From an uncultured delta proteobacterium (lineage in GTDB: Bacteria > Desulfobacterota > BSN033 > UBA1163), in assembly GCA_963827685.1 (NCBI GenBank), contig CAWHBU010000002.1, forward strand, positions 544,001 to 608,000: a DNA stretch of 64,000 nt, in the 5' to 3' direction. The notes beneath the pieces are model-generated. The model saw nothing but the letters and a program-made list of their open reading frames with translations. It ran no database searches and was not told where the DNA came from. A program made the position numbers and the translations under genes. Each line of letters begins with the position of its first letter. Position 1 is the first letter of the stretch. Below, piece after piece: positions 1 through 64,000 of the stretch.

Positions 1-107
1 AATATTTCTTGTAATTCAAAAGCCGCTTCGGAGAAAGAAGCTTCAAAAAGGGGGAGTATTTGGACTCGCATTGGGAGGTGTGGATAAGGGAATGATCGAA
101 GTCTATC

Positions 108-815
108 TTATCTTTCCAGTCTCTTCAATAGAGAAGGAGGAAGGGGCATTGGCGTGTATTCAACGTTGTCCGCTGCAAAGCTCGTACGGGCACTCGTACC
201 AGGGTACCCGCTGATAAACAGCTTTTGGGACGGATTCCAGTTCGGAGTTACTTTTGGACCTACTCGCTGCCACCCTTTCTCAGGGTTTAATCCATCGTTG
301 TAGAAAAAACTTATTGTTGAACCGTCGTAGTACAATCCAAGCTGACCAGAACCATCCGCTGTGGGAAGATACCACAGTTGAAGCGTGTTGTTTGAGAAAT
401 AGTTTGCCTCAAAGTATCCTCCGGTACTAGCTCTGCCCCGCAACATCCTCACATAATTGTCTCTCGACCCAAGACCCAACGCGGCAAACGAACCCTGGCT
501 CCGTCCGGGTGGGGCATCGTTGGTAGAGTAAAAGCTGTAAAACTCTATTCTGAAGAAACCAGCCGTAAATGACATCGTCGATACGAGGCTCGCGTGCGCA
601 TCCTTTTTGCAGGAGAAATGCAAGCGACCGTTGGACTGAGAGAAAAGACCTGGAGTACCAGATATCGTCCATTTGCTGGTATCAATACCATCGCTACTGA
701 AATCATCGTAGACGATAGCCCCTGCAGTACTGCAAAGCAACAAGGATACAGCGACAAAGTTCGACAGCAGGGAAATTAGAGCTTTTGCAGGTGAAGGCAC
801 AAAGTTATGTTTCAT
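108..815 (-). CDS. Hypothetical exported protein, predicted beta-rich
   Basis: ORF 108..983. The ATG at 815 (MKHNF...) follows AAGGGG and leads to a signal-peptide-like stretch (ALISLLSNFVAVSLLLCSTAGA), then YDDFS..IDTSKW. No family recognised. Confidence 0.6.
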   Translation of the reverse strand: MKHNFVPSPAKALISLLSNFVAVSLLLCSTAGAIVYDDFSSDGIDTSKWTISGTPGLFSQSNGRLHFSCKKDAHASLVSTMSFTAGFFRIEFYSFYSTNDAPPGRSQGSFAALGLGSRDNYVRMLRGRASTGGYFEANYFSNNTLQLWYLPTADGSGQLGLYYDGSTISFFYNDGLNPEKGWQRVGPKVTPNWNPSQKLFISGYPGTSARTSFAADNVEYTPMPLPPSLLKRLER

Positions 816-1122
816 ATTCTTACCCCTTGTTGTTGACTCTGTCTCTGGCAATCCGGCTGTTTTGCCAATGACTGGGCTGGGCAGGCTAACCGAGACCCGT
901 CGGTTTTCCCTCCCATCTTCGCAGAGGTCTGATTTTTTCAGATCGTCCCTATCATTATTCAAAATATACAGATTGTCAAGCAAAAGTGAAGCATGTGAAG
1001 AAGTAAATTCATGTCGCTTTCAAATGGGAATCTTCACTTGGTTTTAGGGGCTGCAAGTAAGTAGTTGTACGTGAGCTCGGCAATCAGTGGGTTGGCCTCT
1101 TCTTGGTGCGAGGGCTACATAG

Positions 1123-2565
1123 TTATTCAATTCCTACGATGCGTTTGGCCCAGCGTTTCTTCTGCTCAAGGTTGCCCAACCGGCCATACATGACCTTTTG
1201 GGTTTGAGGCGATCCTGCGCCATGCATGGACTCGACCAGGGCGGTCCCTCCGCTCATATTTTCAATGAGCCTGAGAATCTTCATACGATGTTCAACAGGG
1301 ATCCCTTTAGCGCCTGCTAAGTATTTCTTCACGTATCGGCCCACCTCGCTGCTCTCGAGATCACCCTGAAAGGGCATGGTCGCAACGATTCCCCCGGCGA
1401 TATCATGGGCCAGGCGAGCAATTTCATAGATGTGGCGTGTGACATTATGTTTTGTTGTATTGGCTAAAAGAGGATCCGGATAATAAGCTCCAGAAGCGGT
1501 CTTGTACCCCATCGCAGAACAGGCCACAGATCCTGAGTAGATTGTTTCGGCTAAGTGGATCATCTCGGCCAGCTTTTCCTTAATATGCGAAGCGCTGACC
1601 GTCCCCTGATACTCTGCGGCCAATGCAGTAGCCCCAACCAGAACATCGGAGACCCCTCCTTTGCAACCCCCATAGTTCTGCCGATGCAAAGTGGCAAATC
1701 GTTCCACCAGTAGTCCAGCCATGTCATATTCGCCGCAAAGAAAAACTCTCTCCCACGGGACAAAGACATTGTCAAAGATGATGAGGGCCTCCCCTCCAAC
1801 AAGCCCGTAGAGAGGGTTACCAACATCGATTCCTTCTTCAAACTTTCGCTCTTCATTCGTCTGGCGGCCGAAGATGAGAACGACACCTAGTGCATCGAGG
1901 GGAAAGGCGCAGGCCAAAGCATAGTCCTTATCTTCCTCCCTCATCGCCTGAGTGGGCATGATCAGAATCTCGTGGGAGTTAACACCTCCTGTCATGTGGG
2001 CTTTCGCTCCACGAATGACAATTCCGTCGGACCTTCGTTCAACGACGTGAGTGAAGAGGTCAGGGTCAGACTGCTTCGTAGGGGGGAGAGACCGGTCTCC
2101 TTTGACATCGGTCATCCCACCCACCAGCATCACATTGCTCTCCTGGACGTGGATAAGATACTTTTTAAATCGTTCGAAGTAATCCGTCCTATATTTTTGA
2201 TCAATATCATAAGTCGTCATGTAGGTGGCATTCAGGGCATCGAACCCCACGCATCGTTGAAAGCATGAGCCTGTTTCGTGGGCAATGAGACGGAGCATCT
2301 GAACCTTCTTAATGAGATCATCCACACTCTGATGAATGTGAGTGAATCGGTTAATCCTCTTGCCGGTCAAGCGGGAGGTGGCTGTCATCAAGTCCTCATG
2401 TTCAGGCCGAAGGGCGAGTTCATAGGTGAGGGCAGCAGAATTGATGTGCGGCCGAAGAGCAGGATGCTCCGTGACATCCTCCACTCGCTTCCCGTTGTAA
2501 TAGACCACATGATGAAGGTCTTTAAGACTCTGGATGTAATCCTCTTTTGTAACAATTCGTTTCAT
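1123..2565 (-). CDS. abfD: 4-hydroxybutyryl-CoA dehydratase / vinylacetyl-CoA isomerase (HpaB-fold family)
   Basis: 480 aa with CFQRCVGFD, MTDVKGDRS, GAKAH, HRQNYGGCK and MHGAGSPQ motifs, including the Cys/His Fe-S ligands typical of AbfD. Confidence 0.85.
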   Translation of the reverse strand: MKRIVTKEDYIQSLKDLHHVVYYNGKRVEDVTEHPALRPHINSAALTYELALRPEHEDLMTATSRLTGKRINRFTHIHQSVDDLIKKVQMLRLIAHETGSCFQRCVGFDALNATYMTTYDIDQKYRTDYFERFKKYLIHVQESNVMLVGGMTDVKGDRSLPPTKQSDPDLFTHVVERRSDGIVIRGAKAHMTGGVNSHEILIMPTQAMREEDKDYALACAFPLDALGVVLIFGRQTNEERKFEEGIDVGNPLYGLVGGEALIIFDNVFVPWERVFLCGEYDMAGLLVERFATLHRQNYGGCKGGVSDVLVGATALAAEYQGTVSASHIKEKLAEMIHLAETIYSGSVACSAMGYKTASGAYYPDPLLANTTKHNVTRHIYEIARLAHDIAGGIVATMPFQGDLESSEVGRYVKKYLAGAKGIPVEHRMKILRLIENMSGGTALVESMHGAGSPQTQKVMYGRLGNLEQKKRWAKRIVGIE

Positions 2566-2719
2566 TTTTTCGCCTTCTCACCCCCTCCCTCTCCCCTCTG
2601 GGGAGAGGAGAAGGGTGAGGGGAATTTTCAAATGTCTTTGATTAGTTCTTATAAACTCATTATACCTGCATCTCCGTCAAAGCGCCAGCCATGCGTGCCG
2701 TCAGCTCTGGCAGGTCATC

Positions 2720-3007
2720 TCAATCGTCCTCTTGATCGAAAGCGGTCAACCATTTGATCAGGCTCTCAAAATCATTTTCTCCGAAGATCGACTGACAGGG
2801 AACCTCTAAGTTACTCGAGTTTTTATCGGCACAGGCTCGTGGGCATCCGCTCACGAGTACCATGATGTCAGAATCTTGTGGGTCGTGAACGGCAAAAATG
2901 AACCGGTTTTCTAATAAAGATTGGACCCGTTGAATCATCTCCACCCTTTCATAAAAAGGATTACATCCACCGCAATATCTGATTCCGACCCTCTTTTTCA
3001 CTTGCAT
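2720..3007 (-). CDS. Small Cys-rich hypothetical protein (CGGCNP...GCPRAC), possible Fe-S or metal binder
   Basis: 95-aa ORF with YCGGCNP and SGCPRACA motifs, co-oriented upstream of abfD. Confidence 0.7.
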   Translation of the reverse strand: MQVKKRVGIRYCGGCNPFYERVEMIQRVQSLLENRFIFAVHDPQDSDIMVLVSGCPRACADKNSSNLEVPCQSIFGENDFESLIKWLTAFDQEDD

Positions 3008-3216
3008 CTATATAATATAAAATAAGGACACCCCCATTGAAAGAGGAAATGCCTACTTCCTTTCATCAAAAATTGTTTCCCACTTTCACTCTTGACAGCA
3101 ATCTAAGTATTATCTATACTGCATCAGAATGTAATGATATAAATATAGATCTTAGTCTTACGACATCCATTTGCAAGGAGAGTCCCTATTTAAAATAAGC
3201 CGGAGGAGGAATTAAG

Positions 3217-3375
3217 ATGGATAAGAAGACTCAACCACTTGTCAGTAAAGAGATGATTTATGTGTGTTTGGCGTTTATCGGCTTGCTAATATTGCTGATG
3301 GTGCTTGGTTCAACGCAATGGGGTTTAAAGGAAATGTTGCAGCTTTGGGTTTCAGGGTTCAAATCTTTATTTTAA
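3217..3375 (+). CDS. Small single-pass membrane protein (52 aa), not in the ORF track
   Basis: GGAGGAGG RBS directly upstream of ATG 3217; translates MDKKTQPLVSKEMIYVCLAFIGLLILLMVLGSTQWGLKEMLQLWVSGFKSLF*. Confidence 0.55.
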   Translation: MDKKTQPLVSKEMIYVCLAFIGLLILLMVLGSTQWGLKEMLQLWVSGFKSLF

Positions 3376-3741
3376 AATAGGGGGGTACAGCGCTTTTAAA
3401 ATAGGGACGCATCCCATTTATTATCGAGGGGATGGGAACAGGGGATGTGTCCCTATTTTTCTCAACACGAACTAGGATTTTCGCTTTGCTTCAATGCCAG
3501 CCGGTTAAGGACGGCTTAGTTATTGACATTATGCTCCTTGTAATTCAAGGCCCCATTTAATTTCTTTCAGGGAAGAACGATTTCGTCGAATAAACAGTCC
3601 TAACAAATCACTGGGACATGAAGTGATGGGAATCCAAAATATACGTCCCCTCTCTATATTCAGGACGCGTCTCCTTTAGTAATGCGATCCAGTTTAACCA
3701 AACCCTCAAGCCTTAAAGGTGAATTAGAAAGGAGTTGTTAA

Positions 3742-4554
3742 ATGATCGACTCACACACCCATATCTTCCCGGATAAGGTTGCTCCCAAAGTCGTTGAAAA
3801 ATTCCGGACTGCAATAGGGGACGCAATTGCGCTTTTTGGAGATTTCACCCTGAAGGATATAAAAGCGTACATGGACAGATGCGGAATCGAGGCGGTCGTG
3901 ACCTTCTGCGTGGCGGAAAAGCCCGAAGTAGTGGTTGCAGCGAATAACTTTCTCATTGAGATCAATGATAACCGGACCATCTTTGGCTTCGGTACCATCC
4001 TCCCGAATATGGAAGACCCGGTAGGAGAGGTAAGAAGGATTGAAGAAAAAGGGCTCAAGGGAATCAAGTTTCATTCCCTCTTCCAGCCCATCCGGGCTAA
4101 AGATGAAAACCTCGTTCCCATTTATGACGCTATGGCGAAAGCCGGTATGATTGCCTATTTCCATGTAGGAAAGGACCCTGTACACCCTTCCCATCCTCCC
4201 GGAACCAGCCCTCAAGATATCGCCCGTCTCCGAGAACGCTTCCCCGCTCTAAAGATTGTAGCCGCTCATTTCGGTGGTCTCTTCATGCTGGATGAGGCTC
4301 GGAAATGGATTATTGGCAAAGATATCTATATTGACACCTGTTGGGGGCCGAATGTTCAAAGCCTGGAGTCGGGTGTAGTGGTAGATCTCATCCGTCAGCA
4401 TGGGGCGGGGAAAGTCCTCTTTGCCACCGATTATCCTTCCACCACTGATCCCGCGCCTCAGATCAAGTGGTTCAAAGAACTTCCCTTGGAAGAAAAGGAA
4501 AAACAATTAATTTTTGGGGAAAATGCCCGTCGGCTTCTGGGGTTTTCTGGATGA
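3742..4554 (+). CDS. Amidohydrolase-family (TIM-barrel, Amidohydro_2) protein
   Basis: IDSHTH metal motif, GIKFH, AAHFGG, LFATDYP, NARRLL; AAGGAG RBS. Confidence 0.85.
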   Translation: MIDSHTHIFPDKVAPKVVEKFRTAIGDAIALFGDFTLKDIKAYMDRCGIEAVVTFCVAEKPEVVVAANNFLIEINDNRTIFGFGTILPNMEDPVGEVRRIEEKGLKGIKFHSLFQPIRAKDENLVPIYDAMAKAGMIAYFHVGKDPVHPSHPPGTSPQDIARLRERFPALKIVAAHFGGLFMLDEARKWIIGKDIYIDTCWGPNVQSLESGVVVDLIRQHGAGKVLFATDYPSTTDPAPQIKWFKELPLEEKEKQLIFGENARRLLGFSG

Positions 4555-4653
4555 ATTCTTTACAGGTACTCATAGTAAACGGTTGGTTCAGTGTCTGTTT
4601 AAGATTTGATTGAGATCCAAGAAAGCGCTTTTGTCAGCAGAAGAATGGTTCTC

Positions 4654-4773
4654 TCACAAACCATCCAGTGGACTTCTTATTTCATAGCATTTCTTCCGTA
4701 TCACATGAGTGTAAATTATGGTCGTATTCACATGCCTAGGCCTAAAAAGTTCTGAATTCTCTTCGTTGTATTC
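4654..4773 (-). pseudogene. intI: Integron integrase C-terminal remnant
   Basis: The minus-strand frame reads ...EYNEENSELFRPRHVNTTIIYTHVIRKKCYEIRSPLDGL*, matching the IntI C-terminus pattern (ELLGHxDVxTTMIYTHV...VRSPLD). The rest of the gene is absent. It points away from the cassette array. Confidence 0.75.
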
Positions 4774-4789
4774 TTGATCGGTGAATTGT

Positions 4790-4818
4790 TTGACAAATCC
4801 AATTAGTACGTATAGGAT
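4790..4818 (+). promoter_or_regulatory. Sigma70-type promoter facing the cassettes (Pc-like)
   Basis: TTGACA (4790-4795), 17 bp, TAGGAT (4813-4818). Confidence 0.6.
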
Positions 4819-4857
4819 TTTAGGAAATTACAGCCCGCAATCCAATTATTGTTAGGC
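4796..4857 (+). other. attI-like integron recombination site
   Basis: Core GTTAGGC (4851-4857) is the exact reverse complement of GCCTAAC that opens attC1; it is preceded by the direct repeat AATCCAATTA (4796-4805, 4839-4848). Confidence 0.65.
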
Positions 4858-4884
4858 CATAAAATATTAAAAAGGAATTGGTTT

Positions 4885-5304
4885 ATGGTCTGGATGATCG
4901 CAATAGTACTAATGGTAATTGTGGTGGTAGTGCTTTTCTTTCTGGTGGACACAGGCCGAATGAAAAGAATGCAGTCAGAAATAAGGACGGCATATATAGA
5001 AGAGGGTTTACCGTATGATGAAGCAAACAAGGTGGCGTGGTATCTTATAGATATGTTCATTTATATGAGAAAAAATAAAGACCCTAAATTGGCAAAAATG
5101 GTGATGAACTCTACAATGACTGTTTTTAGACAACGACTGTACAAGAACGATGCATATGACGGCAACTTTACGGCCAGGATGCAAGTTGAGGGTATCAGAG
5201 ATGCCTGCCTTATTTTCGATAGGCCTGTTATTGAAGCAGCAGATTTGATGTATTCATCTGTAGTTTCCAGTTATGAGGCATACTTAAAACAAAAATCTAC
5301 CTGA
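4885..5304 (+). CDS. Cassette 1 ORF A: hypothetical protein with an N-terminal TM helix
   Basis: ORF 4849..5304; first ATG inside the cassette is at 4885; hydrophobic N-terminus; AT-rich. Confidence 0.6.
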   Translation: MVWMIAIVLMVIVVVVLFFLVDTGRMKRMQSEIRTAYIEEGLPYDEANKVAWYLIDMFIYMRKNKDPKLAKMVMNSTMTVFRQRLYKNDAYDGNFTARMQVEGIRDACLIFDRPVIEAADLMYSSVVSSYEAYLKQKST

Positions 5305-5353
5305 GCACGATGACCACTTAAAAAAACAGGAATGTATGAGTCTGGGAGGCTTT

Positions 5354-5617
5354 ATGGAAAACTGTTATCTTTGTGAGGCAAAAGCAGAAATTGAGGAAAA
5401 AGGCGACGGGTTAAACGTAATATGCTCCGGAGAGTGTGGTCCTGGGCCGTATGTTATATCTCGTTTAGAGTTGAACAATGTTAGAGGAATACGTGGCTCA
5501 ATAATTCATGGCAGAAAACAAAATGTCTTTGATGGCATAAAAAAACTCCGGAAGAAAGATCCTTATCGCCTGATATTAATACATGACAATAAAGTTGAGT
5601 TCGCTACATCCAAATGA
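5354..5617 (+). CDS. Cassette 1 ORF B: small protein with an N-terminal Zn-finger-like CxxC...CxxxC
   Basis: GGAGG RBS before ATG 5354; CYLC and CSGEC. Confidence 0.6.
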   Translation: MENCYLCEAKAEIEEKGDGLNVICSGECGPGPYVISRLELNNVRGIRGSIIHGRKQNVFDGIKKLRKKDPYRLILIHDNKVEFATSK

Positions 5618-5643
5618 ATAATATACAAGAAGTGAAAAACAGC

Positions 5644-5734
5644 GCCTAACACAGCCTTCAACCAGAGGCGGAATAAGCCTGGACTTTTTTTCATTTTGGC
5701 TGGTTGCCCGCGCTGGTTAAGGCCATCGTTCGGT
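5644..5734 (+). other. attC site 1
   Basis: R'' GCCTAAC, L'' CTTCAACC ... L' GGTTAAG, R' GTTCGGT; imperfect palindrome directly after the ORF. Confidence 0.85.
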
Positions 5735-5760
5735 GATGGAAGAAAGGAGACAAGAGCAAC

Positions 5761-6342
5761 ATGGGCCTGAACTGGGTTGAGGATTTGGTCTCCCACCTGT
5801 ACCAGTTACGTGGGTACTTGGTCATCCAGAACGAAGACCTGCCAATGCCGAGAACCGATACCCGCTCGGTGCGTGGGCATTCCGACATTGATATCGTTGC
5901 CATAAAAGACGGTGAGGTTGTCCACATTGAATGCCAGAGTTGGTGGGGGCCGAAGAAAGACGACCAGCAGGAATTGAATCGTCTCAAAGCCCGATTCGAC
6001 AACGCTCCCCAGAGACTCCGCGACAGGTACAGATTTCTTGGGGGCTATCAGTTTCCGCGAGTCTTTGTGACCAGTGGCAAACCTAAACGGGGCCGAGGAA
6101 ACGGACCTTGGGATCGCCTCCAGCAATTCTGCACGCAGAACCAAATCCAGCTTGTCGAGATCAACACTATCGTCCGCGACCTGATCGCGGAACTCAAGAC
6201 GAGATACCCCAAATCCGAGAGAGTTGGGAAAGAAGAGGGAATCGCACGGTTTCTCCTGCATCTCATCCACAACGGCTTTCTTGCGGACTGCCAGATCGAA
6301 ACAGACAATGCACCGAACAACGGCGTCGAGCCTATTCGGTGA
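5761..6342 (+). CDS. Cassette 2: PD-(D/E)xK-like nuclease / restriction-endonuclease-fold protein
   Basis: WVEDLV..LY..RGY, HSDIDIVAIK...HIECQSW pattern; the stop codon lies inside attC2. Confidence 0.65.
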   Translation: MGLNWVEDLVSHLYQLRGYLVIQNEDLPMPRTDTRSVRGHSDIDIVAIKDGEVVHIECQSWWGPKKDDQQELNRLKARFDNAPQRLRDRYRFLGGYQFPRVFVTSGKPKRGRGNGPWDRLQQFCTQNQIQLVEINTIVRDLIAELKTRYPKSERVGKEEGIARFLLHLIHNGFLADCQIETDNAPNNGVEPIR

Positions 6343-6384
6343 CCAGCAGACGGGTCACCTTAAGGCTCACGCCGGGCGTTATGT
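6312..6384 (+). other. attC site 2
   Basis: R'' ACCGAAC (complement of the upstream GTTCGGT), CGTCGAGCC...GGCTCACG, R' GTTATGT. Confidence 0.85.
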
Positions 6385-6402
6385 AATGAAAAGGAGAATA
6401 CG

Positions 6403-6864
6403 ATGAAGTGGGCTGACCAATTTGCTAAAGAAGCAAATGAACAAGGCCTGATTTGTGCAGTTACCAACCGTGTTCATGGCTGGCCGGAAACAATCATGGT
6501 TCATGGAAAAAAATGCTTTGCCAAATCTATAACGTACAACGTTTCTCGGAACCTGTATTTTGAAGGTGTCGATACGAAGAAATTGGATGACAAAGGAGAT
6601 TTTGTGATTCTATGTGGTGGCATAAACAACAAATTAAGAGACATTTTTATAATCCCCTGGAAAGTCTTTTTTCAAACTTTAAAAGAAGGTAAACCAGTAA
6701 ACACGTATAAACCGCCAAAAGAATACTTGCAGTTTAAATTGTACGTTAAAAACAAAAACGGGAAATGGATCATGACGGTACAAGGAGGCCGTAGACCTGA
6801 GATAGATGTGAGCGATTGCCGGTATCATTCTAACGAAGCGATTGAGCAATTGAAGCACGCTTAA
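6403..6864 (+). CDS. Cassette 3: hypothetical protein
   Basis: 153 aa, AAGGAG RBS, bounded by GTTATGT and ACATAAC. Confidence 0.7.
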   Translation: MKWADQFAKEANEQGLICAVTNRVHGWPETIMVHGKKCFAKSITYNVSRNLYFEGVDTKKLDDKGDFVILCGGINNKLRDIFIIPWKVFFQTLKEGKPVNTYKPPKEYLQFKLYVKNKNGKWIMTVQGGRRPEIDVSDCRYHSNEAIEQLKHA

Positions 6865-6882
6865 TGGTACTTCAAAAAACCC

Positions 6883-6963
6883 ACATAACAAGTCAATCAA
6901 GGCGACGGGTGATAGCCCTGTGCCTTTTGCGGAGGCTGGTTGCCCCCGCGCCTTATTTCTGAC
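6883..6963 (+). other. attC site 3, truncated (R' lost)
   Basis: R'' ACATAAC, L'' AATCAAGG ... L' CCTTATT, but no GTT at the expected position. Confidence 0.65.
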
Positions 6964-7144
6964 CCGGCGCCTGACGGTAGAAATCAATAATAAAATAAAC
7001 CAAACGGCAATTGGCGCCGAACAAAGCGCTACCTTTAGGTGAGTTGACAGTGGCCTGCTGACTGGCCCCCCCACTATGCCAAACCTATCCGTTTGTCAAA
7101 ATTGACCTTGACATACAAAGAGCGCCATTGATCGAGATAAGGGC

Positions 7145-7822
7145 ATGGAGAAAATACTAATAAAGAAACTAAAATCCCTCTCTAATCCCGAAGCTGTCGC
7201 AGGGATGGCACGGTTCGGAATTAACCCGAAGAACACGTATGGAGTATCTATTCCTGTTCTGAGAAAGATGGCTAAGCAAATTGGCCAAAATCATCTGCTC
7301 GCTCAAAGACTTTGGAGCTCAGGTATTCATGAAGCCCGGATTCTTGCTGGCATGATCGATCCTCCGGAAGAGGTAACCGAGAAGCAGATGGAGAAGTGGG
7401 TTAGAGATTTCGACTCCTGGGATGTGTGTGATCAGGTTTGCAGTAATCTCTTTGACCGAACGAAGTTTGCTCATGAAAAGGCAACTGATTGGAGTGAAAG
7501 AGGAGAAGAGTTTGTCAAAAGGGCAGGGTTCGTCTTGATGGCGGCATTGGCCGTTCATGATAAGGAAGCGGGGGATAAAGCATTCTTGAAATTTCTTCCC
7601 ATCATTAAAAGGGAAGCCCGGGATGAGAGGAATTTTGTCAAAAAGGCTGTAAACTGGGCGTTAAGACAGATTGGGAAAAGAAACCTACCCTTGAATCAGA
7701 TGGCTATTAAGACCGCAAGGGAGATTCAAGGGATCGATTCAAAAGCTGGGAAGTGGATTGCCTCCGATGCTATTCGGGAACTGACTTCTGAAGCGGTCCG
7801 AAAGAGATTGCAGCGCGGATAA
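7145..7822 (+). CDS. DNA alkylation repair protein (AlkD-like HEAT repeat)
   Basis: YGVSIPVLR, EARILA, FDSWDVCD, DERNFVKKAVNWALRQIGKR. Confidence 0.85.
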   Translation: MEKILIKKLKSLSNPEAVAGMARFGINPKNTYGVSIPVLRKMAKQIGQNHLLAQRLWSSGIHEARILAGMIDPPEEVTEKQMEKWVRDFDSWDVCDQVCSNLFDRTKFAHEKATDWSERGEEFVKRAGFVLMAALAVHDKEAGDKAFLKFLPIIKREARDERNFVKKAVNWALRQIGKRNLPLNQMAIKTAREIQGIDSKAGKWIASDAIRELTSEAVRKRLQRG

Positions 7823-7823
7823 A

Positions 7824-10130
7824 TTATTTTTTGAGTTTAATGAAAAGGAGAAATAGCAACCCACTGCTGATTTTGATCATGGCCATCATAAAGCAGGATT
7901 GCTTCAAACCCAGGATAGGCAATAAAAGGATACCTCCAAAGAGCCCTCCCAAGAAGCCTCCCAAAAGATCTGCTCCATACAGCAGGCCAGCGGTGTGGCC
8001 AAGCATTTCTCCCTTCTCAGGTGTCCCGAGATAGATCTTGGTCGCCAGAGGGAATTGGAGCCCAATCGATGCACCGGAGAGAAAGGACATGATCAAAAAC
8101 ACTGGATAGATAAGAAGAGAGATAGCTGTTTTTTCAAGGTATGGACCTGGGACGGAGAACACAAAAGGGAAAACAAATGAGAAGAAAATGATAACTATTT
8201 CTATTTTTAGAAATAGAAGTGAATCCCTTTTTATTCTATCCAGACGTTGAGTGATTAAGAAGCTGCTCAGTGCCACTCCAGACATAAAGATAGCTATGAG
8301 TAGGCCGATTTGATGGTAGAGATAGCCATAGAATGTTTGAAAGGTGAAGATGACGGCTAAATTGAATATCATCGCTGCTAATCCAGTAGTGAAGATGGCA
8401 TAGGGAATGGACTGCCTGGAGAGATGAGGCCTCTTTATAAAAATAGTTGCCATCAAGAGGGTGAAGAGGGCCATAAAGACAATCGATATTTGAAGACTGA
8501 ATCCTTCAAACCATTTAAAGATTCCCGTTAGGTATGGGGAGAAGAGGGCATTCCAGTAAGAAAGGCTCAGGAAGACACCTATAGGACGAAAATCGGAATT
8601 GATCTGAATCCTTTTTCTCTCCATCGACTGTAAAAACCATTTCATCCATCTTTCATGGAGCCGGTATTCGATATAACTTTTGGTGAAGAGGCTTGTTTGG
8701 ATTTTCCTCACCTCAAACCTTTTGATTACTTCCCCAGTAGTGATTTTTTCAAGCTGATCGGAATTCGAGGCTAAATAGAGATTGGTATCACCCGGGATGA
8801 TTCTCACTGATCGAAAAACGCTTTTTAAGGTATCAAGAATACACCCGTTCAAATCTCTTAATTCCGGACTGATATAGGTCAATGACCCGGGAAGGGTTAA
8901 AACGATGATTCCATCAGGGTTCATCTTCCCCTTGGCGGCGCTAAAGAATTCAGAAGAAAATAATCTATTGGTCTGTAATTCCTGGGGGGCAGGGATTCCG
9001 ACGAAAATAATATCGAATCGATCCTGAGTCCTTTTCACGAAGAACCGACCATCGGCATAGTGAATCCTGACTCTTTCGTCTGAAAGCTCGGATTGGGTGA
9101 GCGGTGTTGAAAATTGTTGAACTAATTTTAAGAGAAGGGGATCCAGCTCAACATAGTCCAGACGCTTCACAGGATATTTCAATATCTCGTGGATCATCCC
9201 CCCCACTCCACCACTCAGGATTAACACCGATTCAGGTTTTTCATGAAAGAGCATGGGAAAATGGACGAAATCATCGATGGAGGCAATGTCCGGCACAGGG
9301 GTGGTGATGGATGGAACCCCATTGGCAAAGAAGGTGAATTGTTCGCCTCTCTTCGTGACGGTGATATTCCCATAAATGGAGTTTTCATTGTGGATGACAT
9401 TTAGATTTCTCCACTGAGAATGGATGGAGGATTGGTGAATCGCGCTTGAGGTTTGGGGCAAGAGGCTATAGGTAAAGAGAAAGAAGAGAAGAATCGATAG
9501 AATCAAGAGAAAGATTTTAACAGGGTGGTTCGATAATCTGGGAGTAGGCCAAACGAGGATCGCCGACATCAGCGCATTCATTAAAGAAATGATAAAGGCG
9601 ATTTCAAAAGAATTGAGATATTGAATGAGAAGAAAGGTTATGAGTAATCCACCAATGATGGACCCGATGCTTTCGAGAGCATAGACCTTTCCAATGGAGG
9701 AAGCATCTTTTCTGATGTACTGGGAATAGAGTTTACATCCGTAAGTGAAAAGGGCACCATGAGGCAGCGTGACCGGCAGGAGGATCAGGAAAGAGGAATA
9801 AAAGATAGGCGCAAAGCCAAGTCCCTCTCCAGGAGTGGCAAGGAGGATGTTTTTGAATATTCGACAAAGGTAGATGGAGAAAGGGAGGGCTACGGAAAAG
9901 ACCAGTTGGAAAACCACATATGTCTCTATTTTCCTTTCCACCTTCTCCACGGATTTGCCAATGATGAAAGAGCCAAACGCTTCCAAGATCAGCCAGTTGG
10001 CGAGAATGATTCCGAGGGTGAGCTCGTTGCCAAGAAAAGAGATGAGAAGTTCCCTCATCAGGATGATCTGGGCAACGATACCGCTCATCCCCATAATAAG
10101 CAAAGAGACTTTAAGGAATGATGGTCTCAT
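7824..10130 (-). CDS. Membrane-fused spermidine synthase-like SAM-dependent transferase
   Basis: Multi-TM N- and C-terminal regions around a SpeE-like core (SIYGNITV, VLILSGGVGG, VELDP, DGRFFV). Confidence 0.8.
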   Translation of the reverse strand: MRPSFLKVSLLIMGMSGIVAQIILMRELLISFLGNELTLGIILANWLILEAFGSFIIGKSVEKVERKIETYVVFQLVFSVALPFSIYLCRIFKNILLATPGEGLGFAPIFYSSFLILLPVTLPHGALFTYGCKLYSQYIRKDASSIGKVYALESIGSIIGGLLITFLLIQYLNSFEIAFIISLMNALMSAILVWPTPRLSNHPVKIFLLILSILLFFLFTYSLLPQTSSAIHQSSIHSQWRNLNVIHNENSIYGNITVTKRGEQFTFFANGVPSITTPVPDIASIDDFVHFPMLFHEKPESVLILSGGVGGMIHEILKYPVKRLDYVELDPLLLKLVQQFSTPLTQSELSDERVRIHYADGRFFVKRTQDRFDIIFVGIPAPQELQTNRLFSSEFFSAAKGKMNPDGIIVLTLPGSLTYISPELRDLNGCILDTLKSVFRSVRIIPGDTNLYLASNSDQLEKITTGEVIKRFEVRKIQTSLFTKSYIEYRLHERWMKWFLQSMERKRIQINSDFRPIGVFLSLSYWNALFSPYLTGIFKWFEGFSLQISIVFMALFTLLMATIFIKRPHLSRQSIPYAIFTTGLAAMIFNLAVIFTFQTFYGYLYHQIGLLIAIFMSGVALSSFLITQRLDRIKRDSLLFLKIEIVIIFFSFVFPFVFSVPGPYLEKTAISLLIYPVFLIMSFLSGASIGLQFPLATKIYLGTPEKGEMLGHTAGLLYGADLLGGFLGGLFGGILLLPILGLKQSCFMMAMIKISSGLLFLLFIKLKK

Positions 10131-10267
10131 GTGCTAATTCATTATCAATATCTTCGCCGTTTGTGAAGAGTGGGTAGTGAAATGAGGCTCTTCCGGGTTT
10201 TTCGTGGTTGGCTCACCTTGTAACCCCCTTTCATCCCCCCTTAATTTAAGGGGGGAATAGAGGGGGG

Positions 10268-11738
<1,471 letters not shown>

Positions 11739-11739
<1 letters not shown>

Positions 11740-12272
11740 TATTTTTTTTCATTTAAAATTCGAGCGCCTATATAAATGTATTGAGATCCAGATAGGATAG
11801 TGATGATGGCAGTTCCATAAATAGCGATCGTGGAGAGTTGTTTAAAGGTTGGGAAGTCCCATGCCAATAGAACGAAAAGGATTGTGACGATTTGAAAAGT
11901 AGTGGTCGTCTTGCTCAAAAAACTGGGGTTGATCTCGGGGCGATAACTGGTAAGAATCATCACAAGCATACCCACCAGGATGATGACGTCCCGGGTGATA
12001 ACGATGACCACCAGCCAGCTGGGGATCATTTCAATGATGGCAAGAGAGATGAAGGCGGCGGAGAGAAGGAGTTTGTCAGCAATGGGATCGAGATAGGCAC
12101 CCAATTCGGTCCGTTGATTCGTCAGGCGTGCGATGAGGCCGTCCATTGCGTCCGTAATCCCCGCAATCGCAAAAGTGAGAAGGGCCCAATCGAAATATTT
12201 ATTGATGATGAGGATGACGAATAGGGGAATCAAAAGGACTCTCGTTAACGTCAGGATATTGGGTAGGTTCAT
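11739..12272 (-). CDS. pgsA: CDP-alcohol phosphatidyltransferase (PgsA family)
   Basis: NLPNILTLTR, TDAMDGLIAR...GAYLDPIADK motif. Confidence 0.8.
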
Positions 12273-12287
12273 CGCTTGCTGAATGAA

Positions 12288-12370
12288 TAGTTCGGAGTGA
12301 CTAGTTCGGAGTTCGGAGAAAAAGGGATTTCATTTTATTCTCCAAACTCTAACCTCCGAACTCAGAACTA
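12288..12370. repeat. Inverted heptamer array (AGTTCGG / CCGAACT)
   Basis: Tandem degenerate 7-mers followed by their complement; the same unit occurs at 43893-43934. Confidence 0.7.
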
Positions 12371-12378
12371 AAAATGGA

Positions 12379-13749
12379 TTAGGATGACTCGTAAATATTT
12401 TCAGTCTCCCCCTTATAGAGGTCTTTGAAGGTCGTGAATTTATCTAAAAAAGCCAGGTCGATCTTTCCGATGGGACCGTTCCGCTGCTTTCCGATGACGA
12501 CCTCTGCCTTGCCCCGATTCGGGTTATCTTCCGATCTGTTGTAGATTTCGTCTCGATAGATGAAAAGGATCAAGTCGGCATCTTGCTCGATCGCACCGGA
12601 TTCCCGGAGGTCTGAGAGCTGAGGCCTATTCCCCGTTCGTTCCTCGGTCTTCCGGCTGAGCTGAGAGACGGCGATCACAGGGATATTGAGTTCCTTGGCT
12701 AGCGCTTTTAAGGACCGGGAGATTTCCGAGATCTCCTGCTGTCGGCTTTCGACCCTTGCTCTTCCCTTCATCAGTTGAAGGTAGTCAACGATGACCATGC
12801 CGAGGCCACGGTCGGCTTTCAGGCGACGGGCCTTGGCTCTCAATTCCAGGGCCGAGAGGGCTGCCGTGTCGTCAATGTAGATGGGTGCTTCGGATAGATT
12901 GCCCGCCGCAATGGTCAGCTTTGGCCAATCGCTCTCGTTGAGATAGCCTGTCCTGAGTCGTGTTCCTTCCACATGGGCCTGCGAACAGAGCATACGGATA
13001 ACCAGTTGTTCCTTTGACATCTCCAACGAAAAAATGGCCACTGGAATCTTATTGTTGATGGCGGCATATTCGGCAACATCGAGGCAAAAGGCCGTCTTGC
13101 CCATGCTGGGCCTTCCAGCAATGATAATCAGGTCAGAGGGCTGAAAACCGGCCGTCATGCGATCCAGTTCTCTAAACCCTGAAGGAACGCCGGTGACGGC
13201 CTCCTTCTTTTGGAAGAGTTTTTCGATGGTGGCAAAACTCGCTTTGACGATTTCCCGGATGGGGTAAAAAGAGGGTCTCACCCTCTTCTCCGAAATCTCA
13301 AAGATGGCCCGCTCCGCCTCATCCAGAAACCCTTCCACATCCCCTCGATCCTCATAACTTTGGGTGATGATCTCCGTCGAGGTTTGAATCAACTTCCGAA
13401 GGATGGCCTTCTCTTTGACGATCTTGGCGTAGTATTCGATATTGGCAGCGGTAGGGACGGAATCGATTAAAGAGGCGAGATACGAAGCCCCGCCGACGGA
13501 ATCGAGTTGGTCAGTTTTTCGAAGTTCATTGGTCATAGTGATCAGATCGGCGGGTTCATCACGTTCTGAAAGGTCGATCAAGGCATTAAAGATTTTGCGA
13601 TGGGCATCCCGATAAAAGTCATCGGCGTCAAGGATTTCCGTCACCCGATTGATCGCTTCGTTCTCGATGAGGATTCCTCCCAGTACGGATTGTTCCGCTT
13701 CGATATGCTGGGGGGGAAGTTTGTGGGAGGAGAAGTCCGCCTCGTTCAT
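12379..13749 (-). CDS. dnaB: Replicative DNA helicase
   Basis: PPQHIEAEQSVLG, AGRPSMGKT, VDYLQLM, LSDLRESGAIEQDAD, KQRNGP. Confidence 0.98.
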   Translation of the reverse strand: MNEADFSSHKLPPQHIEAEQSVLGGILIENEAINRVTEILDADDFYRDAHRKIFNALIDLSERDEPADLITMTNELRKTDQLDSVGGASYLASLIDSVPTAANIEYYAKIVKEKAILRKLIQTSTEIITQSYEDRGDVEGFLDEAERAIFEISEKRVRPSFYPIREIVKASFATIEKLFQKKEAVTGVPSGFRELDRMTAGFQPSDLIIIAGRPSMGKTAFCLDVAEYAAINNKIPVAIFSLEMSKEQLVIRMLCSQAHVEGTRLRTGYLNESDWPKLTIAAGNLSEAPIYIDDTAALSALELRAKARRLKADRGLGMVIVDYLQLMKGRARVESRQQEISEISRSLKALAKELNIPVIAVSQLSRKTEERTGNRPQLSDLRESGAIEQDADLILFIYRDEIYNRSEDNPNRGKAEVVIGKQRNGPIGKIDLAFLDKFTTFKDLYKGETENIYESS

Positions 13750-13755
13750 AAAACA

Positions 13756-14199
13756 TTACTCCTGGACCACCCAAACCTTCAGATGAGTGGTCACCTCGGG
13801 ATGGAGTTTGATCGGCACGTTAGACACACCCAAATTTTTAATCGGTTCCTCCAAGGCGATCTTTTTACGATCCACCTTAATACCATTTTCCTTCAGATAA
13901 TTCTCAATATCCATGGAAGTCACGGAGCCGAAAAGCTTTCCACTTTCTCCAACCGTTTTTGCAAAGGTGCAGGATAGCTTTTCGATTTGCTGACCCAGCT
14001 TTTCCGCATCCTTTTTTGCCTTTTCCATACGTTGTTGGATGAGGCGTTTTTGATGTTCGATCACCTTAAGACTTTTTTCTGTGGCGAGAACAGCCTTCTT
14101 CTGTGGGATGAGATAATTCCTCCCGTATCCGTCAGAGACTTTCACCAAATCTCCGGCTTTTCCCAAAGAAGTGACATTCTCTAACAAAATAACCTTCAT
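13756..14199 (-). CDS. rplI: 50S ribosomal protein L9
   Basis: Start refined to ATG 14199 (MKVILL) after GGAGG; GYGRNYLIP, GKLFGSVT. Confidence 0.97.
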   Translation of the reverse strand: MKVILLENVTSLGKAGDLVKVSDGYGRNYLIPQKKAVLATEKSLKVIEHQKRLIQQRMEKAKKDAEKLGQQIEKLSCTFAKTVGESGKLFGSVTSMDIENYLKENGIKVDRKKIALEEPIKNLGVSNVPIKLHPEVTTHLKVWVVQE

Positions 14200-14599
14200 A
14201 GGATACCCTCCTAACGCCCGATTCCACCGGGCTGAAACCCTAAATCCTGATCTCGAAAAAGAAAAGAATCCCAAGTTCCAAATTACCTAGAAAATAGCTT
14301 TCTTAAATCCCTCCTAACCTCCCTTTGCCTGCTTTGGCAGGGAAAAGATACCAAAGGGAGGAACAATGCCCCGCTTTGGCAAAGAGGGGTGAGGGGAGAT
14401 TTTCCGATAAATATCCATTCAATGATGAGGCCCTTAATAAGTTAGATCATTTCGATTTTTTCATTTTGCACATTTGAAATTGTCTCGAATTGGTCCTTGT
14501 AGGATGCTTCGCCCGGATTTCGCCTGCCTTCGTCCCGCAAGGCGGGACTACGCGCAGGCAGGTGCTTCGAATTCAAGATTCTATATTTTTCCTCTTACT

Positions 14600-14863
14600 T
14601 TAACGAACGGCTGTCGTAAAGGGAAGAATGGCAATATTGCGTGCCCTTTTGAGAGCGACCGTCACTTGCCTTTGATGCTTTGCACAGTTTCCTGAGATCC
14701 TTCGGGGGATGATCTTTCCCCGTTCTGTAATAAAGTATCGAAGGATCTTTGGATTTTTATAATCAATATCCAATTTTTTATCCGTACAGAATCGGCAGAC
14801 CTTTCGCCTCATGAAAGGTTTTTTCTTCCTGTCGGGGGTTGTTCTCTCTGGGGGTCTCTTCAT
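14600..14863 (-). CDS. rpsR: 30S ribosomal protein S18
   Basis: [26 protein letters not shown]. Confidence 0.97.
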
Positions 14864-14864
14864 T

Positions 14865-15248
14865 CTATTCTCCTTGTTTCTTTAACTTTTGTGTCTGGTT
14901 TTTCCCTTCGATCATCCGGAGATCTGTGGCGATCACCTCTGTGCGGATTCGATTTTTCCCTTCCGGCGTTTGCCAAGACCGTTGATTGAGTTTGCCGATG
15001 ACCATCAGGTGTTGGCCGCTTTGGAGAAGGTCGAGATTAAACTCAGCCAGTTTTCCAATGGCCACAATGTCTATCCGATTTCGACTTCCCTGCCCTGCAC
15101 CATTGCGGTGCAGGGTTTGACCCGTTATGTCCTCTGAGTCATGCAATTCCAGAGGGAATTGGATCACGGGTGACCCGTCTGGACGGTAGTGGCGCCGAGG
15201 GGAGGTAACCACTTTTCCTGTCAGGATCACACGGTTCAAAGAGGTCAT
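14865..15248 (-). CDS. Short SSB/PriB-like OB-fold protein without an acidic tail
   Basis: [28 protein letters not shown]; lies between rpsF and rpsR; no DDIPF C-terminus. Confidence 0.8.
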
Positions 15249-15607
15249 GCCTTCTCCATAACCCCGGGTTCCTCCTCCGGCGTTTCATCGAGTGTCGGAC
15301 CTTCCGAAGAGGACGCTTGTCCTTCGCTCAATCGGACGGATTGAAACTTGATGACGGCATCCATGACTCGAAAATTTCTCTCTAATTCAGAGAGCAAAGC
15401 GGGCGATCCCAAGAAGTGGATCAGGATGTAATGACCTTTGGGTTTCTTTTTGACTTCGTAGGCGAGTTTTCGTTTTCCCCAATCTTCAACCTTTAGGATT
15501 TCTCCAGTGGCTTGAGTAATGATTCCTTTGACTTTTTCGATTACCGATAGGGCCTGTTCTTCTTCGAGATCGGGGTCCAAAATGAAGATGGTTTCATACT
15601 TCCTCAT
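15245..15607 (-). CDS. rpsF: 30S ribosomal protein S6
   Basis: MRKYETIFIL, EDWGKRKLAYEV. Confidence 0.97.
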   Translation of the reverse strand: MRKYETIFILDPDLEEEQALSVIEKVKGIITQATGEILKVEDWGKRKLAYEVKKKPKGHYILIHFLGSPALLSELERNFRVMDAVIKFQSVRLSEGQASSSEGPTLDETPEEEPGVMEKA

Positions 15608-15660
15608 GTTTCACCTCCTCGTGGATTATAGCCCTAAAACAAAGTTTAGAGCAAGGGGGT
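15608..15660 (-). promoter_or_regulatory. Candidate S6:S18 ribosomal-protein autoregulatory leader
   Basis: Minus strand reads CCCCTTGCTCTAAAC-TTTG-TTTTAGGGC...AATCCACGAGGAGGTG directly before rpsF: a hairpin plus an anti-SD-like CCCCTT. Confidence 0.5.
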
Positions 15661-15753
15661 TAAAATTATGAATTAAGAATTGAGAATTATGAATTAAGAG
15701 TTTTCAATTATTTCTAAACTCTAAACTCATAATTCATAACTCTTAACTCTAAA
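15661..15753. repeat. Inverted heptamer array (AATTATG / CATAATT-like)
   Basis: Degenerate tandem 7-mers followed by their complement. Confidence 0.7.
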
Positions 15754-15755
15754 CG

Positions 15756-16091
15756 CTAGTCCGACTTCAATACATCCTGCTTGACCACTCCGGCAATATA
15801 GCCTCTGCTGACCTTCACTCTTACCTTGTCCGAGATCTCAACGGTGACTTTGTCGTCTTTGATGCCAGTAATTCGGCCGTAGATTCCTCCGGTGGTTAAG
15901 ACATTATCTCCCACCTTGAGGTTTGACAATAGGTTCTGATGTTCTTTCTTCTGCTTCTGCTGGGGTCGAATGAGCAGGAAATAAAAGATCACAAAGATCA
16001 AAATAATGGGCAGAAAAGTCATGAGTGAAGACCCTTGACCCCCACTCCCTCCCGGCTGTGTTCCCATTGCGTAAACCAGATCTATTCCCAT
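15756..16091 (-). CDS. yajC: Preprotein translocase subunit YajC
   Basis: FYFLLIRPQQK, GDNVLTTGGIYG; follows tgt. Confidence 0.95.
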   Translation of the reverse strand: MGIDLVYAMGTQPGGSGGQGSSLMTFLPIILIFVIFYFLLIRPQQKQKKEHQNLLSNLKVGDNVLTTGGIYGRITGIKDDKVTVEISDKVRVKVSRGYIAGVVKQDVLKSD

Positions 16092-16122
16092 AAATTCCTC
16101 CTTTTAAATCTTTACTTCGTCA

Positions 16123-17316
<1,194 letters not shown>

Positions 17317-17361
17317 TCAGACACTTAACACCAATCACCACTCACTATCACTACTCACAAA

Positions 17362-18390
17362 TTAAAGGATGAGCATCGCATCGCCATAACTATAAAATCG
17401 GTATTTTCTGCGAATGGCTTCTTGATAAGCCTTTATCAATAAGTCTTTTCCTGCGAAGGCTGATACCAGCATGACCAACGTTGATTTAGGCAGATGGAAA
17501 TTGGTGACCAACCCATCGATGACTCCAAAACGATAGGGAGGATAGACAAACAGGGAGGTCATTCCACTACCAGGTCTCACCCCTCCATTCCCATTGGAAA
17601 AGGATTCAAGGGCGCGCGTCGTGGTCGTTCCAACAGCAATGAGCTTCCCACCATGAGCTTTGGTGTCCTCAATTTCTCTCGCCGCTTCCTCTGATATCTC
17701 TATCCATTCTGCTTCCATGGTATGCTCTTCGATGTCCCGGGCCTTTACCGGGGCGAATGTTCCAATTCCAATATGGAGAGTGATCATCGTGGTGCGCACT
17801 CGGTTCTCTCTAAGGGATCGAAGCAAAGCGTCAGTGAAATGCAGACCTGCCGTCGGGGCGGCAATCGATCCATCTCTCTTCGCAAAAACGGTCTGATAAC
17901 GCTCCCTGTCCAAAGGTTCATCTCCTCGCTTGATGTAAGGGGGGAGAGGGATATGGCCGATCTTCTGAAGGATATCCGTTACCTCACCTTGATGGGAGAA
18001 GTTGACTTTTCCCTTTCCATCCTTGACCTCTCCTACCTGTCCCTCAAGTCCCTGCTCAAATCGGATTCGAGCACCTGGCTTCATTTTCCCTGCACCCTTG
18101 ATCAAGGCTTTCCATTCTCCTTTTACTCCATTCCATGAAGGGATCAGGAGCATCTCGATCCTTCCTCCAGTCTCTTTTTTCCCAATGAGTCGAGCCGGAA
18201 GGACACGGGTATTATTCATGACAAGGAGGTCGGAAGCATTTAGGTATTGAGTAATATCTCCAAAGGCTCGGTGCTCGATCAGGCCCGTCTGACGGTGGAG
18301 GATCATTAAAGAAGTCTCTCCCCTTTGGGGAGACGGATATTGAGCGATCAAGGATGTGGGAAGGTGGTAATCGAATTCTTCAATTCTCAT
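17362..18390 (-). CDS. queA: SAM:tRNA ribosyltransferase-isomerase
   Basis: PLPPYI, AAPTAGLHF, TNFHLPKST, YRFYSYGDAM. Confidence 0.98.
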   Translation of the reverse strand: MRIEEFDYHLPTSLIAQYPSPQRGETSLMILHRQTGLIEHRAFGDITQYLNASDLLVMNNTRVLPARLIGKKETGGRIEMLLIPSWNGVKGEWKALIKGAGKMKPGARIRFEQGLEGQVGEVKDGKGKVNFSHQGEVTDILQKIGHIPLPPYIKRGDEPLDRERYQTVFAKRDGSIAAPTAGLHFTDALLRSLRENRVRTTMITLHIGIGTFAPVKARDIEEHTMEAEWIEISEEAAREIEDTKAHGGKLIAVGTTTTRALESFSNGNGGVRPGSGMTSLFVYPPYRFGVIDGLVTNFHLPKSTLVMLVSAFAGKDLLIKAYQEAIRRKYRFYSYGDAMLIL

Positions 18391-18520
18391 ATTCAGTTAC
18401 CTGAGATACAACTAAAACTCAATAAAATTAACAAAGTCCATCTGAATCTGCAAGTAAAATATTGGTTGAGTCGACGGCGCGAGCCTCACCGTCCAAGGCG
18501 GTGAAAACGTCTTCTCAGGG

Positions 18521-18549
18521 TTGACATTTTGGAGTTCTTCGATTAATCT
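18521..18549 (+). promoter_or_regulatory. Candidate sigma70 promoter of purM
   Basis: TTGACA, 17 bp, TAATCT. Confidence 0.45.
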
Positions 18550-18581
18550 AAAACATATTTTGTTTTAGGAAGAGGAGGAGA

Positions 18582-19622
18582 GTGAAGAAGGTTTCTTACA
18601 AGGATGCTGGGGTGGATATTGAAAAGGGAGATGCCTTTGTTCAGGCGATTAAGCCGATGGTGGAATCTACGTTCCGACCCGAGGTGTTGACGAAAATTGG
18701 TGGTTTTGCAGGGTGCGTTTCTCTCAATCTGGAACGTTATAAGAAACCGATTCTTGTCTCCTCTACGGATGGGGTAGGGACAAAGCTGAAGATCGCCTTC
18801 TTGATGAATCGTCATGATACGGTCGGGATTGATCTGGTAGCGATGTGTGTCAATGATATCGTGGTCAGTGGGGCAAAACCTCTCTTCTTCTTGGATTATC
18901 TGGCCACTTCAAAACTGGATACCGAGAAAGCGGCGAAAGTGGTCTCCGGCATTGTCAAAGGATGTATTGAGGCCGAATGTTCTCTCATCGGCGGCGAGAC
19001 GGCTGAAATGCCAGGCTTTTATAAAGTAGGGGAATATGATCTGGCTGGTTTTGCAGTAGGCATTGTGGAGGATGCTCAAGTGATTGATGGGTCGGGTGTC
19101 ACGGTCGGAGATAAATTAATCGGGATCGCCTCCAGCGGTCTCCACAGCAATGGATATTCTTTGGTTAGAAAATTGGTTCTCGATCAGCTTAAAATGGACT
19201 TGGAAGAGCGGGTCGAAGAGATTGGAGAAGTATTGGGTGAAGAATTGCTCAGGCCGACTCGCATCTATGCCAAGACGGTCCTCAACCTCACACGAGATTT
19301 CAATGTCGTCGGAATTGCTCACATCACGGGTGGGGGCATTACAGGAAACCTTCCGAGAATCATCCCCAAGGGCTGTAAAGCGATTGTCCAAAAAGGAACC
19401 TGGGATATTCCTCTCATCTTCTCCTTTCTGAAAGAGAAAGGGGAGATTTCTGAAGAGGAGATGCTTCGCATTTTTAATAACGGGATTGGAATGATCCTCA
19501 TCGTCAGATCCAAAGAAGTCGACGATATCTTAGTCAGGCTTCGCTCCTTGGGCGAGAAGGCCTTTATCATCGGCGAGGTGGGGAAATCAGAGAGGGAACA
19601 GGAGACGATCGAATTTGTCTGA
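18582..19622 (+). CDS. purM: Phosphoribosylformylglycinamidine cyclo-ligase (AIR synthetase)
   Basis: YKDAGVD, TDGVGTK, GGETAEMPG, SSGLHSNGYS. Confidence 0.97.
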   Translation: MKKVSYKDAGVDIEKGDAFVQAIKPMVESTFRPEVLTKIGGFAGCVSLNLERYKKPILVSSTDGVGTKLKIAFLMNRHDTVGIDLVAMCVNDIVVSGAKPLFFLDYLATSKLDTEKAAKVVSGIVKGCIEAECSLIGGETAEMPGFYKVGEYDLAGFAVGIVEDAQVIDGSGVTVGDKLIGIASSGLHSNGYSLVRKLVLDQLKMDLEERVEEIGEVLGEELLRPTRIYAKTVLNLTRDFNVVGIAHITGGGITGNLPRIIPKGCKAIVQKGTWDIPLIFSFLKEKGEISEEEMLRIFNNGIGMILIVRSKEVDDILVRLRSLGEKAFIIGEVGKSEREQETIEFV

Positions 19623-19759
19623 TCCCTCATTTTCCAATATCGTATCCTCTACCTGAATTAATATATCCAGCATACGCATGATCTATTCCTTAAACCATTA
19701 CCCGAACCATTCACGAGTTGGCGCTTGCCCATGCTCAAGAGAAGGGGTTAGAGATTACG

Positions 19760-21232
19760 ATGAAACAGCCACCAAATGAGCCAGAGGTGATTGTATTGGG
19801 TTCAGGCTTGGGAGGTTTGGTGGCTGGAACCTTATTGTCAAAGAATAACCATTCTGTCTTGCTGCTGAGAGAAAAAGGATACCAATCCTCCTATTCGACA
19901 AAAGGATACCATTTTGTACCCTTCTCGAACTTTTCAGAAAAATCTTTAAAGCCTCGCCTTGTTAGAAAAATATCTCAGGCATTGAACCTTTCTTTGCTGA
20001 TGGGAACCCGAGAAGATGGCAGGCAGGCGAAGGCCACTCCGGACAAATCAAAACAGAGGCCCACCCTTCAAATAGTGCTTCCCAGGGCAAGGATTGACAT
20101 TTTTGCTCAGCGTTCTCTATCCCAGAGGGAATGGAAGAGAGAATTTCCAAAAGAGGTCGTTCAGATCGAGGCATTTTATGATGAGCTGGACCAAATTCAG
20201 CCTCTTTTAGAAAAGGTAAATCGGAAGAGTCATCCTCCGGCATTTTTCCCCTTTCGAGAGCGTTCTTTGATCAAAAATATTTTTTCGTTCGACCCATTTT
20301 CAAAAGAAAAAATGGAGGAGAGACTCTCACCCTTTTCAAAAGAGTTTAGGGAATTCATTCAACTTCAACTGGTCTCTCGGGGGAATTTCTATTCAGATCG
20401 ATTTCCTCTCTCTTTGGTGACTCAGGTTCTATTCGATGGGACGCATGAATTGAATTCAGATATTGATTCAGAGAAAGTAGAAAAAGAACTTTTAAACCAA
20501 TTTATACGATCTGGAGGGAGGATTGAAGAAATCGACAGGGTGAAAGAGATAAACCTGGGGGGACGGAAGGGGATTACGCTAACCTTGGAAGGAAGCCCTA
20601 CGGTATTTCGATGTCAATCTCTTATTTTGAATTCCCCACTTCATCGCATTTCACCTTTCCTGGGGAAGAAAAGGAAGGGATTAGCAAAATGGGAGAAGAA
20701 GATCAAACCTTTGTACATGATGATTCCTTTGTTTTTAGGGATCGATGAAAAAGTTGTTCCAGTTGGCATGAAAGATCTTCTTGTCTCCACTTTGGATCTT
20801 GAAAAGCCCCACGATGATGGAAACCTCTTATTTCTTGCCCTTAGCCCGAAGGGAGACGAAACCAAAGCACCGGAGGGGAAGAGGGCACTCACCGTTGAAA
20901 GCCTGATGGATGTGGGGAAATGGGAACAAACTTCTCTGGTGGAATATCAGCAAGGAGTGATGAAGCATTTATATCATCTTTTTCCTTTTCTTGAGAATCA
21001 TATCGAATTTGTTGATTTCCAGTGGGCCAGTGATCATGTACCCCAGTGGTCTTTTTCACACTTTCTTTACGAGTCCACTTCTGATTTTTGTTGGAGGGAG
21101 GGAGTGGTTCCGATGAGGATTTCAAAAAACATTTACTTTGTTGGAAAGGAGAATTTTCCCTATTTAGGTCTGGGAGGAGAGGTCTTCAGCGGATTGACAG
21201 TGGCCCAACAGATTTTGAAGAAATACTCATGA
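19760..21232 (+). CDS. FAD-binding phytoene-dehydrogenase-like protein (divergent)
   Basis: N-terminal VIVLGSGLGGL dinucleotide motif, APEGK, C-terminal NIYFVG..FP..G.GG; ORF from 19718, ATG 19760 preferred. Confidence 0.65.
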   Translation: MKQPPNEPEVIVLGSGLGGLVAGTLLSKNNHSVLLLREKGYQSSYSTKGYHFVPFSNFSEKSLKPRLVRKISQALNLSLLMGTREDGRQAKATPDKSKQRPTLQIVLPRARIDIFAQRSLSQREWKREFPKEVVQIEAFYDELDQIQPLLEKVNRKSHPPAFFPFRERSLIKNIFSFDPFSKEKMEERLSPFSKEFREFIQLQLVSRGNFYSDRFPLSLVTQVLFDGTHELNSDIDSEKVEKELLNQFIRSGGRIEEIDRVKEINLGGRKGITLTLEGSPTVFRCQSLILNSPLHRISPFLGKKRKGLAKWEKKIKPLYMMIPLFLGIDEKVVPVGMKDLLVSTLDLEKPHDDGNLLFLALSPKGDETKAPEGKRALTVESLMDVGKWEQTSLVEYQQGVMKHLYHLFPFLENHIEFVDFQWASDHVPQWSFSHFLYESTSDFCWREGVVPMRISKNIYFVGKENFPYLGLGGEVFSGLTVAQQILKKYS

Positions 21233-21309
21233 ATCCTATCTCTCCCTCATCGCAAAAAAACTCACCCTCGGGCACAACCCTCCCCGCCTTTGGCGATAAA
21301 AGTTATCTA

Positions 21310-22593
21310 CTAAGATAAAGGATTTTTGGCGACCCGGACCAGTTCTTGGAGGTTTCTGAGTAAACGTCTTGGTTTTCCTTGTGAGAGTTCCTTTTCGGAA
21401 TGGAATCCAGTGGGAAGGGCATAAACATCAACTCGTGCCTGTTTTCCTGTCTCAATATCTGTGAGGGTGTCTCCGACGAAGATCGCCTCCTCTGGCGGGA
21501 GACCCATCTCCCTCAAGACGGCGTGGATCATATCCGGGAAAGGCTTGTTTCGTATGACATCCCCGGCACCGATCACAGATTTAAAATAGTCCGACACACC
21601 CAAGTGCGTGAGCACCCCTCTTGAGAAGCGACCGAATTTATTTGAAGCAATCCCCAGGATGGCACCCTCGGAATGGAGTATTTTTAGAACCTCTTTGGCA
21701 CCATCTAAAAAGTGGGTTTTATTGAGATAGACCTCCTCATATTTCTTTCTCATGACGGGAATACCCTTTAAAACTTCCTCGGGTGAGAAGAACGGAGAAA
21801 GTGTCGCTTCCAAATCTGCCCTGAGATGTATTTTGAGATCCTGAAAAGGAAAGATCTCTTTCCCGAGATATTGAAAGCACTCTTTCAGCCCCAGATAGAT
21901 CGCCTCATAGGATTCGATCAGCGTTCCGTCGAGGTCAAAGATAATTCCATGAATCTGCTTCTTCAGATCATTGAGAATCTCTTGAAAATCCTTGAAAAAA
22001 TGGCAGGTGATATCCTTTTTGATGCAATAGGGGTAAAGGGAATCTTTGGCAAAAACGAAGTCTGCTTCCTGAGCCGCACACCTGTCGGAAAGGCCATTTC
22101 CGATGAAAAAAATGGAATCATATTCTTTTCGGTGGATTTGCACCAGCTTCTTTTTGCAAGTCCCGCAAAGGCCACACTCTTCATCGGAGTGAGGAAAAGA
22201 GACGTCTATGCCTTCCCCCTCCCGGAAATGGGTACAGTTGGCGTAGAATGGGATCTTTGAGAGATGATGAATTTCAAGAATCTTCTTAATATAGAAATCG
22301 AGACCATCGCTGACAATTTTTATATCGATGCCCTTTTCACGACAATACTGGTAGAAAGCAGGAAAGGAGGGGTCGATGTCGGAATGCTCTTGGACAAAAC
22401 GGAGAACGGTTGATTCATCCCCCTTGAGGATTTTTGCGATTCGGGAGTAAGCCTCTCTTGAGCCGATCTTTCCGTCGCGGAAATCCCGGTCGATCCCTTC
22501 CCAATTTCCTGAAGTAAATTGATTGACCAGGACATATCCCGTATCCCGGACGCTGACCGTCCCATCGAAATCACAGAGGATCAATTTTCTCAT
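21310..22593 (-). CDS. Fused double HAD phosphatase (MtnX-like + Gph-like)
   Basis: N-terminal CDFDGTV...SDGLDFYI...CGTCK...GLSDRCAA; C-terminal FDLDGTL...ASNK...KPFPD...VGDT. Confidence 0.85.
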   Translation of the reverse strand: MRKLILCDFDGTVSVRDTGYVLVNQFTSGNWEGIDRDFRDGKIGSREAYSRIAKILKGDESTVLRFVQEHSDIDPSFPAFYQYCREKGIDIKIVSDGLDFYIKKILEIHHLSKIPFYANCTHFREGEGIDVSFPHSDEECGLCGTCKKKLVQIHRKEYDSIFFIGNGLSDRCAAQEADFVFAKDSLYPYCIKKDITCHFFKDFQEILNDLKKQIHGIIFDLDGTLIESYEAIYLGLKECFQYLGKEIFPFQDLKIHLRADLEATLSPFFSPEEVLKGIPVMRKKYEEVYLNKTHFLDGAKEVLKILHSEGAILGIASNKFGRFSRGVLTHLGVSDYFKSVIGAGDVIRNKPFPDMIHAVLREMGLPPEEAIFVGDTLTDIETGKQARVDVYALPTGFHSEKELSQGKPRRLLRNLQELVRVAKNPLS

Positions 22594-22621
22594 TGCAATT
22601 TAAACAATAATAGAATCTACA

Positions 22622-22737
22622 GTAAAATTCCAAATCCCAAGCACCAAATCACAAACAATACCAAATTTCAAATATCCAATGTTCAAACGAATCAAGCTTC
22701 TTGTTTCGAATTCAGAATTTGGGACATTGGAATTTAT
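22622..22737. repeat. Inverted heptamer array (xxCCAAA / TTTGGxx), continuing at 24381-24407
   Basis: AAATTCC AAATCCC AAGCACC AAATCAC..., followed by complementary units. Confidence 0.7.
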
Positions 22738-22812
22738 TAAGACCGCATCTGAAGACCCCGTCCTGTGGACGGGGATGAAAGGTGCGTCTGCTGAAAGCAG
22801 AAAAAATAAATC

Positions 22813-22832
22813 AGATGCTGAAACAAGTTCAG
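22813..22832. repeat. Left half of the REP palindrome interrupted by the IS110 element
   Basis: AGATGCTGAAACAAGTTCAG rejoined to CATGAC gives a hairpin; a related copy GTCATCCCGAACTTGTTTCGGGATCT lies at 24308-24333. Confidence 0.75.
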
Positions 22833-22920
22833 ACCTTATGATTGAAAAAGAAAGGCAAGTCTCGAGTTTTCGGATATAGTTTTTGGTACGACGCAAAAAC
22901 TCACCGAAAGGAGGCTTGCC

Positions 22921-23997
22921 ATGAGTAATGTTAAGAGTAGCAGACTTGATTTTACGGGTCAACCTATTTACATCGGTCTGGATGTCCACAAAAAGAGCTG
23001 GAGTGTAAGTATCTTTTCGAAGTATGGGGAGTATAAAACGTTTAACCAACCCCCTGAAGCCGACAAACTGGTCCATTACCTGAGCCATTATTTTCCGGGC
23101 GCTCTGTATTATGCGGTTTATGAAGCGGGCTATTGCGGCTTCTGGATCCATGATCAATTGAGGAAGAAAGGGATCCAATGTCTCGTGGTTAACCCGGCTG
23201 ATATCCCGACGAAGAATAAAGAGCGAAGGACCAAACGGGATCCGATCGATTGCCGCAAATTGGCCCGGAGTCTTCGCAATGGGGAGATCGAGGGCATCTA
23301 TGTCCCTTGCAGATCGAAACTGGAAGATCGCACTCTGATCCGGACCCGTCAGAGCATGGTGAGGAAGCAGACGCGATGTAAAAACCAGATCAAAGGGATG
23401 CTGCTGTTTTATGGAGTGGTGATTCCAGAGGAAAGAGAGATGGGCCATTGGAGCCGACGATTCATCCAGTGGATCGAGCGGATTCGGATGGAAAGAGCCA
23501 GCGGGGATATAGCCCTGAAGGCCCACTTGGAGGAACTGAACCATCTGCGCCAGCTGATCGCCAGTTTGAACCGGGCCATCCTGCACCTGGCCAGGACGGA
23601 GGAGTACCGGCCTTTTGTCCGTTTGTTGAAGACGGTCCCCGGGATCAGCACGCTGACAGCCATGATCTTGCTGGCGGAACTGGGTGAGATTACGCGTTTC
23701 CCGTCTCTGGACGAGTTGTCCTGTTACGTTGGACTGATTCCAGACACTCAAGAAAGTGGTGAGAAACAATACGTCGGAGGAATTACGCAGCGGCGCCATG
23801 CGCAGTTGAGGTGGCTGCTCATTGAAGCCTCCTGGGTTGCAGTCCGCAAGGATCCGGCGCTTCTGATGGCCTTCCAGGAGTACTGCAAAAGGATGCGCAA
23901 GACGAAGGCCATCGTCAAGATCGCCAGGAAACTTCTGAACCGGATCCGCTACGTTCTCAAAAATCAGGCGGAATACGTTCCGTGTGTCATTGAGTAA
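22921..23997 (+). CDS. IS110-family DEDD transposase/recombinase
   Basis: YIGLDVHK, VYEAG, KRDPIDC (DEDD), TVPGI, YVGLIP...SG (catalytic Ser), ARKL. Confidence 0.95.
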   Translation: MSNVKSSRLDFTGQPIYIGLDVHKKSWSVSIFSKYGEYKTFNQPPEADKLVHYLSHYFPGALYYAVYEAGYCGFWIHDQLRKKGIQCLVVNPADIPTKNKERRTKRDPIDCRKLARSLRNGEIEGIYVPCRSKLEDRTLIRTRQSMVRKQTRCKNQIKGMLLFYGVVIPEEREMGHWSRRFIQWIERIRMERASGDIALKAHLEELNHLRQLIASLNRAILHLARTEEYRPFVRLLKTVPGISTLTAMILLAELGEITRFPSLDELSCYVGLIPDTQESGEKQYVGGITQRRHAQLRWLLIEASWVAVRKDPALLMAFQEYCKRMRKTKAIVKIARKLLNRIRYVLKNQAEYVPCVIE

Positions 23998-24041
23998 CTC
24001 TAAATGCATTGGGACATGACCCGATCTGATAAATCGCTTCC

Positions 24042-24185
24042 GTGGGCAACGATATGTCATGCTTGCAGCTCATCGCAAGATGATGGCTGCTACAGTTCAG
24101 ACTCCGTGCCCACACTTTAAAATATGACAAGGTTTTGCAGCTATCCGAAAACGATATGTCTGCTAATAGAAGGTTGATTTTAAAG
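24042..24185 (+). ncRNA. Predicted bridge/seek RNA with target-binding and donor-binding loops
   Basis: Loop 1 is closed by GTGGGCA/TGCCCAC and contains TGTCATGCT and AGTTCAG (match to the target flanks). Loop 2 is closed by CTTTAAAAT/ATTTTAAAG and contains AAGGTTT and ATAGAAG (match to the circle junction). Transcript ends and strand are inferred. Confidence 0.8.
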
Positions 24186-24409
24186 ATTGGTGCTGTCCTT
24201 AAAAACATTATCTAATACCACGTCTATGCTGATTGGGACTTGCTTTTCAACATAGAAGCATGACACAACATAGAAGCATGACACGACGGTTCGGTTCTGG
24301 TCTTTTTGTCATCCCGAACTTGTTTCGGGATCTCGGTTTTGGGTTTTAGAATTTAGGTTTTAAAGCCCCGCCCTGGCGGGATTGGAATTTGGGATTTGGG
24401 TATTCAAGT

Positions 24410-24928
24410 TTAGTCATCCCAACCGATCTTTTTCCTTTTGGTAACAGGGAGCTTGAACTTCTCTTTCAACCGCCTGACAACCAGGTCTGGAACCAATCCC
24501 TCCACACCGCCCCCTAATCTGGCAACCTCTTTGATCGTTCTGGAGGAGACGAAAAAATAGTCCTTACTGGTCATCATGAAGAGGGTATCCAGATGGGTGT
24601 TGAGGCTTCGATTCATAGAGGCCATATGAAATTCATATTCGAAGTCTGAGGTGGCCCGGAGGCCCCTTAAAATCACTTTGGCATTGGTCTTCGCTACATA
24701 GTCGACAAGAAGTCCCTTGAAACTGTCCACGATGACATTGGGTGTGTCCTTAAAGATGGTTTTGGTCATCTTCAGCCGTTCCTCAATGGTGAAGAGAGAA
24801 CGTTTTTCAACATTATTGGCAATGGCCACAATCACCTTGTCGAAGATCTCAAGACCCCTCTCGATGATATCAATATGACCATAGGTAATAGGATCAAACG
24901 AGCCCGCGTAGATGGCCACTTTTCCCAT
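24410..24928 (-). CDS. coaD: Phosphopantetheine adenylyltransferase
   Basis: YAGSFDPITYGH, RGLRATSDFEYE, VSSRTIKE; start 24928 or 24961. Confidence 0.97.
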   Translation of the reverse strand: MGKVAIYAGSFDPITYGHIDIIERGLEIFDKVIVAIANNVEKRSLFTIEERLKMTKTIFKDTPNVIVDSFKGLLVDYVAKTNAKVILRGLRATSDFEYEFHMASMNRSLNTHLDTLFMMTSKDYFFVSSRTIKEVARLGGGVEGLVPDLVVRRLKEKFKLPVTKRKKIGWDD

Positions 24929-25008
24929 ATCTTTTTCTTCTCCTTTCTTCTTTTGTGCCATTCCATTCCCCCCGTTTATGGGCCTGCACCAGGCAGGCGA
25001 AAATGGGT

Positions 25009-25596
25009 TTAGAATTCTATTTTAACCTCGGTTGAGCCATGGTCTTGCTGCGGGGTTAAAAAAGAGATCACGGTGTCTCCCATCCGTCGTTGACGAATGA
25101 GATTCCATCCATCCAGGATCTGGGGGAGGGGTTCCCGCCGGTTATGTTCGATGACCAGGATGGAGCCCTTGTGATAAATCTGTTTGGAGTTCAATTCCAT
25201 CAAGGTTTTTCGGATCAATCCCCTCTCGTAAGGAGGATCCATCAAGATCAGATCGAAGCATTCCCCTCTCCGTTTGAGAATTCCGATCGCTCGGTTTACG
25301 TCTCTTGGAACGATTTCAGACCGTTCCTCTAACCCAAATTGAGTGAGATTTCTTTGGATGAGTCGCAAGGCCTGTCTCTCCTTTTCAACAAAGATCGCTT
25401 TCTTCGCTCCTCGACTCAGGGCTTCGATGCCTAAATTTCCTGTGCCCGCGAAAAGGTCAAGAACCACTCCTCCCGCCATTTTCTCTTGGAGGATGTTAAA
25501 GATAGATTCCTTCACACGATCAGAAGTAGGGCGAAGAGACTGGTTCCTTGGTGTCACCAGCTTTCTTCCCCTCGATGTTCCACTAATAATGCGCAT
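25009..25596 (-). CDS. rsmD: 16S rRNA m2G966 methyltransferase
   Basis: MRIISG, LRPTSDRVKESIFN, LDLFAGTG, DPPY. Confidence 0.95.
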   Translation of the reverse strand: MRIISGTSRGRKLVTPRNQSLRPTSDRVKESIFNILQEKMAGGVVLDLFAGTGNLGIEALSRGAKKAIFVEKERQALRLIQRNLTQFGLEERSEIVPRDVNRAIGILKRRGECFDLILMDPPYERGLIRKTLMELNSKQIYHKGSILVIEHNRREPLPQILDGWNLIRQRRMGDTVISFLTPQQDHGSTEVKIEF

Positions 25597-25604
25597 CGTT
25601 TACT

Positions 25605-25741
25605 TAAATTCCAAATTACAAATCCCAAATCCCAAACAAATTTCAATCTCCAATTTCCAAATGACCAAAACTGTTTTGTTCATGGTTTCGAATTTTGGCC
25701 ATTGGAATTTATTTGATGCTTGGTGCTTGTGATTTGGTGCT
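25605..25741. repeat. Inverted heptamer array
   Basis: AAATTCC/AAATCCC-like units, then TTGGTGC/TTGTGAT units. Confidence 0.7.
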
Positions 25742-26202
25742 TATCCGAAATTCTTCAATCGCTCAATTCTTTTAAGCATATTCTCCTGATGGGACCCTTG
25801 CCAATAGATCTTCAGACACTGGGGACATCGAAAAAAGTTCTTCTGTTGGTAGAAGATAAAGTCTGGGACCTTCCCTTCAGCCTCTTTCCGTGTGATTTCG
25901 TTGAGGAGAGTGTTACAGAGGAGGCACCTGGAAAAAAGGCTCTCCTCATTCAACGAAATGACTTTTTTTTGAATGAGTTCCTTCAACTGGAGAGAAGGTT
26001 GGTCCTCCGCGATCCTGTTGATTCGATCCTCGGGTTTCTTAGGGATGAGTTTGCCATTTCGAGTCAAGATAATCCGACCCTCCTCACGAGCCAATTTGAT
26101 CAACTGGTAAGCATTTTCTCCCCGATAATAAACTGTATCATAGCCCAGCATCCTCAACCCCTTAGCCAATTTCCCAAGCATTCGATCTGCAACAAACTTC
26201 AT
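25741..26202 (-). CDS. Mut7-C RNase-domain (PIN-like + Zn ribbon) protein
   Basis: FVADRMLGKLAKGLRMLGYD, ILTRN, SRCLLCN, CPQC.KIYWQGSH. Confidence 0.9.
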   Translation of the reverse strand: MKFVADRMLGKLAKGLRMLGYDTVYYRGENAYQLIKLAREEGRIILTRNGKLIPKKPEDRINRIAEDQPSLQLKELIQKKVISLNEESLFSRCLLCNTLLNEITRKEAEGKVPDFIFYQQKNFFRCPQCLKIYWQGSHQENMLKRIERLKNFG

Positions 26203-26352
26203 CGCTCAACACATTAGAGTTCAAATACAAAAATCCAAATGCCAAAGGAATGACAAATGTTTAAATGTCAATAATTTTGTCTTCTTAACCTTTACTTCAA
26301 ACTTTGAACTTTGTCATTTGACATCCATTCCAATACACTTCCTCATGAGCGA

Positions 26353-27213
26353 TTACATATATTTCCCGATGATCAGTTCTAAATCCTTTTTCGTTTTTCC
26401 CGGGATAAACTTTTTGTTAGTGATTAGGGCATATTTTAAAGCATCGGCACAAAGACATTCTCTTTTCTCAGGAAGATGTTTGATGGCCTGTCGAATCGCA
26501 CTTTTTGCAATCTTTGTGCTTTGAGCCAGAATTCTGAGGACCTCACCGATGGAGACATCTCCTGCCGCCTCGTGCCAGCAATCGTAATCGGTTGCAAAGG
26601 CGATAGTGGAATAACAGATCTCAGCTTCCCGAGCCAGTTTCGCCTCGGGGAGGTTGGTCATCCCAATGATATCCACACCCCATGTTCGGAAAAGCCTCGA
26701 TTCGGCACGTGTTGAAAACTGAGGTCCTTCAATACAAATGTAGGTTCCGTCTTTATGAACTGTCGCTCCCACCTTTTTTCCGGCCTCGCAGAGGATCTGG
26801 CTTAGAACGGGACAAACTGGATCTGCAAAGCTGATGTGACCCACGATTCCATCACTGAAGAAGGTGTTCGGACGGCCCTTTGTCTGGTCAATGAATTGGT
26901 TCGGGATCACCATATCCCCGGGGTGAATCGATTCTTTCATCGACCCCACGGCACTGACGCCGATGATCCACTGGACACCCAGCTTTTTCATTCCGTAGAT
27001 ATTGGCCCTGAAGTTAAGAGAAGAGGGTTGGATGCGATGGCCTTTCCCATGCCGGGGCAGGAAGGTAACCTTCACCCCTTCGAGTCGCCCCAAAATGAAC
27101 GAATCGGATGGGTCTCCAAAAGGGGTCTTTAAGGAAACGGTTTGAATCTCTTCAAGGCCTTCCATTTCATAGAGACCTGACCCCCCTATCACCCCAACGA
27201 TCTTCTCAGTCAT
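26353..27213 (-). CDS. mtnP: S-methyl-5'-thioadenosine phosphorylase
   Basis: GVIGGSGLY, FLPRHG, EGPQFSTRAES, GMTNLPEAKLAREAE, TDYDCW. Confidence 0.95.
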   Translation of the reverse strand: MTEKIVGVIGGSGLYEMEGLEEIQTVSLKTPFGDPSDSFILGRLEGVKVTFLPRHGKGHRIQPSSLNFRANIYGMKKLGVQWIIGVSAVGSMKESIHPGDMVIPNQFIDQTKGRPNTFFSDGIVGHISFADPVCPVLSQILCEAGKKVGATVHKDGTYICIEGPQFSTRAESRLFRTWGVDIIGMTNLPEAKLAREAEICYSTIAFATDYDCWHEAAGDVSIGEVLRILAQSTKIAKSAIRQAIKHLPEKRECLCADALKYALITNKKFIPGKTKKDLELIIGKYM

Positions 27214-27372
27214 CCTTCTCCTCCTTGGTAAGATTAGAGTTCATGTTAACGCCGTCATGGCAAAAAATCAATCATCGATTCCAGCGACAATCGAAACAGA
27301 AAGGGATCGAGGGGATTACGAAAATGCTGCAGAATGCCCCGCCCCGTGGGCGGGATGCTTCACTCCGAACTC

Positions 27373-28401
27373 CTAACTTTTCCCCTGGAGCTGACCACAG
27401 GCAGCTGAAATCTCTCTCCCCTTGCTATTCCGGACGATTGCGGTAAGCCCGCCCTCCATCAAAATTTTTTGAAACTCTTTGACCTTCTCCTCCGCAGGTT
27501 TCTTAAAAGGGATCTCGGGGGCTTCGTTGAGGGGGATGAGATTGACCTTGGAGGGAATGCCTCTCAATATTCTTAATAGTCGTTTGGCCTCTTGGGAGGA
27601 ATCATTAATCCCTTCGAGGAGAACATATTCGAAGGTGATTCGCGCTCTCGGCCGGAGAGGGAAGTTTCGGCAAATCTCTAAGATTTTCTTTAAAGGGTAG
27701 CGGCGATTGATTGGCATGAGATGACTTCTCCCTTCTTCATCGGGGGCATTAAGGGAGATGGCGAGACGAAATGAAATTTTTTCTTTTGATAGTCGTTCCA
27801 ACTCGGGCAGGAGACCAACGGTTGAGAGGGTAATCCTCCTCGATGAAAATTTGAAGCCGTCGGGATGAGCCATCAATTCTATCGCCTTTAGTGTATTTTC
27901 ATAATTAGCGAGGGGTTCTCCCATTCCCATCAAGACGATGTTGGTGACCGATGATTTTTCAGGGACCATTCTTTTGACCGCCAGAATCTGATTGAGGATC
28001 TCCGAAACCATGAGATCTCGTTTCCATCCGATTTTTCCGGTCAGACAGAATCGACACCCGAAGGCACATCCCACCTGGGTTGAAAGGCAAAGGGTGAGGC
28101 GTGCTTTGTCTGGGATCAGCACACTTTCAATTCGGTTTCCGTCTTCGAGGTGAAATAAAAATTTTCTTGTTCCATCCACCGCCTGTTCCACCCGAAGGGG
28201 GTGGAGGGTCGAGATAAAGCTGGCCTGGCTTAACTCTTGGCGGAATCTTTTGGAGAGATTGGTCATCTCATCGAAGGATTGAACACCCTTCTGGTAGAGC
28301 CATCTCAGAATCTGGATACTTCGGTAGCGTTCTTTTCCGAATGACCTGAGAAATTCATTGAGTTCAGAGGGACTTAAATTCTTTAAATCGACTTTTTCCA
28401 T
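27373..28401 (-). CDS. rlmN: 23S rRNA m2A2503 radical-SAM methyltransferase
   Basis: CLSTQVGCAFGCRFC, MGMGEP, ISAACGQL; start 28401 or 28413. Confidence 0.97.
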   Translation of the reverse strand: MEKVDLKNLSPSELNEFLRSFGKERYRSIQILRWLYQKGVQSFDEMTNLSKRFRQELSQASFISTLHPLRVEQAVDGTRKFLFHLEDGNRIESVLIPDKARLTLCLSTQVGCAFGCRFCLTGKIGWKRDLMVSEILNQILAVKRMVPEKSSVTNIVLMGMGEPLANYENTLKAIELMAHPDGFKFSSRRITLSTVGLLPELERLSKEKISFRLAISLNAPDEEGRSHLMPINRRYPLKKILEICRNFPLRPRARITFEYVLLEGINDSSQEAKRLLRILRGIPSKVNLIPLNEAPEIPFKKPAEEKVKEFQKILMEGGLTAIVRNSKGREISAACGQLQGKS

Positions 28402-28436
28402 AAAATCATTCAATTCAAATTACCCACCCCAATAAG

Positions 28437-28685
28437 ACTGTGTCGCAATGGTGACTGCACAAAAAGATGAATCTTCCCATGTGAGAGAGTGCAAGATTGA
28501 CAGGGGACAGGCGACTGGCTGAGGAAGCTTTAGGGTGGGACCTTTTATCAAGTAAATTCATACCCCTATACTCCATGAAGACGTCGTTTCCGATCACAAA
28601 AATGATTGACTATACCTTTCAAAAATCCGCAATTCTAAAGCTTCCGAAGCTTGTCACCTGTCCCTCACTGCGATTACGACACAGT
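28437..28685. mobile_element. MITE-like element with 13-bp terminal inverted repeats
   Basis: ACTGTGTCGCAAT ... ATTACGACACAGT; similar ends bound 42682-42805. Confidence 0.55.
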
Positions 28686-28715
28686 TTCTATGGGAAGGGT
28701 GCGGGATAGGATTTT

Positions 28716-29135
28716 TCAATATTCAAGCACCTCCAGGGAATTAAAGAAATATTTGATTTCAAAGGCGGCTGTTTCAGGTGCGTCAGAACCATGCACCACG
28801 TTCTTTTCGATATTGGTAGCAAACTGGCGCCGCAGGGTCCCTTGCTTTGCTTGTTTAGGATCCGTGGCGCCCATCAACTCCCGTGTCTTTGAAATCGCCC
28901 CTTCTCCTTCAAGAACCATCACCACAGAAGGTCCGGAAGACATGAAGGCAGTCAGGCTTTCGAAAAAGGGTTTGCCTCGATGGACAGCATAAAATCCCTC
29001 TGCCTCTTTTCTGTTCATTGAGATCATCTTCAGACCGATTACCTTCAGACCGTGGTCTTCAAAACGTTTAATGACCTCACCAATGAGATGTTTCTGGATG
29101 CCATCCGGCTTCACAATGGATAATGTCCTTTCCAT
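28716..29135 (-). CDS. ndk: Nucleoside diphosphate kinase
   Basis: [27 protein letters not shown]; GGAGG RBS before ATG 29135. Confidence 0.97.
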
Positions 29136-29427
29136 ATCTTCCTCCTTTGGACTTAAATTATAAGTGTTTAATCTATCTTTCACAATTCCTAATTGTCAAG
29201 TTACGGTTTCGACTCTCCGATCCCGTGACAAATGGTCTTGAGAAAACAGGCATTGAAGAAATGGGCATTAGTGAATTTATGGGACTGACAGAATTGTTAA
29301 GCAATCAATATTTTACCAATATGATTTCCCTCTCCCCCAAGGGGAGAGGGGAGGGTGAGGGGGATACATTGACAAAGCAGACATCGATGTCCTATTCTGC
29401 AATTATCTTGTAAACGAGGAGGAGCGG

Positions 29428-30364
29428 ATGGAAGGGGGAGAAAAAAGGGTTTATGCGGTGATCGTCATCGGGGGAGGACCTGCAGGCTTGACGGCAGGTC
29501 TCTATACATCCAGGTCAAGACTCGATACCCTCCTCATCGAGACGGGTCTCTTGGGAGGTCAGATGACTACCACAGAGTCTCATAGAAAACTATCCCGGTT
29601 TTCCGCAGGGGATTACCGGAGATGAGTTAAGTCGTTTGATGGAAGAGCAGACAAAGCGATTTGGGTTAGAAGTGGTTTCCCAACACGTCGTGGAGGTAAA
29701 GCTCGAAGGCAATAAGAAGGTTGTCAAAACCGATGAGGGGAATTATGTTTGTGATTCCCTCATCATTTGTACAGGGACGGAATATCGAAAATTAGGAGTT
29801 CTTGGCGAGAATGAGTTCGCTGGCAAAGGGGTCTCTTATTGTGCCACTTGTGACGGGGCTTTTTTTCGGGATAGTAAAATTGTCCTGGTGGGAGGGGGAG
29901 ACTCCGCACTGACCGAAGCCCTCTACCTCACAAAGTTTGTTAAGGAGTTGACCATCGTCCATCGGAGGGATGCTCTTCGCGGAACGAAAATCTATCAGGA
30001 GAGGGTTTTCGCAAATCCAAAAATCAAATTGCTCTGGGACTCGATCATACAAGAGATAAAGGGAGATTCAATCGTCCGGTCGGTCCTCGTCAAAAATCTA
30101 AAAACGGGAGAGGTGACCGAGCATCCTACAGAAGGTGTTTTCCTTTTTGTGGGACTTTTGCCAAGAACTCAATTCTTGAAGGGACTGGTCCAAACGGATA
30201 AGGGAGGATATATCCTCACCGATGAGAATGGCGAAACGTCTGTGAAAGGGATCTTTGCTGCCGGCGATTGTAGGAAGAAGTTACTCCGCCAAATCGCCAC
30301 TGCTGTGGGAGACGGAGCGACCGCTGCCTTCGCAGCCGAGAAATATTTGGAGGGGAAAGAATAA
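29428..30364 (+). CDS. trxB: Thioredoxin reductase, frameshifted near 29578 in this sequence
   Basis: GGGPAGLTAG in the first frame; IENYPGF, GVSYCATCDG, GGGDSA and FAAGD in the second; removing one base joins them. Confidence 0.9.
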
Positions 30365-30627
30365 ACCTTAACGTTACCAGAGGCAGGTAAGTGTGTTTCC
30401 AAAACTTTATAATGCGGTTCTTTTAAGAATTTCATAGGTAACATGTGATTTCACCTATGGTGGCTTTTGGAAAATATAGGATAACCATGCAGCAAAATGA
30501 TTAAAGGTGCCGCCATAAAGTTTTCTCAGCACACCCACCTGCCTCTGGGAGCGTTTCTTATGCGATTATGAGGTAAAGCTTGAAGCTGAAAGCTGGGAAT
30601 CGAAAACGAAAGGAGAACGGAAGCAGG

Positions 30628-30984
30628 ATGAAGATAGCTTGCTCTCTTTTGTTATTAGGAGTTTTGACCCTACCCATTGTTGGCATGGCTCAGGAAGTGA
30701 ATAGGGAGGGCTGGCCCATCCCGGATTTAAAGGGCCTCATTCCTTATTCCATCCAGGTGGAAAGAGTGGATGGAATAGAGAAGATCATTGAAAAATATGA
30801 TACTCCTGATGGAGGGCGTGTCGCAAGAATTAGCGGAAATGGGAAAATCTTCGCCTATGCTGTGGATAGCAATCGAGAACCCCCTATTGACTACCTTTTA
30901 CTCGACCCAGACGGATCAGGAAAATTTACGCAAAAATATAGATCGGAGGATTCCTACAGGATTCCTAAATGGGTCTCCGATTGA
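30628..30984 (+). CDS. Hypothetical exported protein
   Basis: Signal-peptide-like MKIACSLLLLGVLTLPIVGMAQ; ORF from 30580. Confidence 0.6.
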   Translation: MKIACSLLLLGVLTLPIVGMAQEVNREGWPIPDLKGLIPYSIQVERVDGIEKIIEKYDTPDGGRVARISGNGKIFAYAVDSNREPPIDYLLLDPDGSGKFTQKYRSEDSYRIPKWVSD

Positions 30985-31191
30985 TTCCCCCAAGACGAGT
31001 AGGGCGACACCAACAAATGATTTGTTTTCCTTTGACAAAGAATTGTAGCGCCCTCATTGATTGAGGGCGGAGTCCGTCAGCAATACCTGCCTGCCGGCAG
31101 GCAGGAATGCCGACGCTACGAGGAAAAAGAATAACTCCATACCCAATCATTACCCATAACTGATGGATTACATGGAGAATGTCTTTCTCAT

Positions 31192-31245
31192 TGACAAACC
31201 CTATACTTATGGTTATGTTTAATCAGGACTTTTTTAGTCCGATTT
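31192..31245 (+). promoter_or_regulatory. Promoter plus palindromic Rrf2/IscR-type operator
   Basis: TTGACA at 31192; AATCAGGACT-TTTTT-AGTCCGATTT (31221-31245) has the GACT-N5-AGTC core of IscR type-1 sites and abuts the start codon. Confidence 0.6.
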
Positions 31246-31677
31246 ATGCAAATTACGAGAAGCGAAGAATACGGATTAAGGGGGTTGGTTTTCTTAGCTA
31301 AGCAACCCCCGGAAAAGGTGACCTTAGTCAGTGAGGTTTCAAGGGGGCAAAATATCCCTGAGGCCTTCTTAGCAAAGATCTTTCAGCGTCTTTCCAAGGC
31401 AGGAGTACTGCGGTCTGTTCGTGGAGCAAAGGGCGGGTTTAAACTTAAAAAACCTGCTCACCAGATTACCATGAGAGAGATCATGGAAGCCCTGGAGGGT
31501 CCGATTGCATTGAACCGTTGTCTCCTCAGAAAGGGGGAGTGTGAAGTAGAGAAGATTTGTCCGCTCCATCCGGTTTGGGAAGAGGTACAGCAGCGGTTTT
31601 TGGAGGTATTGGATAGTACAACCATGGAGGATTTGGCGAATCGGATGACTCACAATGAGAAAAAATGGAGGAGGTGA
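31246..31677 (+). CDS. Rrf2-family (IscR-like) transcriptional regulator
   Basis: EYGLR, FLAKIFQRL, SVRGAKGGF, CLLRKGECEVEKICPLH (3 Cys + His). Confidence 0.92.
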   Translation: MQITRSEEYGLRGLVFLAKQPPEKVTLVSEVSRGQNIPEAFLAKIFQRLSKAGVLRSVRGAKGGFKLKKPAHQITMREIMEALEGPIALNRCLLRKGECEVEKICPLHPVWEEVQQRFLEVLDSTTMEDLANRMTHNEKKWRR

Positions 31678-31684
31678 AAACGGA

Positions 31685-31903
31685 ATGAGAGAGAATGTAG
31701 AACAAGCATTACAGAAGATTCGGCCCGCCCTTCAAGCCGATGGAGGGGATATTGAATTGATCGATGTCGTAGATGGAGTGGTCAAGGTCAGATTGACCGG
31801 CGCTTGCGGTGGCTGCCCAATGTCGCAGATGACTTTAAAGATGGGGGTGGAGAAAGTCCTGAAACAACAAGTTCCAGAGGTAAAAAGCGTGGAGACCGTT
31901 TAA
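31685..31903 (+). CDS. NifU-C/Nfu-type Fe-S carrier
   Basis: IRPALQADGGD, GACGGCP; start refined to ATG 31685 after GGAGG. Confidence 0.92.
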   Translation: MRENVEQALQKIRPALQADGGDIELIDVVDGVVKVRLTGACGGCPMSQMTLKMGVEKVLKQQVPEVKSVETV

Positions 31904-31955
31904 GCACGATCAAGGGAAGTCCCCCCCATGGCGGACTTCCCTTAGGGAAATTTAA

Positions 31956-33686
31956 ATGGGATCAGTTCAACTTTCTTCGCCCGCGATTGCCGTTTTAGAG
32001 AAAAGGTATCTAAGAAAAGATGCCACGGGTCAGGTTATTGAATCTCCTGATGAGATGTTTCGGCGTGTCGCCGTAAATATCGCAGAAGCAGAACGCTTTT
32101 ATAATCATCGGACCTCTACTGAAGAACTTTCCGAGATTTTTTTTCGGATGATGGCATCCTTAGATTTTCTTCCTAACTCACCCTGTCTGATGAATGCAGG
32201 GAGAGAACTCCAGCAGTTAGCTGCCTGCTTTGTCCTTCCCATAGAGGATTCCCTCGATGCGATCTTCGAAACCGTAAAACAAACAGCCCTTATCCATCAA
32301 AGTGGAGGGGGAACGGGTTTTTCATTCAGCCATCTGAGACCGAACCGTGACACGGTTCAATCTACAGGAGGAGTCGCAAGCGGCCCCACTTCATTTATGA
32401 GGGTATTTAATATGGCGACAGAGGTCATCAAACAGGGAGGGACGAGAAGAGGGGCGAACATGGGGGTGTTGAGAGTCGATCATCCGGATATCATAGAGTT
32501 TATTACCATTAAGAAAAACCCGAATGAGATGACAAATTTCAACTTATCCGTGGGGATAACCCAAGAGTTTATGGAGGCTCTTGAAAAAGATGGTGAATAT
32601 AGCTTGATTAATCCGAGGACTAAGAAAGAGGTCGGTCGCCAGAAGGCGAGGGAAGTATTCGAAGCCATCGTGAATGCAGCCTGGGAAACAGGGGACCCGG
32701 GAGTTTTGTTTTTAGATCGGATCAATGAGGCCAATCCCACCCCACAAATGGGGGACATAGAGAGTACCAATCCGTGTGGTGAAGTCCCTCTCCTTCCGTA
32801 TGAGCCATGTGTGTTAGGTTCGATCAACCTTTCCAATATGGTGACAGAAAGAAAAGGGAAGGGGGAAGTTGATTTTGAAAAGATTAAAAAGACGGTAAGA
32901 GATGCAGTCCATTTTCTGGATAATGTTATAGACATGAACCAATACCCCTTGCCGCAGATCGCCCAGATGGCAAAAGGAAACCGGAAGATCGGTCTCGGGG
33001 TTATGGGATTAGCCCATTTTTTTATCCGACTGGGCATTCCTTTCCATTCGCCGAAAGCTTTGGAAGTGGCAAGAGGTTTGATGAGTTTTATTCAGCATCA
33101 AGCCAGAGAGCGATCCATGGAACTGGCTGAGGAAAGAGGAGTTTTCCCAAATTTCTTGGGTTCCATCTATAGCAGAAATGGGATGAGGTTGAGGAATGCC
33201 ACCCTGACGACGATTGCTCCTACAGGGACGCTCAGCCTAATCGCCAATTGCTCCAGTGGCATTGAGCCGATCTTTGCCATTCAATATATTCGAAGGGCCT
33301 TGGAGGGAATGGAGTTTCAAATGACCGACCCTCTCTTTCTTGAATTGGGGGAGAAAGAGGGATTTCTGAGCCGAGATCTGATGGAGTCCGTTTCGGAAGG
33401 GGCGAACCTCCGAGAGCTCTCCAATGTTCCCCAGCGTATTAAGGATCTTTTTATCACCGCTTTTGAGATCCCTCCCATCTGGCACATCAAGATCCAAGCA
33501 GCCTTTCAAGAGTATACGGATAATGCTGTATCGAAAACGATCAACTTTCCAAGAGATGCGACAAAGGATGACGTGAAAGAAGCCTATCTACTCGCTTACC
33601 GGGAAAAATGTAAGGGCATCACCGTCTATCGAAGCGGGAGTAAACCTACCCAGGTATTAGCCTGTGGAACGAAACAAGTCTGTTAA
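31956..33686 (+). CDS. nrdJ: Class II (adenosylcobalamin) ribonucleotide reductase, compact form
   Basis: FLPNSP, ACFV, GGGTG, TNPCGE, CVLGS, TIAPTGT, DNAVSKTIN, KGITVYR; no tyrosine pair at the C-terminus and no nrdB nearby. Confidence 0.88.
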   Translation: MGSVQLSSPAIAVLEKRYLRKDATGQVIESPDEMFRRVAVNIAEAERFYNHRTSTEELSEIFFRMMASLDFLPNSPCLMNAGRELQQLAACFVLPIEDSLDAIFETVKQTALIHQSGGGTGFSFSHLRPNRDTVQSTGGVASGPTSFMRVFNMATEVIKQGGTRRGANMGVLRVDHPDIIEFITIKKNPNEMTNFNLSVGITQEFMEALEKDGEYSLINPRTKKEVGRQKAREVFEAIVNAAWETGDPGVLFLDRINEANPTPQMGDIESTNPCGEVPLLPYEPCVLGSINLSNMVTERKGKGEVDFEKIKKTVRDAVHFLDNVIDMNQYPLPQIAQMAKGNRKIGLGVMGLAHFFIRLGIPFHSPKALEVARGLMSFIQHQARERSMELAEERGVFPNFLGSIYSRNGMRLRNATLTTIAPTGTLSLIANCSSGIEPIFAIQYIRRALEGMEFQMTDPLFLELGEKEGFLSRDLMESVSEGANLRELSNVPQRIKDLFITAFEIPPIWHIKIQAAFQEYTDNAVSKTINFPRDATKDDVKEAYLLAYREKCKGITVYRSGSKPTQVLACGTKQVC

Positions 33687-33833
33687 GCAAAGCACGAAAT
33701 GCCAAGCACCTGCCTCCGCCGGAGCGGCTTCGCGCAGGCAGGCCAAATAACAAATAAATTCTAACCAAAGATATTTGAAATTGGAGTTTGGGGATTATTT
33801 GTGATTTGGGATTTGGAAATTGGGATTTAAGTC

Positions 33834-34016
33834 ATGTATCCTGTCGTCGATCAAGAAAAATGCTACGGCTGTGGGAATTGTTCCGAGATCTGTCCCAGCG
33901 AAGTCTATGAAATCGAGGAAGACAAATCCAATCCTACCCACCCTCAGGATTGTATTGAATGCTGGGCTTGCGTAAACCAATGTCCGTCGGGATCGATCCA
34001 ACTTTATGAGGATTGA
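33834..34016 (+). CDS. 2[4Fe-4S] ferredoxin
   Basis: CYGCGNCSEICP and CIECWACVNQCP. Confidence 0.92.
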   Translation: MYPVVDQEKCYGCGNCSEICPSEVYEIEEDKSNPTHPQDCIECWACVNQCPSGSIQLYED

Positions 34017-34179
34017 CCCATTCGGCGGCGTCGAGGCCCGCCTTTAAGGGTGGGCCAAAGAAGCGCCGCTTCCTTCGGCAAGCTCAGGACACTGAGTCGA
34101 TCGAAGTGCAGGGTTAACCCCTGCCTGCGGCAGGCAGGCTGAGTCCCCGACCTTCAGATCGGGGAGTCGAAGGATTGAC
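34013..34179. repeat. Compound palindromic element bounded by TTGAC direct repeats
   Basis: TTGACCCATTCG ... CAGGGTTAACCC ... CGAAGGATTGAC with several nested hairpins; same family as the insert in ispE. Confidence 0.6.
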
Positions 34180-34378
34180 AGCACGCATCTTCCTTTCAAG
34201 TTAGTCCGTAAAAATCACTTGAAAAAAGAGACTGACTTTCCTATGATGGAATTCGACATCTGATCTCACCTAAAAGATAGGAAATAGATATCGGGTAGGG
34301 TCCCGATTCTTCCGTGGCCGATGGGCGACTAAAATCGCTAATAGCCATATTCTCCTTGAAGGACGGGCAAAACGGAAG

Positions 34379-35353
34379 TTGATCGATATGACGAATTCAC
34401 TCCACCTAGAATCTCCTGCAAAAGTCAACCTAAGACTGGAAATCCTGAAGAGACGGGAGGACGGATACCATGAGTTGAGAACTGTTTTTCAGAAGATCAG
34501 CCTCCACGATACGCTCTATTTTTCTTTGAAAAAGGAAAGAGGTGTTTCCATCACGGCAGATCATCCCAAACTCCCCGTTGGAAAGAAGAATCTGGTTTAC
34601 AGAGCTGTTCAATCCATGTTGAAGGTATCCGGTTATAGGGGGGGAGTTCATGTTGAGATTGAAAAAAGAATTCCTATCGGGGCTGGACTCGGGGGGGGAG
34701 CAGTAATGCTGCCACCACCATGAAGGCACTGAATCAACTTTTAGAAATGAACCTGCCTGAGAAAGAGTTGATGGGAATGGGATTGGAGATCGGGGCAGAT
34801 GTTCCTTTCTTCTTTTTGAAAAGCGCTGCCATGGGCTCCGGGATTGGCGAACGGCTGAAAAAGGTAAAACTTCCTGATCTATGGTATGTTCTCATCTATC
34901 CCAATTTTGAGGTTTCAACGCGTTGGGCTTATCAACACTTCGTATTGACCCATTCGACCGCGCAAAACGTTAGTTTTGATAAAGGGGCAGAAAAGCACCG
35001 CTCAGGGTCAACCCTGAGCATGCACCAGCCTTTGGGCTGGGTAGCCGAAGGGTTGACAAATCAGCAATTTCATTTTAATCTTCATAAGTTTCTGAAGACT
35101 CCTGATGGAATTTCTCGCATTCTATTGAATCATTTAGAAGCAGTGGTTTCCGAAGAAATATCCTCAGATTGGCATCATGAAAAAAATCCTTCTTTCTGCT
35201 GGAGCTTTGGGCGCTATGATGACAGGCAGCGGTCCCACGGTTTTTGGGCTGTTCCCGGAGGCGAAGAGTGCAGCAGGGGCTTATGAAAAGATAAGAAAAA
35301 TGGTCGGAAGGAAAGGGTGGGTGGTTTTTAGAGCACATAGCATCATCGCATGA
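34379..35353 (+). CDS. ispE: 4-diphosphocytidyl-2-C-methyl-D-erythritol kinase, with two frameshifts and an in-frame insert
   Basis: SPAKVNL, REDGYHEL, KRIPIGAGLGGG, then IGADVPFF and VSTRWAY, then a third frame with MMTGSGPTVFGLF ending at TGA 35351-35353; shifts at the G-run near 34695 and near 35151. Confidence 0.9.
34945..35057. repeat. 108-bp palindromic insert within ispE
   Basis: TTGAC at 34945 and 35053; internal CCATTCG...GCTCAGGGTCAACCCTGAGC...CGAAGGG. Confidence 0.7.
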
Positions 35354-35462
35354 CGACTGGCCGTTGCGGGCCGAATAGGCAGGGTGGAGAACTGAGGCCA
35401 TACACCAGGCGCGACGGACGGCAAGGCCCTATACCAGGCACGATACAGGGCAAGGGGGCGTT

Positions 35463-35750
35463 ATGGAAGTGACAGAGGTGAGGGTTTTCCCCGTTCAGGA
35501 GGAAAGGCTCAAGGCGTACGTAGCGATCACCTTTGACCATTGTTTTGTTGTGAGGGATTTGAAAGTCATTGATGGAAATAATGGATTGTTTGTGGCAATG
35601 CCGAGCAAGAAAAGGAAGGATGGCACTTATAGGGATACCGCCCACCCCCTGAATAGCCAAACCCGGCAGATGATCGAATCCATCGTTTTAGCAGAATATG
35701 ATAAGGAAATTCGAAAAGCAGGTAACCCAATTTCAAATGCCAAGATCTAA
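35463..35750 (+). CDS. spoVG: SpoVG family protein
   Basis: [34 protein letters not shown]. Confidence 0.95.
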
Positions 35751-35778
35751 TGAAATTTGACATTGTTTGATCGAAGAT

Positions 35779-35853
35779 TGGGGTGTCGTCAAGCGGTAAG
35801 ACACAGGTCTTTGGAACCTGGACTCGGAGGTTCGAATCCTCCCACCCCAGCCA
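35779..35853 (+). tRNA. tRNA-Gln (anticodon TTG)
   Basis: TGGGGTG/CACCCCA acceptor stem, CAGGT-CTTTGGA-ACCTG anticodon arm, GGTTCGAATCC, 3' CCA; conserved ispE-prs position. Confidence 0.97.
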
Positions 35854-35968
35854 AACTTTAAAGCATAGAGCATGGCGCATTGAGCACAGCGGAAAAAGCA
35901 TATTTCAATTCCTTTAAACGGTTTGCGCTCTGCGCTTAGCGAGTCTTTGATAAGGGGATGAGGCTCCT

Positions 35969-36942
35969 ATGAGTAAGAAAAAGGTAGTGATCAATCCAGG
36001 GCAGGATTTGAGCTGGTTAAGAATATTCACTGGAAATTCAAATACCGCCTTAGTGCAAAAGATTTGTGACCAGTTGGGGACCCCTCTTGGAAAATCTGTG
36101 GTGAGCACCTTTAGTGATGGAGAGATTCATGTTGAGATTGATGAAAGCGTGCGAGGAATGGATGTTTTCGTGATCCAGTCCATTTCTTTTCCCGTCAATG
36201 ACAATCTGATGGAGCTTCTTATTTTAATCGATGCCCTGAAAAGAGCTTCCGCGGAAAGGATTACCGCGGTGATGCCTTACTATGGCTATGCGAGACAGGA
36301 TCGTAAAGTTCTTCCTCGAGCCCCATCTCTGCCAAACTGGTTGCAGACTTGATCACGACCGCAGGGGCTTCTCGAATTCTCACGGTTGACCTTCACGCCG
36401 GTCAGATTCAGGGCTTTTTCAATATTCCGGTAGACCACTTATTTGCTGCCCCCGTGTTGTTGGATCACCTGAGGCAGCTTGGGAACGATATCGTCATCGT
36501 CTCACCGGATGCAGGAGGGGTGGAAAGGGCTCGAGCCTATGCAAAAAGATTAGAGGCTTCTCTGGCGATCATTGATAAGCGAAGAGATTCACCCAATGTC
36601 TCGCAAGTGATGAACATCATCGGAGATGTGAGTGGGATGACAGCCTTCTTGGTTGACGACATGGTCGATACAGGAGGGACATTGGTCCGGGCGGCTTATG
36701 CCGTGATTGAGAAGGGAGCGAAGACCGTCTATGCTTGCTGCACTCATCCTGTTCTCTCAGGAAAAGCCGTGAAGATAATCGCCGAGTCACCCATCGTAGA
36801 AATGATCGTCACCGATACCATTCCCCTCCGGGAGGAGGCCAAGGCGTGTCCAAAGATTAAAGTGATCTCGATATCCGGTCTCTTGGCTGACGCCATTCGT
36901 AGAACCTACGAGGATGAGTCAGTGAGTTGCCTGTTTATCTGA
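35969..36942 (+). CDS. prs: Ribose-phosphate pyrophosphokinase, frameshifted near 36322
   Basis: FSDGEI and [11 protein letters not shown], then [18 protein letters not shown] and DDMVDTGGT; one base is missing in a C-run. Confidence 0.93.
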
Positions 36943-37050
36943 ATCTCAAATTCCCCTCAATCCCCCTTTGCCTGCCTTTGGCAGGAAAAAGATACTAAAG
37001 GGGGACGAAGAGGGATTAGTATATTATTCTAATAATTAAAGGAGTGAGCC

Positions 37051-37713
37051 ATGGAAAGGCCCGTATTGACAGCAGAGATTCGGGAAGGGATAGGAAAGGA
37101 GAAGGCAAAGAAACTCCGGTTGAAAGGCCTGATCCCTGCCATTTTTTATGGACCAAGATCCCAAACCATCCCTTTGGTGATTGAATCGAAAGAATTAGCG
37201 AAAGCCCTCCAAACAGAAGCGGGGGAGAATGTCCTGATTGACCTCGACATTCGAAAGGGCGCTCAGTCAGACCGCAAGGTGGTGATGTTGAAAGACATTC
37301 AAATTGATCCTCTCCAAAGGGTAACCCTGCACACCGATTTTTATGAGGTGACCATGGATGAGATGGTCACGGTGGAAGTTCCTGTGCACCTGGTCGGGAA
37401 ACCTGAGGGGACCAAGGTGGGGGGCATCCTTGAGCAGGTCCGGAGGATGATCGAAGTCCAGTGCTTCCCCGGAGATATTCCTAAGAGCATAGATGTCGAC
37501 GTTAGTGCTTTAATGATTGGTGATTCGATTCACGTCCAAGATATTACAGTGGAGAAGGCAAAAATCGTTTCGGATACGAACTTTACCATCGCCACGGTTG
37601 TGCCTCCCGTGGCAGAAGAAAAGGTTGTGGAAGCAGTTGCTCCGGAGGCTGTTGAAGGGGCTGAGGTAAAGGAGAAGGAGGAGGAGGAAGCGGGGGAGGA
37701 GGAAAAAGAATAA
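37051..37713 (+). CDS. rplY: 50S ribosomal protein L25/Ctc
   Basis: IPAIFYG, LHTDFY, GGIL, SIHV, acidic tail. Confidence 0.95.
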   Translation: MERPVLTAEIREGIGKEKAKKLRLKGLIPAIFYGPRSQTIPLVIESKELAKALQTEAGENVLIDLDIRKGAQSDRKVVMLKDIQIDPLQRVTLHTDFYEVTMDEMVTVEVPVHLVGKPEGTKVGGILEQVRRMIEVQCFPGDIPKSIDVDVSALMIGDSIHVQDITVEKAKIVSDTNFTIATVVPPVAEEKVVEAVAPEAVEGAEVKEKEEEEAGEEEKE

Positions 37714-37719
37714 CCGAAT

Positions 37720-38286
37720 GTGAAGATCATCGTAGGACTGGGTAATCCTGGAGTCCAATATCGAATGAGCAGGCATAATATTGGATTTCAGGTAGTGGAT
37801 CATCTTGCCACCATCAACCACCTTTCTGTTCGCAGCAAACGTTTCAGATCCCTATACGGAACAGGATGGATCGATTCTCAGCAGATCGTCCTGTTGAAGC
37901 CAATGATCTTCATGAATCGGAGTGGAGAAGCGGTCAAAAAGGCGACCGATTTCTTTCACCTGAAGCTGGAGGATCTCGTCGTCGTTCATGATGATTTAGA
38001 CCTTCCTTTTGGCAGACTTCGTTTTAAACAAAGAGGGGGGGACGGAGGACATCAGGGAATTCGCTCCGTCATTGACAGAATGGGCGGAAATAGCTTTTTG
38101 AGACTGAAAGTGGGTATTGGAAGACCTCCCCAGGGGATGGATCCAGCCGAGTATGTCTTGGACGTTTTTGATAAAATTGAGCGGTCCCATTTAAATCAAA
38201 TCCTTTCCCAAGCAGCAGCATCTCTGAAGGTCATGCTTTTGGAAGGGCTTGGAAAGGCGATGAGTCAATTTCAGAAAAGGGGTTAG
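37720..38286 (+). CDS. pth: Peptidyl-tRNA hydrolase
   Basis: IVGLGNPG, SRHNIGF, FMNRSG, HDDLD, GGHQG. Confidence 0.96.
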   Translation: MKIIVGLGNPGVQYRMSRHNIGFQVVDHLATINHLSVRSKRFRSLYGTGWIDSQQIVLLKPMIFMNRSGEAVKKATDFFHLKLEDLVVVHDDLDLPFGRLRFKQRGGDGGHQGIRSVIDRMGGNSFLRLKVGIGRPPQGMDPAEYVLDVFDKIERSHLNQILSQAAASLKVMLLEGLGKAMSQFQKRG

Positions 38287-38550
38287 TGGTTCGTTTCACT
38301 CTTTTGAGCTAAACCCGGCTCTATCTTGATCTTCTACTCTTGTGTAATGAAATAGGAGCCTTCAGCGAGACAAGCACCAAATTTCAAGCCCTGTACCTAG
38401 TAGGGTGCAGGGCAAGCACCGATTTCCAAATCATGACCTTAATCTCAATGACCCCAGGCACTTTATCAGACATATATTAAGATAGGAATCTACCGGAAAT
38501 ACACGCTAAGCGCTTGGCGCAGAGCGCACAGCGAGAGCAGGGGGGAATGA

Positions 38551-39645
38551 ATGGGTTTTCGATGCGGGATCGTCGGTCTTCCAAACGTGGGGAAGTCCAC
38601 GATATTTAATGCCCTGACTGCGGCCGGTGCAGAGGTGGCGAGTTACCGATTCTGTACGATCGATCCGAATATAGGCATTGTCCCCGTTCCGGATAAGAGG
38701 CTGGAAAGTATCGCCAAGTTGATCCATCCCAAAAAAATGATTCCCACCTCCCTCGAATTTTTCGACATTGCCGGATTGGTCAAAGGGGCAAGCAAAGGGG
38801 AGGGCCTGGGGAATCAGTTTCTGGATCACATACGGAATGTGGATGCAATTGCCCACACGGTTCGTTGCTTCAAAAATGAAAACGTGGCACATGACTTCGG
38901 TTCGATTGATCCGGTGAGGGATATTGAAGTCATCAATGTCGAACTTATTTTAGCCGACCTTCAGACCTTAGAGAGGAGAATGGCGAAGACAGAGAAGATG
39001 CATCGGGTAGGTGCCAAGGAGGCCGCCTTGGAGTTGGAGGTCTACCGAGATGTCCAACCCTTTTTGAACCAGGGCCGTAGAGCAGGGAACTTGCACGTGA
39101 CCGGCGAAAAAGAAGCGATCTTTTTGGATCTCCACCTTCTCACGGCAAAACCTGTTTTTTATGTCGCCAATGTTGATCAAAAAGAGCTCAGAGGAGAGGG
39201 GCTCTGTTTGAAGGCCATCAACGGGTGGGCACAAAAAGAGGGGAATAAAGTGGTCGTCATCTGCGGTGATCTGGAGGCAGAGCTTGGGGAATTGAAGGAA
39301 GAAGAGAGGGAAGAATTCAGAAGAGAGTTGGGTCTGGAGGGTTCAAGTTTGGAACGATTAGTTCAGGTTGGATATGAGACCCTGTCGCTGGTCACGTTTT
39401 ACACAACGGTCAGTTCTGAACTCAGAGCCTGGACCGTTTCAAATGGGACGCCAGCTCCCAAGGCGGCAGGGAAGATCCACAGCGATATGGAAAGAGGATT
39501 TATCCGCGCAGAGGTCATTTCCTTTTCTGATTTTATAGCCTGTGGCTCTGAACATATCGCGAGAGAAAAAGGACTTCTTCGCTCTGAGGGAAAAGATTAT
39601 TCTATCCGAGATGGGGATATCGTCCATTTCCGCTTTCATGTATAA
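38551..39645 (+). CDS. ychF: Redox-regulated ATPase YchF
   Basis: GIVGLPNVGKST, DIAGLV, AAGKIHSD, GFIRAEV. Confidence 0.97.
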   Translation: MGFRCGIVGLPNVGKSTIFNALTAAGAEVASYRFCTIDPNIGIVPVPDKRLESIAKLIHPKKMIPTSLEFFDIAGLVKGASKGEGLGNQFLDHIRNVDAIAHTVRCFKNENVAHDFGSIDPVRDIEVINVELILADLQTLERRMAKTEKMHRVGAKEAALELEVYRDVQPFLNQGRRAGNLHVTGEKEAIFLDLHLLTAKPVFYVANVDQKELRGEGLCLKAINGWAQKEGNKVVVICGDLEAELGELKEEEREEFRRELGLEGSSLERLVQVGYETLSLVTFYTTVSSELRAWTVSNGTPAPKAAGKIHSDMERGFIRAEVISFSDFIACGSEHIAREKGLLRSEGKDYSIRDGDIVHFRFHV

Positions 39646-39746
39646 ATAATTATTATAAACTTGAAGCACGAAATTGAAATGAATTAAGGGATTGCGAATT
39701 TAGGATTTTGGAATTAAATTCCCAAATTCCTAAATTCCTCAATTCC

Positions 39747-39853
39747 TGACCGTCAAGTGCCCCTTGACCCCGCCTTGTAGGCGGGGTCAAGGGGCACAAT
39801 TAAAATGACATTTCCTTTCCGGGAAGCCCAGGCCTGTGGCCGGGGAGCTTCAT
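39747..39853 (+). mobile_element. Non-autonomous palindrome element (IS200/IS605-end-like), copy 2
   Basis: TGACCGTCAAGTGCCCTTGACCCCGCCTTGTAGGCGGGGTCAAGGGGCAC...GAAGCCCAGGCCTGTGGCCGGGGAGCTTCAT. Confidence 0.6.
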
Positions 39854-39885
39854 TCGAAATCCGAATTCAGGCGGAGCCAACAAGG

Positions 39886-40461
39886 ATGAGGTGCGTTCGG
39901 TATCTCTTCTATATGATTCCTATCCTTTGGGTTTTTCTCAAGGATCTGGTTTGGGAAGACCTTTCCTTAGGCGAGATTAGGACCAATTATCTTTTTGGAA
40001 AGGCCAATGCCTATGACCGGGCCAATTTTTTAAGGAGAGCGGTCAGGGTCTACAAGGAAGTATTAAGGAGAGATCCGAACAGCATTCCCGTTTTTTTGAA
40101 TCTCGGGGGGCTTTATTATCGCCGAGGCATGTTTGAGACTGCCATCCCCTATTATGAAAAGGTGATCCGTGCGAACCCAAAGCATTACCAAGGCCACTAT
40201 TGGTTGGCAATGTGTTTTTGGAGATTGCAACGATATCATGCTGCCATCAACACTCTGGAAGAGGTCATCCAATTTTTGCCGACCTTTAAAGATGCCCTCA
40301 ACCTGATGGGGGAGTGTTATGAACAAATAGGAGAATCAGCCAAAGCAGAACAATGTTATCTCAAAGCCATCGGTAGTGATCCCAATGGAATTATTATTCA
40401 TGGAGGCATGTTAGACAATTGGGCCCAAGAGAAAAAGAAGGAGGAGCGGATAAAACATTAA
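39886..40461 (+). CDS. Tetratricopeptide-repeat protein
   Basis: Repeated NLG..Y...G....AI..YEK, WLA..F, LMG..Y...G patterns; the ORF extension upstream runs through a repeat. Confidence 0.8.
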   Translation: MRCVRYLFYMIPILWVFLKDLVWEDLSLGEIRTNYLFGKANAYDRANFLRRAVRVYKEVLRRDPNSIPVFLNLGGLYYRRGMFETAIPYYEKVIRANPKHYQGHYWLAMCFWRLQRYHAAINTLEEVIQFLPTFKDALNLMGECYEQIGESAKAEQCYLKAIGSDPNGIIIHGGMLDNWAQEKKKEERIKH

Positions 40462-40470
40462 AGATCGATC

Positions 40471-40659
40471 TCAAAAAGTCCCTTCACCTTTTTTTCTTTC
40501 CGAATTCTTCTTTGCGGCAGTAAATTTCTCTTCATCCATGATCCGGGGGGAGATGCCCTGAAATCCTCCCAAGTCGGCATCAGGAGGAAGCAGGATCCAG
40601 GCAATTCCTAATTCTTCATCGATCTTAACGATTTTGTCACCGGGTTGCAGTTTTTTCAT
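40471..40659 (-). CDS. Small hypothetical protein
   Basis: MKKLQPGDKIVKIDEELGIAWILLPPD...; plausible composition, no family recognised. Confidence 0.5.
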   Translation of the reverse strand: MKKLQPGDKIVKIDEELGIAWILLPPDADLGGFQGISPRIMDEEKFTAAKKNSERKKGEGTF

Positions 40660-41065
40660 AATATTCCATCTAATAAAAAATTGGTTTGCTCTTTCGTTTC
40701 TTTTATCTCCCATTTGGGAATCGATTTCAAGAGGTCAAGTGATTGGGTAGCTAAACAATTGGAATGGCTTCGTGAATTGAAAAGTGGAAGCGGATGAGAG
40801 GGAACAATATTTTAAGATCCGATGGGTGTCGGGTTGCTCGAAGTCAATTGAAGTATTTCATTTATGGCCGCCAAAACTTGACATCGTTTCGGTATCCCAA
40901 AAATGTCAATGAGAGCGGCATATTGTTCAAAATCTGACCATCTCTGTTTTGCCTCTTCAATAAAATTCCTTAAAAAAATCAATTAATAATAGGTGGATTA
41001 TCTCTGGCACAAAAAATGCTGCTTTTCTCTCGTGCGGGTTTAACCGCAGGTAAACACTTGATCAA

Positions 41066-42124
41066 TTGGGAGCAGTTCAAATGGTATATCACTTTGTAAT
41101 GTCTCTCATCATTACTGTCCTCTTGCTGGCCGAGGTAATACTGCCTATCATTTTGATATTGATCCTGGGATTATTGGTATGGCGTCTCATCCGTGAAAAA
41201 TGGATCAATAGAATTTTTGCGAGCCTTGTTTACGAGAAACACCCTTTTGTAAAGGAATTCTACGAAAGAGTGGGTCGTTTAGCTGAAGAGAAAGGAAATA
41301 AAGTTGTAAAGCCACTTGCCTATATTGCACTGATCTTATCCATTGCCCTCATATTTAGAACTCTGTGGCCATATGTATTCTATTACCATAGCGACACGAC
41401 CGACTCGTTTCTCAAGAATGGACTCCCTTGGATGTTTCTGTATATCGGATTGGTTTTTTTGGGTTTTGGGGTCTCCGCTTCTGTCATTTCGTCTTTACTT
41501 TTCATAAGGGAAACCAAGAAATTCGAGGTTTACAATAGAAGCATCGAGATTTATCTATTGAGTAAATACCTTGAGAACATCTTATACATCACCCTCGGAA
41601 TCGCCCTCATCATAGGGACGGTTTACGTATGGTTCTTTTTCCTGGAAAAGTTGGCACCCGTATTCAGTTACTTTGAGAATGAATCTGCATCGCTTGTAGA
41701 GCTAAAAGTTAACTTCGAAGAAATGTTGAAAACACTGAGCAGTTTATTAATCAGCTTTAGAGATCAATTTCAATACTGGTGCATCACGTCCTTTCTCATA
41801 TCCCTGGCAGGTTTTACCGTACCTTACATGTGGTTCAAGGGGAGACGATTTACTAAAATATTCCTAACACTATTCTTATCAGGAACAACCTTCTCTTACC
41901 TTGTCTCTTTTTTGGTTAAGAAATTTATCATCACTGAGCTGACTTGGATATTTGTCGCCGTGTGGACCTTTTCTGCGTTAATTACCTATATGGTCTTCCA
42001 CTTAATAAACACTATTTCGCTAAATAAAATCGTTATTTGTAGACATTGCCGAACAGAAAATGTCATCGATTCAAAGCACTGCAGCGAGTGCGGCAAAAAA
42101 CTTATTTTGGTCGCAAAGGCCTAA
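41066..42124 (+). CDS. Multi-pass membrane protein with a C-terminal zinc ribbon
   Basis: Many hydrophobic segments; CRHC...CSECG at the C-terminus; AT-rich. Confidence 0.7.
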   Translation: MGAVQMVYHFVMSLIITVLLLAEVILPIILILILGLLVWRLIREKWINRIFASLVYEKHPFVKEFYERVGRLAEEKGNKVVKPLAYIALILSIALIFRTLWPYVFYYHSDTTDSFLKNGLPWMFLYIGLVFLGFGVSASVISSLLFIRETKKFEVYNRSIEIYLLSKYLENILYITLGIALIIGTVYVWFFFLEKLAPVFSYFENESASLVELKVNFEEMLKTLSSLLISFRDQFQYWCITSFLISLAGFTVPYMWFKGRRFTKIFLTLFLSGTTFSYLVSFLVKKFIITELTWIFVAVWTFSALITYMVFHLINTISLNKIVICRHCRTENVIDSKHCSECGKKLILVAKA

Positions 42125-42232
42125 TGGATAAATCAGAAAAATTCGACCGAGGGGGGGAGAGGGGTAACGTCTTTTGTATCTACAGCGCCAAGATGATCAT
42201 ACTTTAAAGGCGACCCCAAGAGATTAAAAACA

Positions 42233-42270
42233 AAGGACGGATTTGAAGTGCCTCTCCAAATCCGTCCTTC
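42233..42270. terminator. Hairpin between convergent genes
   Basis: AAGGACGGATTTG ... CAAATCCGTCCTT. Confidence 0.6.
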
Positions 42271-42296
42271 ATGATTAACTTCAATGTAATATTATC

Positions 42297-42539
42297 TTAT
42301 TTTTCCTCGGGTTTTTTCTCTCCAGAAGCAGAAGCTTCCTCCTTCCCCATCTCCAGTTTCGATTTGATCTCACTGATGAAGTAGACGAGAACGCCGGCAC
42401 CGATTAAAAGCATCAGGATGGGGACGACGGCCATCAACCCTCTGACAAACATCGACCACCATTGGAACAAAAGAAGGTAAAGTCCGATAATGATCACCAC
42501 AACTCCGATAATAATTCCCAATATATTCGACACGATCAT
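42297..42539 (-). CDS. Small two-TM membrane protein
   Basis: ATG 42539 after AAGGGGG; two hydrophobic helices and a charged tail. Confidence 0.65.
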   Translation of the reverse strand: MIVSNILGIIIGVVVIIIGLYLLLFQWWSMFVRGLMAVVPILMLLIGAGVLVYFISEIKSKLEMGKEEASASGEKKPEEK

Positions 42540-42649
42540 CACCCCCTTTGAAGAGTTTTCTTGTTTAAGACAATTAGCAAATGATGAGAAAGAAGTCAAG
42601 GCCAATTTTAATGAACTAAGCATCTTTATTTCCGTGACAAACATAAAAT

Positions 42650-42835
42650 CCCCCCTCACCCTAGCCCTCTCCCCTTGGGGGCTGTGTCGCAATGTCATTG
42701 CGAGGGAGTGAAACGACCGAAGCAATCTCACAACGTTCCGAAAATAAAGAGATTGCCGCGCTCCCTTCGGTCGCTCGCAATGACAAGCCGAGGATTATGA
42801 CACAGTCTCTTGGGGGAGAGGGGAGGGTGAGGGGA
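42650..42835. repeat. Nested REP/MITE cluster
   Basis: CCCTCACC..CCCTCTCCCC / GGGGAGAGGG..GGTGAGGG encloses CTGTGTCGCAAT / ATTATGACACAG, which encloses GTCATTGCGAG...CTCGCAATGAC. The outer family also occurs near 2578, 29328, 46291 and 56091. Confidence 0.7.
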
Positions 42836-42948
42836 AAAATGATTCAAGATATAGACAGGGGAAAGGCATTGAGGTAATATGTATACGAACATTATCTCAG
42901 TCCCAAAAGAGAATATGGTCAGTAACGAGATTGTGAGGTGGTTTTAAC

Positions 42949-43881
42949 ATGGCTATCCATTTGAAAGGAAGATCGTTAGATAGTCTTTTCTATTTGACCA
43001 AAGAAGAGATTGAACAGATTTTAACAACGTCGGAATTACTAAAATCTCAACACCTTCGTGGAGAGGAGCACCCTTTGCTAAAGGGGAAGACATTGGCGAT
43101 GATCTTTGAGAAACCATCCACACGGACAAGGGTTTCATTTGAGGTGGGAATGTGGCAACTCGGGGGATATGCGCTTTATCTGAGTGTCAGTGATCTGCAG
43201 CTGGGCCGTGGGGAGACCATCGCTGATACGGCCCAGGTTCTCTCCCGTTATGTGGATGGGATTATGGCAAGGGTCTTTGCCCATCAGACCATCCTCGACC
43301 TGATAAAATATTCGAGAGTGCCGGTGATTAATGGGCTTTCAGACCTTACTCACCCCTGCCAAGGTCTGGCTGACCTTTTCACCATCTACGAGAGGAAGGG
43401 CCGGCTTTCAGGATTGAAACTTGCTTATGTAGGAGATGGCAATAACGTAGCCAATTCCCTCCTCTATGGTTGTTCAAAAGTCGGTATGGATATCGCTCTC
43501 GCATGCCCAAAAGGGTATGAGCCAAATCCAGAAGTTGTCGCAAAGGCGAAAGAAGAAGGGAAAAAAAGTGGTTGTAAGGTGAAGGTAACGAAAGATCCAA
43601 AAGAAGCAGTTCGAGAAGCCGATATAATTTATACGGATGTCTGGACCAGTATGGGAAAGGAAAAGGAGCACCGCAAAAGGGTGAAGATATTTAAACCCTA
43701 TCAGGTCAATGGAAAGTTGGTCAAAGAAGCGAAAGAAGATTATCTCTTCATGCATTGTTTGCCAGCCCATCGGGGGGAAGAAGTTACCGACGAAGTGGCA
43801 GATTCGGACAACAGTGTCATCTTCGATCAAGCAGAGAACAGACTTCATACACAAAAAGCACTTTTAACGCTGATTATGTAA
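42949..43881 (+). CDS. argF: Ornithine carbamoyltransferase
   Basis: [35 protein letters not shown]. Confidence 0.95.
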
Positions 43882-43938
43882 GGAAAGTTAATAGTTCGGA
43901 GTTAGGAGTTCGGAGCTCGGAGTTAAAACTCAAAACCT

Positions 43939-45261
43939 ATGAAGCTTTTAATCGAGAAGGCAAGCTTGGTGACCACGGAACCAAGACCTCCTAAGGTATT
44001 TGATGTTTTGATTAGCGAGGGGAAGATTTGTGAGATTGCTGAGAAGATTGTAGCCCCGGAAGCCTCTACCATTGACGCACGCGGAAAAATACTGGCGCCG
44101 GGTCTCGTGGATGGTCACGTCCATTTTAGGGAACCTGGCCAGGAGTATAAAGAAGACCTCCGTACTGGCTCATTGGCCGCCGCATCCGGCGGGTTCACGA
44201 CTGTCATAGCAGAACCCAATACGACTCCTCCCATAGATACTCCAACCCGACTTCGGCGTTTGTTAAATATTGCAGAGAAAAAGAGTATCATTAACTTTTA
44301 TTCTAAGTCAGCCATAACCAAGGGGACGATGGGGTATCAGCTGGCGGATATTGGCAAGCTGAAAGAAGCCGGCGCGAGAGCCATTTCTGACGATGGAAAT
44401 CCCATCCCCAGCCATAGGCTAATGCGAAACGCACTTATCAAAGGGAAGGAATGCGGTATCCTGGTGAGTCCGCATTGCGAGGAATCAGCGCTCTATCGGG
44501 AAAGGATACTGAGGCAGCGGGAGAAACGCGGGCAGCAATCACTCTATCTTCACATGCCATATTCTTCATCCGCGGCTGGTCCTTATACGTCCGAAGCCGG
44601 GTTTATTAAGCGCGATATTGAATTGGCCGAGAAAACCGAAGCACGCCTCCATATCTCACATGTGAGCCTGGCTAAGTCGGTGGAAATCATTGCCAATGCG
44701 AAGAAGCGAGGAGTCAAGGTGACTGCAGAGGCCACCCCGCATCATCTCCTGTTAACGGAGCAAATGGCAAAAGAGATTGGACCGAACGCAAAAGTAAATC
44801 CACCCTTGAGGTCGGAAGAAGATGTGGAGGCGGTAAGGGAAGGGCTTACGAACGGCACTATCGATATTATCGCGAGTGACCATGCCCCACATTCACCCGA
44901 GGAAAAGAATCGACCTTGGGATCAAGCTCCTTTTGGCGTGATCGGTTTGGAGACAACACTTGGCTTGGTCTTAACTTATTTGGTGCGTCCAGGGATTTTG
45001 ACATTAAGTCAAGCGATCGAGAAAATAAGCATAATCCCGGCAAGGATTTTTGGACTCGATGTGCTGGGAGTTGGCACTCTCAGGCCAGGAGTGAAAGCAG
45101 ATCTGACCCTGATTGATTTGGATAGAAAATGGAAAGTGGACGTGAGTAGTTTTTACTCCAAGGGTAGAAATTGCCCTTTTAATGGCTGGGAGCTTCGTGG
45201 AAGAGCAATACTCACAATCGTCGCAGGAAGAATTGTGGCAAAGGACGGCGTGGTGATGTAA
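43939..45261 (+). CDS. pyrC: Dihydroorotase (long, class I)
   Basis: DGHVHFREPG, GGFTT, PNT, KVNPPLR, ASDHAPH. Confidence 0.93.
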   Translation: MKLLIEKASLVTTEPRPPKVFDVLISEGKICEIAEKIVAPEASTIDARGKILAPGLVDGHVHFREPGQEYKEDLRTGSLAAASGGFTTVIAEPNTTPPIDTPTRLRRLLNIAEKKSIINFYSKSAITKGTMGYQLADIGKLKEAGARAISDDGNPIPSHRLMRNALIKGKECGILVSPHCEESALYRERILRQREKRGQQSLYLHMPYSSSAAGPYTSEAGFIKRDIELAEKTEARLHISHVSLAKSVEIIANAKKRGVKVTAEATPHHLLLTEQMAKEIGPNAKVNPPLRSEEDVEAVREGLTNGTIDIIASDHAPHSPEEKNRPWDQAPFGVIGLETTLGLVLTYLVRPGILTLSQAIEKISIIPARIFGLDVLGVGTLRPGVKADLTLIDLDRKWKVDVSSFYSKGRNCPFNGWELRGRAILTIVAGRIVAKDGVVM

Positions 45262-45286
45262 TTTCTGTATTTCAAAGGAGGGTAAG

Positions 45287-46216
45287 ATGGTCAGCCTGAA
45301 AGGAAAAGATATCCTTCATGGGAATCAGTTTTCGAAGAAGGATATCGATGGGATTATTAGGATTGCGTCTAATTTTGAGAGGGAACTTAAGAAAAAGGAT
45401 TCTTTGACTTTATTGAAAGGAAAGATTTTGGCAACTCTTTTCTTTGAGCCAAGCACCCGGACCCGGCTCTCCTTTGAAACAGCCATGCAGCGCTTAGGAG
45501 GAGGGGTGATCAGCATGGCATCAGCAGAGAGCTCCTCAGCCGCAAAAGGCGAAACCGTTGCAGATACAGCCAGGACAGTCTCCCAATATGCAGATGTTAT
45601 CGTGATTCGTCATCCTCGTATCGGATCAGCCAAAGAAGCGGCTGATGCCGCTCCGATCCCTGTCATCAATGCAGGGGATGGGGCAGGGCAGCACCCGACT
45701 CAAGCCCTCCTTGATATTTATACCATTTATAAAGAATTGGGTTCTCTCAAGAATCTGGGGGTTTCCATGGTAGGCGATTTAAAAAACGGGCGCACGGTTC
45801 ATGCATTGGTTGAACTTTTATCTCTCTTCCGGACGAGACTCTATCTTGTCTCTCCCAGTAGTCTCCGAATGCCGGAGGAAATCGTCTCCCATCTCAAACA
45901 GAAAGGCGTTGAGATCGAAGAGACAGAGGATTTTAAGAAAGCAGCCTCGGAAAGCCATCTCGTTTACATGACGCGGATTCAAAAGGAGCGTTTTGAGAAT
46001 CTTTCTGAATATGAGCGAGTTAAAGGCTATTACATCATTGATGAGAAATTCCTGAAAGAGCTTAAAAAGAAGATCACTATTCTCCACCCACTTCCAAGGG
46101 TAGACGAGATCAGTCCGGAAGTGGATAGCTATCCCGGAGCAGCCTATTTCAGACAGGTGAAAAATGGTGTTTTTGTCAGAATGGCTTTGCTTGCCATGGT
46201 GTTGGGAAAACGTTAA
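45287..46216 (+). CDS. pyrB: Aspartate carbamoyltransferase catalytic subunit
   Basis: FFEPSTRTRLSF, NAGDG..HPTQ, TRIQKERF, HPLPRVDE. Confidence 0.96.
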   Translation: MVSLKGKDILHGNQFSKKDIDGIIRIASNFERELKKKDSLTLLKGKILATLFFEPSTRTRLSFETAMQRLGGGVISMASAESSSAAKGETVADTARTVSQYADVIVIRHPRIGSAKEAADAAPIPVINAGDGAGQHPTQALLDIYTIYKELGSLKNLGVSMVGDLKNGRTVHALVELLSLFRTRLYLVSPSSLRMPEEIVSHLKQKGVEIEETEDFKKAASESHLVYMTRIQKERFENLSEYERVKGYYIIDEKFLKELKKKITILHPLPRVDEISPEVDSYPGAAYFRQVKNGVFVRMALLAMVLGKR

Positions 46217-46480
46217 GAATATCCCAATTCCAAACACCGATCTCCAATTCCAAATACTAGCCAAAGATATTTGAAATTTTCCCTGTATATTCCCTCCCCC
46301 CTGCCTGCCGGTAGGCAGGGGGGAGGGTCAGGGTGGGGGTGGACAAAATCGATTGGTTCCCCCTCTCCTTCATCCCCTCCCACGGTGGGGAGGGGATGCT
46401 CTTAGGGAAATTGTTTTAAATGTTAGAGATAAATTCTCAATCTTCCGTGTCTACACAATTATGGCCTGACCAGTAATCCC

Positions 46481-47113
46481 TCAGATCCACTTCAACACCA
46501 CTGCAAACAAGATGAGACAGATAATGTCGAAAGCATAGATGATCCCCACCGTGCTTATCTTCCGCCGGAGGCTATCCATGTCAAACACCCAGAACGAGAC
46601 CAGAAAGAAAGGCAAGTAGCCGATCAGAAAAATCAGCCAGGGTGCTCCTGCACGCCACCACGAATAGTCCCAGGTCAATGCTCCGACTAAGTTCAACAGA
46701 ATCTCCACGAAGACGCAAAAGATCGAATTAATGATAGCGAAGAAGAGGCGGTTTGGCAGACCCAGGATTTTCAGTCGCTTGTCGGCAGGGAGCATTTTTG
46801 AGAAGGCGATGCCGGCGATCGCAAACATGAAACAGATTTCGATGCTCAGCCCGATCAGGATCAGGAAGGCTGTCTTGCCGGGGGCGCCCCATACAGGTGC
46901 GAACTGGGTGAAGTGGAAGACCAGGCCGTTCCAGATCTCGTTAAACCAATCCATCCCCCAAAAAGCTAATCCGGCGAACACCAGGCTCCAGTTTCCTCGT
47001 TCGACCTCCACCGCATAGACGTACACCGTCAGAGCAAACAGAGTAATGACGTACCATTGGAACAGACTTCCGTCGCGAAGTATGTTCAGGGCCTCCGAAG
47101 CAGCTTGTGTCAT
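46481..47113 (-). CDS. Conserved-looking multi-pass membrane protein
   Basis: 210 aa, about six TM segments, GGAGG RBS. Confidence 0.75.
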   Translation of the reverse strand: MTQAASEALNILRDGSLFQWYVITLFALTVYVYAVEVERGNWSLVFAGLAFWGMDWFNEIWNGLVFHFTQFAPVWGAPGKTAFLILIGLSIEICFMFAIAGIAFSKMLPADKRLKILGLPNRLFFAIINSIFCVFVEILLNLVGALTWDYSWWRAGAPWLIFLIGYLPFFLVSFWVFDMDSLRRKISTVGIIYAFDIICLILFAVVLKWI

Positions 47114-47321
47114 CTCAGACCTCCTTCGTTTAGTTGTGATTATGTTGTGATAGATAGATGCCTATGTCGCACGAGCATTATTTTCAAGTTCATTCTGTAG
47201 ATGAAGGGATTATATGTACGTGAAAGAAAGGTGTCAACCTGTTTTTGACTCAGAAGCATCGAATTGAGGGCACGTTTTCATCCAACTCATCGGATTCGGT
47301 CGAGATTGGCTTTTTCTACAG

Positions 47322-47380
47322 ACTCAACGTCCGAGCTCAGCCGCGCACTTTTGCCCGTCGGCTGGGGCGACTTGTTCGCC
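47322..47380 (-). other. attC site closing the toxin-antitoxin cassette
   Basis: Minus strand: GGCGAAC AAGTC GCCCCAGC CGAC...GCG GCTGAGC TCGGAC GTTGAGT; R'' is complementary to the GTTCGCCC at 47866-47873 that opens the cassette. Confidence 0.8.
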
Positions 47381-47570
47381 CTGCGATTCTTTTTTTCAAT
47401 TCTGCAATTCCAATAGTAGGAGCATCCTTCTCTGTCATCTTAGCTTCTCGAAGGCAGCGAAGATCTTCGTATGAAGCAAGCTCTTCCTGTATTTTCTGAA
47501 ATTCTTCATAGGGTAAAACAGCATATTCTTTTTTTCCGTTTTTTTTAATAATTTGCGCATTTACTACCAT
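47337..47570 (-). CDS. Antitoxin (Phd/YefM-like)
   Basis: IIKKNGKKEYAVLPYEEF...EDLRCLREAK; directly follows the toxin; AGGAG RBS. Confidence 0.75.
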   Translation of the reverse strand: MVVNAQIIKKNGKKEYAVLPYEEFQKIQEELASYEDLRCLREAKMTEKDAPTIGIAELKKRIAGRTSRPSRRAKVRG

Positions 47571-47581
47571 AAAAACTCCTT

Positions 47582-47830
47582 TCATCTATATGCTTCTCGA
47601 CGATGACGAACCCTATAGACGACAATGTTTTTATTTTCAACCTCAAATAAAACCCTGTAATCACCTACCCGCAAACGATACTCGGGAGTAAAATTTGTAA
47701 GCCGTTTAACATCTCCCTTTAAATCAACGCTCATTGCCTCAATGCCTTTGATGATCTGTAAGTGCAAGCGTGACGAAAGACGTTCAATATCCTTCACTGC
47801 TCTTGGTTTAAATTGTATATTATATTTCAT
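47582..47830 (-). CDS. RelE/ParE-family toxin
   Basis: YNIQFKPRAVKDI...VKRL...YRLRVGDYRVLF...HRREAY. Confidence 0.92.
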   Translation of the reverse strand: MKYNIQFKPRAVKDIERLSSRLHLQIIKGIEAMSVDLKGDVKRLTNFTPEYRLRVGDYRVLFEVENKNIVVYRVRHRREAYR

Positions 47831-48093
47831 ATTTTTGCGAGCCAAATATATCTATCACATTTAGTGGGCGAACATCCGAGCTGAGGCCCTTTGGGCCTTC
47901 TGCTCGGCGCAAACGGGAGGTTGTTGACTAGCAGGAATTGTTCTTCCTCTGCCTGGGGGATATTCCCATCTTTCTAAATCTCTATCTTTGCTTCCTTCAT
48001 CAGATTTATTCAACTTGGTCAACAACGCTCCCTTGCTCTTATTAATATCTCAGTTTCTCAAGCCTTTTCCCGATGATCCTCCCCAGAATCTAA

Positions 48094-49680
48094 TCATTTC
48101 AGCTCCGTCACAGGCGACTCTTCTGCCCACAGGTCGTAAACGTAATTATAAAGCTGTTCGCTCACCGACACCTTGTAAGGAGTAGGGTTGATGTCCCTTA
48201 GGTAGTCTTCTCGTGTGCTCCGCAGTTGATTCAAAACATAATCCCTGGACTCATTTAACGGGACTTCCGGATAGATCCTCTTCCCATCCCAGACACAATG
48301 ATGGAGTGGAATCACTCTGGAGGGGGTGACATAGAGGCGCTTGATATGGTCAAACGGGTGATGGCATAATACACGCTTTGATGGTTCCGGTGGCTTATCT
48401 CCCACTTTTATCATCAGATCCAGCAGGCCGTACCCGTCTTCACCTAAAAGGCGGTAAGCCTCTTTCTTCCCGGGTATGGTCATTTTGCTCAATTCCTGGG
48501 AAAGTTTTATCCGAGGTATGCCTCTTGCTTCAACCAGTTTGTAGATGCATCCCATGGCAGGCTGATCATCGCACGTCACAAGATGCGTGCCTATACCAAA
48601 CGTGTCGATTTCATGGCCCTGCTGCCCGAGAGAACTCAGAATACTCCTATTAATCTCGTTGCTGGCCAGAATCAGACATTTTGAGAGATCGGAGCCAGTC
48701 CTGGCACCTATTTCATTGAGCACCTTCCTTGTTCCTCTTGAAAGGTAGGAAAGGTCTCCGGAATCCAATCTTACCCCTATGGGCCTGTACCCCAGTTTGA
48801 GAAGCCCGAGGGCCACACAAACAAAGTTAGGAACGCCTGATTTCAAGGTATCGTAGGTATCCACAAGGGCCAGAAACTCTCTGGGAAAGGCCTGGGCATA
48901 CGCAATAAAGGATGCAAGTTCTCCTTCATTTGTATGGTTGAAACCCAATTCTGCCCGGATCTCTAAAACCATTTTGACAAAATCATGGACTTTTCCGTCC
49001 GCTCCAGTAAGCGTGTGATCTTTCAAATCCTCAACACCAATAAAAGACTGAACATAAGAGTGGGCATGAGTTCCCCGTATGGGTATACCGAAAACATAGC
49101 CTGCAAGAACGTTGCTTGTCCCATCAAAGCCACCCATAAAGCTGTAACGGGAAGCTGAAAGCCCTCCATCCGGGCCTTGCGCCCTTCGTAAACCGAATTC
49201 AATTAGGCCTTTGTCAAACCCCACAGTTAAGCGATATTTAGCCGCGTTGGTTGTCATTAAGCTTGGATAATTGGTCAGCGTCAGCGTGGGAGTCTCGATC
49301 AACTGAGCAACCGCTATCGGACCTTCTACTCTCATCAAAGGCTCGCGAGGAAAAGATATCGTTCCTTCCTTGAAGGCATAAATCTTCATTCTGGAACAGT
49401 CCACGCTCTTGAGCCAGTCGAAAAAACCTCTCTCACATTGTGGCATCTGCTCCTTGAGATAGGCAACGTGATCATCGGTAAAACAGAAATTCTCAAACAG
49501 CCTGAGTTTCTCCTCGAGGCCGGCGTATATAGCGAATTCTCCCCCAAAAGGATTCTTGCGGAAGAAAAGGTCAAATACAGCCTCTTCCTCGTGCACTCCG
49601 GCTTTCCAATAAGCATAAGCCATGGTTATCTGGTAGAAATCAGTCAACATAGGATTTACCAGTTGGTTCGTTGGCTTCAT
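48094..49680 (-). CDS. pncB: Nicotinate phosphoribosyltransferase (long type)
   Basis: LTDFYQITM, EFGLRRAQG, GTHAHS, LVDTYD, RLDSGDL, FGIGTHLVT. Confidence 0.95.
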   Translation of the reverse strand: MKPTNQLVNPMLTDFYQITMAYAYWKAGVHEEEAVFDLFFRKNPFGGEFAIYAGLEEKLRLFENFCFTDDHVAYLKEQMPQCERGFFDWLKSVDCSRMKIYAFKEGTISFPREPLMRVEGPIAVAQLIETPTLTLTNYPSLMTTNAAKYRLTVGFDKGLIEFGLRRAQGPDGGLSASRYSFMGGFDGTSNVLAGYVFGIPIRGTHAHSYVQSFIGVEDLKDHTLTGADGKVHDFVKMVLEIRAELGFNHTNEGELASFIAYAQAFPREFLALVDTYDTLKSGVPNFVCVALGLLKLGYRPIGVRLDSGDLSYLSRGTRKVLNEIGARTGSDLSKCLILASNEINRSILSSLGQQGHEIDTFGIGTHLVTCDDQPAMGCIYKLVEARGIPRIKLSQELSKMTIPGKKEAYRLLGEDGYGLLDLMIKVGDKPPEPSKRVLCHHPFDHIKRLYVTPSRVIPLHHCVWDGKRIYPEVPLNESRDYVLNQLRSTREDYLRDINPTPYKVSVSEQLYNYVYDLWAEESPVTELK

Positions 49681-49758
49681 CTATCCTACTCCTTCCTACA
49701 CCTACTTTTCATCACTTCAACGTAAGGCATCTGGTTGAAGATTACCGATTGAAAGAAT

Positions 49759-49848
49759 GATTAACAACTGAGATAACCCGCGCAGGCAAGCACCTATGCC
49801 AAAAACCTGCCGCGGCTAATCCGCGTCAGGTTGATGCGGTTGTTAGTG
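49759..49848 (-). other. attC site
   Basis: Minus strand: CACTAAC AACCG CATCAACC TGACGCG...CGCG GGTTATC TCAGTT GTTAATC; R'' pairs with the GTTAGTGAG at 50191-50199. Confidence 0.8.
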
Positions 49849-49865
49849 AGAGTTTATTTTTCTCG

Positions 49866-50186
49866 TCAATCTCCTTCCCATGGAAATTTCCAAGGCGGGA
49901 TATTCATCCATTTCGGTGTTGATGTCATCTCGACCTTGCGTTTTCTTATAGTTTTTGCTGTCATGATTATGTAAACAGGGGTGGCGATAAGAAGGATAAG
50001 CAGCACCAGAAAAGTTCCGACCGGTTGACCGAAATAATTCTGATAGCCAAAGAAGTCCCGCCTGACAAAATAACCAATGCATGTTGCCCAGAGTATTGCT
50101 AGGATGATCCCTGCAATGCTAATGCCCATTATGTCAGTTTTGCGAATCTTCCGGGACTTTTTGTCTGCTGATCTCTTTTTCTTCAT
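49866..50186 (-). CDS. Cassette ORF: small two-TM membrane protein
   Basis: ATG 50186 lies just after GTTAGTGAG; two hydrophobic helices. Confidence 0.65.
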   Translation of the reverse strand: MKKKRSADKKSRKIRKTDIMGISIAGIILAILWATCIGYFVRRDFFGYQNYFGQPVGTFLVLLILLIATPVYIIMTAKTIRKRKVEMTSTPKWMNIPPWKFPWEGD

Positions 50187-50199
50187 TTTTCTCACTAAC

Positions 50200-50503
50200 G
50201 AGCCTGTAGAAAAAGTCACTTTTTTAAAAAGTGCTTCTTCTGCTGGATCAAAAATAGAAAATTATTTTCTGTCATCAAAAGGCTTTACAATCCTTGGTGC
50301 AATGTTTGTCTTTTCATGATATTTTTCTTACCAAAGTACCATATCACCCAATCCGGCTCCGTTCACGCAAACTCCACACCGTATCGAACGGAATAATCAT
50401 ATCTTTGTATCTCGCCATCCAGCCCCCCTAAGCGGTCCCGGCTCTCTTTGCCACTACTGATATGGCGATTTTATCATGCTTTCAAAGATTTTTCTACGGC
50501 CTC
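50200..50503. mobile_element. 304-bp MITE inserted at the attC crossover
   Basis: Terminal inverted repeats GAGCCTGTAGAAAAA / TTTTTCTACGGCCTC; no ORF; begins immediately after CTAAC. Confidence 0.75.
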
Positions 50504-50590
50504 AAAGGGGGTGAGCTAACTACCAGATCGTAAGCTAAAGAAGAAGGGAGAAATGGGTGACACTCCTGAGAAGGAGAAAGGAGTGTACCC

Positions 50591-52537
50591 ATGGAGAATG
50601 TAGCAGGAGTTAAGAAGAAGGGCAAGAGGAAAGGAAGTCGGTATGGGAAGCGGTATGGGGTTGAGTTCAAGCTTCGGTGTGTGAAGTTACGATTAGAAGA
50701 AGGGTTACCAGTTTCTTTGTTGTCCGAGGAGGCAGGAGCCAGTAAAGATGTCATTCGTCGTTGGGTGAAGGCATATCAGGAACGGGGAGAAGCGGGGTTA
50801 CGGAATCGTATTATATCCTCGGGGAGACGACGGAAGCTTCCCGGACCAGTACGCGAGAAGATCGTCGAGATCAAGAAGCGTGAGCCTCTCTTTGGTGTCA
50901 AGCGGATTTCCCATCTTTTAAAGCGTGCGTTCTTCCTCAGCGCGAGCCCGGAGACAGTCCGTCGGACGCTGCGGGCAGAATCGTTGATTGTTCCTTCCAG
51001 AAAGAAACACCATCGCAACATCACCCGTCCTCGGTTTTTTGAGCGGTCGACACCGAATCAATTGTGGCAGTCGGACATCTTCACCTTTCGCCTGGGGGGT
51101 CGGTATGCCTATTTGATCGGGTTTATCGACGATTACTCGCGGTACATGGCGGGTTTGGAGTTATACCGGAGCCAGACGGCGGATCAGGTACTGGAGGTGT
51201 ATCGTCGGGCAGTTGGGGAGTATGGGGTACCGAAGGAGGTGTTGACAGATCGGGGACGGCAATATACGAACTGGCGGGGATCGACTCGGTTTGAGCGGGA
51301 GTTACGGAAGGACCGAGTCAGACACATTAAGTCCCAGGCCCATCATCCGATGACGCTGGGGAAGGTGGAGCGGTTTTGGAAGACGATCTATGAGGAGTTT
51401 TTGGTACGGGCGCAGTTTGGGAGTTTTGAGGAGGCGAGAGAGAGGATTCGGCAGTGGGTGCAGTATTACAATTACAAGCGGCCTCACCAGGGGATTGGAG
51501 GGCTGTGTCCTGCGGATCGGTACTTTGAGATCCAGGCAGAGCTGCGAAAGACGATGGAGCAAGGGATCGCAGAGAATGTGCTGGAGATGGCCTTGCGGGG
51601 GAAGCCGCGGGAGCCGTTTTACATGGTAGGGCGGATGGAGGGGCAGTCGGTGGTCTTACGGGCGGAGAAGGGAAAGCTGCGTTTGATGGTGGATGATGAA
51701 GAGGGCGGTGGAAAGCAGGAGATGATCTATGAAGTTGGCGCCAAAGGAGAAGAGAAAGATCGTTCTATTAAGAGGGAGGAGAGCGATGGACAAGGTAGAG
51801 AAGCCGAAGGTAGAGAGGTCAGGGATAGAGGACAAGAGAGGGAGGAAGGTTTCGGGGCACACGGCGGAGGAGAAGTGCCGGGCGGTGTTGTCGGTATGGA
51901 CGGAGAGACGCAAACCCGGAGAGGTTTGCCAGGAGTTGGGAGTCGCGTGGAGTTTATTGAACCAGTGGCAGGAGCGGGCGATGGAGGGGATGCTCTTGGC
52001 ATTGCAGTCACGGGTTGCGGTGATGGAGAAGAGAGTGGCATTGAACTCGCGTCTTGCGGTATTGTTGGAGCGGAAGAGCAAGGGAGGAGCGATGAAAGGA
52101 TTGGAGCGGCGTTTGGCGAGACTGCAGGGAAGTCCGGTGGCCAAGCCAGGAGAGTTGAAGGAGGTTGGGGCAGAGAAGAAGGTCTGACAATCTACAGGGA
52201 GATTTTGGATGGAGGAAAGGAAACGGCGGCACGAGAGGGAGAAGGAACAGAAACTTGCACGGGAGCGGGCGCTGGTGATTCTCCAGGTGCGCAGTGGAGC
52301 CTTAACTGCAAAGGAGGGAGCGCAGCGGCTGGGGGTGTCGCGCAAGACGTATTACGAGTGGGAGGAGAAGTCGCTCAAAGCCATGGCCCTGGCGTTGGAG
52401 AATCATCCTGCGGGAAGACCGCCTGTGCCTGTGGACGAAGAGAAGGAGACGCTTCTGGAGCGGATCCAGGAATTGGAGAAGAAGCTGGATGTCGCGAAGC
52501 AGACCACCAAGGTGAAAGAGTTCCTGGGGGTGTATGA
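50591..52537 (+). CDS. IS481/IS3-superfamily transposase (HTH + rve DDE) with a long Gly/Glu-rich tail
   Basis: WQSDIF, FIDDYSR, LTDRGRQY, TLGKVERFW, YNYKRPHQ; the last roughly 250 aa are low-complexity and overlap two other ORFs. Confidence 0.85.
   Translation: MENVAGVKKKGKRKGSRYGKRYGVEFKLRCVKLRLEEGLPVSLLSEEAGASKDVIRRWVKAYQERGEAGLRNRIISSGRRRKLPGPVREKIVEIKKREPLFGVKRISHLLKRAFFLSASPETVRRTLRAESLIVPSRKKHHRNITRPRFFERSTPNQLWQSDIFTFRLGGRYAYLIGFIDDYSRYMAGLELYRSQTADQVLEVYRRAVGEYGVPKEVLTDRGRQYTNWRGSTRFERELRKDRVRHIKSQAHHPMTLGKVERFWKTIYEEFLVRAQFGSFEEARERIRQWVQYYNYKRPHQGIGGLCPADRYFEIQAELRKTMEQGIAENVLEMALRGKPREPFYMVGRMEGQSVVLRAEKGKLRLMVDDEEGGGKQEMIYEVGAKGEEKDRSIKREESDGQGREAEGREVRDRGQEREEGFGAHGGGEVPGGVVGMDGETQTRRGLPGVGSRVEFIEPVAGAGDGGDALGIAVTGCGDGEESGIELASCGIVGAEEQGRSDERIGAAFGETAGKSGGQARRVEGGWGREEGLTIYREILDGGKETAAREGEGTETCTGAGAGDSPGAQWSLNCKGGSAAAGGVAQDVLRVGGEVAQSHGPGVGESSCGKTACACGRREGDASGADPGIGEEAGCREADHQGERVPGGV
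51786..52187 (+). CDS. HTH protein (IS3 OrfA-like)
   Basis: GGAGGAG RBS; HTAEEKCRAVL...EVCQELGV....NQW. Confidence 0.7.
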   Translation: MDKVEKPKVERSGIEDKRGRKVSGHTAEEKCRAVLSVWTERRKPGEVCQELGVAWSLLNQWQERAMEGMLLALQSRVAVMEKRVALNSRLAVLLERKSKGGAMKGLERRLARLQGSPVAKPGELKEVGAEKKV

Positions 52538-52577
52538 GGAGTTTCGGGACCGCGGCGGCGCTAAAAAAAAACAATAG
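52209..52577 (+). CDS. HTH protein (OrfA of a probable -1 frameshift fusion)
   Basis: TAKEGAQRLGVSRKTYYEWE, AGRP, coiled coil; ends in an A9 run (52563-52571). Confidence 0.8.
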   Translation: MEERKRRHEREKEQKLARERALVILQVRSGALTAKEGAQRLGVSRKTYYEWEEKSLKAMALALENHPAGRPPVPVDEEKETLLERIQELEKKLDVAKQTTKVKEFLGVYEEFRDRGGAKKKQ

Positions 52578-52621
52578 ATCGGCAAGAAGCGATCAGAAAG
52601 GTTGTAGAGACGATTGAGAGT

Positions 52622-53659
52622 ATGAAGGAACGGACAGGGATGCCTTATGGGATGATTTGCAAGACGCTTCAGCTCCCTTTAGCGAGTTTTAACCGGTGGC
52701 GCTTCAGGATCAAGGAAAACGTTGTTTTAATCAATCGTCCGGGTCCGAAGAAGGTACAACCGTTTGATCCTTCGGTTCTTGACACGGAGGTTCAATCGTT
52801 AGATCATGGGGTGAAGCGGAGTGTAGGAACAACCGGCTTATATCAACGGTACCGGTTTAGTGTGTCACGGCGGGAGCTGGGGCGAATGGTGGAGCGGGTA
52901 CGGCACGACCTGGAGTCGGATCGCCGTGCCCATCTTCGCTGGATCGAATGGCTGACGCCAGGGGTAGTGTGGGCTATGGACTTCACGGCATATGACCTGG
53001 GGATAGCCGGTAAAATCTATTTGCACAATACGCAGGATCTGGGCTCGCGGTACAAGTTTTTGCCGATGGCCGGAGAGTATCCGGTTGGAGAAGAGGTGGC
53101 TGGATATCTGAGCGAGAAGTTTGATCGGTATGGCACGCCTCTGGTGTTGAAGCGGGATAATGAAGGGAATATGAACCACACCGCCATCAACGATGTATTA
53201 GCCGAATCATTTGTTCTACCTTTGAACAATCCGGAGTATTATGCACCCTACAATGGAGCAATCGAAGAGTCACAACGAGAGGTGAAGACAACTCTACGGA
53301 AGAAAATTATGTTGGGTTTGCATGGCTACCGGGATCATATCGCTGCGTATGCGGAAGCTGCGGTCAATGATCTGAACCATCGGATCCGGCCTTGCCTGAA
53401 TGGGAAGACATCCTGTCAGGCATTCTTTGAATCTGGCAACAGACCGGCTTTTACGAAACGGCAAAGGAGGGGAATCTATGATTGGGTAATGGAAAGGGTG
53501 GAAAGGATTTTGTTGGCAATGAATCAATCTGGACTGGCTGTCAGAGAATCAGCCTGGAGGATCGCGGTGGAATCCTGGCTCCAATCCAGTGGACATATCA
53601 GGGTTCACATCAATAAAAAGTGTCACCCAATTTTACCCCTTTTTTTAGCTCATGAATAG
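52622..53659 (+). CDS. Second rve/DDE transposase domain (OrfB)
   Basis: WAMDFT, TQDLGSRY, LKRDNEG, PYNGAIEES, LNHRIRP; in the -1 frame relative to 52209..52577 and open from the A9 run. Confidence 0.8.
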   Translation: MKERTGMPYGMICKTLQLPLASFNRWRFRIKENVVLINRPGPKKVQPFDPSVLDTEVQSLDHGVKRSVGTTGLYQRYRFSVSRRELGRMVERVRHDLESDRRAHLRWIEWLTPGVVWAMDFTAYDLGIAGKIYLHNTQDLGSRYKFLPMAGEYPVGEEVAGYLSEKFDRYGTPLVLKRDNEGNMNHTAINDVLAESFVLPLNNPEYYAPYNGAIEESQREVKTTLRKKIMLGLHGYRDHIAAYAEAAVNDLNHRIRPCLNGKTSCQAFFESGNRPAFTKRQRRGIYDWVMERVERILLAMNQSGLAVRESAWRIAVESWLQSSGHIRVHINKKCHPILPLFLAHE

Positions 53660-53678
53660 GTAGCGTGTACGGTGAGCT

Positions 53679-53728
53679 TGAGCTAAGTGGTGGGCGCTTT
53701 GCCCATCCACTTGAGCGACTTGTTCAGC
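53679..53728 (-). other. attC site, R''/L''/L' part (split by insertions)
   Basis: Minus strand: GCTGAAC AAGTC GCTCAAGT GGATGGGCAAAGCGCCCACC ACTTAGC; its R' GTTAGTG lies at 50193-50199. Confidence 0.75.
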
Positions 53729-53730
53729 AC

Positions 53731-54852
53731 TAGTATCTACTTGACATAATAAGCGTAATATGCTAACTTTCCTGTATTATGAGCAGGAAAGCAAAAGAAA
53801 TCACGTTGGAGCCCGAGCAACGGGCTGAGTTGGATCGATTGGTTCGAACCCATACCACTCCCAAGCGTATGGCGGAGAGGGCGCAAATTATTCTCTGGGG
53901 TGCTGAAGGGCAGAGTAACACGGAGATTGCCAAAAGGCTGAGGACTCGTGTTGCACGCGTTTGCAAATGGCGTAGCCGTTTCGTCAGAGAAGGGTTGGCA
54001 GGTTTGCTTGATGAACCGCGCCCCGGGCAGCCACGTAAGTACACCGCAGAGACCGAACACACAATTCTGCGCAAGATCGATGAAGCTCCTCCGAAGGGAT
54101 ATGCCCAGTGGAACGGAAGGCTTCTGGGGGAGAGGACGAGCATCCCGGATTATGAAGTGTGGGCGGTGTTGCGCAAGTATGGGATTAGCCTTCAGAGACG
54201 GCGCAGTTGGTGTATTTCGACGGACCCTGAATTTGCACGGAAGTCCGCTGATATTGTTGGGCTTTACCTGGATCCTCCTGAGAACGCCATGGTGGTATGC
54301 ATGGATGAGAAGCCAGCCATTCAGGCGTTGGAACGGGCTCAGGGGTGGCTTAAACTGCCCAATGGCAAGGCGCTGACGGGAGCCAACCATGAGTATAGAC
54401 GGCATGGAACGAGTACCCTCTTTGCAGCCTTGAATGTGGCCACGGGACAAGTGAAGGCGGGCCATTACGGCCGCCGTTGTCGCCGGGAGTTTCTGGATTT
54501 TATGAACGAGATCGTTGCCGAACATCCGGACGAGGAAATCCATGTGATTATGGACAATTTGAAGACTCATCGACCGAAGAGGGATCATTGGATTAAACGC
54601 CATCCGAAGGTTCATTTTCATTTTACGCCCACACATGCTTCCTGGCTGAACCAGATCGAAATCTGGTTCAGTCTTCTGAGCCGCTATGCCTTGAGGGGCG
54701 CCTCCTTTACAAGCGTCCGACAGTTGCGCCAGGCGATCGATGAGTTTATTTCCGTCCATAACGAAAAGGCAGCCCCGTTTGAATGGACCAAGCGTTATGT
54801 CAAATCAGTTCACCCTAAAAATAAGTACGCTTATTTATATAATTAGATACTA
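53731..54852 (+). mobile_element. IS630-family insertion sequence
   Basis: Inverted ends TAGTATCTACTTGACATAATAAGCGTA / TACGCTTATTTATATAATTAGATACTA; CTAG (TA duplication) at both ends. Confidence 0.92.
53779..54846 (+). CDS. IS630-family transposase
   Basis: GLAGLLDEPRPG, CMDEKP, YRRHGT, IMDNL, TPTHASWLNQIEIWF. Confidence 0.95.
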   Translation: MSRKAKEITLEPEQRAELDRLVRTHTTPKRMAERAQIILWGAEGQSNTEIAKRLRTRVARVCKWRSRFVREGLAGLLDEPRPGQPRKYTAETEHTILRKIDEAPPKGYAQWNGRLLGERTSIPDYEVWAVLRKYGISLQRRRSWCISTDPEFARKSADIVGLYLDPPENAMVVCMDEKPAIQALERAQGWLKLPNGKALTGANHEYRRHGTSTLFAALNVATGQVKAGHYGRRCRREFLDFMNEIVAEHPDEEIHVIMDNLKTHRPKRDHWIKRHPKVHFHFTPTHASWLNQIEIWFSLLSRYALRGASFTSVRQLRQAIDEFISVHNEKAAPFEWTKRYVKSVHPKNKYAYLYN

Positions 54853-54855
54853 GTA

Positions 54856-55290
54856 TTATGTCCATGCCCCTGGAGATAAAGTTTTTGGTTTGTAGTTTGG
54901 ATTTGAGAAAGATTTGCAACATTCATTCCGTTTACATCTCCAACCCGATTCATCTTCTTGGAGCGGAGATTCTATGTTTGACATTAAGCATGAGCTGCAA
55001 AATGGCTCTCCTGATTTTTTATGAAAGAAAATTCCAAGCCGTTTATCGAAGCGGTAATGGCGACGTTTATTGCGAGTGAGGAGAATATAGAAAAGTGCTC
55101 CAGATAACGCCAGAAATTGTACCAGTATTATTGCAAGTAACCCTGTTTTGGATAGTTCGGGCAACACTTTTTGAAGGAATGGAAGGGAAATCTCTTTCCA
55201 CACAATGGCAAGAAGGAATCCTATCACTCCTGCTATCGCTGATAATAGGAATTCCATTAATCTTTTCTGTATTATTTCTTTTATTTTCAT
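54856..55290 (-). CDS. Cassette ORF: two-TM protein with a C-terminal Zn-ribbon-like region
   Basis: ATG 55290 directly after GTTCGGCAC, which nearly complements the GTGCTGAAC of the downstream attC; CSSC...CKRNECC. Confidence 0.65.
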   Translation of the reverse strand: MKIKEIIQKRLMEFLLSAIAGVIGFLLAIVWKEISLPFLQKVLPELSKTGLLAIILVQFLALSGALFYILLTRNKRRHYRFDKRLGIFFHKKSGEPFCSSCLMSNIESPLQEDESGWRCKRNECCKSFSNPNYKPKTLSPGAWT

Positions 55291-55354
55291 GTGCCGAACA
55301 GATATTATGCCATCCTTTGTTTTTCTTTCATAGCACGCCATCTCTGGTGAAGCC

Positions 55355-55702
55355 CTATGCCTCTATGCGTGTTGGCTGCCAACGTACATAGTTACCATCG
55401 TGAGGATTGGTATGGATAAACTGATCTGTCGCCAATTGAGATAGTCTCGACGGTTCCAACCGCACAGTTGCAAACGGGTTGTGATAGACTTCGAGACCGA
55501 GGTCATCCTGTGACGTTTCTTTGAGCACGGCAACAAAACTCAGGACACGACAGGTGTTTCTCGTTACCTTGCGTCCTCCCATAAAGCCGGCTCCCAGCGT
55601 GACAATGGTACCACCTGATGGCGCAGGAATTCCGAACCTGTATCCGTAGTCCCCGAACATGGCTTTCGTTACGGTCCAACAGTCCGGACTCTGATCCGCC
55701 AC
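55355..55702 (-). pseudogene. Probable C-terminal gene fragment
   Basis: Protein-like sequence with a VYHNPFA motif but no convincing start or RBS; lies between two attI-like sites. Confidence 0.4.
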
Positions 55703-55750
55703 AAAGAATTACGTGTTTCAGATTAAGAATTTCTAGTATCTCTTCTCTGT

Positions 55751-55775
55751 TCATAACAGATATTAGACGGAAAAA
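55751..55775 (-). other. attI-like site heading the minus-strand cassette region
   Basis: TTTTCCGTCTAATATCTGTTATGA; shares TAATATCTGTT with 55297-55307; AT-rich promoter-like sequence upstream. Confidence 0.5.
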
Positions 55776-56293
55776 TTATATTATGATATAATAATTCTGC
55801 CTATTATTACATGCTTGATTCTCGTCTAACTTGTTAAAATAAAAAAGGGTTCTATGGTGAAAATCATGGATATCCACAATTGCTCCATAGAGTCCGGCGG
55901 ATATCTGAAGAAAGCAAAGATCAATGATTTAGTGCGGGCTCTCCGGGGCATGCAGCCCCGGTGTTCCTGGAATGATAGAACATTATCAAGAAAGGATAGA
56001 GGCGTCAAGATTTTTAGATAGCCTGTTTTTAATTCCCATCCCCTGAAACAAGTCATGTCATCCAGAACTACATGGAAAATAACCCGATTATCCCTCTCTC
56101 CTATGGGGGTCGGAATGGACTCGTACCGAGGAGAGGGCTGGGGTGAGGGTGCATTATCACCTTTTTTATCCCCCTCCCCTTAATCCCCTCCCGCCAGGGG
56201 AGGGGAGTTTTTGGGGTTTGTCTTTTTGAATGTCTATTTTTCGGTCCTTAATTTTTCTTGACTTTCATGAAAAAATTTAATAAAAGGTGACTC

Positions 56294-56974
56294 ATGATTC
56301 TACGACTCGAAGAGATCGAAAAGATAGTTTGGGAAGAGGAAAAGCTCTTCCTGATGAAACAGGTTGGGATTCTCCTGATCAAGAACAATGCAATCAAATT
56401 TGGTGACTATATCTTAGCCTCCGGGAAGAAAAGCCCTTACTATATTGATCTGAGACAAACTATTTCCAGCCCGACCACCATGGACTGGATCGCCAATTCT
56501 TTGACCCGAATCGTCCTCAATGAAATCGGGACGGGTAAGATTGACAAGATCTTAGGAGTCCCGACGGCAGGGGTTCCGTTTGCCACAGTGGTGAGTCAGA
56601 AATTGGGCATTCCCCTGATTTACTATCGACAAGCCAGGAAAGAACACGGGGTAAGGAAGAAGGTTGAGGGTATTCTGGAACGTAACGATCGGGTTCTGGT
56701 TATCGATGATTTGATCACCACGGGTGAAAGTGTGATTGAGACAGCAGAGGTGATCAGAGATCAGGGAGGTGTGGTTAACGAACTGGTCGTACTTTTGGAT
56801 CGGGAGCAAGGGGGTCAGCAGAGACTCCGATCCTCCCGGATTGAACCTCATGCCCTGTTTAAGATTTCAGATGCCATGACGTGGCTTAACAAAGTTGGTC
56901 TCATCGAAGATAAGGTCTATGAGACATTGATCAAATATATCGAAGAAGAAAGTCAGACGGCTGCAATCAGTTGA
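56294..56974 (+). CDS. pyrE: Orotate phosphoribosyltransferase
   Basis: FGDYILASGKKSPYYIDLR, RKEHG, VIDDLITTG, LLDREQGG. Confidence 0.93.
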   Translation: MILRLEEIEKIVWEEEKLFLMKQVGILLIKNNAIKFGDYILASGKKSPYYIDLRQTISSPTTMDWIANSLTRIVLNEIGTGKIDKILGVPTAGVPFATVVSQKLGIPLIYYRQARKEHGVRKKVEGILERNDRVLVIDDLITTGESVIETAEVIRDQGGVVNELVVLLDREQGGQQRLRSSRIEPHALFKISDAMTWLNKVGLIEDKVYETLIKYIEEESQTAAIS

Positions 56975-57002
56975 TTCTGAGCTGTCAGGCAAGAAATCAA
57001 AC

Positions 57003-57142
57003 CCCAAATCCCGATTTAGAAAAGGAAACCCTTTTGCCGACATGTCATTGCGAGCACCTGAAAGGTGCGCGGCAATCTTTCTGAAGAAAGCGAGACTGCT
57101 TCGTTTCACTCGCAGAGACAGTTTCCTAAATCGGGATTTGGG
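57003..57142. repeat. Inverted-repeat element enclosing a REP pair
   Basis: CCCAAATCCCGATTTAG ... CTAAATCGGGATTTGGG around GTCATTGCGAG...CTCGCAGAGAC. Confidence 0.6.
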
Positions 57143-57208
57143 TTAAACGGAAGTCGGGTTATCTTAGGTTAAAAAATTTAATCGGTTTTAAAAGGCAAGT
57201 ATATTAAT

Positions 57209-57246
57209 AAAAGAGGCCCCTCGCAATGGGCCTCTTTTATTTATTT
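57209..57246. terminator. Bidirectional intrinsic terminator
   Basis: AAAAGAGGCCC ... GGGCCTCTTTT between convergent genes. Confidence 0.75.
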
Positions 57247-58739
57247 TAGGCTATCTTTTTCTGGGCTTCTGCTTTGGCATTAGCAATGGCCTCGTCCTCT
57301 TTTTTCACATCATCTAAGGTCTTTGGTTTCACCTTATCCGGCATGGGTTCCAATCCGTACTTCCACTTCAAGAAATCTTTTCCCGTCTGGGGAAATAGCG
57401 CATAAACCAGCGTGTCACAAACATCCTTCGCCAAGCCCTCTGTCTCCTTCTTCACCTTCTCCATCTCCGGCTCAATCAAATCCGCGGGCCGACACGTAAT
57501 AGGCTCCTTGCCCCTTTTATATCCTTTCAACACTAACTTCTTGATCTCATCAGAAATGGGGAGAGGAGGTTTCCCGTAAAGACCATACACGTAATTCTGC
57601 GTCTCCATCGATACCATCTTATACCGACCAAATAAAACGTTGAGCACAGCCTGAACCCCCACAATCTGGGAAGTAGGCGTCACCAGCGGAGGATAGCCCA
57701 AATCCTTGCGGGTCTGAGGAAGCTCGGCATAAACCTCATCTAGCCGATGGAGAGCCTTCTGCTGTTTGAGTTGACTCACCATGTTCGAGATCATCCCCCC
57801 GGGTATCTGATGCCTCAGCACATTCGTATCAATCACCGCCATCTTCGTCGTATCCAAGAACTCCCGATACTTGGGCGCAATGCTTTCGATATAATCCCCA
57901 AGTTTCAAGAGCTTGTCCAGATCCAACTTCGGATCCCAAGGCGTCCCCTCCAAAGCCACCACAATCGGCTCCACCGCAGGCTGTGAAGACCTCAGTGCAA
58001 AAGGAGCTAAGGCCGTATCGACAATGTCCACCCCCGCCTCAATCGCCTTAAGATAGGTCATCGATGCCATCCCACTCGTATAATGGGTATGTAGTTGAAT
58101 GGGGATTTTAATGGTCTTCTTCAAGGCCTTTACCAACTCGTAGGCATCATAGGGAGCCAGCAACCCGGCCATATCCTTGATACAGAGGGAATCCGCTCCC
58201 ATCCCCTCCAATATCTTTGCCTTCTCAATATAGTAGTTGAGATTATAAACCGGCCCCCCCATCCTCCTCTCGGTCAAAGAATAACAGATCGTCCCCTGAA
58301 CATGCTTTCCCACCCTTTTGATCACCTTAAAGGCGGTCTCAAAGTTTCGCTCATCATTGACCGCATCAAAACAGCGGAAGATGTCAATGCCTACTTCAGC
58401 TGACTTCTCGATGAAGGCCTCCACCAGGTCATCCGGATGGTTCCGGTAAGCTACCAGATTCTGACCCCGAAGAAGCATCTGAAAGGGAGTTCTGGGCATC
58501 AATTTCTTCAACACCCTCACCCTCTCCCAGGGATCTTCTCCTAAAAACCGATGGGAAACATCAAAGGTAGCTCCTCCCCACATCTCCACCGAGTAGAACC
58601 CCACCTTATCCAGTTCCTCGGCAATGGGAATCATATCCTCTGTCCTCATTCGGGTGGCTAAACTCGATTGATGCCCATCCCGAAAGGTTGTATCCGTTAT
58701 CTTTAGAGGTTTCTTCGGTATCTTGTCCATCGCTTCCAT
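57246..58739 (-). CDS. Pyruvate carboxyltransferase subunit (PycB / OadA / transcarboxylase 5S type) without a biotin-carrier domain
   Basis: TDTTFRDGHQS, EMWGGATFD, QMLLRGQN, CIKDMAG, LHTH, PGGMISN, PPLVTPTSQ. Confidence 0.9.
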   Translation of the reverse strand: MEAMDKIPKKPLKITDTTFRDGHQSSLATRMRTEDMIPIAEELDKVGFYSVEMWGGATFDVSHRFLGEDPWERVRVLKKLMPRTPFQMLLRGQNLVAYRNHPDDLVEAFIEKSAEVGIDIFRCFDAVNDERNFETAFKVIKRVGKHVQGTICYSLTERRMGGPVYNLNYYIEKAKILEGMGADSLCIKDMAGLLAPYDAYELVKALKKTIKIPIQLHTHYTSGMASMTYLKAIEAGVDIVDTALAPFALRSSQPAVEPIVVALEGTPWDPKLDLDKLLKLGDYIESIAPKYREFLDTTKMAVIDTNVLRHQIPGGMISNMVSQLKQQKALHRLDEVYAELPQTRKDLGYPPLVTPTSQIVGVQAVLNVLFGRYKMVSMETQNYVYGLYGKPPLPISDEIKKLVLKGYKRGKEPITCRPADLIEPEMEKVKKETEGLAKDVCDTLVYALFPQTGKDFLKWKYGLEPMPDKVKPKTLDDVKKEDEAIANAKAEAQKKIA

Positions 58740-58920
58740 CTTCTTCCTCCTCAACGAGCCTTTTGACACAAACAGGTATGATTTTTCCAAAACCACTTGC
58801 CACGCCGTTTGCAAATCTGTTAACATATTGAGAATTTTTTTTCAAACAAAAGCTTTCAAGTCCCATCGTATCCCAGGAGAGCTCTGAAAAACTATTATAC
58901 GCTCTCTGCATTTTACATCT

Positions 58921-58977
58921 GTGTAATCGGTCATAATCTGCGTAATCAGAGATTTCGAGGCTTTTTTCAGAAATCTC
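58921..58977. repeat. Dispersed repeat; inverted copy at 61089-61144
   Basis: GTGTAATCG...GTAATCAGAGATTTC...TTTTTCAGAAATCTC matches the reverse complement of 61089-61144. Confidence 0.7.
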
Positions 58978-59052
58978 CCCAATTTTTCTTGACAAAAAGA
59001 GTTTTTTTCATATATTTATGTCTCTAATTTATTGGCCAAGAGCTGTAACGAT

Positions 59053-59589
59053 ATGTTTACGTTAAAATTGGACGAAATTCCGGAAGAGGGTCTGGATCTG
59101 AAGTGGCAAGAGGAAAGGGCTTCCCTGGCAACCTACCTGAAAGACCTTTCAAACATCGACTTCGACTTCGAGACCCCGCTCCAATCAGAGGTCAGGATTA
59201 AGAGGGTAGGTCGATCGATCTTAATCACAGGGAAGGTCCAGACCACTCTTCGATTGCAGTGCGTAAGGTGTTTGAAAGAATTTTCCTATCCTCTCTCCAC
59301 TGCCTTTGAACTTACCCTTCACCCCTTGAAAGAATCTCCCTCTGAGGAAGAGACTGAACTGGGGAGTGAGGAGATGGAGTCGAGTTTCTTCGAAGGAGGA
59401 GAAATTCACCTGTCCGAAATCGCCTGCGAACAGATTTTTTTGGAAATCCCTTACCAGCCCCTTTGTCGGGAGGAATGTAAAGGGCTTTGCTCGGTATGCG
59501 GGAAAGATCAAAACCTCTCTCTCTGCGAATGCGTGAAGGAGGAATGGACCTCAGGCCTTTCTGCTCTTAAGAATTTAAAACTTGATTAA
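59053..59589 (+). CDS. DUF177/YceD family protein
   Basis: CVRCL, LCREECKGLCSVCG; lies before rpmF. Confidence 0.92.
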   Translation: MFTLKLDEIPEEGLDLKWQEERASLATYLKDLSNIDFDFETPLQSEVRIKRVGRSILITGKVQTTLRLQCVRCLKEFSYPLSTAFELTLHPLKESPSEEETELGSEEMESSFFEGGEIHLSEIACEQIFLEIPYQPLCREECKGLCSVCGKDQNLSLCECVKEEWTSGLSALKNLKLD

Positions 59590-59690
59590 TACCGCTATAA
59601 TCTGTTATGTGGAAAAGATATAGCCATTAGGCCAAATTGTTCATTCAACATCTGACCATCATTGCAACGGATGAGAAAGGATCTATTAGA

Positions 59691-59876
59691 ATGGGAGTTC
59701 CGAAAAGGAGAACATCTTCAGCAAGAAGGGATCAACGGCGAGCCCATAAAAAATTAAGCGCTCCTAACTTCTCTTTGTGTCCTCAATGCCATGAGCCTTT
59801 ACTTCCTCACCATATTTGTCCACATTGTGGAACTTACAAAGGGAGAGAGATCATCAAGGTGGAGGAAGAGAAGTAA
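59691..59876 (+). CDS. rpmF: 50S ribosomal protein L32
   Basis: MGVPKRRTS, CPQC...HHICPHCGTYKGR. Confidence 0.97.
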   Translation: MGVPKRRTSSARRDQRRAHKKLSAPNFSLCPQCHEPLLPHHICPHCGTYKGREIIKVEEEK

Positions 59877-60033
59877 ACCCCGTTAGAGAGGAGGGGGATT
59901 ACCCCACCTTATTGGGGAGGAATTGGAGTCTTATTTATATCATCCTCGGCCTCGAGTCGAAGCAGTCTGCTATGAATAGCGGGGCTTTCCAAGGGGGTAA
60001 ATCATTGAGGATGATATTAGGAGAACGTGCAAG

Positions 60034-61089
60034 ATGAAGATCGCGGTCGATGCAATGGGAGGGGATTTTGCCCCTCAACTGATTGTTGAAGGAGCTGTTT
60101 TAGCTGCCAAAAAATATGGCGTCAAGGTGGTTTTAGTGGGGGACGAGGATCAGGTCAGTAAAGAACTATCCCGATACCCTACCTCGAAGCTTCCTATCTA
60201 CATCCATCATGCTCCGTTTGTGGTTGCCATGCATGACTCTCCCTCTACGGTCATCCGGAGAATGAAAGATACCTCTATTAAAGTTGCCCTCGATTTGGCA
60301 AAAGAAGGGCAGGCGAACGGGGTGGTCTCCGCCGGAAATTCGGGAGCAGCCATGGCTTTGGCGATGTATATCTTGAAAAAATTGGAAGGCGTGGAACGAC
60401 CTGCTATTGCTACCATCCATCCTACCACCAAAGGCAGCACGGTCCTCATTGATTCCGGGGGCAATGTGGATTGCAAACCTTTTCATCTCGTCCAGTTTGC
60501 GATGATGGGGGACGCCTATGCAAAGTATATCCTGGGAAAAGAAGAGCCTCGAATTGGTGTTTTGAGCAATGGAGAGGAAGAGGGAAAAGGAAATGAGCTG
60601 ACACGAGAGGTCCATGACATTTTATCAGAGACCGATTTGAACTACATTGGTTATGTAGAGGGTAGGGATCTCAATAGTGGAGAGGTGGATGTGATCGTCT
60701 GTGATGGTTTTGTTGGAAATGTAGCATTAAAAACAAGTGAAGGGCTCTGGGAAACCATCCATGCCATTCTCAAATGGGAGGCACAGGATAATGTCAGGGC
60801 GAAGGCAGCTTATTTCCTGATGAGGCGGGCGATTCGCCGGTTGGAAAAAAGATTAGACTACGATGAATATGGAGGAGCTCCTCTTATAGGGATAAACGGC
60901 AATTGCGTCATCTGCCACGGTTCGTCGAATGCCAAGGCCATTATGAATGCCATTCTGTTAGCCTTGAACGTGGCCAAGAATAAATTGAATGAACATGTCA
61001 TTCAAGAGCTTAAGGAGAAAGAAGATCTGTTTCGTCTGGGACAAAAACGTCCAGAGAAGGTGAATGAGGCGGTAAAATTGATACATTGA
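60034..61089 (+). CDS. plsX: Phosphate acyltransferase
   Basis: IAVDAMGGD, SAGNSGA, NGEEEGKG, CDGFVGN, HGSS. Confidence 0.97.
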   Translation: MKIAVDAMGGDFAPQLIVEGAVLAAKKYGVKVVLVGDEDQVSKELSRYPTSKLPIYIHHAPFVVAMHDSPSTVIRRMKDTSIKVALDLAKEGQANGVVSAGNSGAAMALAMYILKKLEGVERPAIATIHPTTKGSTVLIDSGGNVDCKPFHLVQFAMMGDAYAKYILGKEEPRIGVLSNGEEEGKGNELTREVHDILSETDLNYIGYVEGRDLNSGEVDVIVCDGFVGNVALKTSEGLWETIHAILKWEAQDNVRAKAAYFLMRRAIRRLEKRLDYDEYGGAPLIGINGNCVICHGSSNAKAIMNAILLALNVAKNKLNEHVIQELKEKEDLFRLGQKRPEKVNEAVKLIH

Positions 61090-61193
61090 GATTTCTGAAA
61101 AAGTCCAGAAATCTCTGATTACACCGATTGTAAAACGATTACACGGAAAAGAAATGCATTGATTCGATGAATGAGGGTTAGGAGGTAGAAGGA

Positions 61194-62366
61194 TTGGATT
61201 ATTTTCTCACGCCAGAACAAAAGATGATTCGAGATTTAGCGAAGAAGGTCGCCGAAGAGAAAATGCTACCGGTCCGGGCGGACCTGGATGAGAAGGAGGA
61301 GTTCCCGTGGGAGATTATTAAAGTCAGCGCGGAAGCGGGTCTCATGGGTGTCTCCATGCCAGAAGAGTACGAGGGCTTTGGAGGAGGCGTCTTAGAATAT
61401 TGTTTGGTAGCAGAAGAATTGAGCCGTGTCTGTCTCGGAATCGCCACCAGTGTGGTCGCAAGCGGTTTGGGCGCTATGCCCATCCTGCTTTTTGGAAACC
61501 CTGAACAGAAGAAAAAATATCTCCCTGATATCGCCAAGGGGAAAAAGTTAGCTGCTTTTGGATTGACTGAGGCGGATGCGGGAAGTGATGCAGGTGCCAT
61601 CCGAACGATTGCCACCCGAAAGGGGGAGGGGTATGTTTTAAATGGAACCAAGCAGTGGATCACGAACGGTGGCGAGGCGGAGATCTACTCGATCATAGCC
61701 ATGACCGATCGGTCAAAGGGACCGAGAGGAGCAAGCGCCTTGATTGTTGAAAAGGGAACCCCGGGCTTTACTTTTGGGAAGAAAGAGAAGAAAATGGGAA
61801 TTCGGGCCTCTGCCACACGGGAGCTGGTCTTTCAGGACTGCTTTGTTCCTCAACAAAACCTCATTGGAAAAGAAGGAATGGGGTTTATCGTCACCATGAG
61901 GACGTTTGATCGAACCCGACCTGGGGTAGGCGCCCAGGGCGTTGGATTGGCCCAGGGTGCGCTCGACGAGGCGGTCCGTTATGCCAGAGAACGGGAGCAG
62001 TTTGAAAAGAAGATCATTTCTTTCCAGGCGATTCAGCACATTTTGGCCGACATGGCTACTCTCGTGGAGGCCGCGAGGGCATTGGTCTATTCTGTCGCTC
62101 GCTATATTGATCAATCGGAAAATCCCAAGGAGATTTCAAAGGTCTCCGGAATGGCCAAGGTCTTTGCCAGCGATGTCGCCATGAAAGTGACCACCGATGC
62201 GGTTCAGGTCCTCGGAGGCTATGGGTATATGAGAGATTATCCCGCCGAGAAGATGATGCGGGATGCAAAAATTCTCCAGATCTATGAAGGAACGAATCAG
62301 ATCCAGCGGAATATCATCGGTTTGGAATTGAGCAAGGAATACGCTGGGAAGAAAGGACCCCGATGA
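61194..62366 (+). CDS. Acyl-CoA dehydrogenase (butyryl-CoA dehydrogenase-like)
   Basis: FGLTEADAGSD, NGTKQWITNG, KMGIRAS, GGYGY, IYEGTNQIQR. Confidence 0.95.
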   Translation: MDYFLTPEQKMIRDLAKKVAEEKMLPVRADLDEKEEFPWEIIKVSAEAGLMGVSMPEEYEGFGGGVLEYCLVAEELSRVCLGIATSVVASGLGAMPILLFGNPEQKKKYLPDIAKGKKLAAFGLTEADAGSDAGAIRTIATRKGEGYVLNGTKQWITNGGEAEIYSIIAMTDRSKGPRGASALIVEKGTPGFTFGKKEKKMGIRASATRELVFQDCFVPQQNLIGKEGMGFIVTMRTFDRTRPGVGAQGVGLAQGALDEAVRYAREREQFEKKIISFQAIQHILADMATLVEAARALVYSVARYIDQSENPKEISKVSGMAKVFASDVAMKVTTDAVQVLGGYGYMRDYPAEKMMRDAKILQIYEGTNQIQRNIIGLELSKEYAGKKGPR

Positions 62367-63292
62367 AGTCAATCGCCTTTATCTTCCCGGGGCAGGGATC
62401 CCAGTATGTGGGGATGGGAAAAGAACTTTTCGAGAACTTCGATGTGGCCAAGAAGATCTTTGAGGAGGCGGATGATACCCTTCATTTCTCTATTTCCGCA
62501 CTCTGTTTTAAGGGCCCTGAAGAAGCGTTGAAGCTGACTGAAAATACTCAACCTGCCGTGCTGACGACGAGCATTGCCGCGCTGAAAGTACTCCAGGCGG
62601 AGAAAGGTACGGCTCCTCAGTTTACTGCGGGACATAGCCTCGGAGAATACAGTGCTTTGGTCGCCTCCGGAGCGCTCACCTTTTCTGAAGCAGTGAAGAT
62701 TGTCCGTCTCCGCGGTAAATTCATGCAGGAGGCTATCCCTGTGGGAGAAGGGGCCATGGCGGCTGTCCTCGGTATGGAGCGGGAACAAGTTGAAAAGCTC
62801 TGTGAAGAAATTTCGTCCGGAGAGGTTCTCACCCCTGCCAATTTTAATAGCCCGGGTCAGATTGTCATCGCTGGTCATTCGAAAGCGGTCGAACGGGCGA
62901 TCGAGAGAGTAAAACAGGAAGGGAAGAAAGCAGTCCTCCTTCCGGTCAGTGCTCCATTCCATTCTCCTCTTATGAAACCAGCCGGGGAGCGTTTGGGGAA
63001 AGCGTTGGAGGAGATCTCCGTTGCCGATCTGAAGATTCCGGTCGTGACAAATGTCGAGGCAGAGGTTAACACTGCAAAAGATAGAGTGAAAGGATTATTG
63101 GTGGCTCAGGTATCGAGCCCTGTTCGCTGGGAAGAGTCCATCAGGAAGATGATTGAAAAGGGGATCGAGCAGGTTTTGGAAATAGGGCCCGGGAAAGTAC
63201 TCTCAGGTTTGATGAAACGGATCGATAGCCGGGTGGAGAGTAAGAATTTAGAAGATCTCCGGACCCTAAAAAGCATAGAGCATGGCGCATAG
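62363..63292 (+). CDS. fabD: Malonyl-CoA:ACP transacylase
   Basis: FPGQGSQ, GHSLGEY, VSAPFHS, PVRW, EIGPGKVL. Confidence 0.97.
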   Translation: MKSIAFIFPGQGSQYVGMGKELFENFDVAKKIFEEADDTLHFSISALCFKGPEEALKLTENTQPAVLTTSIAALKVLQAEKGTAPQFTAGHSLGEYSALVASGALTFSEAVKIVRLRGKFMQEAIPVGEGAMAAVLGMEREQVEKLCEEISSGEVLTPANFNSPGQIVIAGHSKAVERAIERVKQEGKKAVLLPVSAPFHSPLMKPAGERLGKALEEISVADLKIPVVTNVEAEVNTAKDRVKGLLVAQVSSPVRWEESIRKMIEKGIEQVLEIGPGKVLSGLMKRIDSRVESKNLEDLRTLKSIEHGA

Positions 63293-63470
63293 AGCATAGC
63301 CATATGAAAGCACCAAATTCCAAGCACCAAATATCAAATAAGCCTCAATGACCCAAATTCGAGCCTTAAAACAAAATCGGTTTAGGTCATTGGACGTTCG
63401 CGATTGGAGCTTATTTGGGATTTGGAATTTGTGATTTGGAATTTTGGACGCTATGCGCTCAGCGCTTTGC
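63271..63470. repeat. Nested inverted heptamer arrays (AGCATAG and AAxxxCC types)
   Basis: AGCATAG/CTATGCG units enclose AAGCACC-AAATTCC / TTTGGGA-TTTGGAA units; AGCATAG type also at 35861-35941. Confidence 0.7.
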
Positions 63471-63496
63471 GATTTTCGGATTCATGGAGGGAAGGA

Positions 63497-64000
63497 TTGA
63501 AATTGACAGGGAGAGTGGCTTTGGTGACCGGGGCGGCTCAGGGGATTGGAAAAGCAGTTGCCCTGCTCCTGGCTCGAAACGGTGCCGATATAGTTGTGTC
63601 GGATATCAATCTGGAGAAGGCTGAAGAGACGGCAAACGAAATTAGATCGATTGGGCAGAAAGCCATGGCCGTTAGGGTGGATGTGGCCAATTGGAATGAT
63701 GTAGAGCGGATGGTGGAGGTCATCTTAGAAAAGTTTGCAAAGATTGATATTTTAGTGAATAATGCCGGAATTACCCGTGATAAATTGATCCTCAGGATGA
63801 CAGAAGAGGATTGGGATGCAGTGCTCAATGTCAATCTGAAGGGGACGTTTCATTGTACCAAAGCGGTCGTCCGACACATGGCGAAACAGAGAAGCGGAAA
63901 GATAGTCAGTATTGCCTCAGTGGTGGGAGAGATGGGGAATGCCGGACAGGCGAACTATTCTGCCTCAAAGGCCGGGGTGATTGGTTTGACGAAAACCATC
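63497..64000 (+). CDS. fabG: 3-oxoacyl-ACP reductase (partial, runs off the window)
   Basis: TTG start after GGAGG; VALVTGAAQGIG, LVNNAGITRD, GQANYSASKAG. Confidence 0.95.
   Translation, partial: MKLTGRVALVTGAAQGIGKAVALLLARNGADIVVSDINLEKAEETANEIRSIGQKAMAVRVDVANWNDVERMVEVILEKFAKIDILVNNAGITRDKLILRMTEEDWDAVLNVNLKGTFHCTKAVVRHMAKQRSGKIVSIASVVGEMGNAGQANYSASKAGVIGLTKTI

What the first reader, a model, noticed from the sequence alone, without database searches (positions are those of the whole stretch)
22813..24285. IS110/IS1111 element with a directly readable bridge RNA aimed at a REP palindrome
Seen: the empty site reconstructs as CAAGTTC-AG-CATGACA and the circle junction as CATAGA-AG-ACCTTAT. 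In the 3' non-coding region, loop 1 (24042-24113) contains TGTCATGCT (24055-24063, reverse complement of AGCATGACA) and AGTTCAG (24094-24100, the left flank). Loop 2 (24115-24185) contains AAGGTTT (24129-24135, reverse complement of AGACCTT with one wobble-type mismatch) and ATAGAAG (24166-24172, the right end). Both loops share a guide-TGCAGC...CTGCTA-guide scaffold. Known: IS110-family recombinases use such bispecific RNAs. Inference: a complete RNA-programmed recombinase with an AG core that uses a host repeat as a safe landing site; likely a new orthologue for reprogramming.
Basis: partly seen in the sequence, partly recalled or inferred. Interest (0 to 1): 0.85.

Follow-up and report, generated by a model that had tools for sequence, protein, structure and literature searches.

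The report
RNA-guided IS1111-type insertion sequence
This is an intact jumping gene of a known RNA-guided type: it carries its own small "bridge" RNA, which spells out both the host repeat it landed in and its own ends, so it is a new example of a mechanism described in 2024.

Summary
Window 22833-24258 is a single-copy 1,426-bp IS110-family element. It has a DEDD/Ser recombinase gene (22921-23997), 12-nt subterminal inverted repeats, a short left end and a 261-nt 3' non-coding region. All four guide strings lie at the stated coordinates, in the internal loops of two stem-loops (24042-24113, 24115-24185).

- **Structure:** across 15 homologues 95.5% of pair cells are paired and 16 of 36 pairs show compensatory changes.
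- **Target guides:** they covary with the flanks in genome-derived and metagenome-derived relatives, including relatives aimed at non-REP sites.
- **Empty site:** contigs from other public runs join 22830 to 24275, showing CAAGTTC-AG-CATGACA directly.
- **Target:** a modest REP-like family, GAT-hairpin-ATGACA, with about 39 copies.

- The right end plus flank is tandemly duplicated (18 bp, 24248-24283).
- The 5' donor guide is the weakest of the four, and its "wobble" core match is not conserved in relatives.
- No circle junction and no RNA were observed.

Verdict: a genuine, probably functional IS1111-type bridge/seek-RNA element. It is a new orthologue, at most 33% identical to named IS transposases, of a known kind. 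Interest is low to moderate.

The parts
22814..22832 (+). Left half of the interrupted REP-like palindrome (GATGCTGAA-ACAAG-TTCAG). The last 7 nt (AGTTCAG, 22826-22832) form the left target plus the AG core (22831-22832).
   Evidence: Sequence. The uninterrupted form was seen in contigs of other runs. REP census.
22833..24258 (+). The insertion sequence proper, 1,426 bp, single copy in the genome. The right core AG (24257-24258) is counted with the element.
   Evidence: The skip 22831-24274 is 1,444 nt, equal to 1,426 + 18.
22833..22849 (+). Left terminal extension (ACCTTATGATTGAAAAA). The first 5-7 nt are the donor half-site next to the core. TATGAT (22837-22842) is a -10-like hexamer.
   Evidence: Conserved at the left end of the 18 relatives where it is present. 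Hexamer scan.
22850..22861 (+). Left subterminal inverted repeat (GAAAGGCAAGTC). It overlaps the 5' arm (22854-22863) of a hairpin with the ribosome-binding/start region (22911-22920).
   Evidence: repeat I8. (arm pairing kept in 17 of 17 relatives scored, with compensatory changes).
22921..23997 (+). Recombinase/transposase gene, 358 aa. DEDD RuvC-like domain plus Tnp domain. D21, E68, D106, D109 and S278-G279 are conserved.
   Evidence: Pfam PF01548 5.8e-15 and PF02371 4.7e-22. PDB ISCro4 4.4e-11, IS621 7.4e-09. MSA.
24042..24113 (+). Stem-loop 1, the target-binding loop. Basal stem 24042-52 / 24104-13; upper stem GCAGC 24065-69 / GCTGC 24086-90.
   Evidence: helices 1-4.
24055..24063 (+). 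5' target guide UGUCAUGCU. It is complementary to the top strand of core plus right flank (AG-CATGACA).
   Evidence: repeats I16/I17. Covariation with right flanks.
24094..24102 (+). 3' target guide AGUUCAG. It is identical to left flank plus core, so it pairs with the bottom strand. It is followed by AC (24101-02), which matches the first two bases of the element's left end and is a candidate handshake guide.
   Evidence: left test. AC is invariant in 14 of 15 relatives; L028 has TC and a left end that begins TC.
24115..24185 (+). Stem-loop 2, the donor-binding loop. Basal stem 24115-23 / 24177-85; upper stem GCAGC 24137-41 / GUCUGC 24158-63.
   Evidence: helices 5-6.
24129..24135 (+). 5' donor guide AAGGU(UU). 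It is complementary to the left-end bases ACCTT. Core pairing is only U-A plus a U.G wobble here and is not conserved in relatives.
   Evidence: 5/5 in 4 of 14, 4/5 in 8, 3/5 in 2. The core columns vary.
24166..24172 (+). 3' donor guide AUAGAAG, identical to the right end plus core.
   Evidence: 7/7 in 13 of 14. The G/A change covaries in L025, L026 and L027.
24237..24248 (+). Right subterminal inverted repeat (GACTTGCTTTTC). It contains the -35-like TTGCTT (24240-45).
24248..24283 (+). Two perfect tandem copies of an 18-bp unit (CAACATAGAAG + CATGACA). The unit is 11 nt of right end and 7 nt of right flank. Either copy can serve as the right boundary.
   Evidence: D2. Absent from relatives at the same kind of site (L012, L015) and from the empty-site contigs.
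24307..24331 (-). Neighbouring intact REP-like copy in the opposite orientation (on the - strand: GATCCCGAAACAAGTTCGGGATGACA).
   Evidence: (I7).

Best explanation
Window 22833-24258 is an intact IS110-family insertion sequence with IS1111-type anatomy. Its DEDD/Ser recombinase is programmed by a bridge (seek) RNA of about 150 nt, encoded in the 3' non-coding region at about 24041-24190.

Stem-loop 1 reads the target. [quoted passage not shown] Stem-loop 2 reads the element's own joined ends. AUAGAAG reads the right end plus core. AAGGU, more weakly, reads the left end.

A circular copy with abutted ends (CATAGA-AG-ACCTTAT) recombined at the AG core with a REP-like palindrome. The palindrome was split in its 3' arm and there is no target duplication.

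Shown here: the anatomy, the RNA structure covariation, the guide/flank covariation and the empty site. Inferred from the published IS621, ISEc11 and ISPa11 work: the circle, RNA binding by the recombinase, strand exchange at AG, and present-day activity.
For: Protein.
- Both family domains are present.
- Catalytic positions D21, E68, D106, D109 and S278 align with ISEc11, IS4321 and ISEc21.

Anatomy.
- sTIR 11/12.
- Left end 88 nt, right end 261 nt.

RNA structure over 15 homologues.
- 36 pairs; 95.5% of 532 cells are paired, against 34.8-43.7% when the 3' partners are slid.
- 16 pairs have changes on both sides.
- 0 of 500 shuffles reach the observed value for four of five measures. For 'further pair types' 26 of 500 do.

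Right guide against right flank.
- Genome-derived set: the longest exact match beyond the core is 7 or more in 10 of 14 loci. The self mean is 6.5; the non-self mean is 3.59; 5 of 172 non-self pairs reach 7.
- Metagenome set with anchor extraction: 7 or more in 17 of 21, against 47 of 374 non-self.
- Metagenome set without anchors: the element's own 3' region holds 8 nt or more of the reverse complement of AG plus its own flank in 30 of 46 loci. For non-self pairs the figure is 133 of 1,924.
- Relatives with non-REP flanks carry matching guides (L105 11 nt, L071 9 nt, L127 9 nt).

Left guide against left flank.
- In register from the core, runs of 5 or more in 10 of 15 loci. The self mean is 4.8 of 7 against 2.29 in 194 non-self pairs.
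- In the metagenome set the mean is 3.93 against 1.87.

Donor 3' guide: 7/7 in 13 of 14, with a covarying G/A in 3 loci.

Empty site: seen in contigs of runs X2 and X16.

Guide order: the top-strand match lies 5' of the bottom-strand match, as reported for IS1111-family seekRNAs (PMC11187229 section 9).
Against: - No RNA evidence. The RNA-library contigs that touch the element are 90-95% relatives, and DNA carry-over cannot be excluded.
- No circle junction was seen.
- There is only one copy in the genome. Six REP sites lie one mismatch from the 14-nt target, none occupied, and there is no other perfect site.
- The 5' donor guide is perfect in only 4 of 14 relatives and its core-pairing positions are not conserved.
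- Several relatives sit in imperfectly matching sites: L021, L023 and L025 on the right; L011, L025 and L027 on the left.
- In the anchor-free test 16 of 46 loci have fewer than 8 nt. At least one of these (L049) is low because its guide lies outside the 230-nt slice scanned.
- The junction-promoter idea is weak here: 8/12 across the circle junction against 7/12 in the integrated state.
- The transposase is 358 aa. This is just outside the 330-350 aa quoted for IS1111-family proteins.
Confidence: 0.9

Rival explanations
1. Same element and same history, but it is now immobile. It would be a stranded single copy whose guides still match only because it has not decayed. The 18-bp right-junction duplication may interfere with excision.
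For: One copy only. Near-cognate REP sites are unoccupied. The duplicated right junction is not seen in relatives at the same kind of target. No circle joint was found.
Against: The ORF is intact with all catalytic positions. The sTIRs are intact and the guides match perfectly. Near-identical sequence occurs in 14 runs holding half or more of the sampled words; all 20 holding runs together come from 13 studies. Close relatives occur as two copies in one assembly (L022/L023). Either copy of the duplicated end still offers a complete right junction.
Confidence: 0.25
2. It is an RNA-guided IS110-family element but not a member of the IS1111 group proper. It would belong to a deep lineage of IS110 type that independently carries its long non-coding region downstream. 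Such exceptions are mentioned in PMC11187229 section 6.
For: Identity to IS1111-group references is low: ISEc11 29% over residues 104-352, IS4321 21%. The closest named proteins, ISEc45 and ISSso6 (33% and 30%), have a group I could not establish from text. The protein is 358 aa.
Against: blastp scores are 77 and 65 bits to ISEc11 and IS4321, against 20 bits (E 1.5) to the IS110-group reference ISEc21. The sTIR is 12 nt. The guide order is that of the IS1111 type.
Confidence: 0.15
3. The complementarities are chance or a by-product of the palindromic target, and the protein alone chooses the site.
For: The target is a palindrome, so short self-complementary strings are expected near it. The 5' donor match is only 5 nt.
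Against: Guides change together with flanks across dozens of independent insertions, including non-palindromic, non-REP targets. The guides sit at fixed positions of a covariation-supported structure.
Confidence: 0.02

Closest known systems
ISPa11, ISEc11, ISKpn4 and ISPst6 (IS1111 family) with their seekRNAs (Siddiquee et al. 2024, PMC11187229; abstract and sections 6, 9, 13 read)
   Same: DEDD transposase. Subterminal inverted repeats. Long non-coding region downstream of tnp that encodes the guide RNA. The top-strand match lies 5' of the bottom-strand match. ISPa11 also targets REP sequences.
   Different: The protein is only 29% identical to ISEc11 over part of its length. The hosts are uncultured sediment and wetland bacteria. 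The target repeat is different. Nothing was tested experimentally here. A clear second (donor) loop is visible here. The passages I read of that paper describe target-matching segments only.
IS621 bridge RNA system (IS110 group; Durrant et al. 2024, PMC11208160, passages; Hiraizumi et al. 2024, PMC11208158, passages; 2026, PMC13626964, abstract)
   Same: Bispecific RNA with a target-binding loop and a donor-binding loop. Each loop reads both strands around a 2-nt core. The target is a REP. The catalytic positions are D-E-D-D plus Ser. Dinucleotides next to a guide may act as handshake guides.
   Different: The IS621 RNA lies upstream of the gene; here it lies downstream. The guide order within the loop is reversed. 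The core is CT in IS621 and AG here. Here the long guide reads the right side (9-10 nt) and the short one the left (7 nt). Protein similarity is only E 7.4e-09.
ISPpu9 of Pseudomonas putida (IS110 group; Pares-Guillen et al. 2025, PMC12288879; abstract and Introduction read)
   Same: Inserts in REP sequences. [quoted passage not shown] The 5' UTR structure restrains translation. The ends are modular or duplicated.
   Different: ISPpu9 lacks inverted repeats and belongs to the IS110 group. Its downstream sRNA Ssr9 was not needed for transposition. No sequence relationship was tested here.
ISEc45 and ISSso6 (named IS110-family transposases on E. coli plasmids)
   Same: They are the closest named proteins: 33.0% over 333 aa (142 bits) and 30.3% (125 bits).
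   Different: They are still distant. I did not examine their ends, RNA or targets.

Membership tests
IS110 family (DEDD transposases) | N-terminal DEDD_Tnp_IS110 domain plus C-terminal Transposase_20 domain | tested here: met
   PF01548 55.8 bits (cut-off 29) and PF02371 78.6 bits (cut-off 21.3).
IS110 family (DEDD transposases) | Catalytic D, E, D, D and the Ser of the G..P....SG motif | tested here: met
   D21, E68, D106, D109 and GLIPDTQESG (S278) align with ISEc11, IS4321, ISEc21, ISEc45 and ISSso6, and with ISCro4. Their catalytic role is taken from IS621 (PMC11208158 passage).
IS110 family (DEDD transposases) | Site-specific insertion at a shared core dinucleotide, without target-site duplication | tested here: met
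   AG is present at both junctions. The empty site holds one AG (joint 22830>24275, 2-nt ambiguity).
IS1111 group | Subterminal inverted repeats of 7-17 bp | tested here: met
   22850-61 against 24237-48, 12 nt, 92%. The definition comes from PMC11208160 and PMC11187229.
IS1111 group | Long non-coding region, with the guide RNA, downstream of tnp; short left end | tested here: met
   Left end 88 nt (22833-22920); right end 261 nt (23998-24258).
IS1111 group | Transposase related to IS1111-group proteins rather than IS110-group proteins | tested here: inconclusive
   77 and 65 bits to ISEc11 and IS4321, against 20 bits to ISEc21. IS621 and ISCro4 score 38.5 and 45.8 bits in a different program. 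No rooted tree with the ISfinder set was made.
IS1111 group | Transposase length 330-350 aa | tested here: not met
   The protein is 358 aa here and 356 aa in most relatives. The excess is small. The range is quoted from PMC11187229 section 6.
Bridge RNA / seekRNA | Two stem-loops whose internal loops carry the guides, conserved as a structure | tested here: met
   A whole-region alignment of 11 sequences finds the same helices and no others. No Rfam family matched.
Bridge RNA / seekRNA | Target-loop guides covary with the two target half-sites | tested here: met
   The counts are given in the For line.
Bridge RNA / seekRNA | Donor-loop guides match the element's two ends | tested here: inconclusive
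   The 3' guide is met: 13 of 14 at 7/7, with one covarying position. The 5' guide is weak: 4 of 14 perfect over 5 nt, and the core positions vary. The left end is almost invariant, so there is little to covary with.
Bridge RNA / seekRNA | The RNA is made, binds the recombinase and is required for recombination | not testable with these tools
   Only contigs of RNA libraries from relatives were available. These give no ends, no strand and no proof of transcription.
REP (repetitive extragenic palindromes) as target | A short imperfect palindrome repeated many times | tested here: met
   39 hairpins end in ATGACA, against 3-13 in six controls. 32 of the 39 begin with GAT. The narrower pattern gave 28 hits genome-wide; the two at this locus (the interrupted copy and the intact neighbour) fit the GAT...ATGACA frame. 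The family is much smaller than the more than 800 REPs of P. putida. I did not check that the copies lie between genes.
REP (repetitive extragenic palindromes) as target | Association with a RAYT-type Y1 transposase | not tested
   25 Y1_Tnp matches exist in the genome. 21 of them are multi-copy 144-163-aa IS200/IS605-like frames and 4 are divergent. I did not examine whether REPs flank any of them.

The most novel reading that the evidence does not exclude
This sediment/wetland clade may be a distinct sub-type of IS1111-like bridge recombinase with rules of its own. It would have a long right-target guide and a short left-target guide, and a donor-specific 2-nt handshake (AC) written into the target loop. 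Its 5' donor guide would not need to pair with the core. Its recombination would be imprecise at the right junction often enough to leave small tandem duplications: +18 bp here, +21 bp in L052, +3 bp in L059 and L118. If so, it would show a new failure mode of bridge recombination, and it would offer a compact system with an AG core.
Probability: 0.12. Interest if true: 0.5.

Novelty: new member of a known kind. Interest (0 to 1): 0.3.

Why it matters
Bridge and seek-RNA recombinases are being developed as programmable tools for inserting large DNA fragments. Orthologues with different cores, guide lengths and RNA layouts widen the choice. This element is a cleanly readable natural example from uncultured anaerobic-sediment bacteria. 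It comes with dozens of natural "reprogrammings" among its relatives, which give a ready-made guide-to-target table. For the host genome it is an ordinary single insertion between two genes. For the field it confirms known rules rather than changing them.

Tried and rejected
- **Rfam.** No family matched the element at E of 1 or below apart from a chance SprX hit in the flank. Nothing matched the roughly 190-nt left-end insert of relatives.
- **Closing helix.** I looked for a helix around both stem-loops, as the single-sequence MFE suggested. The 11-sequence alignment does not support one.
- **Junction promoter.** TTGCTT-17-TATGAT across the joined ends scores 8/12. The integrated site already gives 7/12 (ATGCTG-16-TATGAT). 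This is no evidence for a switch here. Relatives L017 and L018 have TTGACT. The window scan found no convincing promoter for the RNA: 1 site found against 1.6 expected.
- **RNA evidence.** RNA-library runs X16 and X17 gave contigs over parts of the gene and stem-loop 1 at 90-95% likeness. They are relatives, and DNA carry-over is possible, so this shows nothing about transcription of this copy. The parts of the element without cover in X1, X16 and X17 mean nothing.
- **Circle junction.** No back-joint from about 24258 to about 22833 was seen in the four runs. Contigs drop rare forms, so this is not evidence of absence.
- **The 18-bp duplication.** It could not be checked with reads, because depth over 24182-24295 in the best DNA holder X1 is about 1. 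It does not look like a product of recombination at an AG core: its junction shares only one base.
- **11-nt complementarity.** The perfect match between 22866-76 and the apical loop of stem-loop 2 (24142-52, I9) is about what chance gives (expected about 0.3) and is not kept in L012. I rejected it as a feature.
- **Group of ISEc45 and ISSso6.** I tried to place them through the literature. Siddiquee et al. do not mention them, and the four papers found with 'ISEc45' plus 'IS110' are resistance surveys (listing only).
- **ISEc11 record.** The ISEc11 accession named in PMC11187229 (NZ_CP053751.1) was not in the collections. I used a plasmid copy instead.
- **Supplements.** Supplementary files of all papers were closed. 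Siddiquee Supplementary Fig. 2 and Durrant Supplementary Table 5 may already place or list this clade.
- **In print or not.** I make no claim that this particular element is absent from print. My searches were not aimed at that.
- **Rows dropped.** From the right test: L014 (its right end is followed by a second RNA module), L016 (contig ends), L019 and L024 (truncated copies), L028 (right end not found by the anchor), and L029 and L030 (no loop found). In one search, 34 of 80 loci had under 230 nt upstream and 23 failed the anchor pattern. One search was made to include those 23.
Full report
**What is there.** The region lies between two minus-strand ORFs, 21310-22593 and 24410-24961. A 1,077-nt ORF on the + strand (22921-23997, 358 aa) carries both IS110-family domains: PF01548 at 5.8e-15 and PF02371 at 4.7e-22. 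It is preceded by AAGGAGG. In an alignment with ISEc11, IS4321, ISEc21, ISEc45, ISSso6 and ten relatives it keeps D21, E68, D106, D109 and the GLxPxxxxSG motif (S278). These are the positions that form the active site in IS621 (PMC11208158 passage). The nearest solved structures are ISCro4 (E 4.4e-11) and IS621 (7.4e-09).

**Boundaries.** On the left the sequence reads CAAGTTC-AG|ACCTTATGATTG, with AG at 22831-32. On the right it reads CAACATAGA-AG|CATGACAC. The element proper is therefore 22833-24258, 1,426 bp. It has a 12-nt subterminal inverted repeat (22850-61 / 24237-48, 11 of 12), an 88-nt left end and a 261-nt right end. It is the only copy in the 5.23-Mb, 14-contig genome, which is 46.8% G+C.

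**The empty site was observed.** I laid contigs of four public runs on 22700-24400. One contig of a wetland DNA run (X2) and two contigs of a soil RNA-library run (X16, 98 nt on the shorter side) join 22830 directly to 24275. The 2-nt ambiguity equals the AG core. The flanks are 90-97% alike, so these contigs are uninterrupted versions of this locus in related organisms. The 1,444 nt skipped equal the 1,426-bp element plus an 18-bp duplication. Three more contigs (one in X1, two in X2) run from the AG at 22832 into CATG and then on to 24294-24304. In two of them the full CATGACA follows; the third reads CATGGGA. No joint of the circle type was seen, and contigs could not be expected to show one.

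**The target.** With the element removed, the site reads GATGCTGAA-ACAAG-TTCAGCATGACA, an 8-bp-stem palindrome. A second copy with compensating stem bases lies 50 nt to the right in the opposite orientation (24307-24331). Genome-wide, 39 hairpins (stem of 8 or more, at most 1 mismatch) end in ATGACA. Six controls (the reversed genome and five permuted tails) give 3-13. Of the 39, 32 start with GAT. This is a REP-like family, though a small one. No other perfect 14-nt target exists. Six sites are one mismatch away, and none of them is occupied.

**The RNA structure.** Single-sequence folding places them in the internal loops of two stem-loops (z-scores -2.9 and -1.9). Twenty relatives from genome contigs are 52-92% identical in protein and come from MAGs labelled Thermodesulfobacteriota, Nitrospirota and others. 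Fifteen of their RNA regions were aligned.

The RNAalifold consensus has 36 pairs in two stem-loops. Each stem-loop has a variable basal stem, a large internal loop and an invariant GCAGC/GUCUGC upper stem. Counts on that structure are:
- 95.5% of 532 cells are paired.
- 16 pairs have changes on both sides.
- 0 of 500 shuffles reach the observed value for four of five measures. For 'further pair types' 26 of 500 do.
- Only 34.8-43.7% of cells are paired when the 3' partners are slid by 1-3 columns.

An alignment of the whole 3' region of 11 elements finds the same helices and nothing else. Conservation runs from about 24041 to about 24190. Rfam holds no matching family.

*Genome-derived set.*
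- Right side: the reverse complement of the 5' strand of loop 1 shares an exact run of 7 nt or more with the element's own right flank, core excluded, in 10 of 14 loci. The values are 8, 7, 7, 8, 8, 6, 7, 3, 7, 4, 5, 7, 7, 7.
- Of 172 non-self pairs, 5 reach 7. The mean is 3.59.
- Left side: the 3' strand of loop 1, read in register from the AG, matches the element's own left flank for 5 consecutive bases or more in 10 of 15 loci. The self mean is 4.8 of 7 against 2.29 in 194 non-self pairs.
- Misses are L021, L023 and L025 on the right, and L011, L025 and L027 on the left.
- Four of these loci (the window, L012, L014, L015) share one target type, so they are not independent.

- With anchor extraction, 23 loci were usable and 21 were distinct. 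The right match is 7 or more in 17 of 21, against 47 of 374 non-self. The left mean is 3.93 against 1.87.
- The anchor pattern failed on 23 loci, so I repeated the right-side test without any anchor.
- In that test the 230 nt of each element's own 3' region contain 8 nt or more of the reverse complement of AG plus its own flank in 30 of 46 loci. For non-self pairs the figure is 133 of 1,924.
- The match usually lies about 185 nt before the end.
- The background is inflated because 56 of 80 flanks carry the shared TGAC of this REP family.
- Relatives in quite different sites carry matching guides: L105 (TGGCGGATCC flank, 11 nt), L071 (9 nt) and L127 (9 nt).

The target-loop reading is therefore well supported.

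**The donor loop.** The 3' strand (AUAGAAG) equals the right end plus core in 13 of 14 relatives; L014 has 6 of 7. The three relatives whose right end reads ATAAAAG all have ATAAAAG in the loop.

The 5' strand is weaker. AAGGU is the exact complement of the left-end ACCTT in 4 of 14 relatives. It has one mismatch in 8 and two mismatches in 2. The two positions that should read the core vary freely (TT, TC, AC, CT, GC, AA, GT). The left end is almost invariant, so covariation cannot test this guide. Discontiguous pairing of the corresponding guide is described for IS621 (PMC11208160 passage).

**A possible handshake.** The left-target guide is followed by AC in 14 of 15 relatives, and AC is how the left end begins. 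The one relative with TC (L028) has a left end beginning TC. This is a single covarying event. It fits the handshake guides described for IS621. I rate it a lead only.

**Comparison with the known.**
- In IS621 the RNA lies upstream. [quoted passage not shown]
- Here the RNA lies downstream and the order is reversed: the top-strand match comes first. Siddiquee et al. report exactly this for IS1111-family seekRNAs, as opposed to ISEc21. The core here is AG, as in ISPpu9.
- Durrant et al. predicted bridge RNAs in the right end of 93% of IS1111 elements.
- By protein, the element is far from every named IS that I could fetch: ISEc45 33%, ISSso6 30%, ISEc11 29% over residues 104-352, IS4321 21%. 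There is no significant blastp match to the IS110-group ISEc21 (20 bits).
- It is therefore IS1111-type by anatomy and leans that way by sequence. I did not make a rooted tree, and the supplementary phylogenies were closed.

**How it most likely works.**
1. *Inferred from the published systems:* the element excises as a circle with abutted ends.
2. *Inferred from the published systems:* the recombinase binds the RNA processed from the 3' part of its own transcript.
3. *Supported here by the guide/flank and guide/end matches; the binding itself is inferred:* loop 2 holds the joined ends and loop 1 holds the REP half-sites.
4. *Inferred from the published systems; the single AG of the empty site agrees:* strands are exchanged at AG.

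Whether this copy is still active is open. It is intact and its guides match perfectly. Against that, it is alone in its genome and its right junction is duplicated.

**Things off the main line.**
- The 18-bp duplication (24248-65 / 24266-83) spans 11 nt of the element and 7 nt of the flank. It is absent from relatives in the same kind of site (L012, L015) and from the empty-site contigs. It could not be checked with reads.
- Other right-junction oddities occur in relatives: a 21-bp duplicated end in L052, and an extra AAG in L059 and L118.
- The left inverted repeat is also complementary to the ribosome-binding/start region in all 17 relatives scored by the script. There are compensatory changes, GGCAAG/CTTGCC against GACAAG/CTTGTC. 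By eye, L027 and L028 have entirely different but still complementary arms.
- Six relatives carry a roughly 190-nt rod-like insert between the left terminus and the left repeat. It has no Rfam match.
- In L014 a second copy of the RNA module follows the right end.

**Verdict.** This is a new orthologue of a known kind, and nothing found here departs from the published mechanism.

Noticed in passing
window 24248-24283: A perfect 18-bp tandem duplication spans the right end of the element (11 nt) and the right flank (7 nt). It gives two equivalent right boundaries. The copies share only 1 nt of microhomology at their junction, so this is not an AG-core event. Read depth was too low to verify it.
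   Followed up: partly
L052:108-148; L059 and L118 right junctions: Relatives also show small tandem duplications at the right junction. L052 repeats 21 bp of the end itself. L059 and L118 have an extra AAG between the end and the flank. Together with the window, that is 4 loci among the roughly 100 looked at.
   Followed up: partly
window 22854-22863 with 22911-22920: The left subterminal repeat is complementary to the Shine-Dalgarno/start-codon region (9 of 10 here). The pairing is kept in all 17 relatives scored, with compensatory changes. This suggests a hairpin that hides the start site in transcripts entering from outside.
   Followed up: partly
L011:70-270, L013:130-330, L015:40-245, L016:740-930, L017:2250-2425, L018:20-210: Six relatives carry a roughly 190-nt insert between the left terminus and the left repeat. 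It folds into a long rod (54 predicted pairs, 6 with compensatory changes). It has no Rfam match and is absent from the window.
   Followed up: partly
L014:3651-4142: After the right end of this relative a second copy of its own bridge-RNA module begins, joined at an internal sequence that resembles the left end. This is reminiscent of the modular circles described for ISPpu9.
   Followed up: partly
window 22866-22876 with 24142-24152: There is an 11-nt perfect complementarity between the 5' UTR and the apical loop of stem-loop 2. About 0.3 such repeats are expected by chance, and it is not kept in L012. It is probably chance.
   Followed up: partly
window 22875-22880: A TATAGT hexamer lies in the left end. 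It reads TATAAT at the same place in most of the close relatives (L011, L013, L014, L015, L017, L018; by eye). It is a candidate -10 box of a native tnp promoter.
   Followed up: no
G000 C3:474608, C3:916605, C6:135148, C1:68379, C3:911911, C6:542173: The genome holds six further Transposase_20 matches. Five lie in 402-aa open frames and one in a 253-aa frame. These are other IS110-family lineages in the same genome. Their RNAs and targets were not examined.
   Followed up: no
G000, 25 places: There are 25 Y1_Tnp matches. 18 have identical scores and lie in 163-aa frames, and 3 lie in 144-aa frames (a multi-copy IS200/IS605-like element). Four are divergent and could be REP-associated transposases. 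Any link to the REP family was not examined.
   Followed up: no
genome-wide, e.g. C2:183143/183194, C3:205983: The REP-like superfamily has several sub-types sharing GAT...ATGACA, for example CTGGATTCCCGTTTTCACGGGAATGACA and CTGGATTCCGGGTCAAGCCCGGAATGACA. Some occur as close inverted pairs.
   Followed up: partly
L019:3612-3900 and L024:3565-3700: Two Nitrospirota relatives are truncated. The L019 3' region departs from its sister copy L020 just after stem-loop 1, and L024 loses the RNA region altogether.
   Followed up: no

Follow-up and report, generated by a model that had tools for sequence, protein, structure and literature searches.

Insertion sequences of the IS3 family have orfA in frame 0 and orfB in frame -1, and a slippery site between them yields an OrfAB fusion, which is the sole DDE enzyme of these elements of about 1.2-1.6 kb and generates target duplications of 3-5 bp. 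Members of the IS481 family, about 1-1.5 kb in length, possess as their only gene a single long HTH-rve ORF read without a frameshift. Target duplications are expected of rve transposases in general and, to our knowledge, the described IS3 and IS481 elements all work with one catalytic protein. More than one element protein is needed by Tn7-type elements (TnsA and TnsB) and IS21 (IstA and IstB), each with one rve DDE enzyme; the partners are ATPases in the case of IstB and TnsC and, for TnsA, a nuclease resembling restriction endonucleases. In the heteromeric transposases known to us, the companion of the DDE enzyme is always a nuclease or an ATPase, never a second DDE enzyme.

The locus described here, located in a 64,000-nucleotide stretch of an uncultured delta proteobacterium (hereafter the window), is occupied by an insertion sequence copy that belongs to the IS3/IS481 (rve DDE) superfamily and is both autonomous and recently active. 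The evidence presented below supports a single mobile unit with two distinct rve-type DDE genes inside one pair of ends (Table 1). Like the Tn7-type and IS21 elements, it may require more than one of its own proteins, but in those systems the rve DDE enzyme is not partnered by another of its kind, and nuclease and ATPase genes are absent from the present element. No description of this layout was found in the full-text literature searched, ISfinder lying outside that search.

Table 1. Features of the element and its surroundings (positions in the window).
Feature	Position	Strand	Remarks
MITE-like repeat, 311 bp	50195..50505	.	ends 4-7 bp ahead of the element
Whole insertion sequence	50512..53671	+	3160 bp; span from copy comparison
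Left end IRL, 53 nt	50512..50564	+	blocks TGAGCTAA, CTACCAGATC, GTAAGCTAAA, purine-rich stretch, AATGGGTGACACT core
ORF1, 648 aa	50591..52537	+	Pfam, NCBIfam, alignment, open-frame simulations
ORF2, OrfA-like HTH protein, 133 aa	51786..52187	+	ATG at 51786 after GGGAGGAG; frame open from 51729
ORF3, OrfA-like HTH protein, 122 aa	52209..52577	+	ends in A run
A9 slippery run	52563..52571	+	links ORF3 (frame 0) to ORF4 (frame -1)
ORF4, divergent rve transposase, 345 aa	52622..53659	+	D120, D179, E215, K222; frame open from 52565
Right end IRR, 53 nt	53619..53671	-	35/53 positions match IRL
Odd right junction, window copy only	53671..53686	+	GGTGAGCT then TGAGCTAA
IS630-like element	53730..54855	+	5 copies in genome

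Copies and ends of the element

The genome harbours four identical copies and a fifth one with 83% identity, all having exactly the span of this element, and the sequence common to the four identical copies runs from 50512 to 53670/53671. Both ends are common to 46 full-length copies among the 16 genome loci and 80 metagenome loci collected, and genome G425 contains five identical copies, each covering its element end to end. The two-transposase layout recurs in many sediment bacteria. These copies and their common ends bear out the initial annotation in its view of one element with two DDE transposases, but the borders it had proposed (50510-53686) were misplaced and are superseded by those from copy comparison. 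In the contigs of four public runs (X1, X4, X18 and X19), relatives of the element were seen both in DNA and in two sets of metatranscriptome contigs. No end-to-end joint was found in the contigs of these runs, an assembly form from which rare variants drop out and which shows neither starts nor strands, and a tblastn search of a plasmid collection with ORF4 gave no match.

The 45-nt inverted repeat pair reported at first was recovered at 50520-50564 and 53619-53663, with 73% complementarity. As in IS3 elements, each end consists of a multi-block inverted repeat with TG...CA tips, and the TG start is also shared with IS481. Terminal 5'-TG was observed at 45 of the 46 left ends and CA-3' at 44 of the 45 complete right ends, which contradicts the earlier statement that the ends lack this symmetry. 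The sole exception among complete right ends is the window copy itself, with a G where the family has an A, so that it finishes in ...ACG. The two tips differ: the family consensus of the left one is TGNNCTAACTACCAG, while the outer 8 nt of the right one read TGTNCAYG on the minus strand. This asymmetry of the outer 8 bp (left TGNNCTAA versus right TGTNCAYG) is steady across the family and extends to the distant three-ORF relative L158, and the inner conserved blocks are common to both ends.

The flanking repeat TGAGCTAA noted initially has another explanation. Its left occurrence (50512-50519) is found in all four identical copies and is therefore the element's own left tip rather than part of a target duplication, and the right one (53679-53686) lies 8 bp beyond the element.

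Two different DDE transposase genes

Four same-strand ORFs are present between the repeats, namely, an HTH-rve ORF, an HTH ORF and an OrfA/OrfB pair, as had been annotated. The first 370 or so residues of ORF1 correspond to an IS481-like HTH-HTH-rve transposase (D162, D220, E260) encoded in a single frame, with Pfam matches to rve (2.8e-16) and rve_3 (5.9e-17). They match the whole NCBIfam IS481 model NF033577 (positions 2-284 of 284), although the score of 222.1 bits is just below the curated cut-off of 224, and ORF1 just reaches that of the IS3 model NF033516 (160.1 bits for a cut-off of 160). In an alignment of 26 sequences (A2), D162 is nearly invariant, and D220 and E260 are invariant. 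ORF1 departs from IS481 transposases in its length (600-680 aa compared with about 350), it shares no more than 33-36% identity with its closest standalone relatives, and the element has three further conserved genes, including that of the second DDE enzyme. Among the matches listed, 120 out of 120 ORF1 homologues are 604-669 aa long. Divergence of ORF1 is mostly at the third codon position (0.093/0.063/0.309 at positions 1/2/3).

ORF2 and ORF3 are paralogues (31% identity over 52 aa, E 5e-6), and the third-codon-position pattern of divergence supports the coding status of both. ORF2 matches HTH_Tnp_1 in Pfam (3.2e-5), and ORF3 scores 27.1 bits with NF033516. ORF3 and ORF4 resemble the orfA/orfB pair of the IS3 family (IS911, IS2, IS150 and IS1447 subgroup) in their 0/-1 frames, in the A-rich run between them and in the predicted fusion. 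However, the present element, at 3.16 kb, is about twice as long as IS3 elements, and it adds a second rve transposase gene upstream, which overlaps ORF2/ORF3 for about 270 codons, as well as an extra OrfA paralogue.

ORF4 is distant from the described families, with 27.2 bits for the IS3 model and 33 bits for the IS481 model, far under the curated cut-offs. This divergence is one of the grounds for assuming that ORF1 is the sole transposase and that the ORF3/ORF4 product has become an accessory factor (a regulator, an inhibitor, or an end- or target-binding factor) no longer in need of catalysis. Curated models match ORF1 better, the Pfam rve match of ORF4 is weak (E 9.7e-4, below the Pfam cut-off), ORF4 evolves faster than ORF1, and regulatory roles are known for the products of orfA and orfB in the IS3 family. 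Nevertheless, D120, D179, E215 and an N211-G212 motif are invariant in an alignment of 55 ORF4 sequences (A1) reaching down to 30% identity, which would be unexpected were catalysis dispensable. In the window copy, K222 is located seven residues past E215, as in IS3 transposases. Further, ORF4 is confidently predicted to have an integrase-core fold (AF2 model with a mean pLDDT of 90.2, whose top Foldseek matches are retroviral integrase catalytic cores), and the slippery run that would yield a full-length OrfAB is kept, as A7-A9 at the same place, in 46/46 full-length copies. We thus regard an accessory role for ORF4 as unlikely; the earlier observation that both DDE triads look intact is borne out by the two alignments. 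Divergence in ORF4 is again mostly at the third position (0.144/0.113/0.361 at positions 1/2/3). A complex prediction combining ORF1 (residues 1-370, A2) with ORF4 (A1) gave a score of 0.00, uninformative either way.

Conservation of the layout

The order ORF1, ORF2, then ORF3/ORF4 is conserved. Where the sequence ahead of ORF4 extends for at least 2050 nt, 47 out of 51 loci have ORF1, ORF2 and ORF3 there, and ORF3 is present at all 40 loci with 450-2049 nt upstream. When 401 genomes of the phylum were surveyed, ORF1-clade genes (at least 43% identity) were detected in 11 genomes besides its own, and in each of the 11 an ORF4 relative is on the same contig. Among these are pairs (L048-L050) with 43-51% identity in ORF1 and 29-33% in ORF4. 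For the next ORF1 matches, at 33-36% identity and with open frames of 349-373 aa, the 1.47 kb downstream contains no ORF4. The pairing of ORF1 with ORF4 is thus old and consistent.

These data bear on whether two unrelated insertion sequences, an IS481-like one beside an IS3-like one, are nested or abutted here and only seem to be one. ORF1 and ORF4 are indeed only distantly alike (32% identity over 72 aa, E 0.01), and the locus is crowded with mobile DNA, as illustrated by the MITE-like repeat and the IS630-like element. However, the same outer borders are found in the five own and the 46 full-length copies, and ORF1 and ORF4 still occur together at identities as low as 43% and 29%, respectively. 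The four exceptional loci are truncated beside another element or internally deleted and have no left end of their own. No internal ends were found, the closest resemblance of any interior sequence to one of the 53-nt ends (28/53) equalling the best of 30 shuffled controls, in keeping with the initial reading, and no free-standing halves with their own ends were found in the 401 phylum genomes. Given the lack of internal ends and of free-standing halves, nesting is rejected as highly improbable. The check proposed at the outset, a comparison of the four-ORF layout and ends in other genomes, revealed both to be kept, and neither independent halves nor a match to a described family came to light.

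A long open frame and a slippery A run

From about residue 371 to 648, ORF1 continues as an extension of low conservation, which runs across ORF2 and most of ORF3 in the -1 frame. The frame stays open for about 280 codons across these genes, far beyond chance. In six diverged copies, the extension contains 0 stops, versus 7.8-12.7 expected from the codon usage of the element (0/2000 simulations in each) and 5.0-6.9 after permuting the region's own synonymous codons (P <= 0.0005). Of 42 distinct copies, 36 have an ORF1 of at least 580 aa, four one of 499-563 aa, and two a broken one. The first codon position of the extension evolves fast (0.27-0.28), and the extension is not conserved as a protein. 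In most copies, the open frame stops 1-64 nt from the A run. Most likely, the open frame does not encode a folded domain but links ribosome traffic on ORF1 to downstream gene expression.

With regard to the A run, the frame shift it requires is -1 or +1 depending on the family member: L158 has the A9, but a +1 shift is needed. Furthermore, the frame of ORF4 relative to those of ORF1 and ORF3 varies between subfamilies, so that no one recoding scheme fits all members. Transcriptional slippage is favoured, since relatives require either -1 or +1 at the same run. No usable heterogeneity in the length of the run was found in the contigs of the four public runs. Stop-codon readthrough from ORF1 into ORF4, which are in the same frame in the subfamily of the window copy, was considered and dropped, as two stops separate them in most copies and other frames occur in distant members. 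A scan for sigma-70 promoters and terminators returned three and three sites, versus 1.6 and 2.9 expected, and is uninformative. In IS1447, a member of the IS3 family, an A9 run is reported to serve for slippage of the transcript in both directions (PMC6211511).

The coupling suggested by the ORF1 frame is of importance when considering two self-sufficient transposases, each able to move the element alone, in a redundant or a condition- or host-specific manner, with no mixed complex formed. Such an arrangement would suit enzymes that each have their own HTH regions and a full DDE triad, acting on ends whose inner blocks are the same. Redundant genes in a compact insertion sequence should, however, be lost often, and the pair is kept in 11/11 genomes and 47/51 loci. 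The conserved asymmetry of the tips also speaks against it, as does the ending of the ORF1 frame near the start region of ORF4 in diverged members, hinting at coupled expression. Independent action of the two enzymes therefore appears quite improbable.

Insertion sites and neighbourhood

No target duplication beyond chance was detected: a 3-bp repeat flanks three of the 41 copies (permutation P 0.038), and the other 38 lack the 3-4 bp duplication that an IS3 element would be expected to leave. Across 36 combinations of border and length none was convincing, and no other border setting does better. For the two own copies that were testable (L004 and L003), the flanks are not contiguous in relatives: the match to the right-end flank extends as far as the junction, and what follows is not the left-end flank. 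The continuation of the right flank sits on another contig for L004 and was not found in the genome for L003. Searches for an empty site were limited for L002, where no relative reaches the junction, and for a G425 copy, where relatives are too diverged.

At the right junction of the window copy, GGTGAGCT is identical to the 8-mer at 50510-50517, made up of two flank bases and the first six of IRL. The octamer TGAGCTAA occurs four times in the window versus 1.64 expected, a number reached in 7/100 shuffles. The proposal that the element chooses targets resembling its own ends is not supported, since the end-like TGNGCTAA motif is present within 40 nt of the element in one of 38 copies, namely, the window copy.

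An integron attC site is an imperfect palindrome with R''/L''...L'/R' boxes (GTTRRRY core), arrayed beside the tyrosine recombinase gene intI. The 58-bp gap between the element and its IS630-like neighbour holds a hairpin (at about 53682-53716), which had been taken for an attC site with the element inserted in its L box, suggesting attC targeting. This hairpin is unique in the genome, no GTTRRRY core was seen on reading the region, and none of the 19 Phage_integrase matches of the genome is in the window, the nearest being about 57 kb past its end. The element is thus not inserted in an integron attC site, and nothing speaks for attC targeting. On the left side, the two halves of the MITE-like repeat match many places in the genome and in relatives, where they are about 1.5 kb apart. 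No tRNA was found near a small 73-bp repeat at 49773-49845.

Proposed mechanism

The reading that we consider probable, with some reserve, is that of an insertion sequence with two transposases, ORF1 and ORF4, both of which would take part in its movement. Full-length ORF4 would arise as an ORF3-ORF4 fusion through slippage at the A run, and its expression would be coupled to that of ORF1. The idea of a heteromeric transposase is drawn from sequence features, namely, the co-occurrence of the two genes, their conserved catalytic residues and the asymmetric ends, and may take two forms. In the first, a mixed transpososome would assemble, with one protein acting on the left tip and another on the right, the two tips being non-identical. 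In the second, the steps would be split, for example with end joining or copy-out carried out by one enzyme and integration by the other.

More tentatively, we can propose that the family as a whole represents a widespread and so far undescribed lineage needing two different rve DDE enzymes, one per tip, or one for excision or end joining and one for integration. Their amounts would be tied by the overlap of about 270 codons and by the A run as a slippage hub, and insertion would usually occur with no target duplication. This broader proposal is possible but rather doubtful.

Significance

A compact and abundant element that keeps two DDE enzymes would offer a ready test system and could reveal how the work of a transpososome is shared out, be it by end, strand or step. 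A further point of interest is the long reading frame held open over two other genes, for which the element is a clean bacterial example. Lastly, relatives of ORF4 form 1657 protein clusters at E <= 0.001, and 240 half-identity clusters at <= 1e-30, so that the present analysis gives a name to a large family of "hypothetical" proteins mostly missed by Pfam.

Element structure and conservation

The stretch from 50512 to 53671 of the window is one element, not two, and this structural finding is solid. Four ORFs lie on the same strand between 50510 and 53686, and the gene list of the initial annotation was right: an HTH-rve protein (ORF1), two small HTH proteins (ORF2 and ORF3), and a second protein with a sub-threshold rve match (ORF4). 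ORF1 gave a whole-length match to the NCBIfam IS481 model with 222.1 bits (cut-off 224) and scored 160.1 bits against the IS3 model (cut-off 160), while ORF4 reached 33 and 27 bits, respectively. ORF1 and ORF4 share a faint likeness around the first D (32% over 72 residues, E 0.01), and ORF2 is a remote paralogue of ORF3 (31% over 52 residues, E 5e-6).

Coordinates of the element's ORFs, its neighbours and two compared copies (window positions unless a contig is given)
Feature	Position	Remarks
ORF1	50591-52537	HTH_32, HTH_28, rve/rve_3 matches
ORF2	51729/51786-52187	small HTH protein
ORF3	52209-52577	small HTH protein
ORF4	52622-53659	rve match below threshold only (E 9.7e-4)
A run	52563-52571	links ORF3 to ORF4 frame
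MITE-like repeat	50195-50505	311 bp; ends 4-7 bp before window copy
IS630-like element	about 53730-54855	DDE_3 transposase 53779-54846; 5 identical copies in GCA_963827685.1; 58 bp after window copy
L003	C3:1071568-1074728	copy in GCA_963827685.1, compared with relatives
L004	C2:977497-980658	copy in GCA_963827685.1, compared with relatives

The region 50510-53686 contains a single strong inverted repeat (arms 50520-50564 and 53619-53663, 45 nt, 73% complementary). The source genome carries four copies of the element that are 100% identical and one at 83%; since the identical copies agree only over window 50512 to 53670/53671, with complete difference outside, the element measures 3160 bp. As initially annotated, internal ends are missing: the best ungapped interior match to either end (28/53) was also reached by the top-scoring of 30 shuffled controls. 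The proposed check of layout conservation in other genomes found ORF1, ORF2 and ORF3 in order ahead of ORF4 in 47 of the 51 loci with sufficient upstream sequence (at least 2050 nt), and ORF3 was present in 40/40 loci with 450-2049 nt upstream of ORF4.

Four loci depart from this layout. L017 is fragmentary, in L020 an internal deletion has joined ORF1 to the second half of ORF4, and L014 and L149 have no left end, one unrelated element having truncated the two at different positions. The end of this mobile element adjoins both truncated copies (L014:3150-3340, L149:1950-2095), and it may insert into the two-transposase element or delete parts of it.

The pairing of ORF1 and ORF4 is old. In 401 genomes of the phylum, a profile from the ORF4-family alignment and the first 370 residues of ORF1 retrieved identical sets of contigs, in 11 genomes besides the source genome. 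The two genes are still paired in members whose identity to the window copy is 43-51% for ORF1 and only 29-33% for ORF4 (L048-L050), and in a three-gene form without ORF2 (L158). The next-best ORF1 matches in these genomes (33-36% identity) are ordinary transposases of 349-373 aa, and no ORF4 was found in the 1.47 kb downstream of them. Close relatives are recorded as Thermodesulfobacteriota, "delta proteobacterium" and Thermodesulfovibrionia MAGs; the feature search added Myxococcota and Nitrospirota clusters, nearly always annotated as "hypothetical protein". At E 0.001 or better, ORF4 relatives form 1657 clusters at 90% identity and 1340 half-identity clusters, 240 of the latter at 1e-30 or better. 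The three-gene relative itself sits within the 3' portion of a further rve transposase gene (L158:5374-5697, genome G064), a case of IS nesting.

Ends and insertion sites

The 16 genome-scan and 80 metagenome-scan loci yielded 46 full-length relatives with both ends. The ends had been described as lacking TG...CA; in the family, TG starts 45 of 46 left ends and CA finishes 44 of 45 complete right ends, the sole right end finishing in G being that of the window copy. In the family, the left tip reads TGNNCTAA-CTACCAG... and the right tip ...GGTAG-CNTGNACA. Throughout the family and in the distant three-gene relative L158, the outer 8 nt are unequal (TGNNCTAA versus TGTNCAYG on the right, read inward); when the ends are taken as 53 nt long, those of the window copy match at 35/53 positions. 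Nor does TGAGCTAA form a flanking repeat, as had been proposed, for its left occurrence (50512-50519) is the element's own left tip, inside the borders, and the second (53679-53686) lies 8 bp beyond the right end. The window copy has G in place of the terminal A, and its right flank (53671-53686) starts with GGTGAGCT, the 8-mer of the left junction (the first six bases of the left end, preceded by two from the flank), followed by TGAGCTAA. This odd right junction, which is not a family trait, may have arisen by chance or be a scar left by an end-to-end junction.

Target duplications do not exceed chance. Of 41 copies compared at the TG...CA borders, 3 showed a 3-bp repeat (TAT in L083, CCT in L087, GAT in L125; permutation P 0.038) and none a 4-bp duplication, and none of 36 other border/length combinations was better. 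Short-read contigs across a repeat may be chimeric, but duplication was also absent in the low-contig source genome (14 contigs, four identical copies) and in genome G425 (five identical copies). In L003 and L004, the right-end flank is syntenic with relatives up to the junction, and therefore the terminal A is part of the element. The DNA at the left end does not continue the right-end flank, which indicates rearrangement or deletion on that side; the DNA expected there was located on another contig for L004 and was not found in the source genome for L003. This change may reflect the mechanism itself, replicative intramolecular events being an example, or recombination at a later time. The right ends of these two copies truncate conserved genes, namely a small gene, broken some 75 nt into it, and, near its 3' end, a gene that looks PIN-type by eye. 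Left flanks are A-rich (24/41 copies at -5, 19/41 at -4 and 19/41 at -2), and the first right-flank base is G in 19/41.

Insertion into an attC site had also been suggested. The 58 bp between the window copy and the IS630-like element contain a hairpin with a DNA folding energy of -13.8 kcal/mol (z -2.8), of which the source genome holds no other copy; no tyrosine recombinase gene was found in the window, and no mark of an attC site was found. Equally, the idea that the element chooses sites resembling its own ends found no support, a TGNGCTAA motif lying near 1 of 38 copies only, namely that of the window. The halves of the MITE-like repeat (50195-50387 and 50391-50505) have many matches in the source genome and in relatives. 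At these other places about 1.5 kb separates the halves, which would fit derivation of the repeat from a 1.8-kb element. Further upstream, a roughly 73-bp sequence (49773-49845) recurs across many related genomes with 74-89% identity, and ARAGORN called no tRNA in it.

Apparent catalytic competence of ORF1 and ORF4

Both DDE triads are intact, in agreement with the initial annotation. Across 55 ORF4-family sequences, with identities as low as 30%, D120, D179, N211, G212 and E215 never vary, and ORF4 of the window copy has K222 seven residues past E215; among 26 ORF1 sequences, D220 and E260 never vary either, and D162 hardly does. The AlphaFold model of ORF4 (mean pLDDT 90.2) has retroviral integrase catalytic cores as its first structural matches, those of HTLV-2 and MMTV, for example, superposing with an rmsd of 2.2-3.0 Å over about 160 columns. 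In six diverged copies, changes are concentrated at third codon positions (0.093/0.063/0.309 at positions 1/2/3 for ORF1 and 0.144/0.113/0.361 for ORF4). Both proteins look like competent enzymes.

Overlapping frames and access to ORF4

Past its catalytic domain, ORF1 stays open for about 270-280 codons more (51701-52537), and this -1 frame covers the whole of ORF2 and the greater part of ORF3. Simulations with the ORF2/ORF3 proteins fixed and synonymous codons drawn from the element's usage (six diverged copies, 2000 simulations each) predicted 7.8-12.7 stops in the ORF1 frame; none was observed, a result matched by 0/2000 simulations per copy, and the third frame had 8-16 stops, as expected. 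Permuting the region's own synonymous codons in these copies gave 5.0-6.9 expected stops (P(0) <=0.0005). ORF1 homologues measure 604-669 aa in all of the best 120 of 3735 (E 0.001 or better), a ranking that favours long forms; among 42 distinct copies, ORF1 has at least 580 aa in 36 and 499-563 aa in 4, and is broken in 2. Its stop usually lies 1-64 nt upstream of the A run.

A folded domain in the extension is disfavoured, as codon-position divergence (0.13/0.13/0.28 and 0.19/0.09/0.27) marks ORF2/ORF3 as the conserved frame; within the extension, the first codon position is the fastest to change, and the peptide is poorly conserved. Because the ORF1 frame is stop-free beyond chance, our guess is that selection would favour ribosomes translating this stretch, which might couple ORF1 to downstream expression or shield the transcript.

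ORF3 ends in GCT AAA AAA AAA CAA TAG, and the ORF4 frame, at -1, opens within the run. All 46 full-length copies have an A run at this joint (A8 in 37, A9 in 8, A7 in 1). In L158 (4293-4301), the same A9 run requires a +1 shift for ORF4. Because one run serves shifts both ways in relatives, transcriptional slippage would provide access to the ORF4 frame, a reading that the evidence fits. For IS1447, of the IS3 family, slippage in both directions at an A9 run is reported (PMC6211511), and there is also an earlier survey (PMC1088944). In L160 (reverse strand near 1475), the run is A AAA AAG, ORF4 is +1 from ORF3 and -1 from ORF1, and the ORF1 frame extends beyond the run; here, ORF1 could reach ORF4 by a -1 shift, giving a protein with two rve domains.

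Relation to known elements

The element operates like a DDE insertion sequence of the IS3/IS481 type, but these families are each defined by one transposase in about 1.2-1.5 kb, a feature that it lacks. Tn7 and IS21 resemble it only in requiring more than one protein, a need that is deduced for the present element, and their partner proteins are not known to be second DDE enzymes. In the full-text literature searched, no description of an IS with two rve transposases was found, nor a described family of the same layout. From the sequences, it is reasonable to infer that the two transposases would act jointly, in a heteromeric mechanism, and a two-transposase element is of clear interest for transposon biologists.
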